A DNA stretch of 62,921 bases, filler included, from an uncultured bacterium (lineage in GTDB: Bacteria > DYJV01): NCBI GenBank assembly GCA_964543655.1. It is 5 parts of 5 records of this genome, joined end to end, with 100 filler letters (N's around TTAATTAATTAA, not from the genome) between each part and the next. Parts side by side here need not be neighbours in the genome. Positions count along the whole stretch, not along the records: positions 1 to 22,680 come from CAZIZE010000010.1; 4 more parts are not named here. One strand, given 5' to 3'. Of this stretch, positions 1 to 62,921 are shown one piece after another (the stretch's first letter is position 1; each line of letters begins with the position of its first letter). The translations under genes and the position numbers were made by a program. The notes below the pieces were generated by a model. The model had not been told where the DNA came from. It saw only the letters and a list, made by a program, of their open reading frames with translations, and made no database searches.

Positions 1-36
1 GCATGCAAAAAAACAATTGGTTTTGAGAATAAGTAA
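1..36 (+). CDS. Probable 3' end of an upstream gene (ACKKTIGFENK*), possibly an AAA ATPase
   Basis: Open frame from base 1 to TAA at 34-36; basic-IGF tail is common at AAA ATPase C-termini; only 11 codons visible. Confidence 0.35.
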   Translation, partial: ACKKTIGFENK

Positions 37-44
37 AGAGTCAA

Positions 45-65
45 TAGAGATCAGTGCGGAGTGCG
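45..65 (+). repeat. 21-bp direct repeat, copy 1 (TAGAGATCAGTGCGGAGTGCG)
   Basis: 20/21 identical to 3133-3153. Confidence 0.85.
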
Positions 66-71
66 GAGGAA

Positions 72-197
72 GGTTAAGGGTAAAGGGTTAAGGGTTAAGA
101 GTTAAGAGTTAAGAGTTAAAGGATAAAGGTTAAAGACAAAAAGACTAACGACTAACGACTAACGACTAAAGACTAAAGACTAATGACTAAATGTTAA
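72..197 (+). repeat. Degenerate heptamer tandem-repeat tract
   Basis: (G/A)GTTAAG units drifting into (A/C/T)GACTAA units, about 18 units of period 7. Confidence 0.9.
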
Positions 198-299
198 AAA
201 ATGAATATAGAACGCATTTACGCATGTTCGCATTAACTCATATTCGTTAAAAGTGTTCAAGGTTGAAGGATAAAGGGGGAAGTAAAACAAGGAGTGGGT

Positions 300-1223
300 A
301 TGAATGCTCTGGAAAATTCTTTAAAAGCTCTGCTTTTAATTGTGAATAAAAAAAGATTTACCACAAAGGATTTAGCTCAAGAGCTTGATTGCTCTGAACG
401 ACAGGCAAGAAGGTACATGAAAGTATTGAAAGATGCATTTAGAGATTCAATTATTCAAGAAAAGAAGGGGATTTACAAATGGAAAACAATTTCTGAGATT
501 GATGATAAACTTAAAGATTCATCTCTAATAAGATTAATGCGTGCATTGATAGAGCTTGGAGAAAACATACATAAAGACAAAACATACTGGAAGGATTTGA
601 AAAAGATATTTAAAACAAAGGATCTATCCAGACATGAATTAAACAAAATCATTTTTGATAGAGTTATATCCTATGAAAAAATAAGATACAACAAAGATCT
701 AATTGAAACAGCTATTAGCAAAGGGTATGTGTTAAAATTCAAATACAAAGATAAATATTACCACATAGAGCCATATCAGGTGCTTTTTTATTCAGGTATA
801 TGGTACGTGGCAGGTATTGATAGAGGAGAGGACAAAGTAAAAACATTCTCATTAGATTTAATGGAAAATGTTGAGTATTTAACAGATGAGATATTTTTAA
901 AAAAGAATTCAGTTTATAATGAGATTAAAGATTTAACATCTGTGTGGCAGGTTGGAGATAAAGAGAATTTTGAAAGTATAACAGTTGAGGTGAAAAAGGA
1001 AGTTGCAAATTATTTTCAGAGAAAAGAATATCTTTTTAAACAGCAAATTATCAGCACACAGCCCAATGGAAATATAATAATTAGCTTTTCAGTAAAAAAT
1101 GAAAATGATTTTAAAATTCAGATCTTCCACTGGTTGCCATATTTTAAGATTATAGAGCCTGAAAAGTATAAAAAACTTTATTTAAAAATATTAAACAATG
1201 CAATAGAGTTTCAAAACAACTAA
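300..1223 (+). CDS. HTH-WYL-WCX transcriptional regulator
   Basis: N-terminal wHTH (TTKDLAQELDCSERQARRYM), WYL core (IEPYQVLFYSGIWYVAG, KTFSLDLM), WCX-like tail (WLPYFKIIEP); AGGAG favours ATG 300 over GTG 294. Confidence 0.9.
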   Translation: MNALENSLKALLLIVNKKRFTTKDLAQELDCSERQARRYMKVLKDAFRDSIIQEKKGIYKWKTISEIDDKLKDSSLIRLMRALIELGENIHKDKTYWKDLKKIFKTKDLSRHELNKIIFDRVISYEKIRYNKDLIETAISKGYVLKFKYKDKYYHIEPYQVLFYSGIWYVAGIDRGEDKVKTFSLDLMENVEYLTDEIFLKKNSVYNEIKDLTSVWQVGDKENFESITVEVKKEVANYFQRKEYLFKQQIISTQPNGNIIISFSVKNENDFKIQIFHWLPYFKIIEPEKYKKLYLKILNNAIEFQNN

Positions 1224-1234
1224 AGGAGCTTGCA

Positions 1235-3124
1235 ATGAGCAAAATCTTAACAAATGAAACAAATCTTGATAGCCTAAAAAAAGCCATTTCAAATGCTAAA
1301 AAAAGGATTTACATTATTTCTCCATGGATCACTTCTGAAACATTTAAAAAAGTGTTTACAGAGGAGATTGTAAAAAGATTAATTACAAAAAAGATTAAGG
1401 TTAACATTGTAATAAGATTGAGCAGTATGGAAGATATAAAATACACAGATGAAGAATTTTTCAGATATGTGGATAGCTTTAAAAATGTTTTTTTAATAAA
1501 ATACAATAAAAATCTTCATTCCAAACTTTACATTGTTGATGATTTTTACGCATCAGTTGGATCTTACAATTTAACAGGTGGCGGATTTGGAGATGAGGAG
1601 AATAAAGGCACCAATATTGAAACAGGTTATGAATTAAAGGACAAAAAAGAGATAAAAGCAATAATTGAAATAGCTGAAAAAATATGGGAAGAATCAACAG
1701 AAATAGCAGATGATCTGCTTGGATTTACCTTAAATGAAACAACACATCACAGCTTTGTAATAGCAGGGATAAGACCGCTTGAGAATGGTAAATTTGTTGA
1801 AATAAGAGAAAATGGTAATGAAATAGTACTTGGCCAGATTGGAGAAGTGAGAAAGTACAACTTTTCATTTTTCAATGAGCCCACACTTGAAGAGAACAAT
1901 GAAAGTTTAATAAGTACATTTTCCAACTTCTCAGAGCTTGCAAACAAAATAAAAGGCATAATCAGTGCAAACAGCCTGGAGTATGGACAGCTAAATGTGG
2001 GCAATGTTAACATAATAGGAAGATTTTTTATTAAAAATAAAGAAATAATAAGAGAAGACAATAAAATAGCACCTGATGTTGCAAAAGAGGTTTATATTGC
2101 TTCATCAGAAATATTAAAGGCATTGTTTTCCAATCGCTATTGCAGTCCAGCAGTTCTATATTCCAACAGAGAAGTTGAGGCAGGAATAGATCCAGATGAA
2201 ATTATTACAAAACACATGGCAGTGTTTGGTACAACTGGATCAGGTAAATCTTATTTTGTAAAAAAGATGATTGATAAATATCTATATGAGTACTTTGTGA
2301 AATCTAAAAAAGCAAGAATAATAATTTTTGATCCTCATGGTGAGTATAAAAAAGATTTAAAAAAATTATCGTCTAAGAATGTGATAGATTATCAAGAATG
2401 TATAAAAAGGAAGTATTTAACCTACTATATTGCAGATGAAGATGACTTTTGCGAGTATTTTAAAATCAGGAAAAATACCAAAGTTGCAGGTGCAATAGCT
2501 GATATATTCAGCTACAATGTTGTAAGCAATAAAAACATAAAAGAATTACTTGAAGAAAAGGGCATAAATGGAGATTTTATAAAATACTTAGAAGATGCAA
2601 TAAAAAACAATGAAATATCATTTGATGAACCAGATGAGATATGGAAGGATTTTAAGAAACCAGATATTTACTGCATATCATTTGATGAAATAGGAGAATT
2701 AGAGGATATGTGGACGATAACAGGAAATATAGTGTCAAGTGTTTTTAATCATGCAAAATCAAGTAAAAATTTTCCAACACTGTTTGTAATAGAGGAAGCT
2801 CATAATTTTGTACCAGAGGGAGAAGGTAAGAATAATTATTCAGCAAAAGCAATAAGACAGATAGCAAGAGAGGGAAGGAAGTTTCAGGTTGGTATGATTG
2901 TAATTACCCAGAGGCCAGCGTATGTGTCAAAGGATATTCTCAGCCAATGCTCAACACAGGCAATATTCAGACTGATAAATTCAAATGATATATCACAGGT
3001 TGCAGATGTGGTAGAGGGAATAGGCAAGGAAGAGCTAATAAGACTTCCTCACTATACTCAGGGACAGTGTATTTTTACTGGAGTTGGGATAGAATCACCT
3101 GTGGTGGTGAAAATCAATATGTAG
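1235..3124 (+). CDS. PLD (single HKD) nuclease domain fused to HAS-barrel plus HerA-family ATPase
   Basis: SPWIT; HSKLYIVD (HxKxxxxD) and GSYNLT; Walker A GTTGSGKS; FDPHGEY; Walker B VIEEAHNF; REGRKF; TQRP. Confidence 0.9.
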   Translation: MSKILTNETNLDSLKKAISNAKKRIYIISPWITSETFKKVFTEEIVKRLITKKIKVNIVIRLSSMEDIKYTDEEFFRYVDSFKNVFLIKYNKNLHSKLYIVDDFYASVGSYNLTGGGFGDEENKGTNIETGYELKDKKEIKAIIEIAEKIWEESTEIADDLLGFTLNETTHHSFVIAGIRPLENGKFVEIRENGNEIVLGQIGEVRKYNFSFFNEPTLEENNESLISTFSNFSELANKIKGIISANSLEYGQLNVGNVNIIGRFFIKNKEIIREDNKIAPDVAKEVYIASSEILKALFSNRYCSPAVLYSNREVEAGIDPDEIITKHMAVFGTTGSGKSYFVKKMIDKYLYEYFVKSKKARIIIFDPHGEYKKDLKKLSSKNVIDYQECIKRKYLTYYIADEDDFCEYFKIRKNTKVAGAIADIFSYNVVSNKNIKELLEEKGINGDFIKYLEDAIKNNEISFDEPDEIWKDFKKPDIYCISFDEIGELEDMWTITGNIVSSVFNHAKSSKNFPTLFVIEEAHNFVPEGEGKNNYSAKAIRQIAREGRKFQVGMIVITQRPAYVSKDILSQCSTQAIFRLINSNDISQVADVVEGIGKEELIRLPHYTQGQCIFTGVGIESPVVVKINM

Positions 3125-3132
3125 TAAGTGGT

Positions 3133-3197
3133 TAGAAATCAGTGCGGAGTGCGTTGAAATTAGTGCGCAGTATTTAGTACATAGTGCGTAGTAAAAA
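3133..3197 (+). repeat. Direct repeat copy 2 (3133-3153) continuing into AGTGCG(N)-type heptamers
   Basis: TAGAAATCAGTGCGGAGTGCG, then AGTGCGC AGTATTT AGTACAT AGTGCGT. Confidence 0.85.
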
Positions 3198-3235
3198 TAA
3201 TTAAAAATTTTAAATTTTGAACGGTCTCAAGATAA

Positions 3236-3265
3236 TTGGCAGGTGGCTTAGTGCCACTCTGCCAA
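3236..3265 (-). terminator. Stem-loop downstream of clpB, possibly bidirectional
   Basis: TTGGCAG-GTGGC-ttagt-GCCAC-t-CTGCCAA between convergent genes. Confidence 0.6.
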
Positions 3266-3269
3266 ACAA

Positions 3270-5876
3270 TTAGTTATTCTTTTTAAAAACTATTTTTTCC
3301 TGATTTTCATCATAATCTACCAAAATATGGTCACCTGGTTTAATATTTCCAGCAATAATCTCTTTTGAGAGAGCATTTTCAATATATCGTTGTATAGCTC
3401 TTCTCAATGGCCTTGCTCCATAATGAGGATCATAGCCAACAGTTGCTATAAAATCTTCTGCTTTGTCAGTTAATTCTATTTTAATGTCATTATCCTGCAA
3501 TCTTTTGTTCAATGATTTTATTTGCAATTTCAATATTTCTTTAATATTTTCCTTTGTTAAGCCATGGAATACTACTATTTCATCCACTCTATTTAAAAAC
3601 TCTGGTTTAAAGTAATTTGTCAACATATTGATAACTGTATTTTTTACTTTTTCAAAATCTTCATCTGGTTTATAATTTAAAATAGTTTCACTGCCTATGT
3701 TAGATGTCATAATTATTACAGTATTTTTAAAGTCAACAGTTCTTCCCTGCGAATCAGTTAACCTGCCATCATCCAATATTTGTAATAAGATGTTAAAAAC
3801 ATCAGGATGCGCTTTTTCAATTTCATCAAGTAGAATTACAGAATATGGCTTTCTCCTCACTGCTTCTGTTAACTGTCCACCTTCCTCATATCCAACATAT
3901 CCTGGAGGTGCACCAATTAATTTAGCAACAGTATGTCTTTCCATAAATTCACTCATATCAAGCCTAATAATACTATTTTCATCATCAAAGAGGCTTTCAG
4001 CAAGTGTTTTTGCAAGCTCTGTTTTACCAACACCTGTTGGTCCAAGGAATATGAAACTACCTATTGGTCTTGTGGGATCTTTTAAACCAGCTCTTGCCCT
4101 CAATATTGCCTGAGCAACTGCTGTTACTGCTTCATCCTGACCAATTACTCTCTCATGTAGATGTTTTTCAAGGTTTAAAAGCTTCTGCTTTTCACCTTCA
4201 AGAAGTTTTGTTACTGGTATTCCAGTCCATCTTGATAAAACAAGAGCAATATCATCCTCATCAACTTCCTCTTTTAAAAGTTTATTTCCAGACCTGCTTC
4301 TTGCCTGCTCCTCTTTCTCTTTCAACTTCATTTCAAGCTCTCTTAATTTGCCATATTTTAATTGAGCAGCTTTGTTTAAATCATACTCTCTTTCTGCTCT
4401 CTCTATTTCAAGTTTGATTTCCTCTATTTCACGTTTAATATCACGTATCTCTTGAATTATCTCTTTTTCTTGCTTCCATTGAGCTTCAAGCTGTGTTTTT
4501 TTCTCTTTTAAATTTGCAAGCTCTTTATTTATATTTTCAAGTCGTTTTTTTGAACCTTCATCTGATTCTTTTTTAAGAGCCTGTGCTTCTATCTCAAGCT
4601 GCATAACCTTTCTTGTTATTTCATCAAGCTCACTTGGCATGGAATCTATCTCAGTTCTCAATCTTGCAGCTGCTTCATCAACAAGGTCAATTGCTTTATC
4701 TGGTAAAAATCTGTCACTAATATACCTGTGACTAAGAACTGCTGCTGCAACTAAAGCTGAGTCTTTAATTCTCACACCATGATGGTTTTCATATTTCTCT
4801 TTTAAACCTCGTAATATTGAAATAGTGTCCTCAACAGAAGGCTCACTAACAAGAACTGGTTGAAACCTTCTTTCAAGAGCAGCATCTTTTTCTATATATT
4901 TTTTATATTCATTTAAAGTTGTTGCTCCAATACAGTGTAATTCTCCCCTTGCAAGCATAGGTTTTAATAAATTTCCTGCATCCATTGCTCCCTCAGCTGC
5001 TCCTGCACCAACAACAGTGTGCAATTCATCTATAAATAGTATAATTTTACCCTCTGATTTCTGCACTTCTTTTAAAACAGCTTTTAGCCTCTCTTCAAAT
5101 TCACCTCTAAATTTTGCACCAGCAATTAATGCTCCCATGTCAAGAGCAAGGATTTCTTTATCTTTTAAGCCTTCTGGCACATCTTTATTTACAATTCTTT
5201 GTGCTAAACCTTCCACAATAGCTGTTTTACCAACTCCTGGCTCTCCAATTAAAACAGGATTGTTCTTTGTTCTCCTTGAGAGCACCTGAATAACCCTTCT
5301 AATCTCATCATCTCTACCAATAACAGGATCAAGTTTGCCTTCAGCAGCTTTTTTGGTTAAATTAATTGCAAATTTATCAAGTGCATTCATAGTTGCTTCT
5401 GGATTTTGATTTGTCACTTTTTCGTCCCCCCTTATATTTTTTATTAAACTTTCAAGGTTATCTTTATAAATTCCATATTTATTCAAAATTTGAATTATTT
5501 TGTCTGAGCTATCAAGTGCAAATAAACTTAAAAACAATATTTCTACACTTAAAAATTCATCTCCCCATTTTTTCATCTCATTTTCAGCTTCAATAAAAAC
5601 TCTATTTAACCTATTTGTAATATAAATTTGCCCACTATCAGCTCCAGGTCCAGAAACTTGTGGAATTTTCTCTATCTCTGCATTTATATCTTTTTTCAAA
5701 GATTCAATATCTACATTCATTGATGTTAATATTGTGGGAACAAGTCCCCCTTCTTGAGTGATTAATGTATATACAAGATGCTCAACATCAACGTTTTGAT
5801 TTCTTCTCTGAATTGCTAATTTTTGGGCATCTTGCAATGCTTCAATTGATTTTTGTGTTAATTTATTTAAATCCAT
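3270..5876 (-). CDS. clpB: Chaperone ClpB
   Basis: Two AAA+ modules ([16 protein letters not shown]), long coiled-coil M domain, 868 aa. Confidence 0.97.
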
Positions 5877-6027
5877 TTTTCCCTCCTTAAAATAAAGTTT
5901 AAAAATTAATTATTTTTAAATTCCATTACTACATTTTATATCCTAACTTACCCAACCTCTGTTATCCATATTCCATAATCAATCTCTAATTAAAATAGTT
6001 TCAATTTAATATTAGTCAATTTTTTAT

Positions 6028-6056
6028 TTGACTATATAGAGAAACTTTAATATAAT
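6028..6056 (+). promoter_or_regulatory. Sigma70 promoter for xseA operon
   Basis: TTGACT-17 bp-TATAAT, ending 7 nt before the ATG. Confidence 0.7.
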
Positions 6057-6063
6057 TTAGTTT

Positions 6064-7422
6064 ATGGCAGAAATTTTACCTATTTTAGATAAAAGATTTT
6101 ACACAGTTTCTGAATTAACAGAAGAGATAAAATATCTTATTGAAGATGAATTTTTTGATATCTGGATTGTTGGTGAAGTTTCCAACATTGCTACACCAAT
6201 GTCTGGGCATACCTATTTTACTTTAAAAGATAAAAAAGCATCAATTAGAGCTGTTCTTTTCAAGGGACAAAAAAGTTTAATAAATTATAATTTTAAAAAT
6301 GGTGAGGAAGTTCTTGTTAGAGGGAGGCTATCCCTGTATGAGCCAAGGGGAGAGTATCAGATAATAGTTGATTATCTTGAGCCTTATGGAATTGGTAAAT
6401 TATATTTGAAAATAGAGCAGTTGAAAAAGAAACTTGCTAAAGAAGGGTTATTTGATAAAAAGTATAAAAAAGAAATTCCAAAATTTCCTGAAAAAATTGG
6501 CGTTATAACTTCAATTACAGGAGCAGCTATTCATGATATATTAAATGTATTAAAAAGAAGATTTGCAGGTATAGAATTATTCATATACCCAGTAAAAGTG
6601 CAGGGTGATGATGCTCCAGGTTTTATAGTAGATGCTTTTAAATTTTTTGAAAATTTCAGAGAAAAAATTGATGTAATTATTATTGCAAGAGGTGGAGGCA
6701 GTTTAGAAGACCTTATGCCATTTAATAGTGAAGATGTTGCAAGGGCTATTTTTCAATCAAGTATCCCTGTTATTTCTGCTGTGGGTCATGAAACTGATTA
6801 TTCAATAGCAGATTTTGTTGCAGACCTTAGAGCACCCACTCCATCAGCAGCAGCAGAGATAGTAGTGAAAAACAAGCATGAGGTAATATTGCATTTGGAT
6901 AATTTAACAAAAAGGCTTACGCTTTTAATGAATAGCACTCTTTCTAAATACAAAAGTAAAATTTCAAATATTTCACAAAAATTAACTAATTTTAACTGGA
7001 AATTATATAATTTAAAAAGTAAAGTTTATAACTTAGAGAAAGACCTTATTGTTTTTTATAAAAATTACCTAAAAGAGAGAGAAAATAGAATAAAAAATTT
7101 ACACTTAAAGTTATTACAACACACGCCTGAAATGAGAATAAAAAATTTTAAAGATAAACTTGATTATTTATCAAAGAATCTATATAAAAGATACTTTGCT
7201 CTTCATAAAATCAAAAAAGATAAATTTACAAATTTAATGCAGAGCCTTCACTATTTGAGCCCATTAAATATTTTAAACAGAGGTTATGCTCTGGTTCAAA
7301 AAGATGGGAAATTAGTTTCATCAGTGAAGCATATTAATACACAGGATAATATAAATATAAAATTATCTGACGGTGAAATTTTGGCAACTGTAAATAGCAT
7401 TAATAATAAAGTGGAGAGTTAA
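6064..7422 (+). CDS. xseA: Exodeoxyribonuclease VII large subunit
   Basis: SGHTYFTLKD, RGGGSLEDL, SAVGHETD, APTPSAAAE. Confidence 0.96.
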   Translation: MAEILPILDKRFYTVSELTEEIKYLIEDEFFDIWIVGEVSNIATPMSGHTYFTLKDKKASIRAVLFKGQKSLINYNFKNGEEVLVRGRLSLYEPRGEYQIIVDYLEPYGIGKLYLKIEQLKKKLAKEGLFDKKYKKEIPKFPEKIGVITSITGAAIHDILNVLKRRFAGIELFIYPVKVQGDDAPGFIVDAFKFFENFREKIDVIIIARGGGSLEDLMPFNSEDVARAIFQSSIPVISAVGHETDYSIADFVADLRAPTPSAAAEIVVKNKHEVILHLDNLTKRLTLLMNSTLSKYKSKISNISQKLTNFNWKLYNLKSKVYNLEKDLIVFYKNYLKERENRIKNLHLKLLQHTPEMRIKNFKDKLDYLSKNLYKRYFALHKIKKDKFTNLMQSLHYLSPLNILNRGYALVQKDGKLVSSVKHINTQDNINIKLSDGEILATVNSINNKVES

Positions 7423-8537
7423 TGGTGAAAACTATTTTCTTGTCACCACCTCACATGGGAGGCAATGAGCTAAAATATATAGAAGATGTTTTTAAAAGCA
7501 ACTATATTGCACCTGTTGGTGAGTATATAGATAGATTTGAAAAAACAGTTTCTGATTTTGTAGATATAAAATATGCAGCAGCAGTTAGTTCAGGTACTGC
7601 TGCTATTCACCTTGCTCTAAAGGTTTTAGGAATAGGCAAAGGTGATGTGGTGCTTTGTTCCACATTTACTTTTATTGGCTCTGTATCTCCTGTGATTTTT
7701 CAAAATGCAACACCAGTTTTTATAGATAGTGAGCTTCAGTCATGGAATCTTGACCCCCTGCTACTAATTGAAGCAATAGATTTTTTTAAAAAAAAGGGGA
7801 TTAAACCAAAAGCTCTTATTGTAACTCATATTTATGGTCAACCTGCAAATATTGAAAAAATATATGAAATATGCAGGGAAAACAATATATTTTTAATAGA
7901 AGATGCAGCAGAATCACTTGGTGCAAAGTTCAATGGTAAATTTACAGGAACATTTGGTGAAATTGGTATTTTTTCTTTTAATGGTAATAAAATTATTACA
8001 ACCTCAGGTGGTGGAATGCTGGTTAGCAATAATGAAGAGTATGTTAAAAAAGCAAAATTTTACTCAACACAGGCTAAAGAAAATTTTCCATGGTATGAGC
8101 ATAATGAGATTGGCTATAATTACAGAATGAGTAATGTGCTTGCAGCAATAGGTGTGGGACAGATGGAGGTCTTGAAAGAAAGGATTGATAAAAAAAGAGA
8201 AATTTTCCGGTGTTATGCGGATAAACTTAAAGAAGTGGATGATGTTTATTTTATGCCTGAATTAAAGAATAGCTTTGGAAATAGATGGCTTACAACTATT
8301 ATTTTAAAAAAGGGAGACCCTTTAAAAATTATAGAGAAACTTTCAAAGCATAGAATTGAGGCAAGACCTCTTTGGAAGCCAATGCATCTTCAACCTGTTT
8401 TTAAGGGGGCAAAATGCTTTTTAAATGGCGTTAGTGAAGATTTGTTTAAGAAAGGGCTCTGTTTACCAAGTGGAACTACATTAACAGAAGATGATATTGA
8501 GGAAATTTCAAGTATCATTAAAGAGGAGCTAATATGA
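7422..8537 (+). CDS. DegT/DnrJ/EryC1/StrS sugar aminotransferase (PglE/EpsN-like)
   Basis: SSGTAAIHLAL, EDAAESLG, SFNGNKIITTSGGG, GYNYRMSN. Confidence 0.92.
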   Translation: MVKTIFLSPPHMGGNELKYIEDVFKSNYIAPVGEYIDRFEKTVSDFVDIKYAAAVSSGTAAIHLALKVLGIGKGDVVLCSTFTFIGSVSPVIFQNATPVFIDSELQSWNLDPLLLIEAIDFFKKKGIKPKALIVTHIYGQPANIEKIYEICRENNIFLIEDAAESLGAKFNGKFTGTFGEIGIFSFNGNKIITTSGGGMLVSNNEEYVKKAKFYSTQAKENFPWYEHNEIGYNYRMSNVLAAIGVGQMEVLKERIDKKREIFRCYADKLKEVDDVYFMPELKNSFGNRWLTTIILKKGDPLKIIEKLSKHRIEARPLWKPMHLQPVFKGAKCFLNGVSEDLFKKGLCLPSGTTLTEDDIEEISSIIKEELI

Positions 8538-9916
8538 AGCCTTGGGGAGGAAGATTTAAAGAAGAGACCAAAAAGATAGTAGATGAATTTAATGCATCAA
8601 TTAGTTTTGATAAAAGACTCTTTTTTGAAGATATTGAAGGGAGTATTGCTCACTGCAAAATGCTTGTTAAGCAGGGGATTTTAACCCAGGATGAAGGAAA
8701 GAAAATCATAGATGGTCTTAATCAAATTTTAGATGAAATTAATGAAGGTAAATTTCAATTTAAAGAAGAATTAGAAGATATTCATATGAATATTGAAGCA
8801 AGGTTAATAGAGCTTATAGGGGATACAGGAGGGAAACTTCACACTGCTCGTAGCAGAAATGACCAGGTTAGTGTTGATGTAAAAATGTATGTTCGAAAAG
8901 AGTGTGTTAATATAAAAAATATTCTTTTAAAGTTAATTGAAGTTTTTGTAAAAAAAGCTGATGAAAATTTTGGAATTGTAATGCCAGGTTTTACTCATTT
9001 ACAGCAAGCACAACCTGTTTTGCTCTCTCACTATTTATTAGCATATGTTGAAATGTTTAAAAGAGACTTTTTTAGATTTAGCTCAATTCAAGAGAGAATT
9101 TCTCAATGCCCACTTGGTGCGGGAGCGCTTGCAGGCACAACTTTTCCTATTGATAGATTTTTTACTGCAAATTTATTAGGTTTTGACTCACCAACTGATA
9201 ATAGCATTGATACTGTGGCTGATAGAGATTTTGTAGTTGAATTTATTTCAAACTCCTCTATAGTTATGATGCATTTAAGCAAACTATCAGAGGAGCTTAT
9301 TCTCTGGTCTACTTCACAGTTTAACTTTATTGAGATAAGCGATGGTTTTTGTACAGGTAGTAGCATAATGCCACAGAAAAAAAATCCAGATATTCCTGAA
9401 CTCATCAGAGGGAAAACAGGGAGAGTTTATGGAAATCTTATCTCCATATTAACCACTTTAAAAGCCTTACCTCTTGCTTATAACAAGGATATGCAGGAAG
9501 ATAAGGAGCCGCTATTTGACACTGTAGATACAGTAAAAAAGAGCCTTTTGATTACAATTGATATGATAAAAGAGATTAAATTTAAAAATAAAGAGCTTGA
9601 AAAATGGGCAGATAGCGGATTTTCTACTGCCACAGAAATTGCAGATTATCTTTCAAATAAAGGAATGGCTTTTAGAAATGCACATAAAGTTACTGGACAA
9701 ATAGTTAAATATTGTATAGATAGCAATAAAGAGTTATTTGATTTGAGTATAGAAGAATTTAGAAAATTTTCAAACCTATTTGATAAAGATATTTTTAACT
9801 TTATTAAAGTTGAGTCAGCTATTAATAGACGTAACTCTTATGGTGGCACAGCTGGTGATTGTGTAAAAGAGCAAATTAAGAGGAATTATCAGTTTATAGA
9901 GAAATTTAAAAAATAA
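8534..9916 (+). CDS. argH: Argininosuccinate lyase
   Basis: WGGRF, HTARSRNDQ, GSSIMPQKKNPD. Confidence 0.97.
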   Translation: MKPWGGRFKEETKKIVDEFNASISFDKRLFFEDIEGSIAHCKMLVKQGILTQDEGKKIIDGLNQILDEINEGKFQFKEELEDIHMNIEARLIELIGDTGGKLHTARSRNDQVSVDVKMYVRKECVNIKNILLKLIEVFVKKADENFGIVMPGFTHLQQAQPVLLSHYLLAYVEMFKRDFFRFSSIQERISQCPLGAGALAGTTFPIDRFFTANLLGFDSPTDNSIDTVADRDFVVEFISNSSIVMMHLSKLSEELILWSTSQFNFIEISDGFCTGSSIMPQKKNPDIPELIRGKTGRVYGNLISILTTLKALPLAYNKDMQEDKEPLFDTVDTVKKSLLITIDMIKEIKFKNKELEKWADSGFSTATEIADYLSNKGMAFRNAHKVTGQIVKYCIDSNKELFDLSIEEFRKFSNLFDKDIFNFIKVESAINRRNSYGGTAGDCVKEQIKRNYQFIEKFKK

Positions 9917-9926
9917 GGGGGGTATT

Positions 9927-10925
9927 GTGAAACATATTTCAAAAAAATTTTTCCTTATTGTTTTATTAATACTTTTTTCTGCATGTGGAATAAAAAAATT
10001 TCCTACAATACCTTTTATTAAAGGTGCACCAGATATTAAAAAAGTAGATTTTAAAATAAAGAATGGGCAAGTGACACTATTCTGGGATAATTTAAAAGAT
10101 AATGATATTAAATTTTATGATATTTATATGTCTAAGGCACCTGTTGGAGTTAAATATTGTCTTAAATGTGATGAGAATTTTGAGCAAATTGATAAGCTTG
10201 ATTATGTTAACTTTGAAGATGAGAAAACTGTGTCAATAAATATTGAGAATCTTGAGAATAACTTTAAATATTGTTATGCGGTTGTTGCTGAAATTAAAAA
10301 TGGTAAAAAAGGTGATTTTTCAAATAAAGTTTGCTTTCAATGGTTTTATAAAGATAATATAATTTACAACATAAAAGCATTACCTCAGGATAGAAGTGTT
10401 ATGATATCATGGAATAAAAGCAAAATCCCAGAGATAATTTTAAAAGGAGTTAATATATACCAAAAGGATAAGAACAATAACTACTCATTAATATGCACAG
10501 AAAGTGGAAAGAACTTTTATATTGTCAAGAACCTTAAAAATGGTAGAAAATATACCTTTTACGTTGCCCCTTTATACAAATATCAAAATACTTTAATAGA
10601 GGGGAAATTATTTACTGTTTCAGCAGTGCCAGAGGATCTCACTCCTCCAGAATTACCACAGGTATTCACTGGATATTTTACCAATGGTGGAATATATTTA
10701 AAATGGGCAAGAAGTGTCTCAGATGATATTTATGGTTATGATATAATCAGGAAGAAAGAGGGAGAAAAATATTATAAACAGATTAATGATAGCATAATCA
10801 AAAAAGAGTATTTCTTTGATTCTCATGTTGAAAAAGGTAAAGTGTATTATTATAAAATAAGAGCTATAGATAAAAATTTTAATCCAAGTAAATTTAGTAA
10901 ACCAATTAAAGTTATTGCAGAATAG
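9927..10925 (+). CDS. Lipoprotein with fibronectin type III-like repeats
   Basis: Lipobox LFSAC; FN3-like W...Y...YYYKIRAID patterns; GTG start. Confidence 0.75.
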   Translation: MKHISKKFFLIVLLILFSACGIKKFPTIPFIKGAPDIKKVDFKIKNGQVTLFWDNLKDNDIKFYDIYMSKAPVGVKYCLKCDENFEQIDKLDYVNFEDEKTVSINIENLENNFKYCYAVVAEIKNGKKGDFSNKVCFQWFYKDNIIYNIKALPQDRSVMISWNKSKIPEIILKGVNIYQKDKNNNYSLICTESGKNFYIVKNLKNGRKYTFYVAPLYKYQNTLIEGKLFTVSAVPEDLTPPELPQVFTGYFTNGGIYLKWARSVSDDIYGYDIIRKKEGEKYYKQINDSIIKKEYFFDSHVEKGKVYYYKIRAIDKNFNPSKFSKPIKVIAE

Positions 10926-10947
10926 ATTCTTATGGAGGTTAATAGAT

Positions 10948-12195
10948 ATGGATAATTTTGTTTATAAAAATGGAGAGCTCTTTTGTGAAGAAGTTCCTGT
11001 TGGAAAAATAGCAGAAGAAGTTGGTACACCTATCTATATTTACAGTTATGAGACACTTAAAAGGCATTTTACTGTTTTTGATAGCTCATTTGAGAAAATA
11101 AAACATATTACATGTTACTCTGTTAAAGCCAATTCAAACCTATCAGTTTTAAATATTTTTAAACAACTGGGAAGTGGGTTTGACATAGTATCTGGTGGGG
11201 AGCTTTTCAGAGTTTTGAAAATAGGTGCTGATACAAAAAAGATTGTTTATTCAGGTGTTGGTAAAACTGAAGGTGAAATAAAATTTGCACTTGAAAGTAA
11301 CATCTTAATGTTTAATGTGGAATCTTTTGAAGAACTTTACACAATTAATAGAGTTGCAGAGAGCTTAAATAAAAAAGCTCCTGTTGCACTCCGTGTGAAT
11401 CCTGATGTTGACCCTCAGACACATCCAAAAATATCCACAGGGTTAAAGAAAAATAAATTTGGAGTGAATATTAATCAGGCTCTTAAATGGTACAAAGAGG
11501 CTGAACAATTAAAAAATATAGAAATTTTAGGAGTAGATTGCCATATAGGTTCTCAACTTACCAAAACCTCTCCATTTGTTGATGCTCTTAAAAAAGTTGT
11601 AAATTTAATAAATGAATTAAAAAATCATAATATTAACATTTCCTATCTTGATATTGGTGGGGGGCTTGGAGTGTGTTATAAAGATGAAGTACCACCAACC
11701 CCACAGGAATATGCAGATGCTATTTTAGATGTTATTGATGGGTTAAATATAACTCTGATTCTTGAACCTGGTAGAGTTCTTGTGGCAAATGCTGGAATTT
11801 TAGTATGTAAAGTGTTATATAATAAGAGGGGCGATTTAAAACATTTTATTATTGTAGATGGGGCAATGAACGATCTTATCAGACCTTCCCTTTATGAAGC
11901 TTATCAGGAGATTATTCCAGTAAAAGAGGGAGAAAGTAAGATAATTACAGCAGATATTGTTGGACCAATATGTGAATCTGGTGATTATCTTGGACAGGAT
12001 AGAGAGATTAAAGAATTAAATCAGGGAGAATTCATTGCAGTTAGAAGTGCAGGTGCTTATGGATTTACAATGGCATCCAATTATAATTCACGTCCAAGGG
12101 CTGCTGAGGTGATAGTTAAAGGTGATAAATATAGCATTGTTAGAGAAAGGGAGACTTATGATGAACTAATAAGAGGGGAGTCTGTTAAATTTTAA
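10948..12195 (+). CDS. lysA: Diaminopimelate decarboxylase
   Basis: YSVKANSN, HIGSQ, EPGR, GPICESGD; GGAGG before ATG 10948. Confidence 0.96.
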   Translation: MDNFVYKNGELFCEEVPVGKIAEEVGTPIYIYSYETLKRHFTVFDSSFEKIKHITCYSVKANSNLSVLNIFKQLGSGFDIVSGGELFRVLKIGADTKKIVYSGVGKTEGEIKFALESNILMFNVESFEELYTINRVAESLNKKAPVALRVNPDVDPQTHPKISTGLKKNKFGVNINQALKWYKEAEQLKNIEILGVDCHIGSQLTKTSPFVDALKKVVNLINELKNHNINISYLDIGGGLGVCYKDEVPPTPQEYADAILDVIDGLNITLILEPGRVLVANAGILVCKVLYNKRGDLKHFIIVDGAMNDLIRPSLYEAYQEIIPVKEGESKIITADIVGPICESGDYLGQDREIKELNQGEFIAVRSAGAYGFTMASNYNSRPRAAEVIVKGDKYSIVRERETYDELIRGESVKF

Positions 12196-12220
12196 CAAGT
12201 TAACGTTTAGGAGGGGTTTT

Positions 12221-13051
12221 ATGATGTTTAAGGGGATTGAATTTATCAAAATGAATGGTAGTGGCAATGATTTTATTATAATTGATAATATGAAGAAAAG
12301 GTTTTCAAGTGATGAGTTTAGAAAATATATTCCAGCAATTTGCAGACGAAAATTGTCAGTTGGTGCTGATGGAGTAATTATTTTGGAGCCATCAGCAATA
12401 GCTGATTTTAAATGGAGATTTTTTAATTCTGATGGTAGCGAAGCAGAGATGTGTGGTAATGGCTCACGTTGCGCTGCTAAATTTGCAAATTTAAAAGGGA
12501 TAGCTGGTGAGAAGTTAAAATTTGAAACACTTGCTGGAATAATAGAAGCAGAGGTTAAAGAAAACAGCGTAAAAGTTTTGATTACAAAACCTTTTAATTT
12601 AAAAATGGATTATGAAATATTTATTGATGATAATAAATATTTTATTTCAAGTATTAACACAGGTGTGCCACATGTTGTAAAATTCGTCAAAGAGCTTGAA
12701 AATTACGATGTTGCTAAAATGGGCAGGAAAATAAGGTATCATGAGATTTTTCAGCCAAATGGGACAAATGTTAATTTTGTTTCAGTTTTAAACAGGGATA
12801 CTTTGAAAATCAGAACCTATGAAAGAGGAGTTGAAGCAGAGACACTTGCCTGCGGCACAGGTTCTGTTGCAGCAGCTCTTATTGCTTATAAAAAAGGCTT
12901 TGTAAAAAAACCTGTTAAAGTTAATAATATGGGAGGGGAGACTCTTATTATCTATTTTGAAGAGAATGACAATGGTTTTGAAAAGGTTTTTTTAGAAGGT
13001 GATGCCAGATTAATATATGAAGGGAAATTGTTAGAAGATGCTGGAAAGTGA
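12221..13051 (+). CDS. dapF: Diaminopimelate epimerase
   Basis: GNDF, EMCGNGSRC, ETLACGTG. Confidence 0.96.
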   Translation: MMFKGIEFIKMNGSGNDFIIIDNMKKRFSSDEFRKYIPAICRRKLSVGADGVIILEPSAIADFKWRFFNSDGSEAEMCGNGSRCAAKFANLKGIAGEKLKFETLAGIIEAEVKENSVKVLITKPFNLKMDYEIFIDDNKYFISSINTGVPHVVKFVKELENYDVAKMGRKIRYHEIFQPNGTNVNFVSVLNRDTLKIRTYERGVEAETLACGTGSVAAALIAYKKGFVKKPVKVNNMGGETLIIYFEENDNGFEKVFLEGDARLIYEGKLLEDAGK

Positions 13052-14339
13052 AAATTTAAAATCAAGTATTGCACTGCTTACAAAGTTAAGCTTTCTCTTA
13101 ACCAAAACAGAGATTAACATTGACAATAAGTTACAGGAAGTTGTGGAAATTCTTGCTGAAGCACTATCTGTTAAAAGATGTTCTCTTGTGCTTTTTAATG
13201 AATTAGAAAAAAGATTTGAAATTGTTGCTGCTACTGGTTTTAATCTTTCCAAAGAGGAAATGAGGAAAATTGACCCAGTTAAACAGAGCAAAATTATTAA
13301 ATATGTTATTGAGAATAGAAAACCTGTTGTTGTGCGAAATGAAGATGATATGAAAAAATTTGGTATAAAACCAAAGGATAAATATAAAATCCCTTCTTTT
13401 ATTTCAGTACCTCTTATTGTTACTGGTGGAAAATTGCTTGGTGTACTGAATTTAACTGATACAATCTCTGGAGAACCTTTTACAGACCTTGAAGCGCAGA
13501 CTATACTCATTTTAAGTGACCAGATTGCAATTACTATAGAAAATACTAAATTAAGTGAGCAGATATTAAGGAACAGATTAATTAAAGAGCAGCTTAAAAT
13601 AGCCAAAAGGGTTCAGCATTCATTAATTCCATCTAACTTCCCAAATAATAGTCATATTGATTGTTATGGATTTACAATTCCAACATTTGAAGTTGGTGGT
13701 GATTATTTTGATATTTTAAAGGTTAATTCAAATTGCTATGCTTTTATTCTTGCTGATGTATCAGGTAAAGGTATCCCTGCTTCCCTTATTATGACATCAT
13801 TTAGAAGTTATTGGAGAGCACTTGTAAAAAATATTAAAAAACCGAAAAAAATTTTTGAAAGCTTAAATAATATACTTGTAAATGACCTTGAAAAAGAAGG
13901 ATTATTCCTCACCTGTTTTTACGGTATTTACAATTTTGAAAAAAACACTTTAAATTATGGCAATGCTGGGCATGAATTCCCAATTTTTTACTGCAATGAA
14001 AAAGAAAAATTTATTAAACTTGAAAAAAATGACCTTATTTTAGGAAGTTTTGCTGATGTTAAATATACTACTTACAGTAAAAAAATTAATAATGGAGATG
14101 CTATTTTTATATTTTCTGATGGTATAACAGATTTTAGCTATTATCAGAATATTGATGCTGAAAAAATAATTGAGGATATTTTCCTTGAAAATAAAGATAA
14201 AAGCATGAAAACAATAATTTCTTTAATCAAAAAAACATTACAAAATAAGTTTGCATCCAAACATCACACTGATGACCTTACATTAATTGGAATTAGATTC
14301 AAAAATGACACAAAGAAAAAGGAGGGAGAGAATGTTTAA
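13038..14339 (+). CDS. GAF plus SpoIIE/RsbU-type PP2C phosphatase
   Basis: N-terminal GAF; VGGDYFD, ADVSGKG, NAGH, FSDG, DDLT. Confidence 0.9.
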   Translation: MLESENLKSSIALLTKLSFLLTKTEINIDNKLQEVVEILAEALSVKRCSLVLFNELEKRFEIVAATGFNLSKEEMRKIDPVKQSKIIKYVIENRKPVVVRNEDDMKKFGIKPKDKYKIPSFISVPLIVTGGKLLGVLNLTDTISGEPFTDLEAQTILILSDQIAITIENTKLSEQILRNRLIKEQLKIAKRVQHSLIPSNFPNNSHIDCYGFTIPTFEVGGDYFDILKVNSNCYAFILADVSGKGIPASLIMTSFRSYWRALVKNIKKPKKIFESLNNILVNDLEKEGLFLTCFYGIYNFEKNTLNYGNAGHEFPIFYCNEKEKFIKLEKNDLILGSFADVKYTTYSKKINNGDAIFIFSDGITDFSYYQNIDAEKIIEDIFLENKDKSMKTIISLIKKTLQNKFASKHHTDDLTLIGIRFKNDTKKKEGENV

Positions 14340-15207
14340 AGGTTCATTTGTTGCAATAATAACACCATTTAAAAATGGCCAAATTGATGAAGAAACATTG
14401 AGAAAGCTTGTTAACTGGCATATAGAAAATGGTACAGATGGTATTATTCCTTGTGGCACTACTGGTGAGTCAGCAACTTTAAGTTATGAAGAGCATAAAA
14501 GAGTAATAAAGATAGTGGTTGAAGAAGTAAATAAAAGAGTTCCTGTTATTGCAGGTACAGGTTCAAATAACACAAAGGAAGCTATAGAATTAACAGAAGC
14601 TGCGAGACAGGATGGTGCAGATGCTGCACTTGTTATTACACCTTACTACAATAAGCCAACTCAGGAGGGGTTGTATCAACATTTTAAAAAAATAGCAGAG
14701 GAAGTTGCCATTCCTATTGTAATGTACAATGTTCCCGGGAGAACAGCTGTTGATATGTTACCAGATACAGTGGGAAGACTTTCAAAAATTTCCAATATCG
14801 TTGGGATAAAAGATGCCACAGGTAGTATGAAGGTATTAACAGAAATTATTGAAAACACAAGAGGTAATAATTTTTGCCTCCTTTCTGGTGATGACTTTGT
14901 TTACTTCCCATTCTTATCAGTTGGTGGTGATGGTGTTATCTCTGTTGTTGCAAATATTGCACCTAAAATAACAGCTGAGCTTTATGATGCTTTTGTTAAT
15001 GGTAATTTGGATAGAGCAAGGGAGCTTCATTTTGCTGTTAATGAGCTTTCAAGGGCTATGTTTTTGCAAACTAATCCTATACCAGTTAAAAAGGCAGCAG
15101 CATTAATGGGGCTTGTTGAAGATGAAATAAGGCTTCCTCTTGTTAGTATGGAAGGAAAAGCAGTGGAAATTTTAAAAGACGTTTTGAAGAAATATAAACT
15201 TATTTAA
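14332..15207 (+). CDS. dapA: 4-hydroxy-tetrahydrodipicolinate synthase
   Basis: GTTGES, YNVPGRT, GIKDA; ATG after GGAGG. Confidence 0.96.
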   Translation: MFKGSFVAIITPFKNGQIDEETLRKLVNWHIENGTDGIIPCGTTGESATLSYEEHKRVIKIVVEEVNKRVPVIAGTGSNNTKEAIELTEAARQDGADAALVITPYYNKPTQEGLYQHFKKIAEEVAIPIVMYNVPGRTAVDMLPDTVGRLSKISNIVGIKDATGSMKVLTEIIENTRGNNFCLLSGDDFVYFPFLSVGGDGVISVVANIAPKITAELYDAFVNGNLDRARELHFAVNELSRAMFLQTNPIPVKKAAALMGLVEDEIRLPLVSMEGKAVEILKDVLKKYKLI

Positions 15208-15224
15208 TTATTCAGGAGGGTTTC

Positions 15225-16034
15225 ATGATAAATGTAATAGTAACTGGTGCTGCTGGAAGAATGGGTAGCACTATAATAAGATTAATAAATGGTGATTCTG
15301 AATTAAAAGTTGTTGGAGCTGTTGAAAGGGAAGGTTTTGAAGAAATTGATGCAGGGATTCCAGCAAATTTAGGTGAGATTGGAGTAACAATAGTGGATAA
15401 TATAGAAAAGTTAAGCAATGTTAACGCAGATGTTATAATAGATTTTACAATGCCAGATGCTACAATTAAAACATTAAAATTTGCTATGGCAAATTCAGTT
15501 GCCATGGTAATTGGTACAACAGGGTTAACAGAGGATAATAGGGTAGAGATAAAAAAAGCTTCGGAAAAAATACCAATTGTCCAATCACCAAATATGAGTG
15601 TTGGCGTTAATACTCTTTTTAAACTTGCAGAAATTACAGCAAAAATATTGGGTAATGATTATGATATAGAAATTTTTGAGGCTCATCATAGATTTAAAAA
15701 AGATGCCCCAAGTGGAACAGCTGTTAAACTATGTGAAATAGTTGCAACAGCTGTTGGTCGTAAATACCCTGATGATGCTGTTTTTGAAAGAAATGGAATT
15801 ATTGGTGAGAGAACAGATAAAGAGATTGGAATGCAGGTTATTAGGGCAGGGGACATAGTTGGAGAGCATACTGTTATGTTTGGTGGAATAGGAGAGAGGA
15901 TTGAGCTGACACATAGAGCTCATAACAGGGAGAATTTTGCAAGAGGAGCTCTAAAAGCAGCAAAATGGATTTTTAATAAAAATAATGGTTTTTATGATAT
16001 GCAAGATGTTTTAGGTTTAAAAAACTTGTTTTAA
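15225..16034 (+). CDS. dapB: 4-hydroxy-tetrahydrodipicolinate reductase
   Basis: [22 protein letters not shown]. Confidence 0.96.
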
Positions 16035-16045
16035 AAGGAGAAGTA

Positions 16046-16792
16046 ATGAAAATTGTTCATTTTAGTTTTAAAGAATTTAATAATTTATACGGAATACTTG
16101 ATGAAGAAAAAGAACTTGTATCTGTTATTTCAAAAGATTCATTCAAAGGTGATGCAATTAGTTTAAATGAGATAAATATTTTGCCTGTTTCAATACCTAC
16201 AAAAATTATAGCTGTTGGGTTGAATTATATTGATCATGCAAATGAAATGGATAAAGAGATTCCAGATGAGCCACTTCTCTTTATGAAGCCAAATTCTGCT
16301 GTAATAGGTCACAATGAAGTTATAGTGTTACCAGAAATATCAAAACGGGTTGATTATGAAGGTGAATTGGCAATAGTTATAGGAAAAAAGTGTAAAAATG
16401 TATCTGAAGAAGAAGTTGAAGATTATGTGTTGGGTTACACATGCTTTAATGATGTTACAGCAAGGGATCTCCAGGCAAAAGATGGGCAGTATACAAGAAG
16501 CAAAAGCTTTGATACATTTGCACCTGTGGGGCCATGGATGGAAAACTCTCTTGATGTTGACAATCTTGAAATAGAAACAAGATTAAATGGTAGGGTGGTT
16601 CAGAAGTCAAATACTTCAAATATGAAATTTAAGCCTAAATTCCTTGTTTCATATATTTCAAAGATTATGACCCTTTTTCCTGGAGATATTATAGCTACTG
16701 GTACACCAGCTGGTGTTGGGCCACTTCAGCATGGTGATATTGTGGAAGTATCCATTGAAGGAATTGGTACATTAAAAAACAGCGTTAAATAA
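16046..16792 (+). CDS. Fumarylacetoacetate hydrolase family protein
   Basis: [26 protein letters not shown]. Confidence 0.92.
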
Positions 16793-16829
16793 AATAATTT
16801 TCTGCAAACTTGTATTAGGAGGTTAATAT

Positions 16830-17324
16830 ATGTTAAGAGGGAGAGCCTGGAAATTTGGAGATAATATTTCAACTGATCATATAGCACCAGGGCGATTATT
16901 TCACCTGAGGTCTAATTTACCAGAACTTGCCAAGCATGTACTTGAAGATGCAAGGGAAGATTTTGCAAAATCAATGAACAAAGGAGACTTTGTTGTTGGA
17001 GGGAATAATTTTGGACTTGGTTCAAGTAGAGAGCATGCACCTACAATTATAAAACTTGCAGGTGTTAGTGCTGTACTTGCAAAATCTTTTGCAAGAATAT
17101 TTTTTAGAAATGCAATAAATGTAGGTTTACCCGTGATTATCTGTGATACAGATAAGATAGATGAAGGTGATATTCTTGAAGTGAGCCTTGAAAATGGCAC
17201 TGTTTACAACAAAAGTAAGGATATTACCCTTAATTTTCCACCTTTGCCAGGTGTGATGACCAAAATATTAAACAGTGGAGGTCTTGTAGAATATATAAAA
17301 AAACATGGTGACTTGGTGGTTTAA
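16830..17324 (+). CDS. leuD: 3-isopropylmalate dehydratase small subunit (LeuD/HacB/DmdB type)
   Basis: STDHIAP, NFGLGSSREHA, FARIFFRNAIN. Confidence 0.85.
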   Translation: MLRGRAWKFGDNISTDHIAPGRLFHLRSNLPELAKHVLEDAREDFAKSMNKGDFVVGGNNFGLGSSREHAPTIIKLAGVSAVLAKSFARIFFRNAINVGLPVIICDTDKIDEGDILEVSLENGTVYNKSKDITLNFPPLPGVMTKILNSGGLVEYIKKHGDLVV

Positions 17325-17570
17325 TTAATTTTCCACTCCAAAATCAACAATTTCATCATGCTTATGCTCAGGTACTATATAAGCTATTGCATGTTTGAAA
17401 ATAAGTACAGGTGGAGTGGAACTATTTTCTTTTAATAAAATAGAATAGTTATCATAAGCTGTTATTATACCTTGAAATATTCTATCTCCTTTAATCTGAA
17501 TTATTACTGGATTTTTTGATTTTCTTAATTTGTTGAGAAATTGGTTTTGAATATTAAAATCTTTAGTCAT
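17325..17570 (-). CDS. hfq: RNA chaperone Hfq
   Basis: QNQFLNKLRK, IFKHAI; directly downstream of miaA. Confidence 0.88.
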   Translation of the reverse strand: MTKDFNIQNQFLNKLRKSKNPVIIQIKGDRIFQGIITAYDNYSILLKENSSTPPVLIFKHAIAYIVPEHKHDEIVDFGVEN

Positions 17571-17572
17571 AA

Positions 17573-18472
17573 TCAATCCTGTAAAAAATTTTCTATTTTT
17601 TTAAAAATACTCTTCTTATTTTGAGAATTTATCCATGTAATATCATTCTCTTTTTTAAACCAGGTAATCTGTCTTTTAGCATATTTTCTTGTATTCTGCT
17701 TAATTAAATTAATGGCACTATCTTTTGTTAATTTACCTTGTAAAAAAAGCTTTATTTCCCTGTAACCTATTCCATTCATAGGTCTTGTATTCTCATATCC
17801 TCTATCTATTAAGTTAACAGTTTCATCAATTAAACCTTTTTCTATCATTGAATCAACTCTTTTATTTATTTTTTCATAAAGCTCTTCTCTATTAAATGAA
17901 ATTGCAAATTTTAAATAGTTATATCTTGGTTTCTGAAATTTGTGCTGTTCTCTAATTTCAGATATTAACTTACCACTGTTGTAGAAATAGCTTAAAGCTC
18001 TAACAGTTCTATATTTATCATTTTTTTTTATTTTTTTATAGGATTTGTAATCTATAATTTTAAGTTTACTATATAGATACTCAAAAGAGAATTGATTAAA
18101 GTATTCTCTAAGTTTAGAATCATCGCTTTCTTCAGCTATTATTCCAAAGAGAAAACATTTAATATAAAGCCCTGTACCACCAACAAAAAGTGGAATTTTT
18201 TTTCTTGATAATATATTTTCCACTATTTTATCTGCATCATTAATGTATCTTTTTACATCAAAAAATTCATCTGGCTCCACATAGCTAATTAAATGATGAG
18301 GATATTTTTCTAAAATAGTATTATCAGGTTTATCAGTTCCTATGTTAAAATATTTATAAACCTGCATAGAATCTATGTTAACAATTTCAAGATTAAACTT
18401 TTCAGCAAGCTCAATTGAGAGACTTGATTTTCCTGTGGCTGTGGGACCGGTGAGAACTAAAATTTTATTCAA
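17573..18472 (-). CDS. miaA: tRNA dimethylallyltransferase
   Basis: GPTATGKS, DSMQVY, VGGTGLY, YAKRQITWF; TTG start. Confidence 0.95.
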   Translation of the reverse strand: MNKILVLTGPTATGKSSLSIELAEKFNLEIVNIDSMQVYKYFNIGTDKPDNTILEKYPHHLISYVEPDEFFDVKRYINDADKIVENILSRKKIPLFVGGTGLYIKCFLFGIIAEESDDSKLREYFNQFSFEYLYSKLKIIDYKSYKKIKKNDKYRTVRALSYFYNSGKLISEIREQHKFQKPRYNYLKFAISFNREELYEKINKRVDSMIEKGLIDETVNLIDRGYENTRPMNGIGYREIKLFLQGKLTKDSAINLIKQNTRKYAKRQITWFKKENDITWINSQNKKSIFKKIENFLQD

Positions 18473-18487
18473 AGATGAAACTCCTTT

Positions 18488-19581
18488 TTAGAAAAAGTGT
18501 TTGCCATTAACTAAAATAAAAAAATTATCTTTATTCTCTGTATAAACTTCCACAGTTGGATTTAAAACAATGTAATCTTCATGAAAATTGGTTCTAACCT
18601 TTCCTCCAAATGAGGAATTATCTCCAAGGGCAATGTGAATGGTGCCCAAAATTTTTTCTGATTCTAATATGTTTAATAAATTATTGGCTCTACTATTTGT
18701 GCCAATGCCAAACTCAGCAATGTTGCTGTTTAATGGATTGGCATTTATTTTTTTGTAAAGCTCATCTTTATATTTGTCATTGCCTTCAATGTAATTAACT
18801 AAGCCATCCTCTATAAAAAGGGTAAGAGGTGATGATAATTTTGAAGTAGGTGAGTATTCAATAACTAATTTTCCATTTGCTGTTTTTTCAATTGGCGCTA
18901 TAAAAACCTCTCCAGCTGGGATATTGGAAAATGCACCTGAATATGAAAGGTCTCCAGAATCTAATTGAAACTCTCTCCCTTTAACTGAAAACCTTAAATG
19001 AGTGCCATTATCTGATTTCACAATAATAAATGAGCTGTTTTTTAATTTCTCTTTTTTAGAAGTATCCAGTCTTCCTGTAATGCTGAAAAGAACATGCTTT
19101 CTTCAAATAAAGGCATACTGCAATACCTTGTACCGCAAATATCAGTTAGAAAATGACGAAATTGAGTATGACTTGTTGAATAGTAAGAAAGTGCAATTAC
19201 AACATCCACTGATTGAAAAGCATATTCTTTTATAATTTTTTTAACACTTTCTATTTTTTCTTCTGGTAATGATTTTTTTAAAATTTTGTTAAAAAACTTC
19301 TTTTTTTTCAATAGATTAACTGTATCCTCTCCAAATGCTTCTATCCAAACATTTTCTGGTGGTTCGATTCCGTGACCAGCAAGAGATGGATAACAGATAA
19401 AAGAAACTTTTTGTGATAAAGTTTTGGCAATTTCTGAAAAATATAAAGCAATATCAAATAGATTATTCTCTTTGCTATCTTTTTTATCTGTAAATATTAA
19501 TACCTTTTCTGTTTCTTTTAAATTTATATTATTTTTAAAAAGATTTAAAATAACTTTTTCTATAATTTCTCTATTTTTCAT
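18488..19581 (-). pseudogene. M29-like (thermophilic metalloprotease) aminopeptidase, frame-disrupted near 19040-19060
   Basis: Two consecutive ORFs give N-half (HGIEPP, STSHT) and C-half (NIPAGEVF, IAEFGIGTN, EKILGTIHIALGDN). Confidence 0.75.
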
Positions 19582-19952
19582 TTCCCCTGTTTTTCCATTC
19601 TCTGCTCTTGCTCTTCCTGATCTTCTTTACAGGAAATACAGAGAGTTGCAACAGGTCTTGCTTTTAATCTACGCTCCTCTATTTCACAACCACACTCTTC
19701 ACATATTCCGTATGAGCCTTTTTCAATTCTACTTAATGCTTCATCAATCTTTTTTATTAGTTTTAATTCTCTATCTCTGATTCTCATAACAAAAGCTTTG
19801 TCAAGCTCATCTGATGCTGCATCAACAACATCTTTAATCTGCTCTTTGTCAACGTATACTTCACCATTTTTCATTCTTTCCATTTTTTCAAGGAGTCGTT
19901 CTTTTTCTTTTAAGAGTAAATCTTTAAAAAATTGTAATTTTTCCTGCTCCAC
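19578..19952 (-). CDS. dksA: RNA polymerase-binding protein DksA
   Basis: DxxDxA motif (DVVDAA); C4 zinc finger CEEC...CISC. Confidence 0.93.
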   Translation of the reverse strand: MEQEKLQFFKDLLLKEKERLLEKMERMKNGEVYVDKEQIKDVVDAASDELDKAFVMRIRDRELKLIKKIDEALSRIEKGSYGICEECGCEIEERRLKARPVATLCISCKEDQEEQEQRMEKQGK

Positions 19953-19964
19953 AATATCACCCCT

Positions 19965-20801
19965 CTATCTTTTATTTGCTATTATTAAAAGTTCTCTAAT
20001 AATTTTTGCAGCAGTAATAGAAGATACTCCACTTGCATCATAATGTGGTGACAATTCTACAACATCAGCTCCAACTATTTCAAGACCATATATTTTCTGA
20101 AAAAATTTTATTAAATCATTAAAAAAAACACCTCCAGGTTCTGGAGTGCCAGTTCCTGGAAATATTGATGGATCAAGTACATCCATATCAATTGTAAGAT
20201 AAATTTTTTTATTTTTAAATTTTTCTAATATTTCATTATTAATGTCAATAGAAAATGGATAAAAATTTGTATTTTTTTTTGCAAAATCAAATTCCTCTTT
20301 TGTTCCGGATCTGATTCCAAATTGAAAAATTCTATTTAATGGCAAAAAATCAGCAATTCTTCTAATAACAGTAGCATGTGAGAATTTTTCATTAAAGTAT
20401 TTATCTCTTAAATCAGCATGAGCATCCAAATGAATAAGTAACAAATCTGGATATTTTTCAAAATAAGCAGTAACAATTGGTAATGTAACTAAATGCTCTC
20501 CACCAATTGCTATTACTTTTTTCCCCTTACTTAAAAAACTTAATATTAATTCTCTAAGTTGCTCATTTAACACATTGAAATTGTTGATTGTAATATAAAT
20601 ATTGCCATAATCAAAAAAATCAATATCTTCTATGTCAAAATTTAAATAGGGACTAAAAGTCTCAAGAACATCAGATGAAGTCCTTATTGTATCAGGTGCA
20701 AATCTACTACCACTTCTAAAAGAGCTTGTAGCATCAAATGGAATTCCCAATAATACAATGTTAGCTGTTTTTAAATTCTCTTTTGCTGCTAAATATTTCA
20801 T
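19965..20801 (-). CDS. speB: Agmatinase
   Basis: GGEH, DAHADLR, DMDVLDP, PGTGTPEPGG; ATG overlaps speE stop. Confidence 0.93.
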   Translation of the reverse strand: MKYLAAKENLKTANIVLLGIPFDATSSFRSGSRFAPDTIRTSSDVLETFSPYLNFDIEDIDFFDYGNIYITINNFNVLNEQLRELILSFLSKGKKVIAIGGEHLVTLPIVTAYFEKYPDLLLIHLDAHADLRDKYFNEKFSHATVIRRIADFLPLNRIFQFGIRSGTKEEFDFAKKNTNFYPFSIDINNEILEKFKNKKIYLTIDMDVLDPSIFPGTGTPEPGGVFFNDLIKFFQKIYGLEIVGADVVELSPHYDASGVSSITAAKIIRELLIIANKR

Positions 20802-21640
20802 TAAAATATCAATTCTTTTGCAAAATTTGGGACAGCAAAACAAGCTTTATGAATTTCATTGTTGTAATATTTTAATTTTAATCTATACTCATTATAACGG
20901 TTTTCATTGAAATTTTTTAAAGGATCTACATTTTTAGAGCAAAATGCAAAGCTCCATATTCCAGCAGGATAAGTGGGTACAGATGCAATGTACATTTTTA
21001 CTATTGGGAACACCTTGTTTAATTTTTTATAAATATTGGTTACCCAGTCAGCATTATGAAATGGAGATTCACTTTGATTAGTAAGGATTCCACCATCTTT
21101 TAATGCATTAAAGCAATTTTTATAAAATTCTGTTGTAAACAAACCTTCTCCAACATTAATAGGATCTGTTGAGTCAATGATTATTATATCGTATAAATCT
21201 TTTTTATTTTTTACAAATTCAACACCATCTTTAAAGTGTAACTTTACTTTTGGATTATCAAGTTCACATGAAAGTGATGGAAAAAATTCTTTTGCAGCAA
21301 TAACAACTTCTTGATCTATTTCAACCATATCAATATGTTTAACAGTTTTATGCTTTAAAATTTCTCTAACTGTGCCACCATCACCACCACCAATAACCAA
21401 AACTGTTTCAGGTAGATTATGGCAAAAAAGTGGAACATGGGCAATCATTTCATGGTAAATAAATTCATCTCGCTCAGTAACCATCACAAGATCATCAAGG
21501 GTTAATAATTTACCAAAGCCTTCAGTTTCATAAACATCGAGCTTTTGAAATTTTGTGTTAATGCTTTTTAAAACATTTTTAACTTTAATTGTAATACCAT
21601 AATTTTCACCATGTATTTCAGTAAACCACAATCCATCCAT
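20801..21640 (-). CDS. speE: Polyamine aminopropyltransferase
   Basis: YHEM, GGGDGG, DSTDP. Confidence 0.95.
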   Translation of the reverse strand: MDGLWFTEIHGENYGITIKVKNVLKSINTKFQKLDVYETEGFGKLLTLDDLVMVTERDEFIYHEMIAHVPLFCHNLPETVLVIGGGDGGTVREILKHKTVKHIDMVEIDQEVVIAAKEFFPSLSCELDNPKVKLHFKDGVEFVKNKKDLYDIIIIDSTDPINVGEGLFTTEFYKNCFNALKDGGILTNQSESPFHNADWVTNIYKKLNKVFPIVKMYIASVPTYPAGIWSFAFCSKNVDPLKNFNENRYNEYRLKLKYYNNEIHKACFAVPNFAKELIF

Positions 21641-21652
21641 ACACTTTTCCCC

Positions 21653-22120
21653 TTAATACCATAAAACAACAGCGGCAAATGCTGTGCCTGTTTTTTTTAC
21701 TCTATGTTGAATGGAAATACTCTTTATCTCTTTTATTTTCTCCCCTCTCATTTCCATCCCTTTTTTAGCCATATTTCTAACAATATTCTCAATATCTTCT
21801 TTTCTCCCTCTTGATGAGTATTCCATAATAAGACCAGGCTTTGAATCATCATCTGGGATAGCTACAGCAACAGCTGCTGAAATAACCTCTTCTGATAGGT
21901 CAGTGGTTATTGAAGCATATGCAACAGGTACAAGAGCACCATACGGCAATGCAAAGGGCTCCACCTCTTTGCAAGCAGGAGGCACAATGCTGCTCATTTT
22001 AACAAGATTAGTATTGCCAATTCCTGCATTTAATAGAGCTGCATCAAAAGAGTTTAACGCAGTATAACCTTCACCTATACCAGCAACAAGAAAATATTTA
22101 GTTGGAGTTTGACACATCAT
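21653..22120 (-). CDS. pdaD: Pyruvoyl-dependent arginine decarboxylase
   Basis: [24 protein letters not shown] with the SS cleavage site. Confidence 0.9.
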
Positions 22121-22157
22121 GGGAATAACCTCCCCTGGCCTTGAGATAATTTTTCAG

Positions 22158-22598
22158 TCAAAGAACTACATCCCTTCTTTCTACATCGTCGTTAGCAGCT
22201 TTTTTATAATTGCATTTTTCTTCTTTGTATTGAACATAAGGTAAAATATTTTTTAATTCACCTCTTGTAATCTCTTTTAAATCAGCGCTACTTGATTGAA
22301 ACTTTTCTTTTAAATATCTATATGCAATTAGTGGATCCACACAGGAGCCACAGGTATATAGGTCAACAGAAGCATATTTATATTCAGGCCAAGTGTGGAT
22401 AGATAGGTGAGATTCTGCAATTACCACTACACCGCTAACGCCGTGAGGTTGAAACATATGAAACACTGATTGAACAATTGTAGAGCCAGCTTCAAGCGCA
22501 GCTTCTTTCATATACTGCTCAACTAACTCTTTATTGTTAATAACATCAGGATTGCAGTCATAAAACTCTACAAGCAAGTGTCTGCCAAGTGCTTTCAT
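22158..22598 (-). CDS. speD: S-adenosylmethionine decarboxylase proenzyme
   Basis: [18 protein letters not shown]. Confidence 0.93.
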
Positions 22599-22680
22599 AG
22601 TCCACCTCCTTTTCTAAAATTTAAAGGTCAAATTCTATATATGATTCATTGCAATTTGTCAAACAAAATTTAAAAAATAA

Positions 22681-22780
22681 NNNNNNNNNNNNNNNNNNNN
22701 NNNNNNNNNNNNNNNNNNNNNNNNTTAATTAATTAANNNNNNNNNNNNNNNNNNNNNNNNNNNNNNNNNNNNNNNNNNNN
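22681..22780. other. Artificial contig linker
   Basis: N-run, TTAATTAATTAA (six-frame stops), N-run; 100 bp. Confidence 0.97.
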
Positions 22781-22931
22781 ACATAGAAATTCAAATAAAA
22801 ATTTTTAATCTATAAAACTTACAAGGAAGCATTAACAATTTTATAAAAAAAGTAAAAAAGTATAATACAATTTTTCGCTTGAAAAGTCTGCTTGAAAATG
22901 TTAATATATTGCAAAAACATAGGAGTCAAGA

Positions 22932-23438
22932 ATGGCATCGACAATTTTAACAGAAGAGGTATTATTAAAAGCGAAACAAGAATATGCAAAATTAAAGGAA
23001 GGTAAGATAGCGAAGAAGTTATTGGCAATAATAGCGTATGGGGAACATACAGGAGATGAGATAGGTAAAATATTTATGATATCACCAAGGACGTTGTTGA
23101 GATGGTTGAGAAGTTTTATAGAGGAAGGAGTGAAAGGTTTAGAGGATAATCGAGGAGGTAATTACCCCCCAAGGTTAACAGAGTCTCAGTGGAAAGAGGT
23201 AAAGGAGTGGATATTGTCAAGGAAGACGGCAGAGGGGCAAGAGATATCCTGGACATTGAATAAATTGCAAATAAAGATAGAAGAGAGGTTTGGAGTGAGA
23301 TGTGGAATAGCAACGATAAAGCGTAATTTGAATAAATTAGGTATAGTATTAAGGAGACCGAGACCTGTACATTATAAGTCTGACCAAAAAGAACAGGAAA
23401 GCTTTAAAAAAAATGAAGGAAATAGCGGCATCAAGTGA
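22932..23438 (+). CDS. IS630 transposase, N-terminal HTH part
   Basis: HTH, WTL, RRPRPVH; overlaps the next ORF at an A8 run. Confidence 0.88.
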   Translation: MASTILTEEVLLKAKQEYAKLKEGKIAKKLLAIIAYGEHTGDEIGKIFMISPRTLLRWLRSFIEEGVKGLEDNRGGNYPPRLTESQWKEVKEWILSRKTAEGQEISWTLNKLQIKIEERFGVRCGIATIKRNLNKLGIVLRRPRPVHYKSDQKEQESFKKNEGNSGIK

Positions 23439-23952
23439 AAAAAATAACTATAAGATAATGTTTTTTGATGAGGGTAGATTTGGATTAATGAGTAGTTTAA
23501 AAAGGTTATGGAGTGAGAAAGGCAAAAGTTGTGAAGTAAAAGTGAAGCAAGGATATAAAAATTTTTATGTATATACAAGTGTGGATATAAGGAATGGAGA
23601 AAGTTTTAGCTTGCTGTTGCCAGAAGTAAATACAAAGATGATGAATTTGTATTTAGAGGAATTATCAAAGGAATATAAAGATAAAAAGATATTGTTAATA
23701 ATGGATCAAGCAGGCAGGCACAAATCAAAGAAATTAAAGGTACCTGAAAATATAGAGATAGAATATCAGCCGCCGTATAGCCCAGAGTTGAATCCTGTGG
23801 AGAGGCTATGGAAATGGTTGAAGAATAATACAATTCACAATAGGATATTTGAAAAATTAGAAGATATACTAAACGCAGTATGTGAAGAATTAAAAAAGAT
23901 GACAAAAGAAAAATTTATGGAATTATGTAGATGTAACTATGTGACATTTTAA
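23413..23952 (+). CDS. IS630 transposase, DDE part
   Basis: FFDEGRFG, MDQAGRH, PPYSPELNPVE. Confidence 0.92.
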   Translation: MKEIAASSEKNNYKIMFFDEGRFGLMSSLKRLWSEKGKSCEVKVKQGYKNFYVYTSVDIRNGESFSLLLPEVNTKMMNLYLEELSKEYKDKKILLIMDQAGRHKSKKLKVPENIEIEYQPPYSPELNPVERLWKWLKNNTIHNRIFEKLEDILNAVCEELKKMTKEKFMELCRCNYVTF

Positions 23953-24300
23953 GTTGAAAATTGTATTATAGAAATTGTTAAAGATGATGATATAGCAATA
24001 AATCTGCTTAGTCATCTTATAAATAAAATCTGTGAGTATATAGAAGACAGAAAATGAGGAATCAATTTCTGATTAGGTGGCTATGTTAATGTTAGAGATT
24101 TTTTATATTATATACAACGCTCCTTTTGACAAATGTGACAGAGAAAAAGATTATAAAACAGTCTGGAGATTTTTTAATTAGCCAAAAAAGACAATATATT
24201 GAAAATAGTTACCAAATATGTTATATAAATTAAAAATTTTGTCTAAAAAAAAGTGTCCAGTCACACCTGAATACGCAGATTCTATCGGTTAGAGGAAAAA

Positions 24301-25281
24301 ATGAAAAATGAGCCACCTTATAAAATAACCAACTCTATTTTGAATTATGTTGGTAAAATTACTGAATTGGTTACTATATTCGAAATATCAAGGTCAAACA
24401 TTATCACTCCTAAGCTTAGAAAAAAATGTTTGATTAAAACAATTACAGGGACTTTGCAGATAGAGGGGAATACTCTTGATGAAGAAAAAATTACAGCAAT
24501 CATAGAAGGTAAAAGAGTTTTAGCTACACCAAAAGAAATTGCAGAAGTAAAAGGAGCCATAGAACTTTATCAAAAAATAGATATTTTTGACTATAAAAAA
24601 TTAGAAGATATACTTAAAGCACATCAAATTTTAATGAAAGAAATTTTAATAAATTCAGGGAAATTTAGGGATAAAAATGTAGGTGTTGGTGGAGAAAAGG
24701 CAATAGTCCATATTGCTCCACCTTCAAATAAAGTCCCGGAATTAATGGAATCTTTATTTGAATGGTTAAAAAATACCAATATTCATCCTTTGATAAAGAG
24801 TAGTGTCTTTCATTACGAGCTTGAATTTATACATCCTTTTATTGATGGCAATGGAAGAATTGGCAGATTCTGGCAGACTTTGATATTATACAAATGGAAA
24901 CCTGTTTTTGGAAGTATACCTGTTGAAAGTTTAATAAAAGAGAACCAGCAGGAATATTATGAAGCATTAAAAATATCAGGTTCATTAGGAGAAAGCACTC
25001 CTTTTATAGAATTTATGTTAAAAATAATTTTTGATGCTTGTATTGGTATGCTCAATGAAAATGTCCCCAAAAAAGTCCCAAGAAATGTCCCAAAAGAAAG
25101 ATTAGATAAAATTATAAAACTAATAAAAGAAAATAAGTTTATAACAATAAATGAAATAGCAGAGATTTTAAAAGTAAACAGTAAAACCATAAAAAGAGAC
25201 ATTGCAAAATTAAAAGAAAAAGGAATTTTAAAAAGAGAAGGAAGTCTAAAAACAGGTCACTGGGAATTGTTTGAAGATTAG
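24301..25281 (+). CDS. Fic family protein with C-terminal HTH
   Basis: HPFIDGNGRIGR; VPKKVPRNVP linker; TINEIAEILKVNSKTIKRDI. Confidence 0.92.
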   Translation: MKNEPPYKITNSILNYVGKITELVTIFEISRSNIITPKLRKKCLIKTITGTLQIEGNTLDEEKITAIIEGKRVLATPKEIAEVKGAIELYQKIDIFDYKKLEDILKAHQILMKEILINSGKFRDKNVGVGGEKAIVHIAPPSNKVPELMESLFEWLKNTNIHPLIKSSVFHYELEFIHPFIDGNGRIGRFWQTLILYKWKPVFGSIPVESLIKENQQEYYEALKISGSLGESTPFIEFMLKIIFDACIGMLNENVPKKVPRNVPKERLDKIIKLIKENKFITINEIAEILKVNSKTIKRDIAKLKEKGILKREGSLKTGHWELFED

Positions 25282-25474
25282 CTATTTTTTCATTGACATT
25301 AACATATTAGTCCAAAAACTGCTTTAAAGTTAAAAAAATTTTTAATAAAGAAAACCAAAAAGCCATAAAGGTATCATGTTATCTTGGGAGAATTCTATGC
25401 CGTCAATAGCAAGGTAAGAATTAGACTTAGTCTTAATCTGTTTTTTATCTTTTGAAGTGCCGCCTATCCCTATA

Positions 25475-25593
25475 ATACAAAACTAAATGTAAAATCCAAC
25501 AGCAATTTTTACAAATGCTCCTATTTACCATAAAAGCTGTCATTTTGAGGGCGTTAGCCCGAAAAATCTCTTGCTTCAAGGTTGGTTTTGTAT
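25475..25593 (+). mobile_element. MITE family A, 119 bp
   Basis: ATACAAAAC...GTTTTGTAT termini; reverse complement of 32099-32217 with about 13 mismatches by eye. Confidence 0.85.
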
Positions 25594-25614
25594 CAATTCC
25601 ACTTAGTAATAAAA

Positions 25615-26319
25615 TTACATTTTATTATTTTTACTTATTTTTTCTAATGCTCCAAATTTTAGCTGATAAATTTCATCGCACAGGGAATTAACCTGGTTTA
25701 AATTATGGGAAACAAAAAAAATTGTAGTTTCTTTTTTCAGATTAACAATCAAATCTTCTATAATTTTTACATTTTTCTCATCAAGTGAAGATGTTGGCTC
25801 ATCAAAAAGAAGTATTTCTGGATTTAAAGTAAGTGCTCGAGCTATTGAAAGTCGTTGAAGTTGACCACCAGAAAGCTCCTCAGCTGAAGAAAATAATTTT
25901 TTTTTAACTTCCTCAAAGAGATTAACTTTTATTAAAACCTGTTCAACTATACTGTACAACTTTTTTTTGCTAACTCTACCTGATAATTCCACTGGAAATG
26001 TAATATTCTTAAAAATAGTTGTTTTAAATGCAACTGGTTTTTGAGGAATATAAATAATTTTTTGTCTTACCTTATAGAAATCTTTTTTTAATTCAAGTAT
26101 ATTTTCTCCTTGAAAAATCACCTTACCAGAAATTTTATAATTGCTGTACTCTCTAAATAGCAGTGAAATTATTTTGAGAAAAGTTGTTTTTCCAGCACCT
26201 GAACTCCCTACTATTCCATGAATTTTATTCTTTTCAAAATCGATGCTTAAATTTTTAAATATAATTTCCGCACCATAAGAAAAAAATAAATTTCTAATTG
26301 AAAGTATTAAATTTTCCAT
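25615..26319 (-). CDS. pstB: PstB-like ABC ATPase
   Basis: GSSGAGKTT, LSGGQLQR, FDEPTSSLD. Confidence 0.8.
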   Translation of the reverse strand: MENLILSIRNLFFSYGAEIIFKNLSIDFEKNKIHGIVGSSGAGKTTFLKIISLLFREYSNYKISGKVIFQGENILELKKDFYKVRQKIIYIPQKPVAFKTTIFKNITFPVELSGRVSKKKLYSIVEQVLIKVNLFEEVKKKLFSSAEELSGGQLQRLSIARALTLNPEILLFDEPTSSLDEKNVKIIEDLIVNLKKETTIFFVSHNLNQVNSLCDEIYQLKFGALEKISKNNKM

Positions 26320-27103
26320 TCCCTATAAATCTAACCTTTTTTGACAAAAAGATAAATATTGAAGAAATTACAATTATAATTAATGCAGCAAGATAAATCA
26401 ACTTTATTTTTTCATTAGTAACATTTTCTTGTGTAGAATAAAATATAAAAAAAGGAAGTGCTTCATAAGGAGCAAGCAGAGAGGATGGAATACCTGCAAA
26501 TGCAGCAACTCCAGTTAACATTATAACAGCAGTGTCTTCAGCTGCCCTGCCTATTGCAAGTGCTATCCCAGAGCTAATAAATGAAATTGCTTCAGGCAAA
26601 TATACCTTAAAAATAGCCTGATATTTTTTAGCACCAAGAGTAAGAGGAAGCTCTCTTAATTGAAAATCTATTTGGGAAAACCCAACAATTGTTGCATGAA
26701 CAATGTATGGTAAAATAAGAAAACTTAGAGACAATGCTGATAAAAAGAAGCATGGCTTAAAGTCTGAATTAAAGATTTTATTAATAGTAAGCATCATTAT
26801 AAAGCCAAACAATCCATATAAAATGCTTGGCAATGAGCTTAACATTTTGAAGATAAATATTAAAAACTCTTTTATTTTTAATGAGCAATATTCAGAAATA
26901 AAAATTCCTGTTACTACTCCAACTGGCGTGGCTATTGCAACAGAGAAAAAAGTAATTAAAATTGTTCCAACAATAGGGGGAAAAAGCTCTAACCTTATTG
27001 AAGAATATATATTAACACCTAAAATATTTTTAAGAGTTAAAAAACCTATAAATATAAAAAGGATAACTATTGTATAAGTTGCAATTTTACCATAAAATTT
27101 CAT
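26294..27103 (-). CDS. pstA: PstA-like ABC permease
   Basis: LPSILYGLFG, GRAAEDTA; hydrophobic. Confidence 0.8.
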   Translation of the reverse strand: MKFYGKIATYTIVILFIFIGFLTLKNILGVNIYSSIRLELFPPIVGTILITFFSVAIATPVGVVTGIFISEYCSLKIKEFLIFIFKMLSSLPSILYGLFGFIMMLTINKIFNSDFKPCFFLSALSLSFLILPYIVHATIVGFSQIDFQLRELPLTLGAKKYQAIFKVYLPEAISFISSGIALAIGRAAEDTAVIMLTGVAAFAGIPSSLLAPYEALPFFIFYSTQENVTNEKIKLIYLAALIIIVISSIFIFLSKKVRFIGNGKFNTFN

Positions 27104-27909
27104 TTTTCAAATTTCCTGATTAAAATATTTAATAAAAGCATAATAAATATAAAAATTAAACCTGAAAAAAAGATAGATTTAAACTCCAGACTATCAAACT
27201 CACCTGGCATTAAAAGAGCAATATGGGATGTCAGAGCTCTTGCTGATGAAAATATTGAATTAGGAGTATTCAATGAATTTCCTGATAGAATTAAGGCAAC
27301 CATTGTGTCACTAATTGCCCTACCAAAACCTAATATAAATGAAATTGCTATCCCTCGTGACGAATGAGGAATTAGAATTTTCTTTAAAAACTGCTCTTCA
27401 GTTGCTCCAAGAGATAGTGCTGTCTCCCTTATCTCTAATGAAACCGTGTCAAAAGTTTCAACAATATATAACACAATAGTGGGAAGTATTAATATCGATA
27501 AAACAATAACAACTGTAAAAATTGATAAACCTGTTGGAGATGGAGTATATTTTCTTACAATAGGAACCAAAACAAGAAGCCCTATAAAAGCATAAACAAC
27601 TGTAGGAATACCTGTCATAAAAGTTATAAAATTTTTCAATAGTTTTGATTTTGAAAGATAAATATTAACGGAAACACCAAATCCAATAATAAAAGATATT
27701 ATTGTTGATAAAATTCCAATTAAAAATGACGTAATTATAAAACTATAAAGCCCAAAAATATGGTTATCTGGATTCCAAGTAGAGAAAAAAATTTCAGAAA
27801 TAGAAGTTTTTTTAATTAAAGGAAAAGAGTAATACAATAACAGGCAGGGGCATAACATTATTAATATTAAAAATATCCACCCTGCCCATTTTATACATCT
27901 ATCTACCAT
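27100..27909 (-). CDS. pstC: PstC-like ABC permease
   Basis: GIPTVVY, ETALSLGAT, GRAISDTM. Confidence 0.8.
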   Translation of the reverse strand: MVDRCIKWAGWIFLILIMLCPCLLLYYSFPLIKKTSISEIFFSTWNPDNHIFGLYSFIITSFLIGILSTIISFIIGFGVSVNIYLSKSKLLKNFITFMTGIPTVVYAFIGLLVLVPIVRKYTPSPTGLSIFTVVIVLSILILPTIVLYIVETFDTVSLEIRETALSLGATEEQFLKKILIPHSSRGIAISFILGFGRAISDTMVALILSGNSLNTPNSIFSSARALTSHIALLMPGEFDSLEFKSIFFSGLIFIFIMLLLNILIRKFEK

Positions 27910-27915
27910 TATCTA

Positions 27916-28713
27916 TTATTTAATTGGTAAAAAATGATGCTTTTTTACTACATTTTGACCATAGTCACTTAAAACCATTTCTATAAACTTTTTTGCATAA
28001 TCAGGAGATTTAGGGGAAAGAATCATATACAGATACCTCTGAATTTTATATTTACCTGTTTTAATATTTTCAAGTGAAGGGTAAATATTATCTATTTTCA
28101 AGGCTTTAACAGAGCTATCAAGATAACCTACTGACAAATAGCCAATACCATTTTTATCCTGGCTAACCATAACTTTCATATTACCATTGGAACTAACAAA
28201 AAGTGCGTTATTGGTAATTTTGCAATTTTTTAAAGCTAATTTTTCAAAAGTTTTCCTTGTACCACTTTCTTTACCTCTTGAATAAACATTAATAACTACA
28301 TCTTTTCCACCAACTTCCTTCCAGTTTTTAATTTTACCACTGAAAATACCTCTTATTTCATTTAAAGTTAAGTTATTGACTCTATTTGATGGATGAACAA
28401 TTACAGCAATCCCATCAATTGCTATTTTATAAGGGATTAATTTATACTTTTTGATTTCACTTTTTTTTAAGTCTCTGCCTGAATCTCCTATATCAACTAT
28501 TCCATTGCCTACCTGCTTTATTCCAACACCACTTCCGCCTCCTGATATAACAACTTTAATGTCTGGATGCTCCTGCATAAATTTCTTGGCAACTTCTTTA
28601 ACAATAGGGATATGGGCAGTGCCACCTGCAATTCTAAGAATTTTTTGAGCAGCAAATCCGTTGGTTAATAAAAGTAAAATTAATATTAGTGTAAAAAATA
28701 ATTTTTTCACCAT
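27916..28713 (-). CDS. pstS: PstS-like substrate-binding protein
   Basis: Signal peptide; GGGSGVG, AIDGIAVIVH, SGTR. Confidence 0.82.
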   Translation of the reverse strand: MVKKLFFTLILILLLLTNGFAAQKILRIAGGTAHIPIVKEVAKKFMQEHPDIKVVISGGGSGVGIKQVGNGIVDIGDSGRDLKKSEIKKYKLIPYKIAIDGIAVIVHPSNRVNNLTLNEIRGIFSGKIKNWKEVGGKDVVINVYSRGKESGTRKTFEKLALKNCKITNNALFVSSNGNMKVMVSQDKNGIGYLSVGYLDSSVKALKIDNIYPSLENIKTGKYKIQRYLYMILSPKSPDYAKKFIEMVLSDYGQNVVKKHHFLPIK

Positions 28714-28776
28714 ATCTCTCCTTTATCTTTTTTTAAGATAATATCAAATAAAATACACCTGTCAAATTGAAAATAT

Positions 28777-28830
28777 TTATTGATTTAAAAAATCAATAAG
28801 ATTAATTTATTGATTAAAAATATATTGATT
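28777..28830. promoter_or_regulatory. Candidate operator: palindrome plus repeated half-sites
   Basis: TTATTGATTT-aaa-AAATCAATAA at 28777-28799; TATTGATT again at 28808 and 28823. Confidence 0.5.
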
Positions 28831-28860
28831 TTTCATAAATTTGAAAGTATGTTAAGGTAG

Positions 28861-29751
28861 ATGGAAAGAAAAAAATTTCTTAACACATCAGAAGTTTCAA
28901 AATTGCTGAATATTAACGAAAAAAAAGTTTACAATCTTGCCCAGGAAGGCTTTATCCCTGCAACTAAAGTTACAGGTAAATGGCTCTTTCCATTTGATGA
29001 GCTTATAAGCTTTCTTAAATACGATTCTTTGAAAAATATAAAAAAAGGCATAACCTTCTCTCTTTTTGAAAGTAATATTTTAATTGGTGCAGGTTCTGAT
29101 GATCCTATTCTTCCTAAAATATTCAACCACTTTTATAACTTTTCTAAAACTACTCTATTTTACTCTACTGTTGGCAGTAAAAACGGCATTGAAATGTTAA
29201 AAAACAGAATTGTTCATTTTGCATTTAGTCATCTCTTTGATTTTGAAAAAAATGATTTTAACATTCCTTATTTGAATAAGATTTTCCCTGATAAAGATTA
29301 TGCTGTTATAAACCTTTTTTACAGAGAAATTGGCATAGTTTCCAACTTTGAAATATCTTCAATTAAAGATATAAATAAAAAAGGTCTTACGTTTATTCTT
29401 AGGCAAAAAGGTTCAGGAATCAGAGATATTACAGAAAATCTGTTTAAGTCTAAAAAATTATCTAAAAATATTTTACATTTTTATCCAGAGGAGGTTACCA
29501 CACATCTTGAAGTTGCCAACCTTGTAAAAAACAACATAGATTTTATAGGGATTACTACCAAATCAACTGCTAAAATATTTAATCTGCAATTCTACAAAAT
29601 ATTTGATGAAAGATTTGATTTAATAACAATTAAAGAGTATTTTTTTGAAAAGATATTTCAAACATTTTACAATTTTATAAATGAAAAATTAAAGCATGAT
29701 TTCTCACCAGAAGGTTATAATTTTAAAGACTCCGGGAGAATAATTGTTTAG
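28861..29751 (+). CDS. Excisionase-like HTH plus PBP-like domain transcriptional regulator
   Basis: LNTSEVSKLL...IPATKVTGKWLF; GSDD, VGSKNG, RQKGSG. Confidence 0.85.
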   Translation: MERKKFLNTSEVSKLLNINEKKVYNLAQEGFIPATKVTGKWLFPFDELISFLKYDSLKNIKKGITFSLFESNILIGAGSDDPILPKIFNHFYNFSKTTLFYSTVGSKNGIEMLKNRIVHFAFSHLFDFEKNDFNIPYLNKIFPDKDYAVINLFYREIGIVSNFEISSIKDINKKGLTFILRQKGSGIRDITENLFKSKKLSKNILHFYPEEVTTHLEVANLVKNNIDFIGITTKSTAKIFNLQFYKIFDERFDLITIKEYFFEKIFQTFYNFINEKLKHDFSPEGYNFKDSGRIIV

Positions 29752-29760
29752 GGAGGTTAT

Positions 29761-30309
29761 ATGGAAAAAACTGCTCTATTAATAATTGATATGCAAAATG
29801 ATTTTGCAGGGCCAGAAAATCATGCTCACAAGGTTATCCCCAAGGTAAAAGAGCTTCTGAATTTTTGCAGAAGTAAAAATTTTCCAATTTTCCATATTTA
29901 CAGAGAATATAGGGCTGATGGCTCAGATATTGAGCTTTTTAGGCTTCAAAATTTTATGAATAAAAGAAAAATATGTGTACCTAAAACCTATGGAGCTGAA
30001 ATTGTAAAAGAATTGACTCCATTAGAGGGAGAGTATAAAATTGTTAAAAACCGATTTAGTGCGTTTATGAATACTGAGCTTGACTTCATTTTAAGAAGAC
30101 TCAATATCAAACATATTGTTATATCAGGTACTCAATACCCTAATTGTATTAGAACAACAGCTTTTGATGGGGTGTGTTACGATTATAAAGTTACAGTTAT
30201 CACAGATGCCACATCAGCAGAAACAGAAGAGATAAAGCAAGCTAATATAATTGATATGAAAAATATTGGGATAAATTGTATTACACTTGAGGAATTTAAA
30301 TCTTTTTAA
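29761..30309 (+). CDS. Isochorismatase-family cysteine hydrolase
   Basis: IIDMQNDF, KNRFSAF, NCIRTTA. Confidence 0.9.
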   Translation: MEKTALLIIDMQNDFAGPENHAHKVIPKVKELLNFCRSKNFPIFHIYREYRADGSDIELFRLQNFMNKRKICVPKTYGAEIVKELTPLEGEYKIVKNRFSAFMNTELDFILRRLNIKHIVISGTQYPNCIRTTAFDGVCYDYKVTVITDATSAETEEIKQANIIDMKNIGINCITLEEFKSF

Positions 30310-31053
30310 CTATTTTTTACATAAAAGATATTCAAGGTTAACATTTCTCACAGAATTGGCAATATTTTTTTTTACTTTTCTATTTTCTTTATAAAGGGAA
30401 TTAATAAAATTTTTTATTACTTCCCTTTTTTTGCTCTTTCCCCTGTAGGTACATTTTTTTTCAATAATTGGTAGCTGATTTATCTTTACATATTTTAAAA
30501 TTTGCTCTTCTGTTAAATATATCAAAGGTCTTATAATTGACAGATTACCATTAAAAAGGGATTGCTTTGGTATCATTGTGCTAATGTTTCCACTAAAAAT
30601 AATATTGAGAAGCAAAGTTTCATTCATATCATCCATATTGTGTCCAAGAGCAAGTTTATTGCATTTTAATTGATATGCAAGGTCAAAAAATATTTTTCTC
30701 CTTATTTTTGAACAGATAAAACATGGATTTTCCCTACTTTTACCTGACTCAACAAAATCTTTAATTTTAACAGTTTTAATAATAACATTTAAATTGTAAT
30801 AATTTTTAAAAAAATTCTCAACATCTACTAATGTTTCTGAAAACTCTCCATTATAAACAAATACTGGTATAAGCTCATATTCTATTGGCACAAAACTTCT
30901 TCTCTGAAAAAGTATATCAAAAAGTGCAAGACTATCCTTGCCCCCTGAAAAACCAACAAGAATCCTATCCTTATTTTCAATCATTTTAAAATCATTAATA
31001 GCTTTACCCACAGTGCTCCTAAAATTTTTTAAAAAATAATTTCCTTTACTCAT
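30310..31053 (-). CDS. ttcA: tRNA 2-thiocytidine biosynthesis TtcA family protein
   Basis: SGGKDS PP-loop, PCFIC, LGHNMDD, IIRPL. Confidence 0.85.
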   Translation of the reverse strand: MSKGNYFLKNFRSTVGKAINDFKMIENKDRILVGFSGGKDSLALFDILFQRRSFVPIEYELIPVFVYNGEFSETLVDVENFFKNYYNLNVIIKTVKIKDFVESGKSRENPCFICSKIRRKIFFDLAYQLKCNKLALGHNMDDMNETLLLNIIFSGNISTMIPKQSLFNGNLSIIRPLIYLTEEQILKYVKINQLPIIEKKCTYRGKSKKREVIKNFINSLYKENRKVKKNIANSVRNVNLEYLLCKK

Positions 31054-31834
31054 TGAACATTGATGGAGAGAAAATAAGGTTATTGTTAAGTATTTTTATA
31101 AAATTTATACAATTTTGCATATTAACATCAAAAATATTTATTAGACTAAAATCTATTCCTCGTGAAAATGCCATTGCCATATATATTGAATCAAGTTTTT
31201 TTACACTTCTATTTTTACCTGTGGAGCCAGTGGTAAGATTTGAAAAACCCATCATTGTCCTAATGTCTGGTGAAATTGCATCTTTAACCATTGAAATAAA
31301 CTCAAGATTGCTTTGGTTATAAATAGAGCTATTCTCCCAGCCAAGTGGAGCTACAATTGGATCCAAAATAATCTTGCTAAATGGAATTCCAGCTTCAGTA
31401 AAAACATTCACAATTTCAGTTGCAAGTATGATTTTTTCATCTACTGTTAATGGAATATGGTTATCCATAATTAGAGCAACAACTTCAAGGTTGTTTTCTA
31501 CTGCAATTGGGATGATTTCTTGAAATTTTTTCTCATCTTTGGAAAATGAATTTAAAATTGGAGGATTTTTGCAATATTTTAAACATTCAATTATTGAATC
31601 TCTATTAACTGTATCAATAACTATCTCAAATTCACCAACTTCATTTAATGTTTTAAATATAAATTTTATTATCTCTGAAATATCTTTTTTAGTTTGCCCA
31701 AGGTTAATATCAATATAATCTGAAAATTTTTGACAATTTTCAAAAAATTTATAAAAAAATTTCTTATTTTTCTCTTTAAGATTATGCAAAATAGTGGGAT
31801 TTGATAGTGTAAGATTATCAGCTACTATAAACAT
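31046..31834 (-). CDS. Pterin-binding TIM-barrel protein (AcsE/MetH pterin-domain-like)
   Basis: YIDINLG, IDT, ILNS, ILDP, GFSN. Confidence 0.75.
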   Translation of the reverse strand: MFIVADNLTLSNPTILHNLKEKNKKFFYKFFENCQKFSDYIDINLGQTKKDISEIIKFIFKTLNEVGEFEIVIDTVNRDSIIECLKYCKNPPILNSFSKDEKKFQEIIPIAVENNLEVVALIMDNHIPLTVDEKIILATEIVNVFTEAGIPFSKIILDPIVAPLGWENSSIYNQSNLEFISMVKDAISPDIRTMMGFSNLTTGSTGKNRSVKKLDSIYMAMAFSRGIDFSLINIFDVNMQNCINFIKILNNNLIFSPSMFNE

Positions 31835-31995
31835 ATCCCTCTCCTATTTATATACATCCAAAATTCAATGTTTATGAAAAAATTGATAGTAGTTGTTAGT
31901 AATTATAATTCATAGTTATTTATGGTAAATTTTAGTAATATATTGAAATTCAAAATTTTAAATACAAACTCTCAACAACTATATCCTAACCCCTA

Positions 31996-32097
31996 ATACA
32001 AGTTTACAGTTCAAAGTTCATAGTTCAACGTTAAAAGATGGTACAATAACAACAATTTAAGAATAGTTCAAATGTCATTTCAAATAGAAAATTGTAT
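31996..32097 (+). mobile_element. MITE family B, about 102 bp, with internal heptamers
   Basis: ATACAA...GAAAATTGTAT termini; inverted copies at 40940-41028 and 60417-60522. Confidence 0.82.
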
Positions 32098-32098
32098 A

Positions 32099-32217
32099 AT
32101 ACAAAACCAACCTTAAAGCAAAAGATTTTTCAGGCTAAAGCCCTCAAAATAACAGCTTATGCAGTAAATAGGAGCACTTATAAAAAATGCTGTTGGATTT
32201 TACATTTGGTTTTGTAT
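32099..32217 (-). mobile_element. MITE family A copy abutting a family B copy
   Basis: Inverted relative to 25475-25593, same length. Confidence 0.85.
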
Positions 32218-32258
32218 AACATTACTGTAAGCAACTATCTTCTTGCTCAGTATCAAAT

Positions 32259-32289
32259 AAAAAAGGCAAAAGGTTATACACCTTTTGCC
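32259..32289 (-). terminator. Intrinsic terminator after slyD
   Basis: GGCAAAAGG-ttataca-CCTTTTGCC followed by a T run on the minus strand. Confidence 0.75.
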
Positions 32290-32313
32290 AGAAACACAGG
32301 TTTATAAAAAAAA

Positions 32314-32817
32314 TTAACAGCCTGAACAGCCACCACAATCTGTTGGGCTACAAGATGTAGCAAATCCCAAAAGCTGTGCAATTTCTTTCTCATCAGCAGG
32401 TGCAACTTCTGTAACTTTTACATCAAATTTTAATGTTTTCCCTGCAAGAGGATGGTTAAAATCAGCTATTACTTCTCCATTTTCAACAGCAGTAACCATA
32501 AATTGCAGAGGTCTTCCATCACTATCAGTAACTTCATAAACTTGTCCTGGGTTAAGATTGCTTCCAGCAGGAAATCTATCAACTGGAATTTTCTGAACAA
32601 GGTCTTCACGTCTCTCTCCATAACCTTCTGCAGGCTCTACTTCAAAAGATTTTTCTTCATCTGCTACCATTCCTTCTAAATTTTTCTCAACACCTGGTAT
32701 AACCTGTGAATAACCATAGATAAAAGTAAAAGGCATATCTTTACTTTCATCTACCAAATTACCATCCACAAATAACTTGTACTCAAATGTTACTTTCATG
32801 TTTTTTGCAACTTTCAT
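32314..32817 (-). CDS. slyD: SlyD-like FKBP peptidyl-prolyl isomerase
   Basis: PAEGYG, DFNHPLAGKTL; Cys-rich tail. Confidence 0.9.
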   Translation of the reverse strand: MKVAKNMKVTFEYKLFVDGNLVDESKDMPFTFIYGYSQVIPGVEKNLEGMVADEEKSFEVEPAEGYGERREDLVQKIPVDRFPAGSNLNPGQVYEVTDSDGRPLQFMVTAVENGEVIADFNHPLAGKTLKFDVKVTEVAPADEKEIAQLLGFATSCSPTDCGGCSGC

Positions 32818-33316
32818 TCTTTCTCCTTAATTTTTATTCTTAGCAATATTTCATCTGCCACTTCTTCAATGCTTTTATAGTCACATGAAATGACAATATT
32901 TGCAATTGAATTATAGCAGGAATGCCTTTTTTCAAAAAGACCGGTTTCAAACCTGAGAGGTCTATTCATATCATTAAAAATTCTATTAAGCAATATTTTT
33001 TTTGAATTTTTTAAATAAATTATAATACCTAAATTTTTCAAAAGCTTTTTTTCTTTTAAGTAAAAAGGTAATCCACCTCCTGTTGCTATTATGCTATTTT
33101 TAATTTTTTTTTTGCTAATTGAAAAATTAATCTATTTTCTCTGTTTCTAAAATATTTTTCTCCAAAAATTTTAAAAATTTCAGGTATTGTCATTTCTTCA
33201 TTTTTTTCAATTAAATAATCTGTGTCTATAAAATTATATCTTATCTTTTTTGAAAGTAGTTTACCAACTGATGTTTTTCCAGAGCCCATATATCCAATTA
33301 AAATTAAATTTTGCAT
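32814..33316 (-). pseudogene. aroK: Shikimate kinase, frameshifted at an A10 run (may be a sequencing error)
   Basis: GYMGSGKT, DTD, GEKYFR; IATGGG motif continues in another frame past T10 at 33104-33113. Confidence 0.85.
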
Positions 33317-34971
33317 TACTTAAGTTCCTCTAAATATTTGTAGAATACATAGCCCTTTATTCCTTTATAATCAATGTAGTACCATGGTCTATCTTTTCTT
33401 TGAAGAATTGTAACAATTCTACCTTTTTTAATAATTGTAACTCTTTTAGAAGAAAGAAGCGGCTTTTCCCTAACACTTAAATTAATTAATACTTTAGCCT
33501 TGTTGAGATTTTCATTTTTTTTTTCTAACACACTTTTATTTTTGCTAATTTTATTATAATGCACATTATCATTAAAAGGCAACTGATTAACTGTAGCCAC
33601 TTTTCTTTCAACTACATGTGGAGTTATAAATATGAGAAGCTCCCCTTTAACATTAGATTTTATGTTATTTTTAAATAAAAAACCAACTATTGGTAAATCT
33701 GAGAAAAATGGTAATGAATCTTGTCCCTGAGTTTCTGCATTGGAAATAATGCCACCAATAACCGCTGTCTCACCATCTTTGAGAAGTAGTTTTGTCTTTA
33801 CTGACTGGGTATTAATAGCTGGACCATCTGTAGTTTGTTGCCCAATGGAATCTTTTGATAAATTCAGATCAAGAAGAACCATTTTGTTTGGAGTAATATG
33901 TGGTGTTACTTCTAACTTTAATGTTGCATCTTTAAATTCAGTTTTTGTCCCAGCATCACTTACAGTTTTATATGGTATCTGCTGCCCCTGCTCAATAACA
34001 GCTTTTTCATTATCAAGGGCAATTACCTTTGGAGCAGAAATCTCCTTTGCCATATTTTTAGATTTTAAAGCTGTTAATTTAACAGAAAGATTATAATATC
34101 CCCATTTACCAAAAATTAATCCTAATCCACCTACAGGTGCCTGCACAGTAGGTGCATTAACAACATAACTACCTGGTACTGATATAGGGTTGTAATTAGC
34201 TGCTTTCTGACTTGTACCAGGTGGCTCTATATTTGTAGTGGGCATGGCAACGCTGCTTCCACCAGATGCACCGGTAATTCCGTAGAAAAAATCTTTGGAT
34301 GTCATTCTCTGAACAAATGAACCACCCCACTGAATCCCCAATTCTTTAGAAGCAGTATTTTTAATTACTATAATTTTTGCTTCTATAATAACCTGAGGAG
34401 TTGGTCTGTCAAGAACTTTTACAATCTTTTCTATTTTCTTTATGTTTCTATCAATATCAGTTACAATAAAAGAGTTGGTCCTTATATCAGTGATAACTTT
34501 GCCTCTATCTGATAGCAACGATTTAATATTACTACTTATATTTGAGACTTTTGCAAAATTTACACTAATTATTTTCGTATGAAGTGGTGCAAGTTTCTTC
34601 TTACGCTCCTGCTCTTTGATTTTCTCAAGCTCTCTCTCCCTTTTTTCTTGTAACATTTTTTGGACATATGCATTGGTAACTATTCTAACAACATTCCCTT
34701 CTACTATTTTTTTTAAGTTTTTCATTTCAAGGATAATTTTCAATGCTTGCTGCCAGGGAACATTTTTTAATCTAATAGTAATTGTCCCCTTAACATCTTG
34801 ATCTATCAGAAAATTTTTATTTTCATATTCAGCAAATAACATTAGCACATTTTTTAAATCAGCATCTTTGAAAACAAGGCTAACCTTTTCACCTTTATAA
34901 TTTGCAGCCAGAACCGTTGAAGTGTATAAAATTAAAAAAATCATCAAGATTTTTAAGGTAGATTTAAACAT
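33316..34971 (-). CDS. pilQ: Type IV pilus secretin with C-terminal SH3-like domain
   Basis: VPWQQAL, PQVIIEAKI, LEVTPHIT, ELLIFITP; last gene of pilMNOPQ. Confidence 0.93.
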   Translation of the reverse strand: MFKSTLKILMIFLILYTSTVLAANYKGEKVSLVFKDADLKNVLMLFAEYENKNFLIDQDVKGTITIRLKNVPWQQALKIILEMKNLKKIVEGNVVRIVTNAYVQKMLQEKRERELEKIKEQERKKKLAPLHTKIISVNFAKVSNISSNIKSLLSDRGKVITDIRTNSFIVTDIDRNIKKIEKIVKVLDRPTPQVIIEAKIIVIKNTASKELGIQWGGSFVQRMTSKDFFYGITGASGGSSVAMPTTNIEPPGTSQKAANYNPISVPGSYVVNAPTVQAPVGGLGLIFGKWGYYNLSVKLTALKSKNMAKEISAPKVIALDNEKAVIEQGQQIPYKTVSDAGTKTEFKDATLKLEVTPHITPNKMVLLDLNLSKDSIGQQTTDGPAINTQSVKTKLLLKDGETAVIGGIISNAETQGQDSLPFFSDLPIVGFLFKNNIKSNVKGELLIFITPHVVERKVATVNQLPFNDNVHYNKISKNKSVLEKKNENLNKAKVLINLSVREKPLLSSKRVTIIKKGRIVTILQRKDRPWYYIDYKGIKGYVFYKYLEELK

Positions 34972-34974
34972 TAG

Positions 34975-35532
34975 TTATTCTCCTTCATTGTCTAATGTTA
35001 ATTCTTTTGTTACTATTTTTATTTCGTTTAATAATCCTCTTTTTTTCTTTTCTAATTTAACATAATTATCACCTATTGCTATTACTTTAAAATGTTCCTT
35101 TCCTATATAATCTCCTACAGAAAAAAATAATCCAAGTTTTTCACTTGTCTCAACCATTGCAAGCGGACGTTTGCCTGGTGCTTTTATAATTGCTTTTAAT
35201 TTATATTGAGCTATACTGTACATTGTAAGTGGTGTTTCTGGGACATTGTCTTCCACATTTTCCTCTATTTTATTTTTCATAAAAAAAGGTTTAAAAGGAT
35301 CACGCTCAGTTGTCAATGAATATATAAATTTATGTATTTTTTTCTTTTCTTTAATAACTTTTTGTTGAATTTTTTTATTTTTTATCTTTTTCCTTTTGAG
35401 CAACTTTTTTGGTATTACAACTTTTGTAGGTTTCTGCTTCTCCTCTCCACATCCTATAAGAAAAAGAGATAACAGCAGAATAATTATTAAACAAAAAATA
35501 TAAAATCTACTTCTTCTTTCTTTTTTTAGCAT
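34975..35532 (-). CDS. pilP: Pilus assembly lipoprotein PilP
   Basis: Lipobox LIGC, RDPFKP; position in operon. Confidence 0.85.
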   Translation of the reverse strand: MLKKERRSRFYIFCLIIILLLSLFLIGCGEEKQKPTKVVIPKKLLKRKKIKNKKIQQKVIKEKKKIHKFIYSLTTERDPFKPFFMKNKIEENVEDNVPETPLTMYSIAQYKLKAIIKAPGKRPLAMVETSEKLGLFFSVGDYIGKEHFKVIAIGDNYVKLEKKKRGLLNEIKIVTKELTLDNEGE

Positions 35533-36100
35533 TCACACTTTCCTTAAGGAATATATATGTCTCTAATTCTCCACTAAAAGTTAATGAGTTATCTTTATTT
35601 GGAATTAATGTAAGGGTTTTAACTTTAACTATTCTTTGCATATTTGAAATTTCCCATAAAAACTTTGCTATATCATGATAATGGCCTGTTAATCTAAGGG
35701 AAATTGGAATCTGTGCAAAAAATTCTTTTTTTTCAATTGCACCTGGCTTAAAATTTAGAAAATCTAAATTAAACTTTTTCCCTATTTCACTTATATTGAA
35801 AAGTAAACTTGGTATCTCTTTAGTATCAGGTAATTTTTTTAGAGCAATATTAAAATCTTTTTCTAATTGTTTTAATTCAGCCTGGAAACTTTTCAATTTC
35901 TTCTTAACCCTAATAATGATTAAAGTTTGCCTTTTAAGCTTTGACAGTTGATACTGCTTTTTCTCAATTGTTTCAAATTGTGAAGTAATAATTGTAAAAT
36001 ATAATCCTGCTGCAATTAATACCCAAATTAAAGCATAAATTAAAATTTTAACAAAATTAGGTAGAGAAAAATATTTGTCTAAAATAATATCTTTGTTCAT
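35507..36100 (-). CDS. pilO: Pilus assembly protein PilO
   Basis: LPDTKEIPSLL, GHYHDI, RIV. Confidence 0.9.
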   Translation of the reverse strand: MNKDIILDKYFSLPNFVKILIYALIWVLIAAGLYFTIITSQFETIEKKQYQLSKLKRQTLIIIRVKKKLKSFQAELKQLEKDFNIALKKLPDTKEIPSLLFNISEIGKKFNLDFLNFKPGAIEKKEFFAQIPISLRLTGHYHDIAKFLWEISNMQRIVKVKTLTLIPNKDNSLTFSGELETYIFLKESVNAKKRKKK

Positions 36101-36660
36101 TACAAAATATCTTTCAATTTTTTTTGATTAATATTCATTTTTAAAGTAAAATATTTAAATTTATAACCTAAATAATTAATTTGACTTACCTGAATTAATT
36201 CTATAGAAGAAAAAGCTCCTGTTTTCTTTAAATTTTTTATAAACTGCACAATAGTTGGCTCATCTATTGCAACTCCATTAATAGAAATATTAAATTTATC
36301 TTCTTTAAAAGATTTCAGCCATACCTTTTCTGGAATATTTTCAGCAAATATTGCCATTAAGTAAGGTGGTAATAATTTAAAATTTTCAAGCTCCCGGATA
36401 ATTTTAAATTTAGTCTGAAAAAGTTTCTTTTTAGCTTTAAATTTTCTAAGCTGTATTCTTAATGACCTTAATTCTCTTAATTTTCTTTTGTTATATGCAA
36501 TTTCTTTGTCAATTTTGTTAATTTTAGTTTCATTTATAAAATACACCCCAGAAAAAATACCAACTATTAAACAAAAAATCACCACATTCCAAATAATAGT
36601 AATTTTTATTTCATATTTTCTCTTTATCTCTTTAATTGGTAGGAGATTAATTTTTATCAT
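36100..36660 (-). CDS. pilN: Pilus assembly protein PilN
   Basis: MIKINLLP, IPEKVWL. Confidence 0.9.
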   Translation of the reverse strand: MIKINLLPIKEIKRKYEIKITIIWNVVIFCLIVGIFSGVYFINETKINKIDKEIAYNKRKLRELRSLRIQLRKFKAKKKLFQTKFKIIRELENFKLLPPYLMAIFAENIPEKVWLKSFKEDKFNISINGVAIDEPTIVQFIKNLKKTGAFSSIELIQVSQINYLGYKFKYFTLKMNINQKKLKDIL

Positions 36661-37709
36661 TCATCCATTCCCCTAAGTGCTAATCCAGCTGCAACTGCAA
36701 ATTGAGGTTTTATATAGTTAATATAATCTTTATCAAAAAGTTTTTCATCAATTTCTACATTTTTAAATGGGTCAAGATAACCTATTTCAGAACCACTGTA
36801 TCTCGATTTTAGAAACCTTTTAATATCTTTATTTAAAGCTCCACCACCTGATAAAAAAATTTTATCAATTTTATCCTCATTTGTAGATGAAAGATAGAGA
36901 TCCAATCCCTTCGCAATATTAGAAGTAATATTTTTATTAATTGATGAAATAAAATTTTGTATATGAGGATTAGGATTGTTTTCAATTTTCATTTTTTCAA
37001 TTTCTGAATATGGAAGATTTAATGTATTTTGAATCCTCTCATAAGGTAGAAAATTACCAAGTATTGTATCTCTGTAGAAAAGACTCTGAAAATTTTTCAA
37101 AATTAAAATATTTAATAAATTAGCACCAATATTTATAAGCGCCACAGTTTCTGCCGGGTCAATATCTTCTTTGTAATTATATTCAAAAATGTTCTGTATT
37201 GCAAAAAAGTCTATATCAGCAACCTCTGGCTTTAATCCTGATTCTATTAATATGGTGAGATAATCATCAAGAATCTCCTCTTTAACTGCTATTAAAAGAA
37301 TATCATTTTGCTCTGATTCTTCCTCCTGCTCAAATATATGAAAAGCTATTTTTATCTCATTAATATTGTATGGAATATGGTTGGGAGCCTCAAGCTCCAC
37401 TCCTCTCTGAATATCATCAAATGTTTCACCTTTTACCTGAATTCTTTTAATAATAGTATCATTTCCTGGAATTGAGAATGCTGTAGAGTTTTTCTTTAAT
37501 TTATAATATGAAATAATAGTTTTGATTCTATCAATAATTTCATTGGTATTTATAAGCATTTCATCCACAATGGTTTCAAAAGATAAACATGAATGACCTA
37601 AATTAGACAGAGAGATTTTCTCTTTTTGAAAGGAAAACTCAACAAATTTAACAGCATATTTACCTATATCAAGCCCTATAAAGGTTTTTGCTTTTTTTAA
37701 AATTTTCAT
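36657..37709 (-). CDS. pilM: Pilus assembly protein PilM
   Basis: IGLDIG, LSGGGA, AAGLALRG. Confidence 0.92.
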   Translation of the reverse strand: MKILKKAKTFIGLDIGKYAVKFVEFSFQKEKISLSNLGHSCLSFETIVDEMLINTNEIIDRIKTIISYYKLKKNSTAFSIPGNDTIIKRIQVKGETFDDIQRGVELEAPNHIPYNINEIKIAFHIFEQEEESEQNDILLIAVKEEILDDYLTILIESGLKPEVADIDFFAIQNIFEYNYKEDIDPAETVALINIGANLLNILILKNFQSLFYRDTILGNFLPYERIQNTLNLPYSEIEKMKIENNPNPHIQNFISSINKNITSNIAKGLDLYLSSTNEDKIDKIFLSGGGALNKDIKRFLKSRYSGSEIGYLDPFKNVEIDEKLFDKDYINYIKPQFAVAAGLALRGMDE

Positions 37710-37789
37710 ACAGGTTTTCCTCTAAACATTGTTCTATTTAATTTTATTTTTAAAATTTGTCAAGCTTTCTTTGCAAAATTATTAAAATT

Positions 37790-38758
37790 TTATAACATTT
37801 TGGCTATATTTTTTGCAAAATATGTTAAAATTATATCAGCCCCTGCTCTTTTAATAGCAAGTAATGTCTCTAACATAACACTTTTTTCATCAATCCAACC
37901 AAGTTTAGCTGCTGCTTTTATCATGGAATATTCACCACTTACATTATAAGCAGCAACTGGCCTGTTAAAATTTTCTTTAACTTTATAAATTATATCAAGA
38001 TATGCAAGGGCGGGTTTTACCATTACAATATCTGCTCCTTCATCTATATCAAGCTCTACTTCTCTCAGTGCTTCATTGCTATTTGCAATATCCATCTGGT
38101 AAGATTTTCTATCACCAAATTGAGGTGGAGATTCAGCAGCATCTCTAAAAGGGCCATAATATGCTGAAGAGTATTTTGCTGAATATGCCATTATAGGAAT
38201 ATCCTGAAAACCATTTTCATCAAGAGCTTCTCTTATTGCACCAACTCTCCCATCCATCATATCTGATGGCGCCACCATATCTGCTCCTGCTTCAACATGG
38301 CTGATTGCTTCTCTGGATAAAAGCTCAAGAGTTTCATCATTTAAAATAGTTCCATTTTTTACTACACCGCAATGACCATGAGAAGTATACTCACACAAAC
38401 ATACATCGGTAATAATTATAATATCCTTAAATATCTTTTTTATTTCCCTTACAGCTCTTTGTATAATTCCATTTTCAGAATAAGCTTCACTACCCATCTC
38501 ATCTTTGGTCTCAGGAATACCAAACAGGATAAAAGATTTTAATCCTAAATTAACAGATTCCTCAATTTCTTTTATTGCATTGTCAATGGATAATTGATAT
38601 ATCCCTGGCATTGATCTTACTTCATTTTTAATATTTTTACCTGGACATATAAATAATGGATAGATAAAATCCTCTTTTCTCAAAAATGTTTCTCTAACCA
38701 TAGCTCTGAAATTTTCATTTTTTCTGAGCCTTCTTGGCCTATAAATAGGATAATACAT
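37790..38758 (-). CDS. hemB: Porphobilinogen synthase
   Basis: [25 protein letters not shown]. Confidence 0.97.
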
Positions 38759-38784
38759 ATTAACCTCCCTAACATATTTTTAAG

Positions 38785-39159
38785 CTATTCAAATTTGCCT
38801 GATAATTCAAGCTTCCATTTTTCAATATTGTTAAAATAGATATATGCATTAATAATTTCACCATTTTCATGCAGCTTAACTTTTATCATTTTTCTATAAT
38901 AATATTCCGGGCATTCTTCCAATATATCAAGTTTCTCAAGTGTTTCTAAATCAACAAGATAAACTTCCCCTTTAATTGTGGATACTTTTTCATATTCATT
39001 TACTACAGGATACTCGCCAATATAGAGAGCATACTTTTCTACACTTTCAGCATTACCAAGAAACAAACTTTTTTCAAGAAGAAAATGATTTGAAAATCCT
39101 TTTTTTAATGTTCCATACACAAAAACAGGTATAAGGTCTTTAAATTTCCCTTTTTCCAT
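38785..39159 (-). CDS. Gamma-glutamylcyclotransferase (AIG2-like)
   Basis: VFVYGTLKKG, GEVY, LDILE; start uncertain. Confidence 0.85.
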   Translation of the reverse strand: MEKGKFKDLIPVFVYGTLKKGFSNHFLLEKSLFLGNAESVEKYALYIGEYPVVNEYEKVSTIKGEVYLVDLETLEKLDILEECPEYYYRKMIKVKLHENGEIINAYIYFNNIEKWKLELSGKFE

Positions 39160-39312
39160 AATTAAAGAAAATTTTCTTTTACCTATTGCATATTTTAAAT
39201 TTTTTTTCAAAGAAAATTATTAAATTAAAAACATAATAAAAAAACAGGAAAAAAGAGAATTGTAAATCATAGATAAATATGATAAAATAAGAAAAATTGT
39301 AGGAGATTTTAA

Positions 39313-39765
39313 ATGGATATTATAGATAAATTCTGTTTTTATTTTGAAGAAAATAGAGTGGTAGATTTTCTCTCATTATTTCATACTAACTCCACATATA
39401 TTGATTGTCTTTATGGAACTTTTACAGGTATTAAAGAAATTGAATTTTTTTTTAAAAAATGTCATAAAGAAGCATCTAATTATAAATTTAAACCAATAAA
39501 TAAAATTCTTAACAATAACCTTGCATCATTTGAATGGGAATTCTCCTTTGTTTCAAACATGCCTCTTTCAGATGGGAAAAATATTTTTATTAAAGGTTGT
39601 AGTTTTATAACCATGAATAATAACAAAATAGAGTCATACAGGGATTATGCTGATTCAGTGTTATTTTTAATTCAAGGCAATGTCCCAGCAAAAAAAATAG
39701 TTGATTTTTACAATAAAAAATTACAGAGGGAAAATTATGTCAAAAGCATTAAAGATTTTAAATGA
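39313..39765 (+). CDS. SnoaL/NTF2-like protein
   Basis: EWEF, GCS, KIESYRDYAD pattern. Confidence 0.75.
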   Translation: MDIIDKFCFYFEENRVVDFLSLFHTNSTYIDCLYGTFTGIKEIEFFFKKCHKEASNYKFKPINKILNNNLASFEWEFSFVSNMPLSDGKNIFIKGCSFITMNNNKIESYRDYADSVLFLIQGNVPAKKIVDFYNKKLQRENYVKSIKDFK

Positions 39766-40825
39766 CCTTTCTTTAATTGCTGAGCCTGCATTTAAAGAAT
39801 TTAAAACAACTGAGTATATTGTTGATTTTTTAAAAAAAGAAAATATAAAAATAGATAAAATATTTAAAACTGGGTGCTTTGGAACTATTGATATTGGAAA
39901 AGAAAAAACAATTGCAATTAGAGCTGATATTGACGCGCTTCCTATTAATAAAAACTCCACTGAATTTAAACATCTCTGTGGTCATCATGCCCATACAGCA
40001 GGACTCTTACTGGCACTTAAAACAATAAATGAAAATAGAGAAAAATTAAAACATAACATTAGATACATTTTTCAACCAGCAGAAGAAACTGGAAATGGAG
40101 CACAATTTATTATAGACCAAGGTGCAATGAGGAATATCTCTTATGTTTTTGGATTGCATGGTGACCCAAATTATCCCTTAGGTAATGTTTGTCTAAAAAA
40201 AGGCGAGGTTATGGCTGGTGCTGCATCTTTTGATATTAAAATTAATGGCAAAAGCACACATGCTGCTTTTCCTCAATATGGAAATGATGTTGTTGTGGCA
40301 ATGTCAGAATATATAAATATATGTCAGAAAATTATCAGCAGATTTAAAGATCCTATGGAAAATGGTTTAATTTCCTTTACAATGGTTAACTGTGGTTCTG
40401 CTAAAAATATCTTACCTGAAAAAGTTGAAATATCCGGTACTTTTAGATTTTTTAACAATCATATAAAATCGCTAATAAAAGATAAAATGATAGATTCTTT
40501 AAAAGCTATTGAGAAAATTTATAATGTAAAGGGTGAAATTAGCTTTGATTTTGTAACAGAACCTGTGAAAAACAGTAGTGAGTTAATAGATAAATTAAAA
40601 AAATTTTTAGAAAAAGATTATAAAATAATAAATGATTACAATAAAATCATGGGTTCAGAGGATTTTTCAGAATATTTAAAAATCGCAAAAGGAGTATTTT
40701 TAATTGTAGGAATAGCAACAAGTAACAATCATCCACCATTACATAACAAAGATTTTTTTGTAACAGAAAAAGCTGTTGAAATATATAGAGATATTTGGGA
40801 AAAATTAGCTTTTAATTTTAAGTAA
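39737..40825 (+). CDS. M20D family amidohydrolase
   Basis: RADIDALP, CGH, FQPAEE, SEDF. Confidence 0.9.
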   Translation: MSKALKILNDLSLIAEPAFKEFKTTEYIVDFLKKENIKIDKIFKTGCFGTIDIGKEKTIAIRADIDALPINKNSTEFKHLCGHHAHTAGLLLALKTINENREKLKHNIRYIFQPAEETGNGAQFIIDQGAMRNISYVFGLHGDPNYPLGNVCLKKGEVMAGAASFDIKINGKSTHAAFPQYGNDVVVAMSEYINICQKIISRFKDPMENGLISFTMVNCGSAKNILPEKVEISGTFRFFNNHIKSLIKDKMIDSLKAIEKIYNVKGEISFDFVTEPVKNSSELIDKLKKFLEKDYKIINDYNKIMGSEDFSEYLKIAKGVFLIVGIATSNNHPPLHNKDFFVTEKAVEIYRDIWEKLAFNFK

Positions 40826-40939
40826 TACAAACTCCTGAATCAAGAGATTTTATGGGATAGAGCTCTTAATTAGTTTACAGTTATCAGTTCAAAGTTTAAA
40901 GTTAAATTAAGATTTGGATTTAGGGATTAGGAATTTATT

Positions 40940-41028
40940 ATACAATTTTCTATTTCAATATTTTTAACTTGTTGTTATTAAAGTATCTTTCAACGTTGAA
41001 CTATGTACTTTGAACCGTAAACTTGGAT
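40940..41028 (-). mobile_element. MITE family B copy inside a degenerate family A copy (about 40825-41077)
   Basis: Reverse complement matches 31996-32097; family A-like pieces on both sides. Confidence 0.75.
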
Positions 41029-41101
41029 AAAAACACTTTTTAAAAAAGTTGTTAGATTTTACATCTGCTTTATTATAAAAAAGCTTTTAAAGAGGTAAGA
41101 G

Positions 41102-42094
41102 ATGAAAGAAGCAATTTTTTATACCATTGAAAAAAATGTTGCAAAGTGTAGATTATGTAATCATTTTTGCTCTGTATCTCCCAATAAAAGAGGTATTTGC
41201 AATGTAAGAGCCAATATTAACAACAAACTGTATTCACTTGTTTATAATAAAATTATTGCAAAAAATATAGACCCTGTTGAAAAGAAGCCTTTATATCACT
41301 TTTTGCCTTGCTCATATACTTATTCCATTTCCACAGTTGGCTGCAATTTTAAATGCCTGAATTGCCAAAATTATGAAATTTCACAGTGCAAAGATATTAT
41401 TGGATATGAAATTTCACCTGAAACTATTATAAATGAGGTTATTGAAAACCATTTACCATCAATTTCATTTACATACACAGAGCCAACTGTATATTATGAA
41501 ACTGCAAGGGATATTGGTATATTAGCAAAAGAGCATGGGATTAAAAATATATTTGTTTCCAATGGATATATGAGCAAAGAAGTAATTATTGATATGAAAA
41601 AGTGGGTTGATGCAATCAATGTTGATCTTAAAAGTTTTAATGAAAATTTTTATAAAAAGATATGCAAAGCATCATTAAAACCTGTTCTTGACAATATTAT
41701 TTCTTTAAAAGAGAATGGTATCTGGGTTGAAATAACTACCCTTGTAATTCCAGGTTATAATGACTCAGAAGATGAATTAAAAAAAATAGCAAAATTTATT
41801 AAAAGTGTGGATAGTTACATACCCTGGCATGTTTCTGCTTTTTACCCAACCTATCTTTTAACTGATACATTACCAACTCCACCTGATACTATTAAAAATG
41901 CAAGGCTAATAGGATTAGCAGAAGGATTAAAATATGTTTATACTGGTAACATTAGAGATAGTGTTGGTTGTAACACATATTGCCCAAATTGTAATTCTCT
42001 CCTGATTGAAAGAAAGGGATACTCAGTGAAGCTAATTAATTTAATTAATGGCAAATGCAGAGATTGCAACAGGGACGTGGAAGGAATTTTTTAA
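41102..42094 (+). CDS. amrS: AmmeMemoRadiSam system radical SAM enzyme
   Basis: DPVEKKPLYHF, CNFKCLNC, CPNC near the C-terminus. Confidence 0.9.
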   Translation: MKEAIFYTIEKNVAKCRLCNHFCSVSPNKRGICNVRANINNKLYSLVYNKIIAKNIDPVEKKPLYHFLPCSYTYSISTVGCNFKCLNCQNYEISQCKDIIGYEISPETIINEVIENHLPSISFTYTEPTVYYETARDIGILAKEHGIKNIFVSNGYMSKEVIIDMKKWVDAINVDLKSFNENFYKKICKASLKPVLDNIISLKENGIWVEITTLVIPGYNDSEDELKKIAKFIKSVDSYIPWHVSAFYPTYLLTDTLPTPPDTIKNARLIGLAEGLKYVYTGNIRDSVGCNTYCPNCNSLLIERKGYSVKLINLINGKCRDCNRDVEGIF

Positions 42095-43047
42095 TGGATG
42101 AATTTAAGCTTATTCAATATATAAAAAAAACATTTTCTTCAAAATTCATTGGTGACGACACAGCATTTATAAATAATAGCCAAATCAACCTGATTTCAAA
42201 AGATATTCTTATTGAAGATATTCATTTTGTGATAAAAAATAATTTATTTGAAATTGGTGCAAAATCATTGATTTCCAATTTAAGTGATATTTTAGCAAGT
42301 GGCGGAAAACCTCTATTTTTTTTTCTTGGACTTGGTATTCCTTCATATTTAAATGATTTTCAAATTAAATCACTTTTAGATGGTTTAAAAAAGATAAGCC
42401 AAAAATATAACGTAAAGCTTGCAGGTGGTGACATATCTTCTGCTCCAAAACTATTCATATCCATTACTATAACTGGCTCTACAATAAAAAAGATACCTGT
42501 TAATAGATGTGGCGCAGAATCCGGGGACAATATCTTTGTAACAGGTAATCTTGGAGATTCTGAAATTGGGCTCAGAATTATTTTAAATCAACTTACTATT
42601 TCTTGTGCAAAAGTTAAAGAATATTTTATCAAAAAGCACTACTTTGCAAGGCTTTATCCAGATTTTGTTAAAACTCTATGTTTAAAGAGTAAGATTAATT
42701 CTATGATTGATATTTCTGATGGTTTTTTACAGGATCTATCTCATATTTTAGATTGTAGTAAAAAATCTGCTGAAATTTCAGCCAAAGCTATTCCAAAATC
42801 TGAAAATTTTAAAAAATTAAAAAAGGTTTTAAAAAATGATTATTTAAAAATCCCTCTTTTTTCAGGTGAGGAGTATCAATTAATTTTCACCACTCCTGAA
42901 AGTCTTGAAAAAATAAAAAAAATTTCAAAAAAATTTAAAGTTAAAATTAGTAAAGTAGGTGTAATAACAGAAAAAAGAAATGTGAAAATAAAAATTTTAG
43001 ATATGTTTGAAAAAATGGAAAATTTAGGTTATAGGCATTTTTCTTAA
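42094..43047 (+). CDS. thiL: Thiamine-monophosphate kinase
   Basis: EFKLI, IGDDTA, NLSDI, IDISDG, GEEYQL. Confidence 0.92.
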   Translation: MDEFKLIQYIKKTFSSKFIGDDTAFINNSQINLISKDILIEDIHFVIKNNLFEIGAKSLISNLSDILASGGKPLFFFLGLGIPSYLNDFQIKSLLDGLKKISQKYNVKLAGGDISSAPKLFISITITGSTIKKIPVNRCGAESGDNIFVTGNLGDSEIGLRIILNQLTISCAKVKEYFIKKHYFARLYPDFVKTLCLKSKINSMIDISDGFLQDLSHILDCSKKSAEISAKAIPKSENFKKLKKVLKNDYLKIPLFSGEEYQLIFTTPESLEKIKKISKKFKVKISKVGVITEKRNVKIKILDMFEKMENLGYRHFS

Positions 43048-43075
43048 AAGAATTTTTAGAGAGGTGATTATAAAA

Positions 43076-43672
43076 ATGAGTGATAAAGAATTAAAAGCAA
43101 AAATTTACACTGAGCTTGGAGAAAACTATTTAAAGATAGATAAATTAAAAGAAGCTGAAAACAACTTTAACAATGCTCTAAAAATAGACAATAAAAATAT
43201 CAGGGCATTAACTGGTCTTGGATTTCTATTTTTAAAAAACCAAAATTATAAAAAAGCAATAGAATATTTTAATAAAGCTATTGCTCTTGATGAAAATTAT
43301 TTAAAAGCATTGGAGGGTCTTGCAAAAGCAAAATTTTATAGAGGAGATAAAAAAGAATCATTAAAATATATTGAGCAGGTATTAGATAAAGATATTGAAA
43401 ATGTTGATTTAATTATGATTTTAGAGAAAATAGCAGTAGAAAAAGGTAAATATGACCTTTTAGAAAAATATTTAAAAAAATTTGTTGCAAAACATGAATA
43501 TGATGTTGATATATTATACTCTCTTGCTGGTGTTTTATATTTGCAAGATAAGCTTGAAGAAGCTCTAAATTTTATTGAAAAAATTGAAAAAATTGAAAAA
43601 GAATATTATAAAGCCATTGAGTTGAAAAATATTATTATTGAAAAATTGAAAATTAGTGAAGAATTAAATTAA
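43076..43672 (+). CDS. Tetratricopeptide repeat protein
   Basis: Repeated LG...A...F..A TPR pattern. Confidence 0.85.
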
Positions 43673-43683
43673 TAGGAGGAGTT

Positions 43684-44823
43684 ATGTTTGCTTATAAAAT
43701 CGGTTTTATAGAAGGTGATGGAACAGGTCCTGATATCTGGAAAGCATCAAAACTTGTTTTTGATGAAGCTTTTAAAAAAATTAAAAATTCTAAAATAGAA
43801 TGGATAGAGCTACTTGCTGGTGAAAAAGCTTTTAAAGAGACAGGTAAATATTTACCAGAAGATACTTTAAAAAAAATTGATGAGATTAAAACTATTATTA
43901 AAGGTCCTCTTGCAACACCTGTAGGTGGTGGTATTAGAAGCTTAAATGTTACACTCAGGCAATACTTTGACCTTTATGCGTGTATAAGGCCAGTTAAGTA
44001 TTATAACGGTGTACCAAGTCCCATGAAAAATCCAGAAAAATTGAATGTGGTTATTTTCAGGGAAAATACAGAAGATGTTTATGCTGGTATTGAATGGGAG
44101 GCTAATTCTAATGAAGCCAGAATATTAATAGAATTTCTTAAATCTAAGTTTTCTGTATCAATTCCTGATGACAGTGGCATAGGTATCAAGCCAATTAGCA
44201 AAAGAAAAACAGAGAGAATTGTTAGAAAAGCCATACAATATGCAATTGAGAATAAAAGAAAAAGTGTTACTATTGTGCATAAAGGTAATATTATGAAATA
44301 TACAGAAGGCTCCTTTATGAAATGGGGTTATGAGTTGGCTGAAAAAGAGTTTTCAAAATATATTGCTTATGAAAATAATCAGCAATCAGATAAAATAATA
44401 GTAAAAGATAGAATAGCTGATGCTATGTTTCAACAGCTTTTGCTTAGACCTGATGAGTATGATGTTATTGTTACCCCAAATTTAAATGGAGATTATCTTT
44501 CAGATGCATGTGCTGCTCAGGTTGGTGGGCTTGGCATAGCACCTGGCGCTAATATTGGAGATAAAATTGCGATTTTTGAGGCTACCCATGGTACTGCTCC
44601 AAAATATGCAGGCCTTGACAAGGTTAATCCAGGTTCATTAATCCTCTCTGGAGTTATGATGTTTAAATATCTTGGTGAAAATGAAGTAGCTAATTTAATA
44701 GAAACTGCTTTTCAAAAAGCTATTAATTCTGGCAGAGTTACATATGATCTTGCAAGGCAGGTGCCTGGAACTACTGAGGTAAAGTGTAGTGAATTTGCAG
44801 AGGAAATAGTTAAAAATTTTTGA
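43684..44823 (+). CDS. icd: Isocitrate dehydrogenase
   Basis: [38 protein letters not shown]. Confidence 0.96.
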
Positions 44824-44825
44824 TA

Positions 44826-46076
44826 TTATGAATAGATTCTTTTAACATATTCAATGATCTTTTTTACTCTTAATGGATATGTGTGCTCAGCAAGTACCCT
44901 TTTATAAGCATTTTTAACTATCTTTTCTCTATCATGGGGGGATTTCAAATATTTATCAATTAAGTATGGAATCTCCTCTATATCTTTATAGCATATTGCT
45001 TCTTTACCTATTTCAAATAAATTTTCCATCTGCTGCCTGTAATCTGTAATTAAAAATCTTCTACATGCTGGTACATCAAAAACTCTTTGATTAACAGCAT
45101 TTTTCATTTGCAAACTTGTAGTGTTAAAATTAATTGTAGCAATATTGTAAATATAAGGTAAATCAGAATAGTAATTAACTTCATGATGGTAATTGAATCT
45201 ATCTCTAAAATATTGAAACCAACCTCTGTCTCCAATAATCAGATGGTTAAAATCAATAATCTTTCTAACACATTGATACCTATAAATTCTTGTTGCTTCC
45301 CATGTAATAGTAGTTTCAAAATTGGTCTTGTTTACCTCATCTGCAATAGAGAAGAGTCTGTATATTACAGGAAATTCTTTTTTAATTATCTCCTCAACTA
45401 TACGTTCTTTTGATTTAACATATTGAACAGCTATCTTTTTATAAAATTTTTTTAATTCTTCTGGTAAAAAAGTTTTGTTGTAACTCTTTTTAACTTTCTC
45501 AATCATTGAATTTCCAACAAAAATAACATCTTTTTTCAGTAAAATAAAAGGATTGTCTTCTTCAGAAATATATTTGAACCTGTTAATATCAACACCAAGC
45601 GGCAGATAGAATACATTATTAAAACCAAGAGATTTCATATCATCAATATTATCTCTATCCCATACAAGCAATGTGGTAAAGTCTGATACATTTTTTTTGT
45701 AATGCTTTATTATCAGGTTGGGATTATCAACATACCATGACACAAGGGGCATTTCAATTCTCTCAAAAAGACTCATTAATACCCCTTCTGTGTCAACACC
45801 AAGGTGATTTATTGTAAATGTAAAATCTGGTTTAAATGATGAGATTTTTTCATAAAGTATTTTTATAAAATCCTCAGTTAAATACTCCTTGTTAAAAATA
45901 AAAATCTGCTCAAACTCAATATTAAGCTCTTTCAGGGCATTTATAATCTCACCCATAAGGAAGTATTTAGAGCTTATAAGCAGTATTTTTACCTTATTGT
46001 TTTTAAATTTTTTATACTTTAACCTTTCAAAAAATTTTTTGCTTTTACCTGTAAAAACATTAGATAACAGGTCCAT
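44826..46076 (-). CDS. CgeB-like glycosyltransferase
   Basis: SWYVDNP, YLPLG, NQRVFDV, EHTY. Confidence 0.8.
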   Translation of the reverse strand: MDLLSNVFTGKSKKFFERLKYKKFKNNKVKILLISSKYFLMGEIINALKELNIEFEQIFIFNKEYLTEDFIKILYEKISSFKPDFTFTINHLGVDTEGVLMSLFERIEMPLVSWYVDNPNLIIKHYKKNVSDFTTLLVWDRDNIDDMKSLGFNNVFYLPLGVDINRFKYISEEDNPFILLKKDVIFVGNSMIEKVKKSYNKTFLPEELKKFYKKIAVQYVKSKERIVEEIIKKEFPVIYRLFSIADEVNKTNFETTITWEATRIYRYQCVRKIIDFNHLIIGDRGWFQYFRDRFNYHHEVNYYSDLPYIYNIATINFNTTSLQMKNAVNQRVFDVPACRRFLITDYRQQMENLFEIGKEAICYKDIEEIPYLIDKYLKSPHDREKIVKNAYKRVLAEHTYPLRVKKIIEYVKRIYS

Positions 46077-46078
46077 CT

Positions 46079-46645
46079 TTAAAATTCAAAAGATTCCTTT
46101 TTCTGCAAATCATACATCATAATTGTAACATCGTAAGTATCACCACTTTCTGTCATAAAATAATCTTCAAGATCACATTTTCTGGAAAATCCAAGTTTTC
46201 TAAAAGACTTAATAAGCTTGTAATGCTCTGAAATTATCTCTGCTATTATAAATTTTAATCCAAGTTCTTTTGCTATTTTAATTTGAGATTTTACAAGATA
46301 TGACCCAAGTCCAATTCCTCTAAATTCTTTGTCAAGGAAAATTCTAATTTCAGCCATATGTCTTTTAGACTTTGTCATAAAATGAAGTGTTGTATTACCA
46401 ACTATTTTATCTTCATACTGGGCTATAATTGGCAACACCTTTGAAAAATCTATTTCACTGTACCACCTCTCAACTGTTTCTCTATTTTTTACTTTATCTT
46501 TTAAAAAAATCATATCAGACTCATCTGCCCTCTGAAACAATTCATAAACCATCTCTTTATCTTTATCAATAGTGGGTCTAATAATTACTTTTTTATAATT
46601 ACTGAGAGTAACAAATTCTCTAAATTGTTTAATTCGCTTTTTCAT
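46079..46645 (-). CDS. GNAT N-acetyltransferase
   Basis: FRGIGLGS, FRKLGF. Confidence 0.85.
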   Translation of the reverse strand: MKKRIKQFREFVTLSNYKKVIIRPTIDKDKEMVYELFQRADESDMIFLKDKVKNRETVERWYSEIDFSKVLPIIAQYEDKIVGNTTLHFMTKSKRHMAEIRIFLDKEFRGIGLGSYLVKSQIKIAKELGLKFIIAEIISEHYKLIKSFRKLGFSRKCDLEDYFMTESGDTYDVTIMMYDLQKKESFEF

Positions 46646-46757
46646 TTTGCCCCCCATATAGAAGTTTTCACTATTTTACTACCACTTATTCTAAATATTA
46701 TCAATAAAAAATAAAAAATTATTGATTAAAAGAAAAATTTTATATATTATAGATGCC

Positions 46758-47642
46758 ATGCTTTTAAAATGGCTTGAAACTTTTGTGAAACTTGCAGAAA
46801 ATAAAAATTTTTCTAAAACTGCTGAAGAGCTTTACTTAACACAGCCATCAGTTAGCCACCAGATTTCTCAATTAGAAAAAGAGCTTGATGTTATTTTAAT
46901 AAATAGAAGTTACAAAAAATTCTCCCTCACAAAAGCTGGTGAAATATTATACCATCATTCTCTTAGAATATTAAAAAATGTTGAAAATTTAAAAACTGCT
47001 ATAAATGATTTAAAAGGCTTAAAAGATGGTGAAATTATTATTGGTGCCAGTACTCTTCCTGGAGAATATATTATACCAATGATTATCCACAGCTTTAAAG
47101 AAAAATATCCAAATATCACTATAAATCTCAACATAAAAGATAGTTTCAAATGCCTTAAAGAACTAAAAAATGGTAAAATTGAATTTGCAATTGTTGGCAC
47201 AAAAATTTCAGATAAATCTTTTCAATTTTATGAACTATTCAAAGATGAAATAATTTTTATAAACAACATAAGTGAAAGAGAAATTGAATTGGAGCAGCTA
47301 AAAAATTTACCAATAATTACAAGAGAAGAAGGCTCAGGGACAATTTACACTGTTAGAGAATTTTTACAGAATAAAGGCTTCTTCTATGATTCATTAAATT
47401 TTATTGCAAAATTAGGCAGTCTAAACGCTGTTAAAGAAATGGTAAAAGCAGGGCTTGGATATTCATTTGTTAGCAGAATAGCAGTAAAAGAGGAGTTAAA
47501 AGAGGGTAAGTTATTTGAAATTAAAATAAAAAATGTCACTCCAATTAGTAGAAAATTTTACCTTGTTACATCAAAAAATTTCTCTTTATCACCTGCTGGT
47601 AAAAATTTTATAAAACTTTTGAAAACTAAGATAGGAGTCTAA
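46758..47642 (+). CDS. LysR regulator (CysL/selenium-associated type)
   Basis: FSKTAEELYLTQPSVS, GASTLPGEY, REEGSGT. Confidence 0.9.
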   Translation: MLLKWLETFVKLAENKNFSKTAEELYLTQPSVSHQISQLEKELDVILINRSYKKFSLTKAGEILYHHSLRILKNVENLKTAINDLKGLKDGEIIIGASTLPGEYIIPMIIHSFKEKYPNITINLNIKDSFKCLKELKNGKIEFAIVGTKISDKSFQFYELFKDEIIFINNISEREIELEQLKNLPIITREEGSGTIYTVREFLQNKGFFYDSLNFIAKLGSLNAVKEMVKAGLGYSFVSRIAVKEELKEGKLFEIKIKNVTPISRKFYLVTSKNFSLSPAGKNFIKLLKTKIGV

Positions 47643-48604
47643 TCAAATTCTGATGTAACTCTATTTTTACCATGAGTTTTAGAATGGTACATTAATTTGT
47701 CTGCTCGTTCAATTAATGATTCTATACTTTCATCTTTTTTTAATTCAGCAACACCCATTGATACTGTAATTTGAGGTAGTTTTTCCTTTTTATTTTTAAT
47801 TATCAATCTTTTACTTGCAATTTCCTGCCTTAAATACTCTGCAAGCATTACAACATTTTTATATGGTGTATTGGTTACAAGTATAATTATCTCCTCACCA
47901 CCAAATCTTGCAATAATATCTTTGCCTTTTAAATTCCTTTTAAGAATATTTGCAATAAATTTTAAAACTTCATCACCAATTAGATGTCCATATTTATCAT
48001 TAAATTTTTTAAAATCATCAATATCAACAAAGATAAGTGAGATGTTTTTAATTTCTTCATCTTTTAAAATCTTTTCAATGGCAAGGTCAAAGCCCCTTCT
48101 ATTTAATAACCCTGTAAGAGGGTCTTTTTTAGACTCTTCTCTTAGTTGCTCTAATTCCTCTTTTATTGAATCAAAATCATTGTAAGACTGCAAAATTATC
48201 TCTGTAAAACTTGCTTCCCTTTCTATTAATAGGTCTATCTCTTTTGCCAAAAAATCAAGGAATTTTTCAGTATCAGCAATTTCTGATTTCTCAAATTCTG
48301 CTTTCATATTATTGAGATTCTCTCTTCTCTCTGAGTGAAATGAGCTTTCATCCTTTAAAACTTTTGAAAGATATACTATTTTCTCTTTAATTGTCTTTAA
48401 AATATTAACAGCTTCTTTTGAAAAATCAGGTGTGAAATATTTTTTAAAAAGTTTTAAAATGTACTTTTCTGAAATTGGCCGGTTAGCTTCAATGTAGTAA
48501 TTTAGCTCTTCTATAAGCTTTACTCTTTCTCCTAAAACATATTCATACCATACAGTATAAACTTCAGGAATAGGCCTGTGTGAATATTTGTTCATAAATT
48601 TAAT
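47639..48604 (-). CDS. Diguanylate cyclase; 5' end probably lost at the contig gap
   Basis: DPLTGLLNRR, DIDDFKKFND, RFGGEEI. Confidence 0.9.
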   Translation of the reverse strand: MKFMNKYSHRPIPEVYTVWYEYVLGERVKLIEELNYYIEANRPISEKYILKLFKKYFTPDFSKEAVNILKTIKEKIVYLSKVLKDESSFHSERRENLNNMKAEFEKSEIADTEKFLDFLAKEIDLLIEREASFTEIILQSYNDFDSIKEELEQLREESKKDPLTGLLNRRGFDLAIEKILKDEEIKNISLIFVDIDDFKKFNDKYGHLIGDEVLKFIANILKRNLKGKDIIARFGGEEIIILVTNTPYKNVVMLAEYLRQEIASKRLIIKNKKEKLPQITVSMGVAELKKDESIESLIERADKLMYHSKTHGKNRVTSEFD

Positions 48605-48704
48605 NNNNNNNNNNNNNNNNNNNNNNNNNNNNNNNNNNNNNNNNNNNNTTAATTAATTAANNNNNNNNNNNNNNNNNNNNNNNNNNNNNNNNNNNNNNNN
48701 NNNN
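48605..48704. other. Artificial contig linker
   Basis: N-TTAATTAATTAA-N. Confidence 0.97.
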
Positions 48705-48791
48705 AGAATCTTCCGGCAAATTACCGGACTGACTCACGGCTGCGGGGACAGTGTGGGATTCTCACCCTCTTCCCTAAACCTGCGAGTGAGC
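48705..48791 (-). ncRNA. Cobalamin riboswitch, 5' part, truncated by the gap
   Basis: Minus strand reads AGGGAAGAGGGTGAGAATCCCACACTGTCCCCGCAGCCGTGA, matching the conserved core; GC-rich island in AT-rich DNA. Confidence 0.8.
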
Positions 48792-49095
48792 AAATAATAA
48801 AAAATAAAAAAAAATGCAAGAAAAAATTTTTTATGAGATTTGAAACATGTCAAGAAAATAGTGTATAGGAAATAGATAAAATAATAGCCTTAAATTTCTA
48901 TTAATTATTTGTTAATTCAAAATTTTGAAATTAAATTTTCGAAAACTTTTTAACTATTCTCCATTTGATATACCTCCGCTATACAACAGCAAATATTTGA
49001 ATAAGATAGTAAATATTTGCTCTAATATTAGGAACAGGTTTCTTCCATTTTATATTTTTTAGCTGATTTCTTTTTATATAGCAGTTGATATACCC

Positions 49096-49172
49096 TCAAA
49101 ATGATTGCTTTTGTGGTAAATAAGAATACTTGATAAAAAAATTGTTGTTGGATTTTACATTCGGTATTTATA
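49096..49172 (-). repeat. Degenerate MITE family A copy
   Basis: CCCTCAAAATGA...GGTAAATA...TTGTTGGATTTTACATT matches the internal part of 32099-32217. Confidence 0.7.
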
Positions 49173-49277
49173 ATTCAACTTTAAAATAGATATTATTAAC
49201 AAATTTCGTTTCTTTCTTGCTTTTTATTTTTTTTTTTTATAATAGCAATTTGATTAATTAAATTCAGGGAGTTTTTA

Positions 49278-50492
49278 ATGGCTGCTTTGTTAAAAAGAAT
49301 ATTTGGAAAAAAAGATGATAATATAGAAGATAAAAAAAGTGAACTTGAAAAGGTTAAACTTGAAGTAGCAGAAAAGGAGATAGAAAAAGAGATAAAATTA
49401 CTGCTTAAAGAGCTTGCTAATCAGGTTGAGGATAAAAAAAAAAATGACCTGAATATAATAGAGCTATACAGAGAGCTTGCTAATATCCGTTCAAAAGTAA
49501 CAGTCTCATTACCTGACACATCAAAGCTTGCTAATATAATACATGAAGAAGTTTTAAATCAGAAGAAAAAGGGTAAGGGGATTTTATCAAAAATATCATC
49601 CCTTGCTCAGGGTCTTACAAAAACAAGGAAAAATTTTTTATCAAAGCTTGATAGAATTTTACTTGGTAAAAAAGAGCTTGATGATGATGTTATTGAAGAT
49701 ATCGAAGAGTTGTTAGTTACAAGTGATGTTGGAGTAAAAACTACAATGGAGCTTATAGAACAAGTTGAAGATAATATTAGCAGAGGGAAACTTGATGATA
49801 TTTCTGAAGTTAAAGAATTATTGAAAAGTGAAATGGTAAAAATTTTAGAGAAGAATCATTCTATACTTAAATTTAATAAAAAGCCATTTGTAATTCTTGT
49901 TATAGGCGTCAATGGCACAGGGAAAACTACTACTATAGGTAAACTTGCAAATAAGTTTAAAAATGATGGAAAAAAAGTTTTACTTGCTGCTGCTGACACA
50001 TTTAGAGCAGCAGCTATTGAGCAATTAGAAGTTTGGGCAAAGAGAGCGGGAATTGATATAATCAAACAGAAGCATGGTGCTGACCCATCAGCTGTTGCAT
50101 TTGATGCAATAAGTGCCGCTAAAGCAAGAGATATTGATGTGTTGTTAATTGATACTGCAGGAAGGTTGCATACAAAGGTTAATTTAATGGAAGAGTTGAA
50201 AAAAATGGTTAGAGTTATTAAAAAAGTTGATGAAAGCGCTCCACATGAAGTATTGCTTGTGCTTGATGCAAATACAGGTCAAAATGCAATTAGTCAGGCA
50301 AAATTATTTAATGAAGCAATAAATGTTACAGGTCTTGTTTTAACCAAACTTGATGGCACTGCTAAAGGGGGTATTGTTCTTGCAGTTAGTAATGAATTTA
50401 ATTTGCCTATTAGGTTTATTGGCGTTGGTGAAAAAATAGAGGATTTAAGACCATTTAAACCCAGAGAGTTTATAGACGCAATTTTTAGTTAA
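49278..50492 (+). CDS. ftsY: SRP receptor FtsY
   Basis: GVNGTGKTTT, DTFRAAA, DTAGR, TKLDGTAKGG. Confidence 0.96.
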   Translation: MAALLKRIFGKKDDNIEDKKSELEKVKLEVAEKEIEKEIKLLLKELANQVEDKKKNDLNIIELYRELANIRSKVTVSLPDTSKLANIIHEEVLNQKKKGKGILSKISSLAQGLTKTRKNFLSKLDRILLGKKELDDDVIEDIEELLVTSDVGVKTTMELIEQVEDNISRGKLDDISEVKELLKSEMVKILEKNHSILKFNKKPFVILVIGVNGTGKTTTIGKLANKFKNDGKKVLLAAADTFRAAAIEQLEVWAKRAGIDIIKQKHGADPSAVAFDAISAAKARDIDVLLIDTAGRLHTKVNLMEELKKMVRVIKKVDESAPHEVLLVLDANTGQNAISQAKLFNEAINVTGLVLTKLDGTAKGGIVLAVSNEFNLPIRFIGVGEKIEDLRPFKPREFIDAIFS

Positions 50493-50496
50493 AATA

Positions 50497-50913
50497 ATGA
50501 AAATATTAGGTCTTGATGTAGGAACAAAGTATATAGGAATTGCAGTTAGTGACAGTACCAACCAGCTTGCCATACCTTATGAAGTTTATAAAAGGGATGG
50601 ATTAAAAAAGGATTTAATATATTTTGATAATCTTGTTAAAAAATTAAATATAGAGAAAGTTGTTGTTGGTTATCCACTTTATTTAGATGGAAGTGAAAGT
50701 GAAATGAGCAGGTTTGTTAAAAAATTTTATTATAAAATAAGGCATAGGTGGGAAAATATAAAGGTTGTTTTGTGGGATGAGACATTAACCACAGAGGAAG
50801 CTGAAGAAATTATTTATGAAATGAAAAAAAAGAGTAAAAGAAAAGAAAAGTTAAAGGATAAGATTGCAGCTGCTCTTATTTTAAAAAGTTATCTTGAGAA
50901 TTCAGGAGGTTAA
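50497..50913 (+). CDS. ruvX: YqgF/RuvX nuclease
   Basis: LGLDVG, VVGYP, WDE, DKIAAALIL. Confidence 0.9.
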   Translation: MKILGLDVGTKYIGIAVSDSTNQLAIPYEVYKRDGLKKDLIYFDNLVKKLNIEKVVVGYPLYLDGSESEMSRFVKKFYYKIRHRWENIKVVLWDETLTTEEAEEIIYEMKKKSKRKEKLKDKIAAALILKSYLENSGG

Positions 50914-51903
50914 TTGAAGCGATTTATTTTTAGCTTTTTAATTCTTTTTATAATAAGTTTTTCAGTTGCATATCTTTTTTTCTGGTATTTAAAAGACTAT
51001 CCAGTTACAGGCAAAGATGTAATTTTGACTATTCCTGAAAATTCATCAGCTAAGGCTATCTGCAATATTTTACAGGATAGTGGTGTTGTACCTTCATCAA
51101 AAATTATGTTTTTAATTATAAAAATTACAAAAAATGAAAAAAATCTTAAATCTGGAGAATATAAATTTTTTAGAGGAATGAGCTATTTAAATGTTCTTGA
51201 TTTTTTAATTTCTGGCAAAATTTATTTATTTAGAGTAACTATTCCAGAAGGCTTAAATACTTTTGAAATTGCAGACCTGCTGCAAAAACGAGAAGTTATA
51301 AAATCAGCAAAAGATTTTGTTAATGTTTGTAATAATATTCATGCAATTAAAAACTTTTTAAATAATGGTTTTTCAATGGAAGGATACCTTTTTCCTGATA
51401 CCTACAAGTTTTATAAGCATGAAGATATAAAAAAAGTCATAAAAATAATGAACGAAAATTTTATAAAAAAAGTCCTGCCTGTGTATAAAAAAAGCAAAAC
51501 TTACTTTACACTAAATGAAGTTGTGACTCTTGCTTCTATTATTCAGAAAGAGACGTATAATAAAAAAGAGATGCCAGTAATTGCTTCAGTTTTTATCAAT
51601 AGATTGAAAAGAGGAATGAGATTACAAAGTGACCCTACTATAATATATGGGCTATGGGATGAACTTAAAGGGCCATTAAAGAGAAGTGATTTAAAAATAG
51701 AGAATGAATACAATACGTATCTTAACTATGGATTGCCGCCAACACCAATAAGTAATCCAGGGATTGCTGCAATTAAAGCTGTTTTAAATCCAGCAAAAAC
51801 TGATTATCTATACTTTGTTTCATCAGGAAAAGGTTATCATATTTTTGCAAAAACTTATAAACAACATTTGAGAAATATTAGAAAATATCTAAAAGCAAGA
51901 TAA
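50914..51903 (+). CDS. mltG: Endolytic transglycosylase MltG
   Basis: EGYLFPDTY, ASIIQKE, LQSDPT, GLPPTPI. Confidence 0.94.
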   Translation: MKRFIFSFLILFIISFSVAYLFFWYLKDYPVTGKDVILTIPENSSAKAICNILQDSGVVPSSKIMFLIIKITKNEKNLKSGEYKFFRGMSYLNVLDFLISGKIYLFRVTIPEGLNTFEIADLLQKREVIKSAKDFVNVCNNIHAIKNFLNNGFSMEGYLFPDTYKFYKHEDIKKVIKIMNENFIKKVLPVYKKSKTYFTLNEVVTLASIIQKETYNKKEMPVIASVFINRLKRGMRLQSDPTIIYGLWDELKGPLKRSDLKIENEYNTYLNYGLPPTPISNPGIAAIKAVLNPAKTDYLYFVSSGKGYHIFAKTYKQHLRNIRKYLKAR

Positions 51904-52004
51904 TATTTTAAAATCTTGTTGATTTATTTAAAATTTTTATATATTTATGAAGATGAGCAGCAAAATGGAAAGTAGCTGTAATAACTTTATTACTGGAGTT
52001 TAAA

Positions 52005-52652
52005 ATGTATGATTTGCATACACACACCACATTTAGCGATGGTGAATTAATTCCTTCTGAATTAATCAGACGAGCAGAGGAAAAAGGGTATAAAGGAATT
52101 GCTATTACAGACCATGCAGATTATTCAAATTATAAAATAATAATTGATAATCTTTTAAATCTTAAAAAGGAAATTAATAAACTTTTAAAAATCAAATTTT
52201 TGGTGGGGATAGAAATTACTCATTTATTGCCGGAAAAGATAGACGATCTTGCTCATAAAGCTAAAGAGAGAGGAGCTGAAGTTGTTGTTGTTCATGGAGA
52301 GACTGTAGTTGAGCCAGTTGCTGTAAAGACCAATTTTTATGCCTTACAGTCGAAATACGTAGATATTCTTGCTCATCCAGGACTTATATCAGATATAGAT
52401 ATTAAACTTGCTGCTGATAATGGAAAGGTTTTGGAACTTACAACCAGAAAGGGACATTCTATTACAAATGGACATGTTTTTCATATTGCAAAAAAATTTG
52501 GAGTAAAACTTGTTATTAACAATGATGCACATTCACCAGCTGATCTTTTAAGTAAAGATATGTTAAAAAAAGTTGCTCTTGGTGCTGGTGCAACAGAAGA
52601 TGATTATAAAAGAATGATAAGAGTCTCAGAGGGATTTTTTAAAAATGCTTAA
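52005..52652 (+). CDS. PHP-domain protein
   Basis: [23 protein letters not shown]. Confidence 0.88.
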
Positions 52653-53379
52653 ATTTTTTAAATCAATCAAAGAAGATATTAAATGTTACTTTGAAAGGGA
52701 TCCTGCTGCAAAAAGTGTACTTGAAATTATCTTTTGTTATCCAGGATTTCATGCTACTATTTTCCATAGAATAGCTCACTGGTTCTGGAATAAAAAGCTT
52801 TTCTTTTTAGGGAGGTTAATTTCTCATATTAACAGATTTTTAACTGGTATAGAAATTCATCCTGGTGCTAAAATAGGAAAAAGATTTGTAATTGATCATG
52901 GTATGGGTATTGTAATTGGTGAAACAACAGAAATTGGAGATGATGTTACTATTTATCATGGAGTGACTCTTGGGGGTACTACATGGAATAAGGGTAAAAG
53001 GCATCCAACTATTGGAAATAATGTAGTTATTGGCACAGGAGCAAAAGTTCTTGGGAATATAAAAATTGGAGATAATGTGAGAATTGGTGCAAATTCGGTT
53101 ATTTTTAGAGATGTTCCTTCAAATTCTACTGTTGTCGGTGTTCCAGGAAAATCTGTTAAAAGCAAAGTGGATATTAAAACAGTTCTTGATCACCATAAAT
53201 TACCGGATCCTGAGGGTGCTGCAATAAAAATATTACTTGAAAAATTAATAAAAGTGGAAGAAGATTTAAAAGAAATTTCTAAAATTCAAAAAGATACCAA
53301 AGAAAAGCTTTTACAAGATTATGATATAGAGACATTGAAGAGTTTTCTAAAGACTTTTAATAATAATTCTAATGAATAG
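52645..53379 (+). CDS. cysE: Serine O-acetyltransferase
   Basis: [22 protein letters not shown]. Confidence 0.95.
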
Positions 53380-54045
53380 TGTTATTAGAAGCTACAGAGA
53401 AAGTTTGAAAGGATTTAACATTACATATAAAGAGAGTGATCTCTTTATTGTTGCTGATAATAAATTGAAAAAAAAAGCTTATTTATCTTTGTTGAAGTAC
53501 AGGAGAATAATTGAGCAACATATTGAAGAGAATCCCGAATTTTTAACTTCGCTCAAACCATTGAAATTTTACAGTGAGAATATTGAGGAAATTTTAGATT
53601 CAATGTATTTTGCAGGTATAAGTGCTGGTGTTGGGCCATTTGCAGCAGTTGCAGGAGCTATTGCTGAATTTGTTGCAAAAGATTTAAAGGAGTACTCTGA
53701 AGATATTCTTGTGGAAAATGGAGGGGATATTTATATTTTTGGTAAAAAGGATAAATTTATACAGGTATATTTACCTGGTTTTAACAATATTGGAATAAAA
53801 ATAGATAAAAATTTGCTGCCTATAGGCATTTGCTCATCTTCTTCAAAAATAGGCCATTCTCTTAGTTTTGGCAAAGCAGAGTTAGTGGTGGTTTTATCAA
53901 AGTCAGGTGCATTAGCAGATGCTTTTGCAACAAAAATTTGTAATAAATTAAAAAAAGAAGATGATTTAGAATTAGTTATTAATGAATATAAAAAAAATAA
54001 AAAAATTGAAGGTTGTATTTTATTTTTTAAAAAAAGAATTGCTGG
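53372..54045 (+). CDS. UPF0280/ApbE-like protein, truncated by gap
   Basis: [29 protein letters not shown]. Confidence 0.85.
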
Positions 54046-54145
54046 NNNNNNNNNNNNNNNNNNNNNNNNNNNNNNNNNNNNNNNNNNNNTTAATTAATTA
54101 ANNNNNNNNNNNNNNNNNNNNNNNNNNNNNNNNNNNNNNNNNNNN
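54046..54145. other. Artificial contig linker
   Basis: N-TTAATTAATTAA-N. Confidence 0.97.
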
Positions 54146-54147
54146 TT

Positions 54148-54534
54148 AATTTATTAAGTTTTTACAAAAAAATATTAAATTATGCGAAAAAAAAAGGAAA
54201 TTTTCAATTAACTGTAATTAACTCACCATATGCAAATGTAGAATTTTTGAAAAAATTAGACCCTAAAATCTCTATAATATATGAAAATAGTTTTAATGAA
54301 CTGAAAAATTTTAACATTAATAAATATAAATCTTTTCCTTCTGAAAAAATTGCAATTTTGCTTCATCATACTACAGAAAAATTTTTAAAATATTCCATTA
54401 AATTTGCAAAAAAAAATAAAATAGGCTGGATTTATATTACTAATAGAGATTGGGATAAATTACCAACTTACTTTAATTTAGAAGTTCAATATATAAATTT
54501 ATACAACAAATTAATGTATGGGGAAAGAAAATGA
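54148..54534 (+). CDS. C-terminal part of a spherulin-4-like glycoside hydrolase
   Basis: Frame open from contig start; IGWIYITN...WDKLPTYF. Confidence 0.6.
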   Translation, partial: NLLSFYKKILNYAKKKGNFQLTVINSPYANVEFLKKLDPKISIIYENSFNELKNFNINKYKSFPSEKIAILLHHTTEKFLKYSIKFAKKNKIGWIYITNRDWDKLPTYFNLEVQYINLYNKLMYGERK

Positions 54535-55775
54535 GCAGACAATTTCTTCTAATTTTAATTTTTCTGTTTAGTTTTTCACAATTCTCTTATTGTCAGAAAT
54601 TTGTTAATATTTTTACTAAAGGAATTGTTCATGATACTGTTTTTTTGGTTGATAAAAAAAAGAAGACTTTACAAGTGGTTCAAGTATACAATGATAAAAT
54701 AAAAATAATTCATGAATACCATAGAATTCTTATTGGTGAGAAAAAAGGTGATAAGTACAAAAAAGGCGACAAAAGAACACCAGAAGGAATTTACCAAATT
54801 AGATTATATATTCCTCCCTCAAAACTTGCAAAAAAGTATGGCGATGGAGCATATCCCCTAAATTATCCAAATCCTGTTGATAAAATTTTAGGGAAAACAG
54901 GTGGTGGAATCTGGATACATGGATTAATTGAAGGTGAAAAAAAATTGTTTACAAAAGGTTGTGTTGCATTGCATAATGGAGATCTAAAGGATTTATCAAG
55001 GTTTTCACCAGTTGGTAAATATGTAATAATTTCTAAAAAGGTAGAATATATGAACCAAAAAAATTATAATCTTCAAAAAAAATTTTGGTTAAATTTTTTT
55101 AACTCATATATTAATTCTTGGCAACATAATAATTTTAAAAAGTTTAGCTCATTTTATCATAAATTGTTCATAAATAATAAAAATCAAAAACTTCGCAGCT
55201 ATTTAAAAATAAAAAGAAGATTAATGAAATCTTATCCTTACAAAAGAATTCATTACAATAAATTAAAAATTTTTAAAGAGGATAATAAAGAAGTTTTTAT
55301 AGGTTTCAGACAGCTCTATTGTGCAGCTAATTTATTAAATGAGGGGATAAAGCAACTTTATCTTTATAAAAGTGGTGGGCAATTTAAAATTATTTATGAA
55401 AAATATATTAATAGTAATTCTTATAAATTATTAAAAACCTATATATACAATTTTATTGAGAATTGGAAAAATTCATGGCAGAGTAAAAATTTAAAAAAAT
55501 ATATTAATTTTTATTCAAAAAAATTTAAAAATAACAAATATAATTTCAATAGCTGGAAAATTTATAAATCAAACATTTTTAAAAAAATGAAAAATATAAA
55601 AGTGAAAATATACAGATTAAAATTTCATATTATAGATCCATTAACAACAGAAATTACTTTTATCCAACAATACGACTCTGACAATTATGAAGATTTGGGT
55701 ATCAAAAAATTAATTTTAACAGGTTGTCCAGGAGATTACAAAATAGTTTCAGAATCTTGGAGAAAAATTAAATGA
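54531..55775 (+). CDS. L,D-transpeptidase-fold protein with NTF2-like domains (Csd6/Pgp2-like)
   Basis: GDKRTPEGIY, LNYPN, GIWIHG, TKGC; two W..SWQ NTF2-like repeats. Confidence 0.85.
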   Translation: MSRQFLLILIFLFSFSQFSYCQKFVNIFTKGIVHDTVFLVDKKKKTLQVVQVYNDKIKIIHEYHRILIGEKKGDKYKKGDKRTPEGIYQIRLYIPPSKLAKKYGDGAYPLNYPNPVDKILGKTGGGIWIHGLIEGEKKLFTKGCVALHNGDLKDLSRFSPVGKYVIISKKVEYMNQKNYNLQKKFWLNFFNSYINSWQHNNFKKFSSFYHKLFINNKNQKLRSYLKIKRRLMKSYPYKRIHYNKLKIFKEDNKEVFIGFRQLYCAANLLNEGIKQLYLYKSGGQFKIIYEKYINSNSYKLLKTYIYNFIENWKNSWQSKNLKKYINFYSKKFKNNKYNFNSWKIYKSNIFKKMKNIKVKIYRLKFHIIDPLTTEITFIQQYDSDNYEDLGIKKLILTGCPGDYKIVSESWRKIK

Positions 55776-57211
55776 AAATCTCTATTTTAAAAATTGCATT
55801 AATATATTTATTTTTGCTTACCTTACCACTTTATGCAAAAATTAAAAGACCATCTACAGTCCATCTTGTTTATTTTAAAGGCTCTGATTATGAACTTGAT
55901 GTTTATAAAATTTATGGAAGAAAAAATGGAAAAACAATGTTAATTGTTGGAGGAATTCAAGGTGACGAGCCTGGAGGTTTTCTTTCTGCTGATCTTTACT
56001 CTGATATAATCCTTGAGCAAGGTAATTTGATTGTTGTACCAAGGGCTAATTTTAAATCTATTATTCTTTTTAACAGAGGTATTGATGGCGATATGAATAG
56101 AATTTTTCATAAAAGAAAAGTTGTAACAGATATGGATAAAGTGGTGTCAGTAATTAAAAAATTAATGGGCGAATCTGATGTTTTTCTCCATTTACACGAT
56201 GGCTGGGGATTTCATTATCCAAAATATATTAATAAAATGAGGAATCCAAAAAGGTTTGGTGAATCAATTATTACTGATACAGATGAATATAAATGCGCTA
56301 ATGAAAAGATTTTACCTTTAAAAAAGTGGGCATACCAGGTTATTGAGGAAGTTAACAAGAAGATTGGAGATAAAAGGTATTTTATGCATTATTTTAATAC
56401 CAATACAAGTAGCCCCAAAACACCATTTAAAGACATGAGAAAAACTGCAACTTTTTTTGCTTTGAAAAACTACTGTATTCCTGCATTTGCAATAGAGACA
56501 TCCAAAAATCTACCATCTGTTGAAATGAAGGTTAGATTTCATAACTATGCTGTTAATGCTTTTATGAAGCTATTTAATATAATACCAGAGCAACCTCAAA
56601 TTTTCTTACCAAAGCCAGTGTTAAAATATGTTGTTTTACAAATTAATGACAAACCGCAAATTGTTACCAATAAAAAAATAATTTACCTACCAAAAAACTC
56701 TATTGTAAAAGTTATACATATTGAATCTAATTATAAAAGAGGTTTATCGTGTGATTTTTTGGGTATTAATGGATTAAATGATATGGATACCCCTGTAAAA
56801 ATAGGTAGAAATACAAAAATTATTTTCAGAAAGGACAATAAAATAATAGGCTACATATACTTAAAGCTGAAATCTTCCCTTGACAAACAGGACTGGGTTT
56901 TTATTGTTAAGATTAATGGTAAAAAGAGAGCAATTTTAAATGGTGAAAAAATTATTTTGAAAAAAGGCGATACAATAAAATTAATAAAAGTTTTTAGTGA
57001 AGGTTTTTCTGGAAAAAATATAAAGATTAATTTTAAAGGGTTTGTCCCTTCTAATATTAGTAACACTGGTGATGATAGAGGATTTAAAATAAAAATTGAT
57101 TCAAATTTACTAAAAAAATATTCAATCTCAAAATTTAAAGAAATTTTTCCTGTTGTTGCAACTGAAAAAAATTTGATTATAGCTACTTTTTATGTTGAAA
57201 TTAAAAAATAA
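55772..57211 (+). CDS. M14/M99 carboxypeptidase (Csd4/Pgp1-like)
   Basis: GGIQGDEPGG, GDMNR, LHDG, IETSK. Confidence 0.85.
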   Translation: MKISILKIALIYLFLLTLPLYAKIKRPSTVHLVYFKGSDYELDVYKIYGRKNGKTMLIVGGIQGDEPGGFLSADLYSDIILEQGNLIVVPRANFKSIILFNRGIDGDMNRIFHKRKVVTDMDKVVSVIKKLMGESDVFLHLHDGWGFHYPKYINKMRNPKRFGESIITDTDEYKCANEKILPLKKWAYQVIEEVNKKIGDKRYFMHYFNTNTSSPKTPFKDMRKTATFFALKNYCIPAFAIETSKNLPSVEMKVRFHNYAVNAFMKLFNIIPEQPQIFLPKPVLKYVVLQINDKPQIVTNKKIIYLPKNSIVKVIHIESNYKRGLSCDFLGINGLNDMDTPVKIGRNTKIIFRKDNKIIGYIYLKLKSSLDKQDWVFIVKINGKKRAILNGEKIILKKGDTIKLIKVFSEGFSGKNIKINFKGFVPSNISNTGDDRGFKIKIDSNLLKKYSISKFKEIFPVVATEKNLIIATFYVEIKK

Positions 57212-57367
57212 ATATATTATTATATCTTTAGAACTTCAGATTACAATTTACTTTTAGTTATTTGAACAATTATGCTTCTTAAAATTTACAGTTCTATATC
57301 TTAATATTCAAAAATGGGCTTTCTTATAATATATATTCATTTTATTTAATAACAAAAGGAGTATAAA

Positions 57368-60064
57368 ATGAAGATGAGTTTTAAATGGAAAATTTTAATA
57401 CCAGTATTTATATTATTTATAATTTTTATAGGTGTTACTCAATATTTTATCTATCATAGCTTCCACAATCTTTCTAATTACTTTATTAATCAAGATGTAA
57501 AAAAAACAGTTAATTCTATAAAAAATCAGATAAAACTTGAAGAGGAAAAATGTTTATCAATAGCCTCTTTAATTTCTTCTTACGGCGTTGTTGCAGATGC
57601 ATATCAAATTGGTGAGCCAGAATTATCAAGAGAGGCTTTACGAGATGATATGAGAGATATTATTGGGAAATTAAAAAAAGATTCTGGATTAAAAAATATA
57701 AAAATACATTTTCATCTACCACCTGCTGTTAGTTTACTCAGATTATGGCGAAAACCTGGTCAAAAGGATGGTGGTGATGATTTAAGCAGTTTTAGAAAAA
57801 CAATTTTAAAAGTTTACAAAACTAAAAAAGCTGTTTCAGGAATAGAGATAGGTAGAGCTGGTCTTGCAATTAGAGGTATTGTCCCAATTATAGCCACAAT
57901 TGCTGGGTCAGGGAAAAGCAAATATTTAGGCTCAGTGGAAATGGTTGCAAATTTTGAACATATTACAAAAAGTATGTCCAGTGAACAATCAAAAATAATT
58001 TTATTTTTAAAAAATAGTGAACTATCAATTGCCACAAAATTAAAAAATAACCCGAAAATAGGAAATTTTACACTAATAAACAAAGATGAATACTCTTATA
58101 TCACTGAAAAAATAGATAATAAAATTTTAACAGAAGCATTAAATAAAGAAATTATTAAAACAAACAAGGATGCTACAATTACTGCTGCCTTTCCTATTAA
58201 AGACTTTGAAGGTAAAAGTGTGGCTGTTGCTGCTGTAATTTATAACACCAAAAAGGCTATGTCATTAATTAAATCATCAATGAATAAACTTCTAATTGGT
58301 TTAATAATTGGTCTTATTATATTTTTACTGATACTCTACTTTGGTATCTCAACTTTAATTTCCCCTTTAATACAGACAAAGAATATTTTAAAAGAGATTT
58401 CACAAGGTGAAGGAGATCTCACAAAAAAAATTACAATTAAAAGTAATGATGAAATTGGTGAGCTTGGAATATATTTTAACACATTTATTGATAAATTAAA
58501 TGAAATGCTCCTAAAAGTAAAGGAAAGTAGTGAAATCTTAACTGAGCAAAGTGAAAATGTTGCTAAGGAATCTGAAAAGGTTAAGGTGTCCAATGAAAAT
58601 GTTATGAAAAATGTTGATACTGTTGCATCATCCCTTGAAGAAATTAATGCGGTCCTCAATTCTCTTGCTGATTCTACAAAACATCTTGTTGATACTGTTA
58701 ATATTTTCCATAGAGAAAATAATCAGTTAATAGATGAAATAGAAAATATTAGAAATTACACAGATAAATTAAACAATATAGTTCTCGATGTAACAAATTC
58801 GTCCAATGTGTTAAATGAAATTTCTGAAATAGTTGAAGCAGGCTCAAATGATATTAATGGAGTTATCCAAGGATATGAAACAATACTTGAAAAAATAACA
58901 GACTATATAGAAAATGCAAAAGAAGCAGCAAGTAACATATTGTCCTCTGTAGATGCTGTAGCATCAGCTATTGAAGAACAGGCAAGGAGTATAGATGAAG
59001 TTTCAAATAGAGCTGATGATGCATATAAAGTTACTGAAGAATCTGCAAATGAGGTAATAAAAAGTAAAGATGAAATGGATAGAGTAGTAGAAAGGATGAA
59101 TGCAATAGGTGAAAATATAAAATCACTTGGCAATACAATGACCGAGCTTTCAGAATCTGTTGGCAATATAGAAGATATTTTAACATTAATTGATGAAATA
59201 AGTGAACAGACAAACCTACTTGCTTTAAACGCAGCAATAGAAGCTGCAAGAGCAGGTGAAGCAGGTAAGGGTTTTGCAGTTGTTGCTGATGAAGTTAGAA
59301 AATTAGCTGAGAGAAGTGGCAATGCAACAAAAGAAATTAAAGAGATTATTAATTCAATGATTAAAATTACAGAAGAGGCTGTTTCACAGAGCAACAAAAG
59401 TGTTGATGATATGACAAACGGCCTTGAAATGTTAAATAATGCAGGAAAACAGCTTGATTCTGTAGTTGAAAAATCAAATAACTCCAAACAATTTGTTCAA
59501 CAGATAGCAATTGCATCAAATGAGCAAAGAGAAGTAATTCATCAAATAACAAATTCTGTTAGCAATGTTGTAGATGAAAGTAAAGATATTAACTCAAAAC
59601 TTGAAGAGCTAAAATTAGAAGCAGATAGTATGATTAGTGAATTTGACAATATTAGGCAGGCATCAGATAATATTAGCAGTAATGTTTTTAAATTAAAAGA
59701 AAATTCTGAAAACCTTAAATCAGTTTCAACTAATCTTTCTGAAATTTCTGAGCAAACAGTTAACCTTGCAATAGAATCTCAATCAGCTGCAAGAACAATT
59801 AATATGTCTATTAATGAAATTAAAAATGAAGTTGAAAATATTCAAATTGGCACTGATGAACAGGCAAATGCCTCTAATTTAATAAATGAATCAATGAGTC
59901 AGATTCAGACTCTCTGCCATGAAGCAATAAAATTAACAAAAAATACTGATTTAAACATAAAGCAGGTTAGTATTAAATCAAAAGAATTGAAAAAATTGGT
60001 ATCTGGATTCAAATTAAATGAAAATATAAATATAAATATTACTCCTGTTAAAAAGAAGAGCTAA
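57368..60064 (+). CDS. Methyl-accepting chemotaxis protein (Cache, HAMP, long signalling domain)
   Basis: Two TM segments; [46 protein letters not shown]. Confidence 0.95.
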
Positions 60065-60075
60065 GTCGTGTTGAC

Positions 60076-60369
60076 TTAGCTCTTAATGGCTTTTAGCTTT
60101 GATTCAATAGAGACTTTTTTATCAATCCTGTAATCAATTTTAATTGTAGTTACAACACGTTTTATACTGGAAGAAGATAATTTTTTATTAATCTCTACAA
60201 TGGTTTCTAAAATTTCCTCGATTTCTCCTTCAACAACTGTACCCATACTATTAGGTGCAATAATAAATTTTCTACTTTTTAAAACTTCATGAGCCATTTT
60301 TACATACTTACTAACTGATGGCGAACCTGTACCAACAGGTAAAATTGAAAATTCAACAATTCCATACAT
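60076..60369 (-). CDS. MTH1187-family thiamine-binding protein
   Basis: PVGTGSPSVSKYV, MGTVVEG, KIDYR. Confidence 0.88.
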   Translation of the reverse strand: MYGIVEFSILPVGTGSPSVSKYVKMAHEVLKSRKFIIAPNSMGTVVEGEIEEILETIVEINKKLSSSSIKRVVTTIKIDYRIDKKVSIESKLKAIKS

Positions 60370-60416
60370 TTGCCAATCTCCATAATACAAAACTAAATTA
60401 AATTTTTAATATTCTT

Positions 60417-60522
60417 ATACAATTTTCTACTTGAAATGACATCTGCAAAATTCTTAAATTATTGTTATTAAAGTAGGTGTCTTTCACCATTAAACTATGA
60501 AAGTTGAACCGTGAATTTGTAT
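60417..60522 (-). mobile_element. MITE family B copy
   Basis: Reverse complement matches 31996-32097; a family A end remnant TAATACAAAACTAAAT lies at 60383-60398. Confidence 0.78.
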
Positions 60523-60677
60523 AAAAGTTGCGTAAGTTTACTTCTTAAATTTTTTTTTATTACAAATAGATAGAAAAAGCAAGAGATGATAATAGGGAAT
60601 TATTAAAAAAAATTGTCTTGACAAATTGGGGTAGTATACTTTTGATATACTGCTTTTACAAATGATATAATTCCAAA

Positions 60678-60777
60678 NNNNNNNNNNNNNNNNNNNNNNN
60701 NNNNNNNNNNNNNNNNNNNNNTTAATTAATTAANNNNNNNNNNNNNNNNNNNNNNNNNNNNNNNNNNNNNNNNNNNN
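60678..60777. other. Artificial contig linker
   Basis: N-TTAATTAATTAA-N. Confidence 0.97.
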
Positions 60778-60952
60778 TGATTATATACAAACCGAACTGA
60801 GCCAAATGTTTTATTTAATATAGTTTTTTGTTCTTCACTTGGGTAGAGTCTAACTTTTACTATATTTAACACTTTTGCTCCTTTCTAAAATTTCATATCT
60901 CTTATTATATCTGAAGAACACTAAAATTAACAAAAAAAAATATTAAACTTTT

Positions 60953-61213
60953 TTATTTGCTGTTTACGCTTTCATACACCTCATGAATGAGGTGGTTTTT
61001 CGCTTTTATTTTGATAAAATAGTCGCCCTTATCAAAGAGTCCAAAACATTTTAAAAAGTATGTTGAATCCTCTTTTGTTAAAGCATCATAACCTGCTGAT
61101 GCAATCTCTTCAAGTTTTGCGTGAACATCCATCGGCATTTTCAAAGCTTTTATAGCCTCTACTTTGTTCTTTTTTCTACTTCTTGCCTCTAGTGCTTTTG
61201 CTAATATAGACAT
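60953..61213 (-). pseudogene. Probable N-terminal fragment of ferredoxin-nitrite reductase (NirA-like)
   Basis: NKVEAIK...YFLKCFGLF resembles NirA N-termini; only 86 aa; good RBS. Confidence 0.6.
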
Positions 61214-61413
61214 TTAAATCCCTTTTCCTTGAAAATGTAGTTATTAAAAATTAAATTTATTATAGTTAAAAAAAACAACTTATAATCAATCTGATTGTAT
61301 ATTTTTTAGTCAACTAGTAAATTTAAACATGGTTACTTTTTAATCAGTTTTCTTTCATAAAAATCATAAAATTCTCCTATAATTCTCTTAAATAATTAGA
61401 ATAAGGAGTTATT

Positions 61414-61584
61414 ATGGCAGGATTTAAAGCACTAAAAGGACAAGGAGATGCAAAAACACTATTTGCAGCTTTTTTGTACTTTGATTTTTCGTTTATGGTT
61501 TGGACAATGCTTGGGGCAATTTCAACAGAAATTGGAGAAGCCTTAGCAATTGGTGGATATGTAATGACAGTACCAAAGCACTAA
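61414..61584 (+). pseudogene. N-terminal fragment of a NarK/NasA nitrate transporter (not in the ORF track)
   Basis: MAGFKALKGQGDAKTLFAAFLYFDFSFMVWTMLG...; AAGGAG RBS; stops after 56 aa. Confidence 0.75.
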
Positions 61585-61773
61585 TAGAACGTAACCCTGA
61601 ACTCTTTTATAAAATCGGGTTTATTATTGAATTTATTATCATTTTAGCCATTTTGCCAATGATTGGATAGGAACTCTTTAAAAGTTAATGCTTATTTTTT
61701 ATACAGAATAAAATTTTATTTGTCTTTAAATAAAGTTATACTCTGTCATTAAAATTTTTGAAGGAGTAAGTTT

Positions 61774-62921
61774 ATGAAAAATAAATTTCTAGCACTGCTA
61801 ACACTGTTAGCTTTACCAGTTCTCGCTTTTGCAGAGGACAAACTCGATTCAGGGGACACAGCGTGGATGATGATGTCTACAGCTCTTGTCTTACTAATGA
61901 CACCAGCAGGTCTTGCACTTTTTTACGCAGGTATGACACGTTCTAAAAATGCTCTTAACACCTTTTCTATGGTTATGGGTGCGTTTGTTGTAGCATTTTT
62001 AGTATGGATTATCGCAGGATATTCAATCGCATTTGGAACTAACGAAAGTGCAATGCTTCAAAATGTATTTGGTGGATTTGGAAACCTAATGCTTGACGGT
62101 ATTAAATGGACAGACCTTAGTGGAACTTACCCTACCTTTGTATTTATTGCATTCCAAGGTACATTTGCAGCGATTACTATTGCTATTGCATCTGGGTCAG
62201 TAATTGGTCGTTTGAAATTTTCAACATGGATGATTATCGTTGTTCTTTGGGGACTTATTGTTTATGCTCCAATTACACACATGGTATGGGGTGGAGATGG
62301 TGCTTACCTTTTTGATGCAGGTGCATTAGACTTTGCAGGTGGCACAGTTGTACATATGAATGGTGGTCTTGCAGGTCTTGTTCTTGCTATCTTGGTTGGT
62401 AAAAGAGCTGGATACAACAAAGTTGCAATGAAACCTTTCTCAATTATCTTAACAGCTGTAGGTGCAGCGTTATTATGGTTCGGTTGGTATGGATTTAATG
62501 GTGGTTCTGCATTTGGTGCAAATGCTATTGCTGGTCTTGCTGTTCTTACAACAACCATTGCCACAGCTGCTGGTGCAGTTACATGGATGTTAATTGAGTG
62601 GTTCGTTTACAAAAAGCCTACGCTTCTTGGAATTGCATCAGGTATCATTGCTGGTCTTGTAGCAATTACTCCTGCTGCTGGATTTGTAAGTGTTTCTGGT
62701 TCACTAATCATCGGTGTAGTTGGTTCAATCGTTGCTTTCTTTGGTGTTGTTAAACTTAAAAAAGTATTTGGTTACGACGACTCTCTTGATGCCTTTGGTA
62801 TTCACTTTCTAGCAGGTCTTTGGGGTGCGTTAGCTGTTGCATTCTTGGCAATTAATGACAAAGATTTATTATGGGATGGCCCACTTAAAGAGTCTGGAGA
62901 CAGAATGGGACAATTTATGGT
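61774..62921 (+). CDS. amtB: Ammonium transporter, runs off the window (not in the ORF track)
   Basis: DSGDTAW, FQGTFA, DFAGGTVVH, LWFGWYGFNGGS, AGLVAITP, DDSLDAFGIH. Confidence 0.96.
   Translation, partial: MKNKFLALLTLLALPVLAFAEDKLDSGDTAWMMMSTALVLLMTPAGLALFYAGMTRSKNALNTFSMVMGAFVVAFLVWIIAGYSIAFGTNESAMLQNVFGGFGNLMLDGIKWTDLSGTYPTFVFIAFQGTFAAITIAIASGSVIGRLKFSTWMIIVVLWGLIVYAPITHMVWGGDGAYLFDAGALDFAGGTVVHMNGGLAGLVLAILVGKRAGYNKVAMKPFSIILTAVGAALLWFGWYGFNGGSAFGANAIAGLAVLTTTIATAAGAVTWMLIEWFVYKKPTLLGIASGIIAGLVAITPAAGFVSVSGSLIIGVVGSIVAFFGVVKLKKVFGYDDSLDAFGIHFLAGLWGALAVAFLAINDKDLLWDGPLKESGDRMGQFM

Follow-up and report, generated by a model that had tools for sequence, protein, structure and literature searches.

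Can a HerA-type DNA motor carry its nuclease within its own polypeptide, and what would such an enzyme be for? HerA rings are known to be armed by separate partners, namely, NurA, Sir2, or DUF4297. The gene that raises the question lies near the start of the 62.9-kb stretch of DNA analyzed here (the window), whose host is an uncultured low-GC bacterium from a hydrothermal-vent metagenome. A sequence-only reading of the window had described a 629-residue open frame combining an HKD-type PLD domain, a HAS-barrel-like segment, and a complete HerA ATPase, and had in effect treated the protein as a rare anti-phage machine working by itself. The architecture was borne out by Pfam, AlphaFold models, and fold searches; the rarity was not. 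Our preferred reading, to which we assign a probability of about 50%, is that the frame encodes a member of a genuine enzyme family in which HerA carries, covalently attached at its HAS-barrel face, a Nuc/SauUSI-like PLD domain with a single HKD motif. Such an enzyme would combine nuclease and translocase in one self-contained machine that runs on ATP and works on DNA ends, and the window copy would be an accessory one.

Domains and predicted fold of the fusion protein

The features of the locus are collected in Table 1. Pfam places PLDc_2 on residues 14 to 151 of the fusion protein (E = 3e-12; 47 bits against a cut-off of 27), the PLDc active-site motif on residues 91 to 116 (E = 5e-5), the DUF87/HerA central domain on residues 308 to 457 (E = 7.9e-24), and AAA_10 on residues 507 to 615, and HerA chains of the PDB match the ATPase part by sequence at E = 5.7e-30. 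The Pfam match to the HAS-barrel, on residues 174 to 224, has an E value of 0.0023 and 18.4 bits, under the cut-off of 25.2, so that this domain is assigned by its modeled fold and not by the Pfam cut-off. Beta strands are predicted at residues 161 to 209 and 252 to 288, with pLDDT below 50 at 211 to 231, and the beta-rich stretch from 161 to 310 falls inside the alignments to whole HerA chains (TM to target, 0.57 to 0.80). Neither a membrane or lipid-related domain nor a domain for modified-base reading or DNA recognition was found by Pfam in the fusion protein.

Table 1. Coordinates of the fusion gene, its parts, and the flanking elements, counted along the whole window
Feature	Position	Strand	Basis
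PLD-HAS-HerA fusion gene (P0001)	1235..3124	+	open frame, 629 aa; Pfam, AlphaFold2, fold search
Single-HKD PLD nuclease-like domain, residues 1-160	1235..1714	+	Pfam PLDc_2, domain model, fold matches
HKD active-site motif HxK(x)4D(x)6GSxN, residues 95-112	1517..1570	+	regex match
HAS-barrel region, residues ~161-310, with low-confidence insert 211-251	1715..2164	+	model strands, sub-threshold Pfam
HerA RecA-like ATPase and helical bundle, residues 311-629	2165..3121	+	Pfam DUF87, AAA_10; PDB sequence matches
Walker A GTTGSGKS, residues 332-339	2228..2251	+	motif match
Walker B region EEAHN, residues 520-524	2792..2806	+	motif match
WYL-type transcription regulator (HTH_11 + WYL + WCX)	300..1223	+	Pfam on ORF 294-1223
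Ribosome-binding site AAGGAG, 6 nt before fusion ATG, overlapping regulator stop codon	1223..1228	+	sequence reading
Left copy of 38-nt direct repeat bracketing the two-gene cassette	28..65	+	repeat family D1
7-nt tandem repeat arrays upstream of regulator gene	72..191	+	Tandem Repeats Finder
Right direct-repeat copies as 21-nt tandem, 2.1 copies, begun in last fusion codons	3116..3174	+	repeat searches

The motif letters quoted earlier (HSKLYIVD...GSYNLT) are present in the translation, and the catalytic residues of both the PLD and the HerA domains are intact. In an alignment of 25 family members, K97, G109, S110, and N112 never vary, and 24 of the rows have H95; the Walker A motif is invariant in all 25, as are E521, A522, and N524 of the Walker B region. 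Two further invariant residues, N127 and E129, are kept in the window protein and in most relatives. Across a larger set of 101 family rows, Walker A is present in 100 and the strict HKD motif in 87, the 14 rows that fail the strict pattern including most of one 7-row clade.

The AlphaFold2 model of the whole protein has a mean pLDDT of 86.7 and a pTM of 0.73, and it aligns with whole HerA chains over some 500 to 600 columns. Its best fold match is chain A of 9x1m, the HerA-NurA complex of T. kodakarensis (E = 1.7e-31); 4d2i is matched with a TM to target of 0.68 to 0.70, and the HerA chains of the SIR2-HerA and DUF4297-HerA complexes (8wod, 8xav, 9c1m, and 8zir) also match strongly. The PLD domain modeled alone reached a pLDDT of 93.7, and its top match is SauUSI (Z = 18.4, rmsd 2.4, 151 residues aligned), followed among nucleases by NucT (Z = 16.9), Nuc (Z = 16.5), BfiI (Z = 14.9), NgoAVII (Z = 14.8), and Zucchini (Z = 14.0); Foldseek, too, matched it with nuclease-type PLD folds. 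The fold thus agrees with the nuclease-like character that had been read from the motif.

It had also been stated that such domains must dimerize. Predicted as a homodimer, the PLD domain gave an ipSAE of 0.71, compared to 0.00 for the best of three controls, a result that may mirror its likeness to the solved dimers of Nuc, NucT, Zucchini, and SauUSI; among solved one-chain pairs 20 of 30 attain this ipSAE mark, as does 1 of 23 single chains. At least 93% of the contacts agree between runs, and the pLDDT of the partner is at least 89. The predicted interface includes residues 93 to 98, 108 to 111, and 126 to 132, and it holds the invariant HKD residues, i.e., the dimer would form through the HKD face.

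Distribution of the family and gene contexts

PLD and HerA domains occur in one frame at 21 of the 170 loci examined and in 70 full-length database proteins, a pairing far above chance. In a FastTree phylogeny, which carries SH-like support only, the fusion proteins form a single clade with respect to eight stand-alone HerA outgroup rows (support, 99), and the window copy falls in a 33-row clade (support, 100) together with copies from Synergistota and WOR-3 MAGs and without Aquificota rows. The PLD domain was found in none of 10 relatives on viral contigs, and a search of the 170 loci with the family PLD HMM found no separate PLD gene beside a stand-alone HerA. Among the 86 neighbor proteins of 43 stand-alone HerA loci, 10 carry DUF357, and NurA is not among the neighbor families with two or more members (16 such families within the best 25 of 103).

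Genomes were counted with the PLD-domain model at E ≤ 1e-20. The fusion is present in 104 of 178 Aquificota genomes, more than half of those searched, and is sporadic elsewhere, with 1 of 268 genomes in the phylum of G004 and 5 of 251 in the sampled phylum of G005. The family is widespread, and in Aquificota it looks vertically inherited. The picture of a rare anti-phage device is not supported by these counts, nor by the setting of most Aquificota copies among housekeeping genes. When the Aquificota genomes are split by handle number, the first set (G001, G002, and G006 to G093; n = 90) has the fusion in 64, standard HerA in none, NurA in 63, and PDDEXK_1, an AddAB/RecB-type nuclease domain, in only 3, so that the fusion is the sole HerA of this group and the AddAB/RecB-type domain is nearly absent from it. 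The second set (G094 to G181; n = 88) has the fusion in 40, standard HerA in 74, NurA in 73, and PDDEXK_1 in 59.

NurA is found in 136 of the 178 Aquificota genomes and also accompanies the fusion in G003, G536, and G585, the three genomes of clade III examined beyond that phylum. It had no match in G004 and G005, the two window-clade genomes searched, both of them incomplete MAGs in which the fusion is the sole DUF87 match. In 10 genomes of one subclade (G115 to G120, G124, G125, G128, and G129) NurA lies 1 to 5 kb downstream of the fusion on the same strand. At locus L185 the order is fusion-Obg-NurA, and in complete contigs neither the fusion nor standard HerA generally adjoins NurA.

Most homolog neighborhoods consist of housekeeping genes without a conserved partner, which fits a repair enzyme as well as it fits a single-gene defense system. 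The fusion sits between RadA and a PIN-TRAM gene at L007 and has RmuC upstream at L180; at L082 it lies in a defense island, with a pair of GmrSD_N genes and an AAA_21 gene after it; at L095 and L182 it closes a Cas10-Csm2-RAMP x3 operon (type III-A csm), with overlapping or close starts between the csm genes and the fusion; and at L087 it adjoins a Tn3 transposase fragment. The sequence-only reading had named homologs confined to housekeeping or nurA contexts as grounds for giving it up, and such contexts do account for a large part of the family, but not for the clade of the window copy.

In the window, a WYL regulator gene lies upstream of the fusion, and ClpB (opposite strand), XseA, a DegT-type aminotransferase, and ArgH lie downstream; beyond ArgH there are lysine-pathway and other housekeeping genes up to about 18 kb. 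The nearest matches to the ClpB protein share 76 to 90% identity with it, and those from named MAGs 69% at most. None of nurA, mre11, rad50, sir2, or DUF4297 is among the immediate neighbors, as had been stated earlier for the first four, and neither cas genes nor NurA were found within the first 18 kb. Across the whole window Rfam gave no match at the gathering score, and tandem repeats occur at scattered sites only.

Proposed mechanism, related systems, and alternatives

According to our preferred reading, the HerA part would form a hexamer bearing six N-terminal PLD domains on its HAS-barrel face. This is the face at which a separate NurA docks in solved HerA-NurA, where, according to the latest structural study, the nuclease contacts are made by the HAS domain (PMC12977600). 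Pairing of the HKD faces may then create up to three composite active sites, and ATP-driven translocation would thread DNA, taken up at a free end, through the ring and on to them; the PLD dimers could also bridge two rings instead of pairing on one. PLD chemistry is metal-free and passes through a phospho-histidine intermediate, and the sites would be expected to cut in that way. The niche suggested for such a processive, end-dependent DNA-degrading motor is that of RecBCD and AddAB. This likeness is one of proposed niche only, i.e., of an ATP-driven, end-dependent, processive nuclease, since those enzymes are SF1 helicases with PD-(D/E)xK nucleases and have no homology to the fusion. In one large Aquificota group the family looks like housekeeping end-processing machinery, whereas the window copy would be a horizontally acquired, WYL-gated accessory, with broken or invading linear DNA as its substrates. 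Points against the preferred reading are the absence of the PLD domain from the viral-contig relatives, the unshifted G+C content of the cassette, the rarity of WYL genes beside other family members, and the lack of any contig with an empty site.

Among the closest known systems is HerA-NurA of archaea and Deinococcus-Thermus, which has the same HerA body of HAS-barrel, RecA-like ATPase, and helical bundle (9x1m and 4d2i) and with which the fusion would be expected to share ATP-driven processing of DNA ends. NurA has an RNase H-like fold and is metal-dependent. It is provided as a separate dimer, where the fusion has a covalently attached PLD/HKD domain and would carry six nuclease domains on each ring where NurA supplies two; furthermore, a nurA gene next to herA, often with mre11 and rad50, is the mark of the HerA-NurA system, and none of these three genes is beside the window fusion. 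Sir2-HerA (Nezha) and DUF4297-HerA (Hailibu) likewise combine a HerA ring with an effector, but one encoded by a separate Sir2 or DUF4297 gene of a kind not adjacent here, the effector of the window protein being its fused PLD domain. On the nuclease side, SauUSI provides the best structural match. Its single chain likewise unites an N-terminal PLD nuclease with an ATP-dependent DNA motor, and it cuts via a PLD dimer; it differs in that its motor is an SF2 helicase accompanied by target recognition, while the fusion has a HerA/FtsK-type ring ATPase and, by Pfam, no recognition domain. BfiI and NgoAVII, PLD restriction enzymes, group with SauUSI as relatives of the PLD domain. Nuc (of pKM101) and NucT (of H. 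pylori) agree with that domain in size, fold, and motif, and the dimer predicted for it would be Nuc-like, running through the HKD face. They are small stand-alone enzymes, secreted or periplasmic, whereas the fusion PLD is the N terminus of a cytoplasmic motor.

A literature search covering abstracts and matched passages turned up no account of a fusion of the PLD-HerA or HKD-HerA kind, so that within that reach the covalent enzyme is undescribed; PLD-SF2 fusions are known from SauUSI. Similarly, no named defense system or curated family in PADLOC or NCBIfam matched the fusion, in keeping with the sequence-only reading, which had named no characterized system of this architecture. PADLOC HerA models match it at E = 2e-48. 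The NCBIfam repair HerA, NF040819, matches at E = 2.1e-40 with 138.8 bits against a cut-off of 970, and the anti-phage HerA families NF042943 and NF042944 give 119.8 bits against 800 and 122.3 against 850, respectively; judged by these sequence scores, the fusion is a HerA-superfamily protein and not a member of the three equivalogs.

The most serious alternative, which we hold to be a real possibility if short of an even chance, is that the protein is a recombinational-repair enzyme, a HerA with its own PLD nuclease that alone or with NurA resects the ends of double-strand breaks, the WYL regulator serving as a sensor of DNA damage. Repair-type HerA gives the best matches both by structure (9x1m and 4d2i) and in NCBIfam (NF040819), and the core-like occurrence of the fusion as the only HerA in the first Aquificota set, where NurA is kept and the AddAB/RecB-type domain is scarce, argues for a repair role, as do the downstream NurA of the 10-genome subclade and the RadA, PIN-TRAM, and RmuC neighbors. 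However, the window clade is distinct from that of Aquificota and sporadic, one relative lies in a defense island and others end csm operons, and the NurA linkage belongs to one clade, with Obg in between, and so amounts to one evolutionary event, adjacency to NurA not being the rule in complete contigs. Moreover, the role of canonical HerA-NurA is itself disputed, the latest structural study proposing that it degrades foreign DNA (PMC12977600). We consider it unlikely that the fusion depends on other components and functions only when teamed with NurA or with a type III CRISPR-Cas complex whose genes lie at another place in the genome. The wide co-occurrence of NurA in Aquificota, and its presence in the three genomes beyond that phylum, is consistent with such a dependence, as is the position of the fusion behind csm genes, and HerA and NurA are listed as "type III coevolved" accessory genes in PMC6546367; against it stand the nuclease with intact catalytic residues that the fusion already possesses, the failure to match NurA in the two incomplete window-clade MAGs, the lack of a cas gene or NurA over its initial 18 kb in the window, and, across the whole window, the absence of Rfam matches and of other than scattered tandem repeats.

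It is very improbable, in our judgment, that the PLD domain is not a DNA nuclease but acts on lipids or polyphosphate, hydrolyzes a small nucleotide signal as a phosphodiesterase, or is a catalytically silent module for binding or oligomerization, attached to an ATPase that does something other than feed DNA. The domain also resembles phospholipase D (7e0m; Z = 17.1), catalytically inactive FAM83B (Z = 17.1), phosphatidylserine synthase (Z = 14.6), and polyphosphate kinase (Z = 12.7), and the family rows that depart from the strict HKD pattern could be taken in the same sense. Yet the window protein and most relatives keep the full HKD motif along with N127 and E129, the PLD nuclease domain that matches best by fold belongs to an ATP-dependent restriction enzyme, and the fusion partner is a DNA translocase in a protein devoid of lipid or membrane Pfam domains.

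If the fusion is indeed an end-processing enzyme, it would help to explain how recombinational repair starts in Aquificota thermophiles; if it is active on foreign DNA as well, for which the copies in the defense island and csm operons give a hint, nuclease and motor would be united in one compact protein. The fusion is also relevant to a current dispute, namely, whether the task of HerA-nuclease machines is repair or defense. A bolder extension of our preferred reading, offered tentatively and with some doubt, makes PLD-HerA a partner-free DNA shredder in which assembly of the ring on a free end joins six PLD half-sites, oligomerization acting as the safety switch; it would fill a RecBCD/AddAB-type role in Aquificaceae-like bacteria, serve as an accessory nuclease of type III CRISPR, and act here as a WYL-gated defense cassette. 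This would be a third way to arm a HerA ring, besides NurA and Sir2/DUF4297, and the only known covalent one. The thermophile origin makes heat stability likely, which would suit structural work and possibly use as a tool.

The WYL regulator and the repeats around the cassette

The upstream gene matches WYL (E = 2.2e-10), HTH_11 (E = 1.2e-6), and WCX (E = 1e-5) in Pfam and the WYL models of PADLOC at E = 5e-24. From the sequence, an ATG start at 300, preceded by AGGAG at 289 to 293, is likelier than the GTG at 294 of the ORF call. The stop codon of the regulator and the ATG of the fusion are separated by about 11 to 12 nt on the same strand, a spacing that suggests a single transcript for the two genes. 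The combination of HTH, WYL, and WCX is shared with known WYL regulators, i.e., BrxR and CapW of defense islands and the DNA-damage sensors PafBC and DriD; because regulators of this type control DNA-damage responses too, the gene is no specific pointer to defense. A WYL gene paired with the fusion was seen at only 2 of 51 places (50 fusion loci and the window), the HMM used being built from two sequences and of low reach. The second place is L091, whose regulator aligns with that of the window over its full length (E = 4e-21); the 291-residue protein upstream of the fusion at L001 is not a WYL relative and has no Pfam match.

The left copy of the direct repeat and positions 3116 to 3153 are 79% identical, and their exact 15-nt core occurs twice in the window, where no occurrence is expected. 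We considered this repeat as an att-like boundary of the cassette and retain it as no more than an observation, the right copy being part of a variable 21-nt tandem, one unit of which is absent in a contig of a second sequencing run, and neither an integrase nor an empty site being seen; among the contigs of the sequencing runs none skips the cassette. The heptamer arrays, both of period 7, extend from 72 to 133 (8.9 copies) and from 143 to 190 (6.9 copies). Summed contig depth exceeds 1000 in the bin from 1 to 300, compared to about 8 to 13 over the genes, so that the repeat is multi-copy in the samples. A promoter scan, with 17 sites against 15.9 expected, was uninformative. The sequencing-run contigs join the cassette to ClpB in X1 and hold pieces of it in X2, and the G+C content of the cassette is the same as that of its surroundings. 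A weak terminator-like hairpin follows the fusion gene at 3149 to 3168.

Domain structure and predicted assembly of the fusion protein

The sequence-only reading placed a PLD domain, a HAS-barrel-like segment, and a HerA ATPase in a single frame, and this architecture was confirmed by Pfam, motif searches, AlphaFold2, and Foldseek. The AlphaFold2 model of the whole fusion, built from a 25-row family alignment, has a mean pLDDT of 86.7 and a pTM of 0.73; its sole poorly defined stretch, residues 211-251, lies inside the barrel region. Foldseek aligned about 500-600 columns of this model to complete HerA chains, the first matches being 9x1m (HerA-NurA of Thermococcus kodakarensis, E 1.7e-31) and 4d2i (Sulfolobus HerA), followed by HerA chains from the SIR2-HerA and DUF4297-HerA complexes. 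Since the Pfam match to the HAS-barrel is sub-threshold and Foldseek aligns whole HerA chains, the barrel is assigned by fold.

Features of the locus (window positions in nt) and of the fusion protein (residues)
Feature	Position	Strand	Basis or detail
38-nt direct repeat, two copies	28-65 and 3116-3153		79% identity; brackets the WYL gene and the fusion
Two 7-nt tandem repeat arrays	72-191		~9 and ~7 copies; just 5' of the WYL gene
WYL regulator (HTH_11 + WYL + WCX)	ends 1223	+	Pfam
Fusion ORF	1235-3124	+	open; product 629 residues
21-nt tandem repeat	3116-3174		includes the right copy of the direct repeat
PLDc_2	residues 14-151		Pfam, E 3e-12, above cut-off
PLD active-site motif	residues 91-116		Pfam
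HxK(x)4D(x)6GSxN, canonical	residues 95-112		motif search
HAS-barrel	residues 174-224		Pfam, sub-threshold, E 0.0023
DUF87/HerA	residues 308-457		Pfam, E 7.9e-24
Walker A GTTGSGKS	residues 332-339		motif search
AAA_10	residues 507-615		Pfam
EEAHN	residues 520-524		motif search

The two modules both keep their catalytic residues, and by fold the PLD domain belongs with PLD enzymes that cut DNA. Modelled alone (pLDDT 93.7), this domain most closely resembles the nuclease domain of SauUSI, an ATP-dependent restriction enzyme (Z 18.4, rmsd 2.4, 151 aligned), with further matches to NucT (Z 16.9), Nuc (Z 16.5), BfiI (Z 14.9), NgoAVII (Z 14.8), and Zucchini (Z 14.0). Residues K97, G109, S110, N112, N127, and E129 and the entire Walker A are invariant in the 25-row alignment, and H95 is kept in 24 rows.

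Where the best control of three scored 0.00, the PLD domain was predicted as a symmetric homodimer with a score of 0.71, a mark that 20 of 30 solved one-chain pairs and 1 of 23 single chains also attained. At least 93% of the contacts were common to the runs, pLDDT was at least 89, and the predicted interface comprises residues 93-98, 108-111, and 126-132, the invariant active-site residues. Since Nuc-type dimers have already been solved, the score may only mirror likeness to them. In a 2.8-Å HerA-NurA structure, the HAS domain contacts the nuclease dimer, to which the central tunnel leads (PMC12977600). The PLD domain, because it directly precedes the HAS-barrel in the fused chain, would sit on the same face that NurA uses. 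A hexamer could then hold up to three composite sites, or six bridging two rings, and ATP-driven translocation would carry DNA to them.

PADLOC matched the fusion to generic HerA models only (best E 2e-48), plus weak PLD matches to MkoC, DrmC, ZacB, and DpdK, and every score against the NCBIfam HerA equivalogs was far under cut-off (e.g., 138.8 bits versus 970). No description of a PLD-HerA fusion was found in the literature searched; an earlier mention may exist. Within the reach of these searches, the initial view that no characterised system is known to have this architecture still stands. The fusion is a variation on known themes, i.e., nuclease-armed HerA rings and PLD-motor fusions, and this modular, unsurprising logic lessens its interest.

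The WYL-fusion locus

The WYL gene and the fusion most likely form one transcript, since an AAGGAG overlaps the WYL stop codon and lies 6 nt ahead of the fusion ATG. Judged from the sequence, the WYL gene is likelier to start at ATG 300, which is preceded by a good AGGAG, than at the mechanical GTG 294; the 309-aa version that starts at GTG 294 was absent from the protein collection, which fits the shorter start. On the 3' side of the fusion are ClpB (opposite strand), XseA, a DegT-type aminotransferase, and ArgH; beyond these come further housekeeping genes, a lysine-pathway cluster among them. In the stretch at 9927-17324, a fibronectin-III-domain protein precedes this cluster (LysA-type decarboxylase, DapF, DapA, DapB), which is interrupted by a GAF-SpoIIE phosphatase gene. 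The ORFs scanned to about 18 kb of the window include no nurA, mre11, rad50, sir2, or cas gene, bearing out the earlier remark that none of the first four follows the fusion.

The direct repeat has a 15-nt exact core that occurs twice in the window versus none expected, and the 21-nt tandem repeat has one unit fewer in the contig from a second run/sample. Neither an integrase nor an empty site was seen, and G+C content shows no island at the cassette. Summed contig depth in bin 1-300 exceeds 1000 in both runs versus about 8-13 over genes, and contigs break or diverge at the 7-nt arrays. These arrays are present in many copies in the samples and may represent a dispersed repeat, operator sites for a regulator, or a point where the assembly broke. 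The source lineage is low-GC, and the best-matching sequencing run is labelled hydrothermal vent metagenome.

Family, distribution, and neighbourhoods

A word-indexed search returned 26 clusters in which both Pfam domains occur, none with a name other than "DUF87 domain-containing protein," and 64 matches at E≤1e-30 came from an exhaustive search of 1.84 billion representatives. Among the proteins from both searches, 76 match the PLD and HerA family HMMs together, 70 of them with at least 580 aa. In a FastTree tree of 109 rows, where branch support is SH-like only, the fusions are split from eight stand-alone HerA rows (support 99) and form three clades. Within a 33-row clade (support 100), the window protein groups with proteins P0002 (66% identity) and P0003/P0116; the 33-row clade also includes the copies from a Synergistota MAG (locus L001), a WOR-3 MAG (L002), and locus L082, and it has no Aquificota rows, the Aquificota copies being in a 61-row clade. 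An insert of roughly 100 residues, carried by their nearest relatives (720-757 aa) in the helical region that follows Walker A, is missing from the window protein, P0002, and P0003 (629-630 aa) (columns ~500-700 of the 25-row alignment A1).

Pattern-limited scans had given the impression of a very rare family, which was overturned by a whole-genome search with a PLD-domain model (E≤1e-20; the frames with matches are open and some 615-676 aa long). Matches were found in 104 of 178 genomes of Aquificota (the phylum of the Aquificaceae MAG G001), 1 of 268 of Synergistota (the phylum of MAG G004), and 5 of 251 sampled WOR-3 genomes (the phylum of MAG G005), all lower bounds, as many genomes are incomplete MAGs. 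Two PLD-domain matches each were seen in G002, G006, G014, G028, and G031, the second G006 copy having an in-frame TAG; DUF87 matches in open frames of 1427 aa (G002) and 1281 aa (G159) suggest further fusions or read-through. G004 and G005, the two searchable genomes of the window clade and both incomplete MAGs, have no NurA match and the fusion as sole DUF87 match; outside Aquificota, three clade-III genomes combine the fusion with both NurA and a standard HerA.

Across the 178 Aquificota genomes, NurA (PF09376) was found in 136, DUF87 in 150, and the AddAB/RecB-type PDDEXK_1 in 62. Division by handle number, a pattern-based reading and not taxonomy, gives two halves. The fusion is the sole HerA-type ATPase of the first, where AddAB/RecB-type nucleases are almost absent, a pattern that suggests a housekeeping role in end processing for this half, perhaps jointly with NurA. 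PDDEXK_1 in the second half often occurs in paired adjacent frames of about 880-1030 aa, as for AddAB. The interest of the family is raised by its wide, so far unnoticed presence in Aquificota and by the pattern of a sole HerA, NurA kept, and AddAB all but missing.

Genomes with each protein in the two Aquificota halves
Protein	G001, G002, G006-G093 (n=90)	G094-G181 (n=88)
Fusion	64/90	40/88
Standard HerA (~500-610 aa, E≤2.2e-39)	0/90	74/88
NurA	63/90	73/88
PDDEXK_1	3/90	59/88

Housekeeping contexts dominate the neighbourhoods surveyed, with no conserved partner gene. The commonest neighbour at 19 Aquificota loci is D-Tyr-tRNA deacylase (6 of 76 neighbour proteins), then CoaE, Obg, OmpA, and others. 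The fusion is flanked by RadA and a PIN-TRAM gene at L007 and by a histidine kinase and LptF/G at L003. None of the 10 relatives on viral contigs carries the PLD domain. Ten genomes, all from a single subclade (G115-G120, G124, G125, G128, G129), have NurA 1-5 kb 3' of the fusion and on its strand, with Obg alone in between at L185 (3862-8070); being confined to one lineage, this proximity counts as one event. Standard HerA does not adjoin NurA in complete Aquificota contigs either.

Defence-type contexts were also seen. At L082, in the window clade, two GmrSD_N genes and one AAA_21 gene come after the fusion. At L095 (45-7926) the fusion closes a type III-A operon (Cas10 with HD, Csm2, three RAMP genes), its start overlapping the preceding RAMP gene, and at L182 (3077-7979) it again comes last, after csm genes, two RAMP genes being confirmed. 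The fusion here occupies the usual slot of accessory nucleases. A Tn3 transposase fragment lies close to the fusion at L087, and RmuC lies 5' of it at L180.

A WYL regulator 3' of the fusion at L091 and the window WYL are homologues along their whole length (27% identity, E 4e-21), and a two-sequence WYL HMM found no further pairing in 50 fusion loci plus the window. At L091 (2020-4013) the PLD and HerA parts are in separate frames (2071-2469 and 2526-4013), through a frameshift, an assembly error, or a natural split. The gene 5' of the Synergistota copy (L001, 4910-5785) encodes 291 aa with internal Trp-rich repeats, no Pfam match, and no WYL kinship.

Role of the window copy

In one Aquificota group the family behaves like a core enzyme, and elsewhere like a horizontally mobile accessory gene. 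A reading as a rare anti-phage machine that stands alone is at odds with the spread through Aquificota and the predominance of housekeeping contexts, but part of it survives in the sporadic clade of the window copy and the defence-type contexts of some relatives. Because the window copy belongs to that clade and has its own regulator, we favor, with a probability of about 0.5, a regulator-gated accessory end-dependent DNA degrader in a RecBCD/AddAB-like niche, acting on invading or broken DNA.

RecBCD and AddAB serve in repair as well as defence, and a plain repair role for the fusion is a tenable, if somewhat doubtful, reading, with the Aquificota pattern on its side and the sporadic clade of the window copy against it. 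That the fusion needs NurA or a Csm complex, a reading which overlaps the others, is unlikely: the NurA-proximal subclade and the two csm loci speak for it, the lack of such genes in the first 18 kb of the window against it. It is very improbable that the PLD domain is a non-nuclease; lipid PLDs and the inactive FAM83B are likewise among its fold matches, but 87 of 101 family rows match the strict HKD pattern (100 have a Walker A). The role of canonical HerA-NurA is itself disputed, and its recent structural study proposes foreign DNA degradation (PMC12977600).

At the stand-alone HerA loci L008-L080 (archaea, Chloroflexota), NurA is not among the 16 families listed with at least two members; the commonest neighbour is DUF357 (10 of 86 neighbour proteins).
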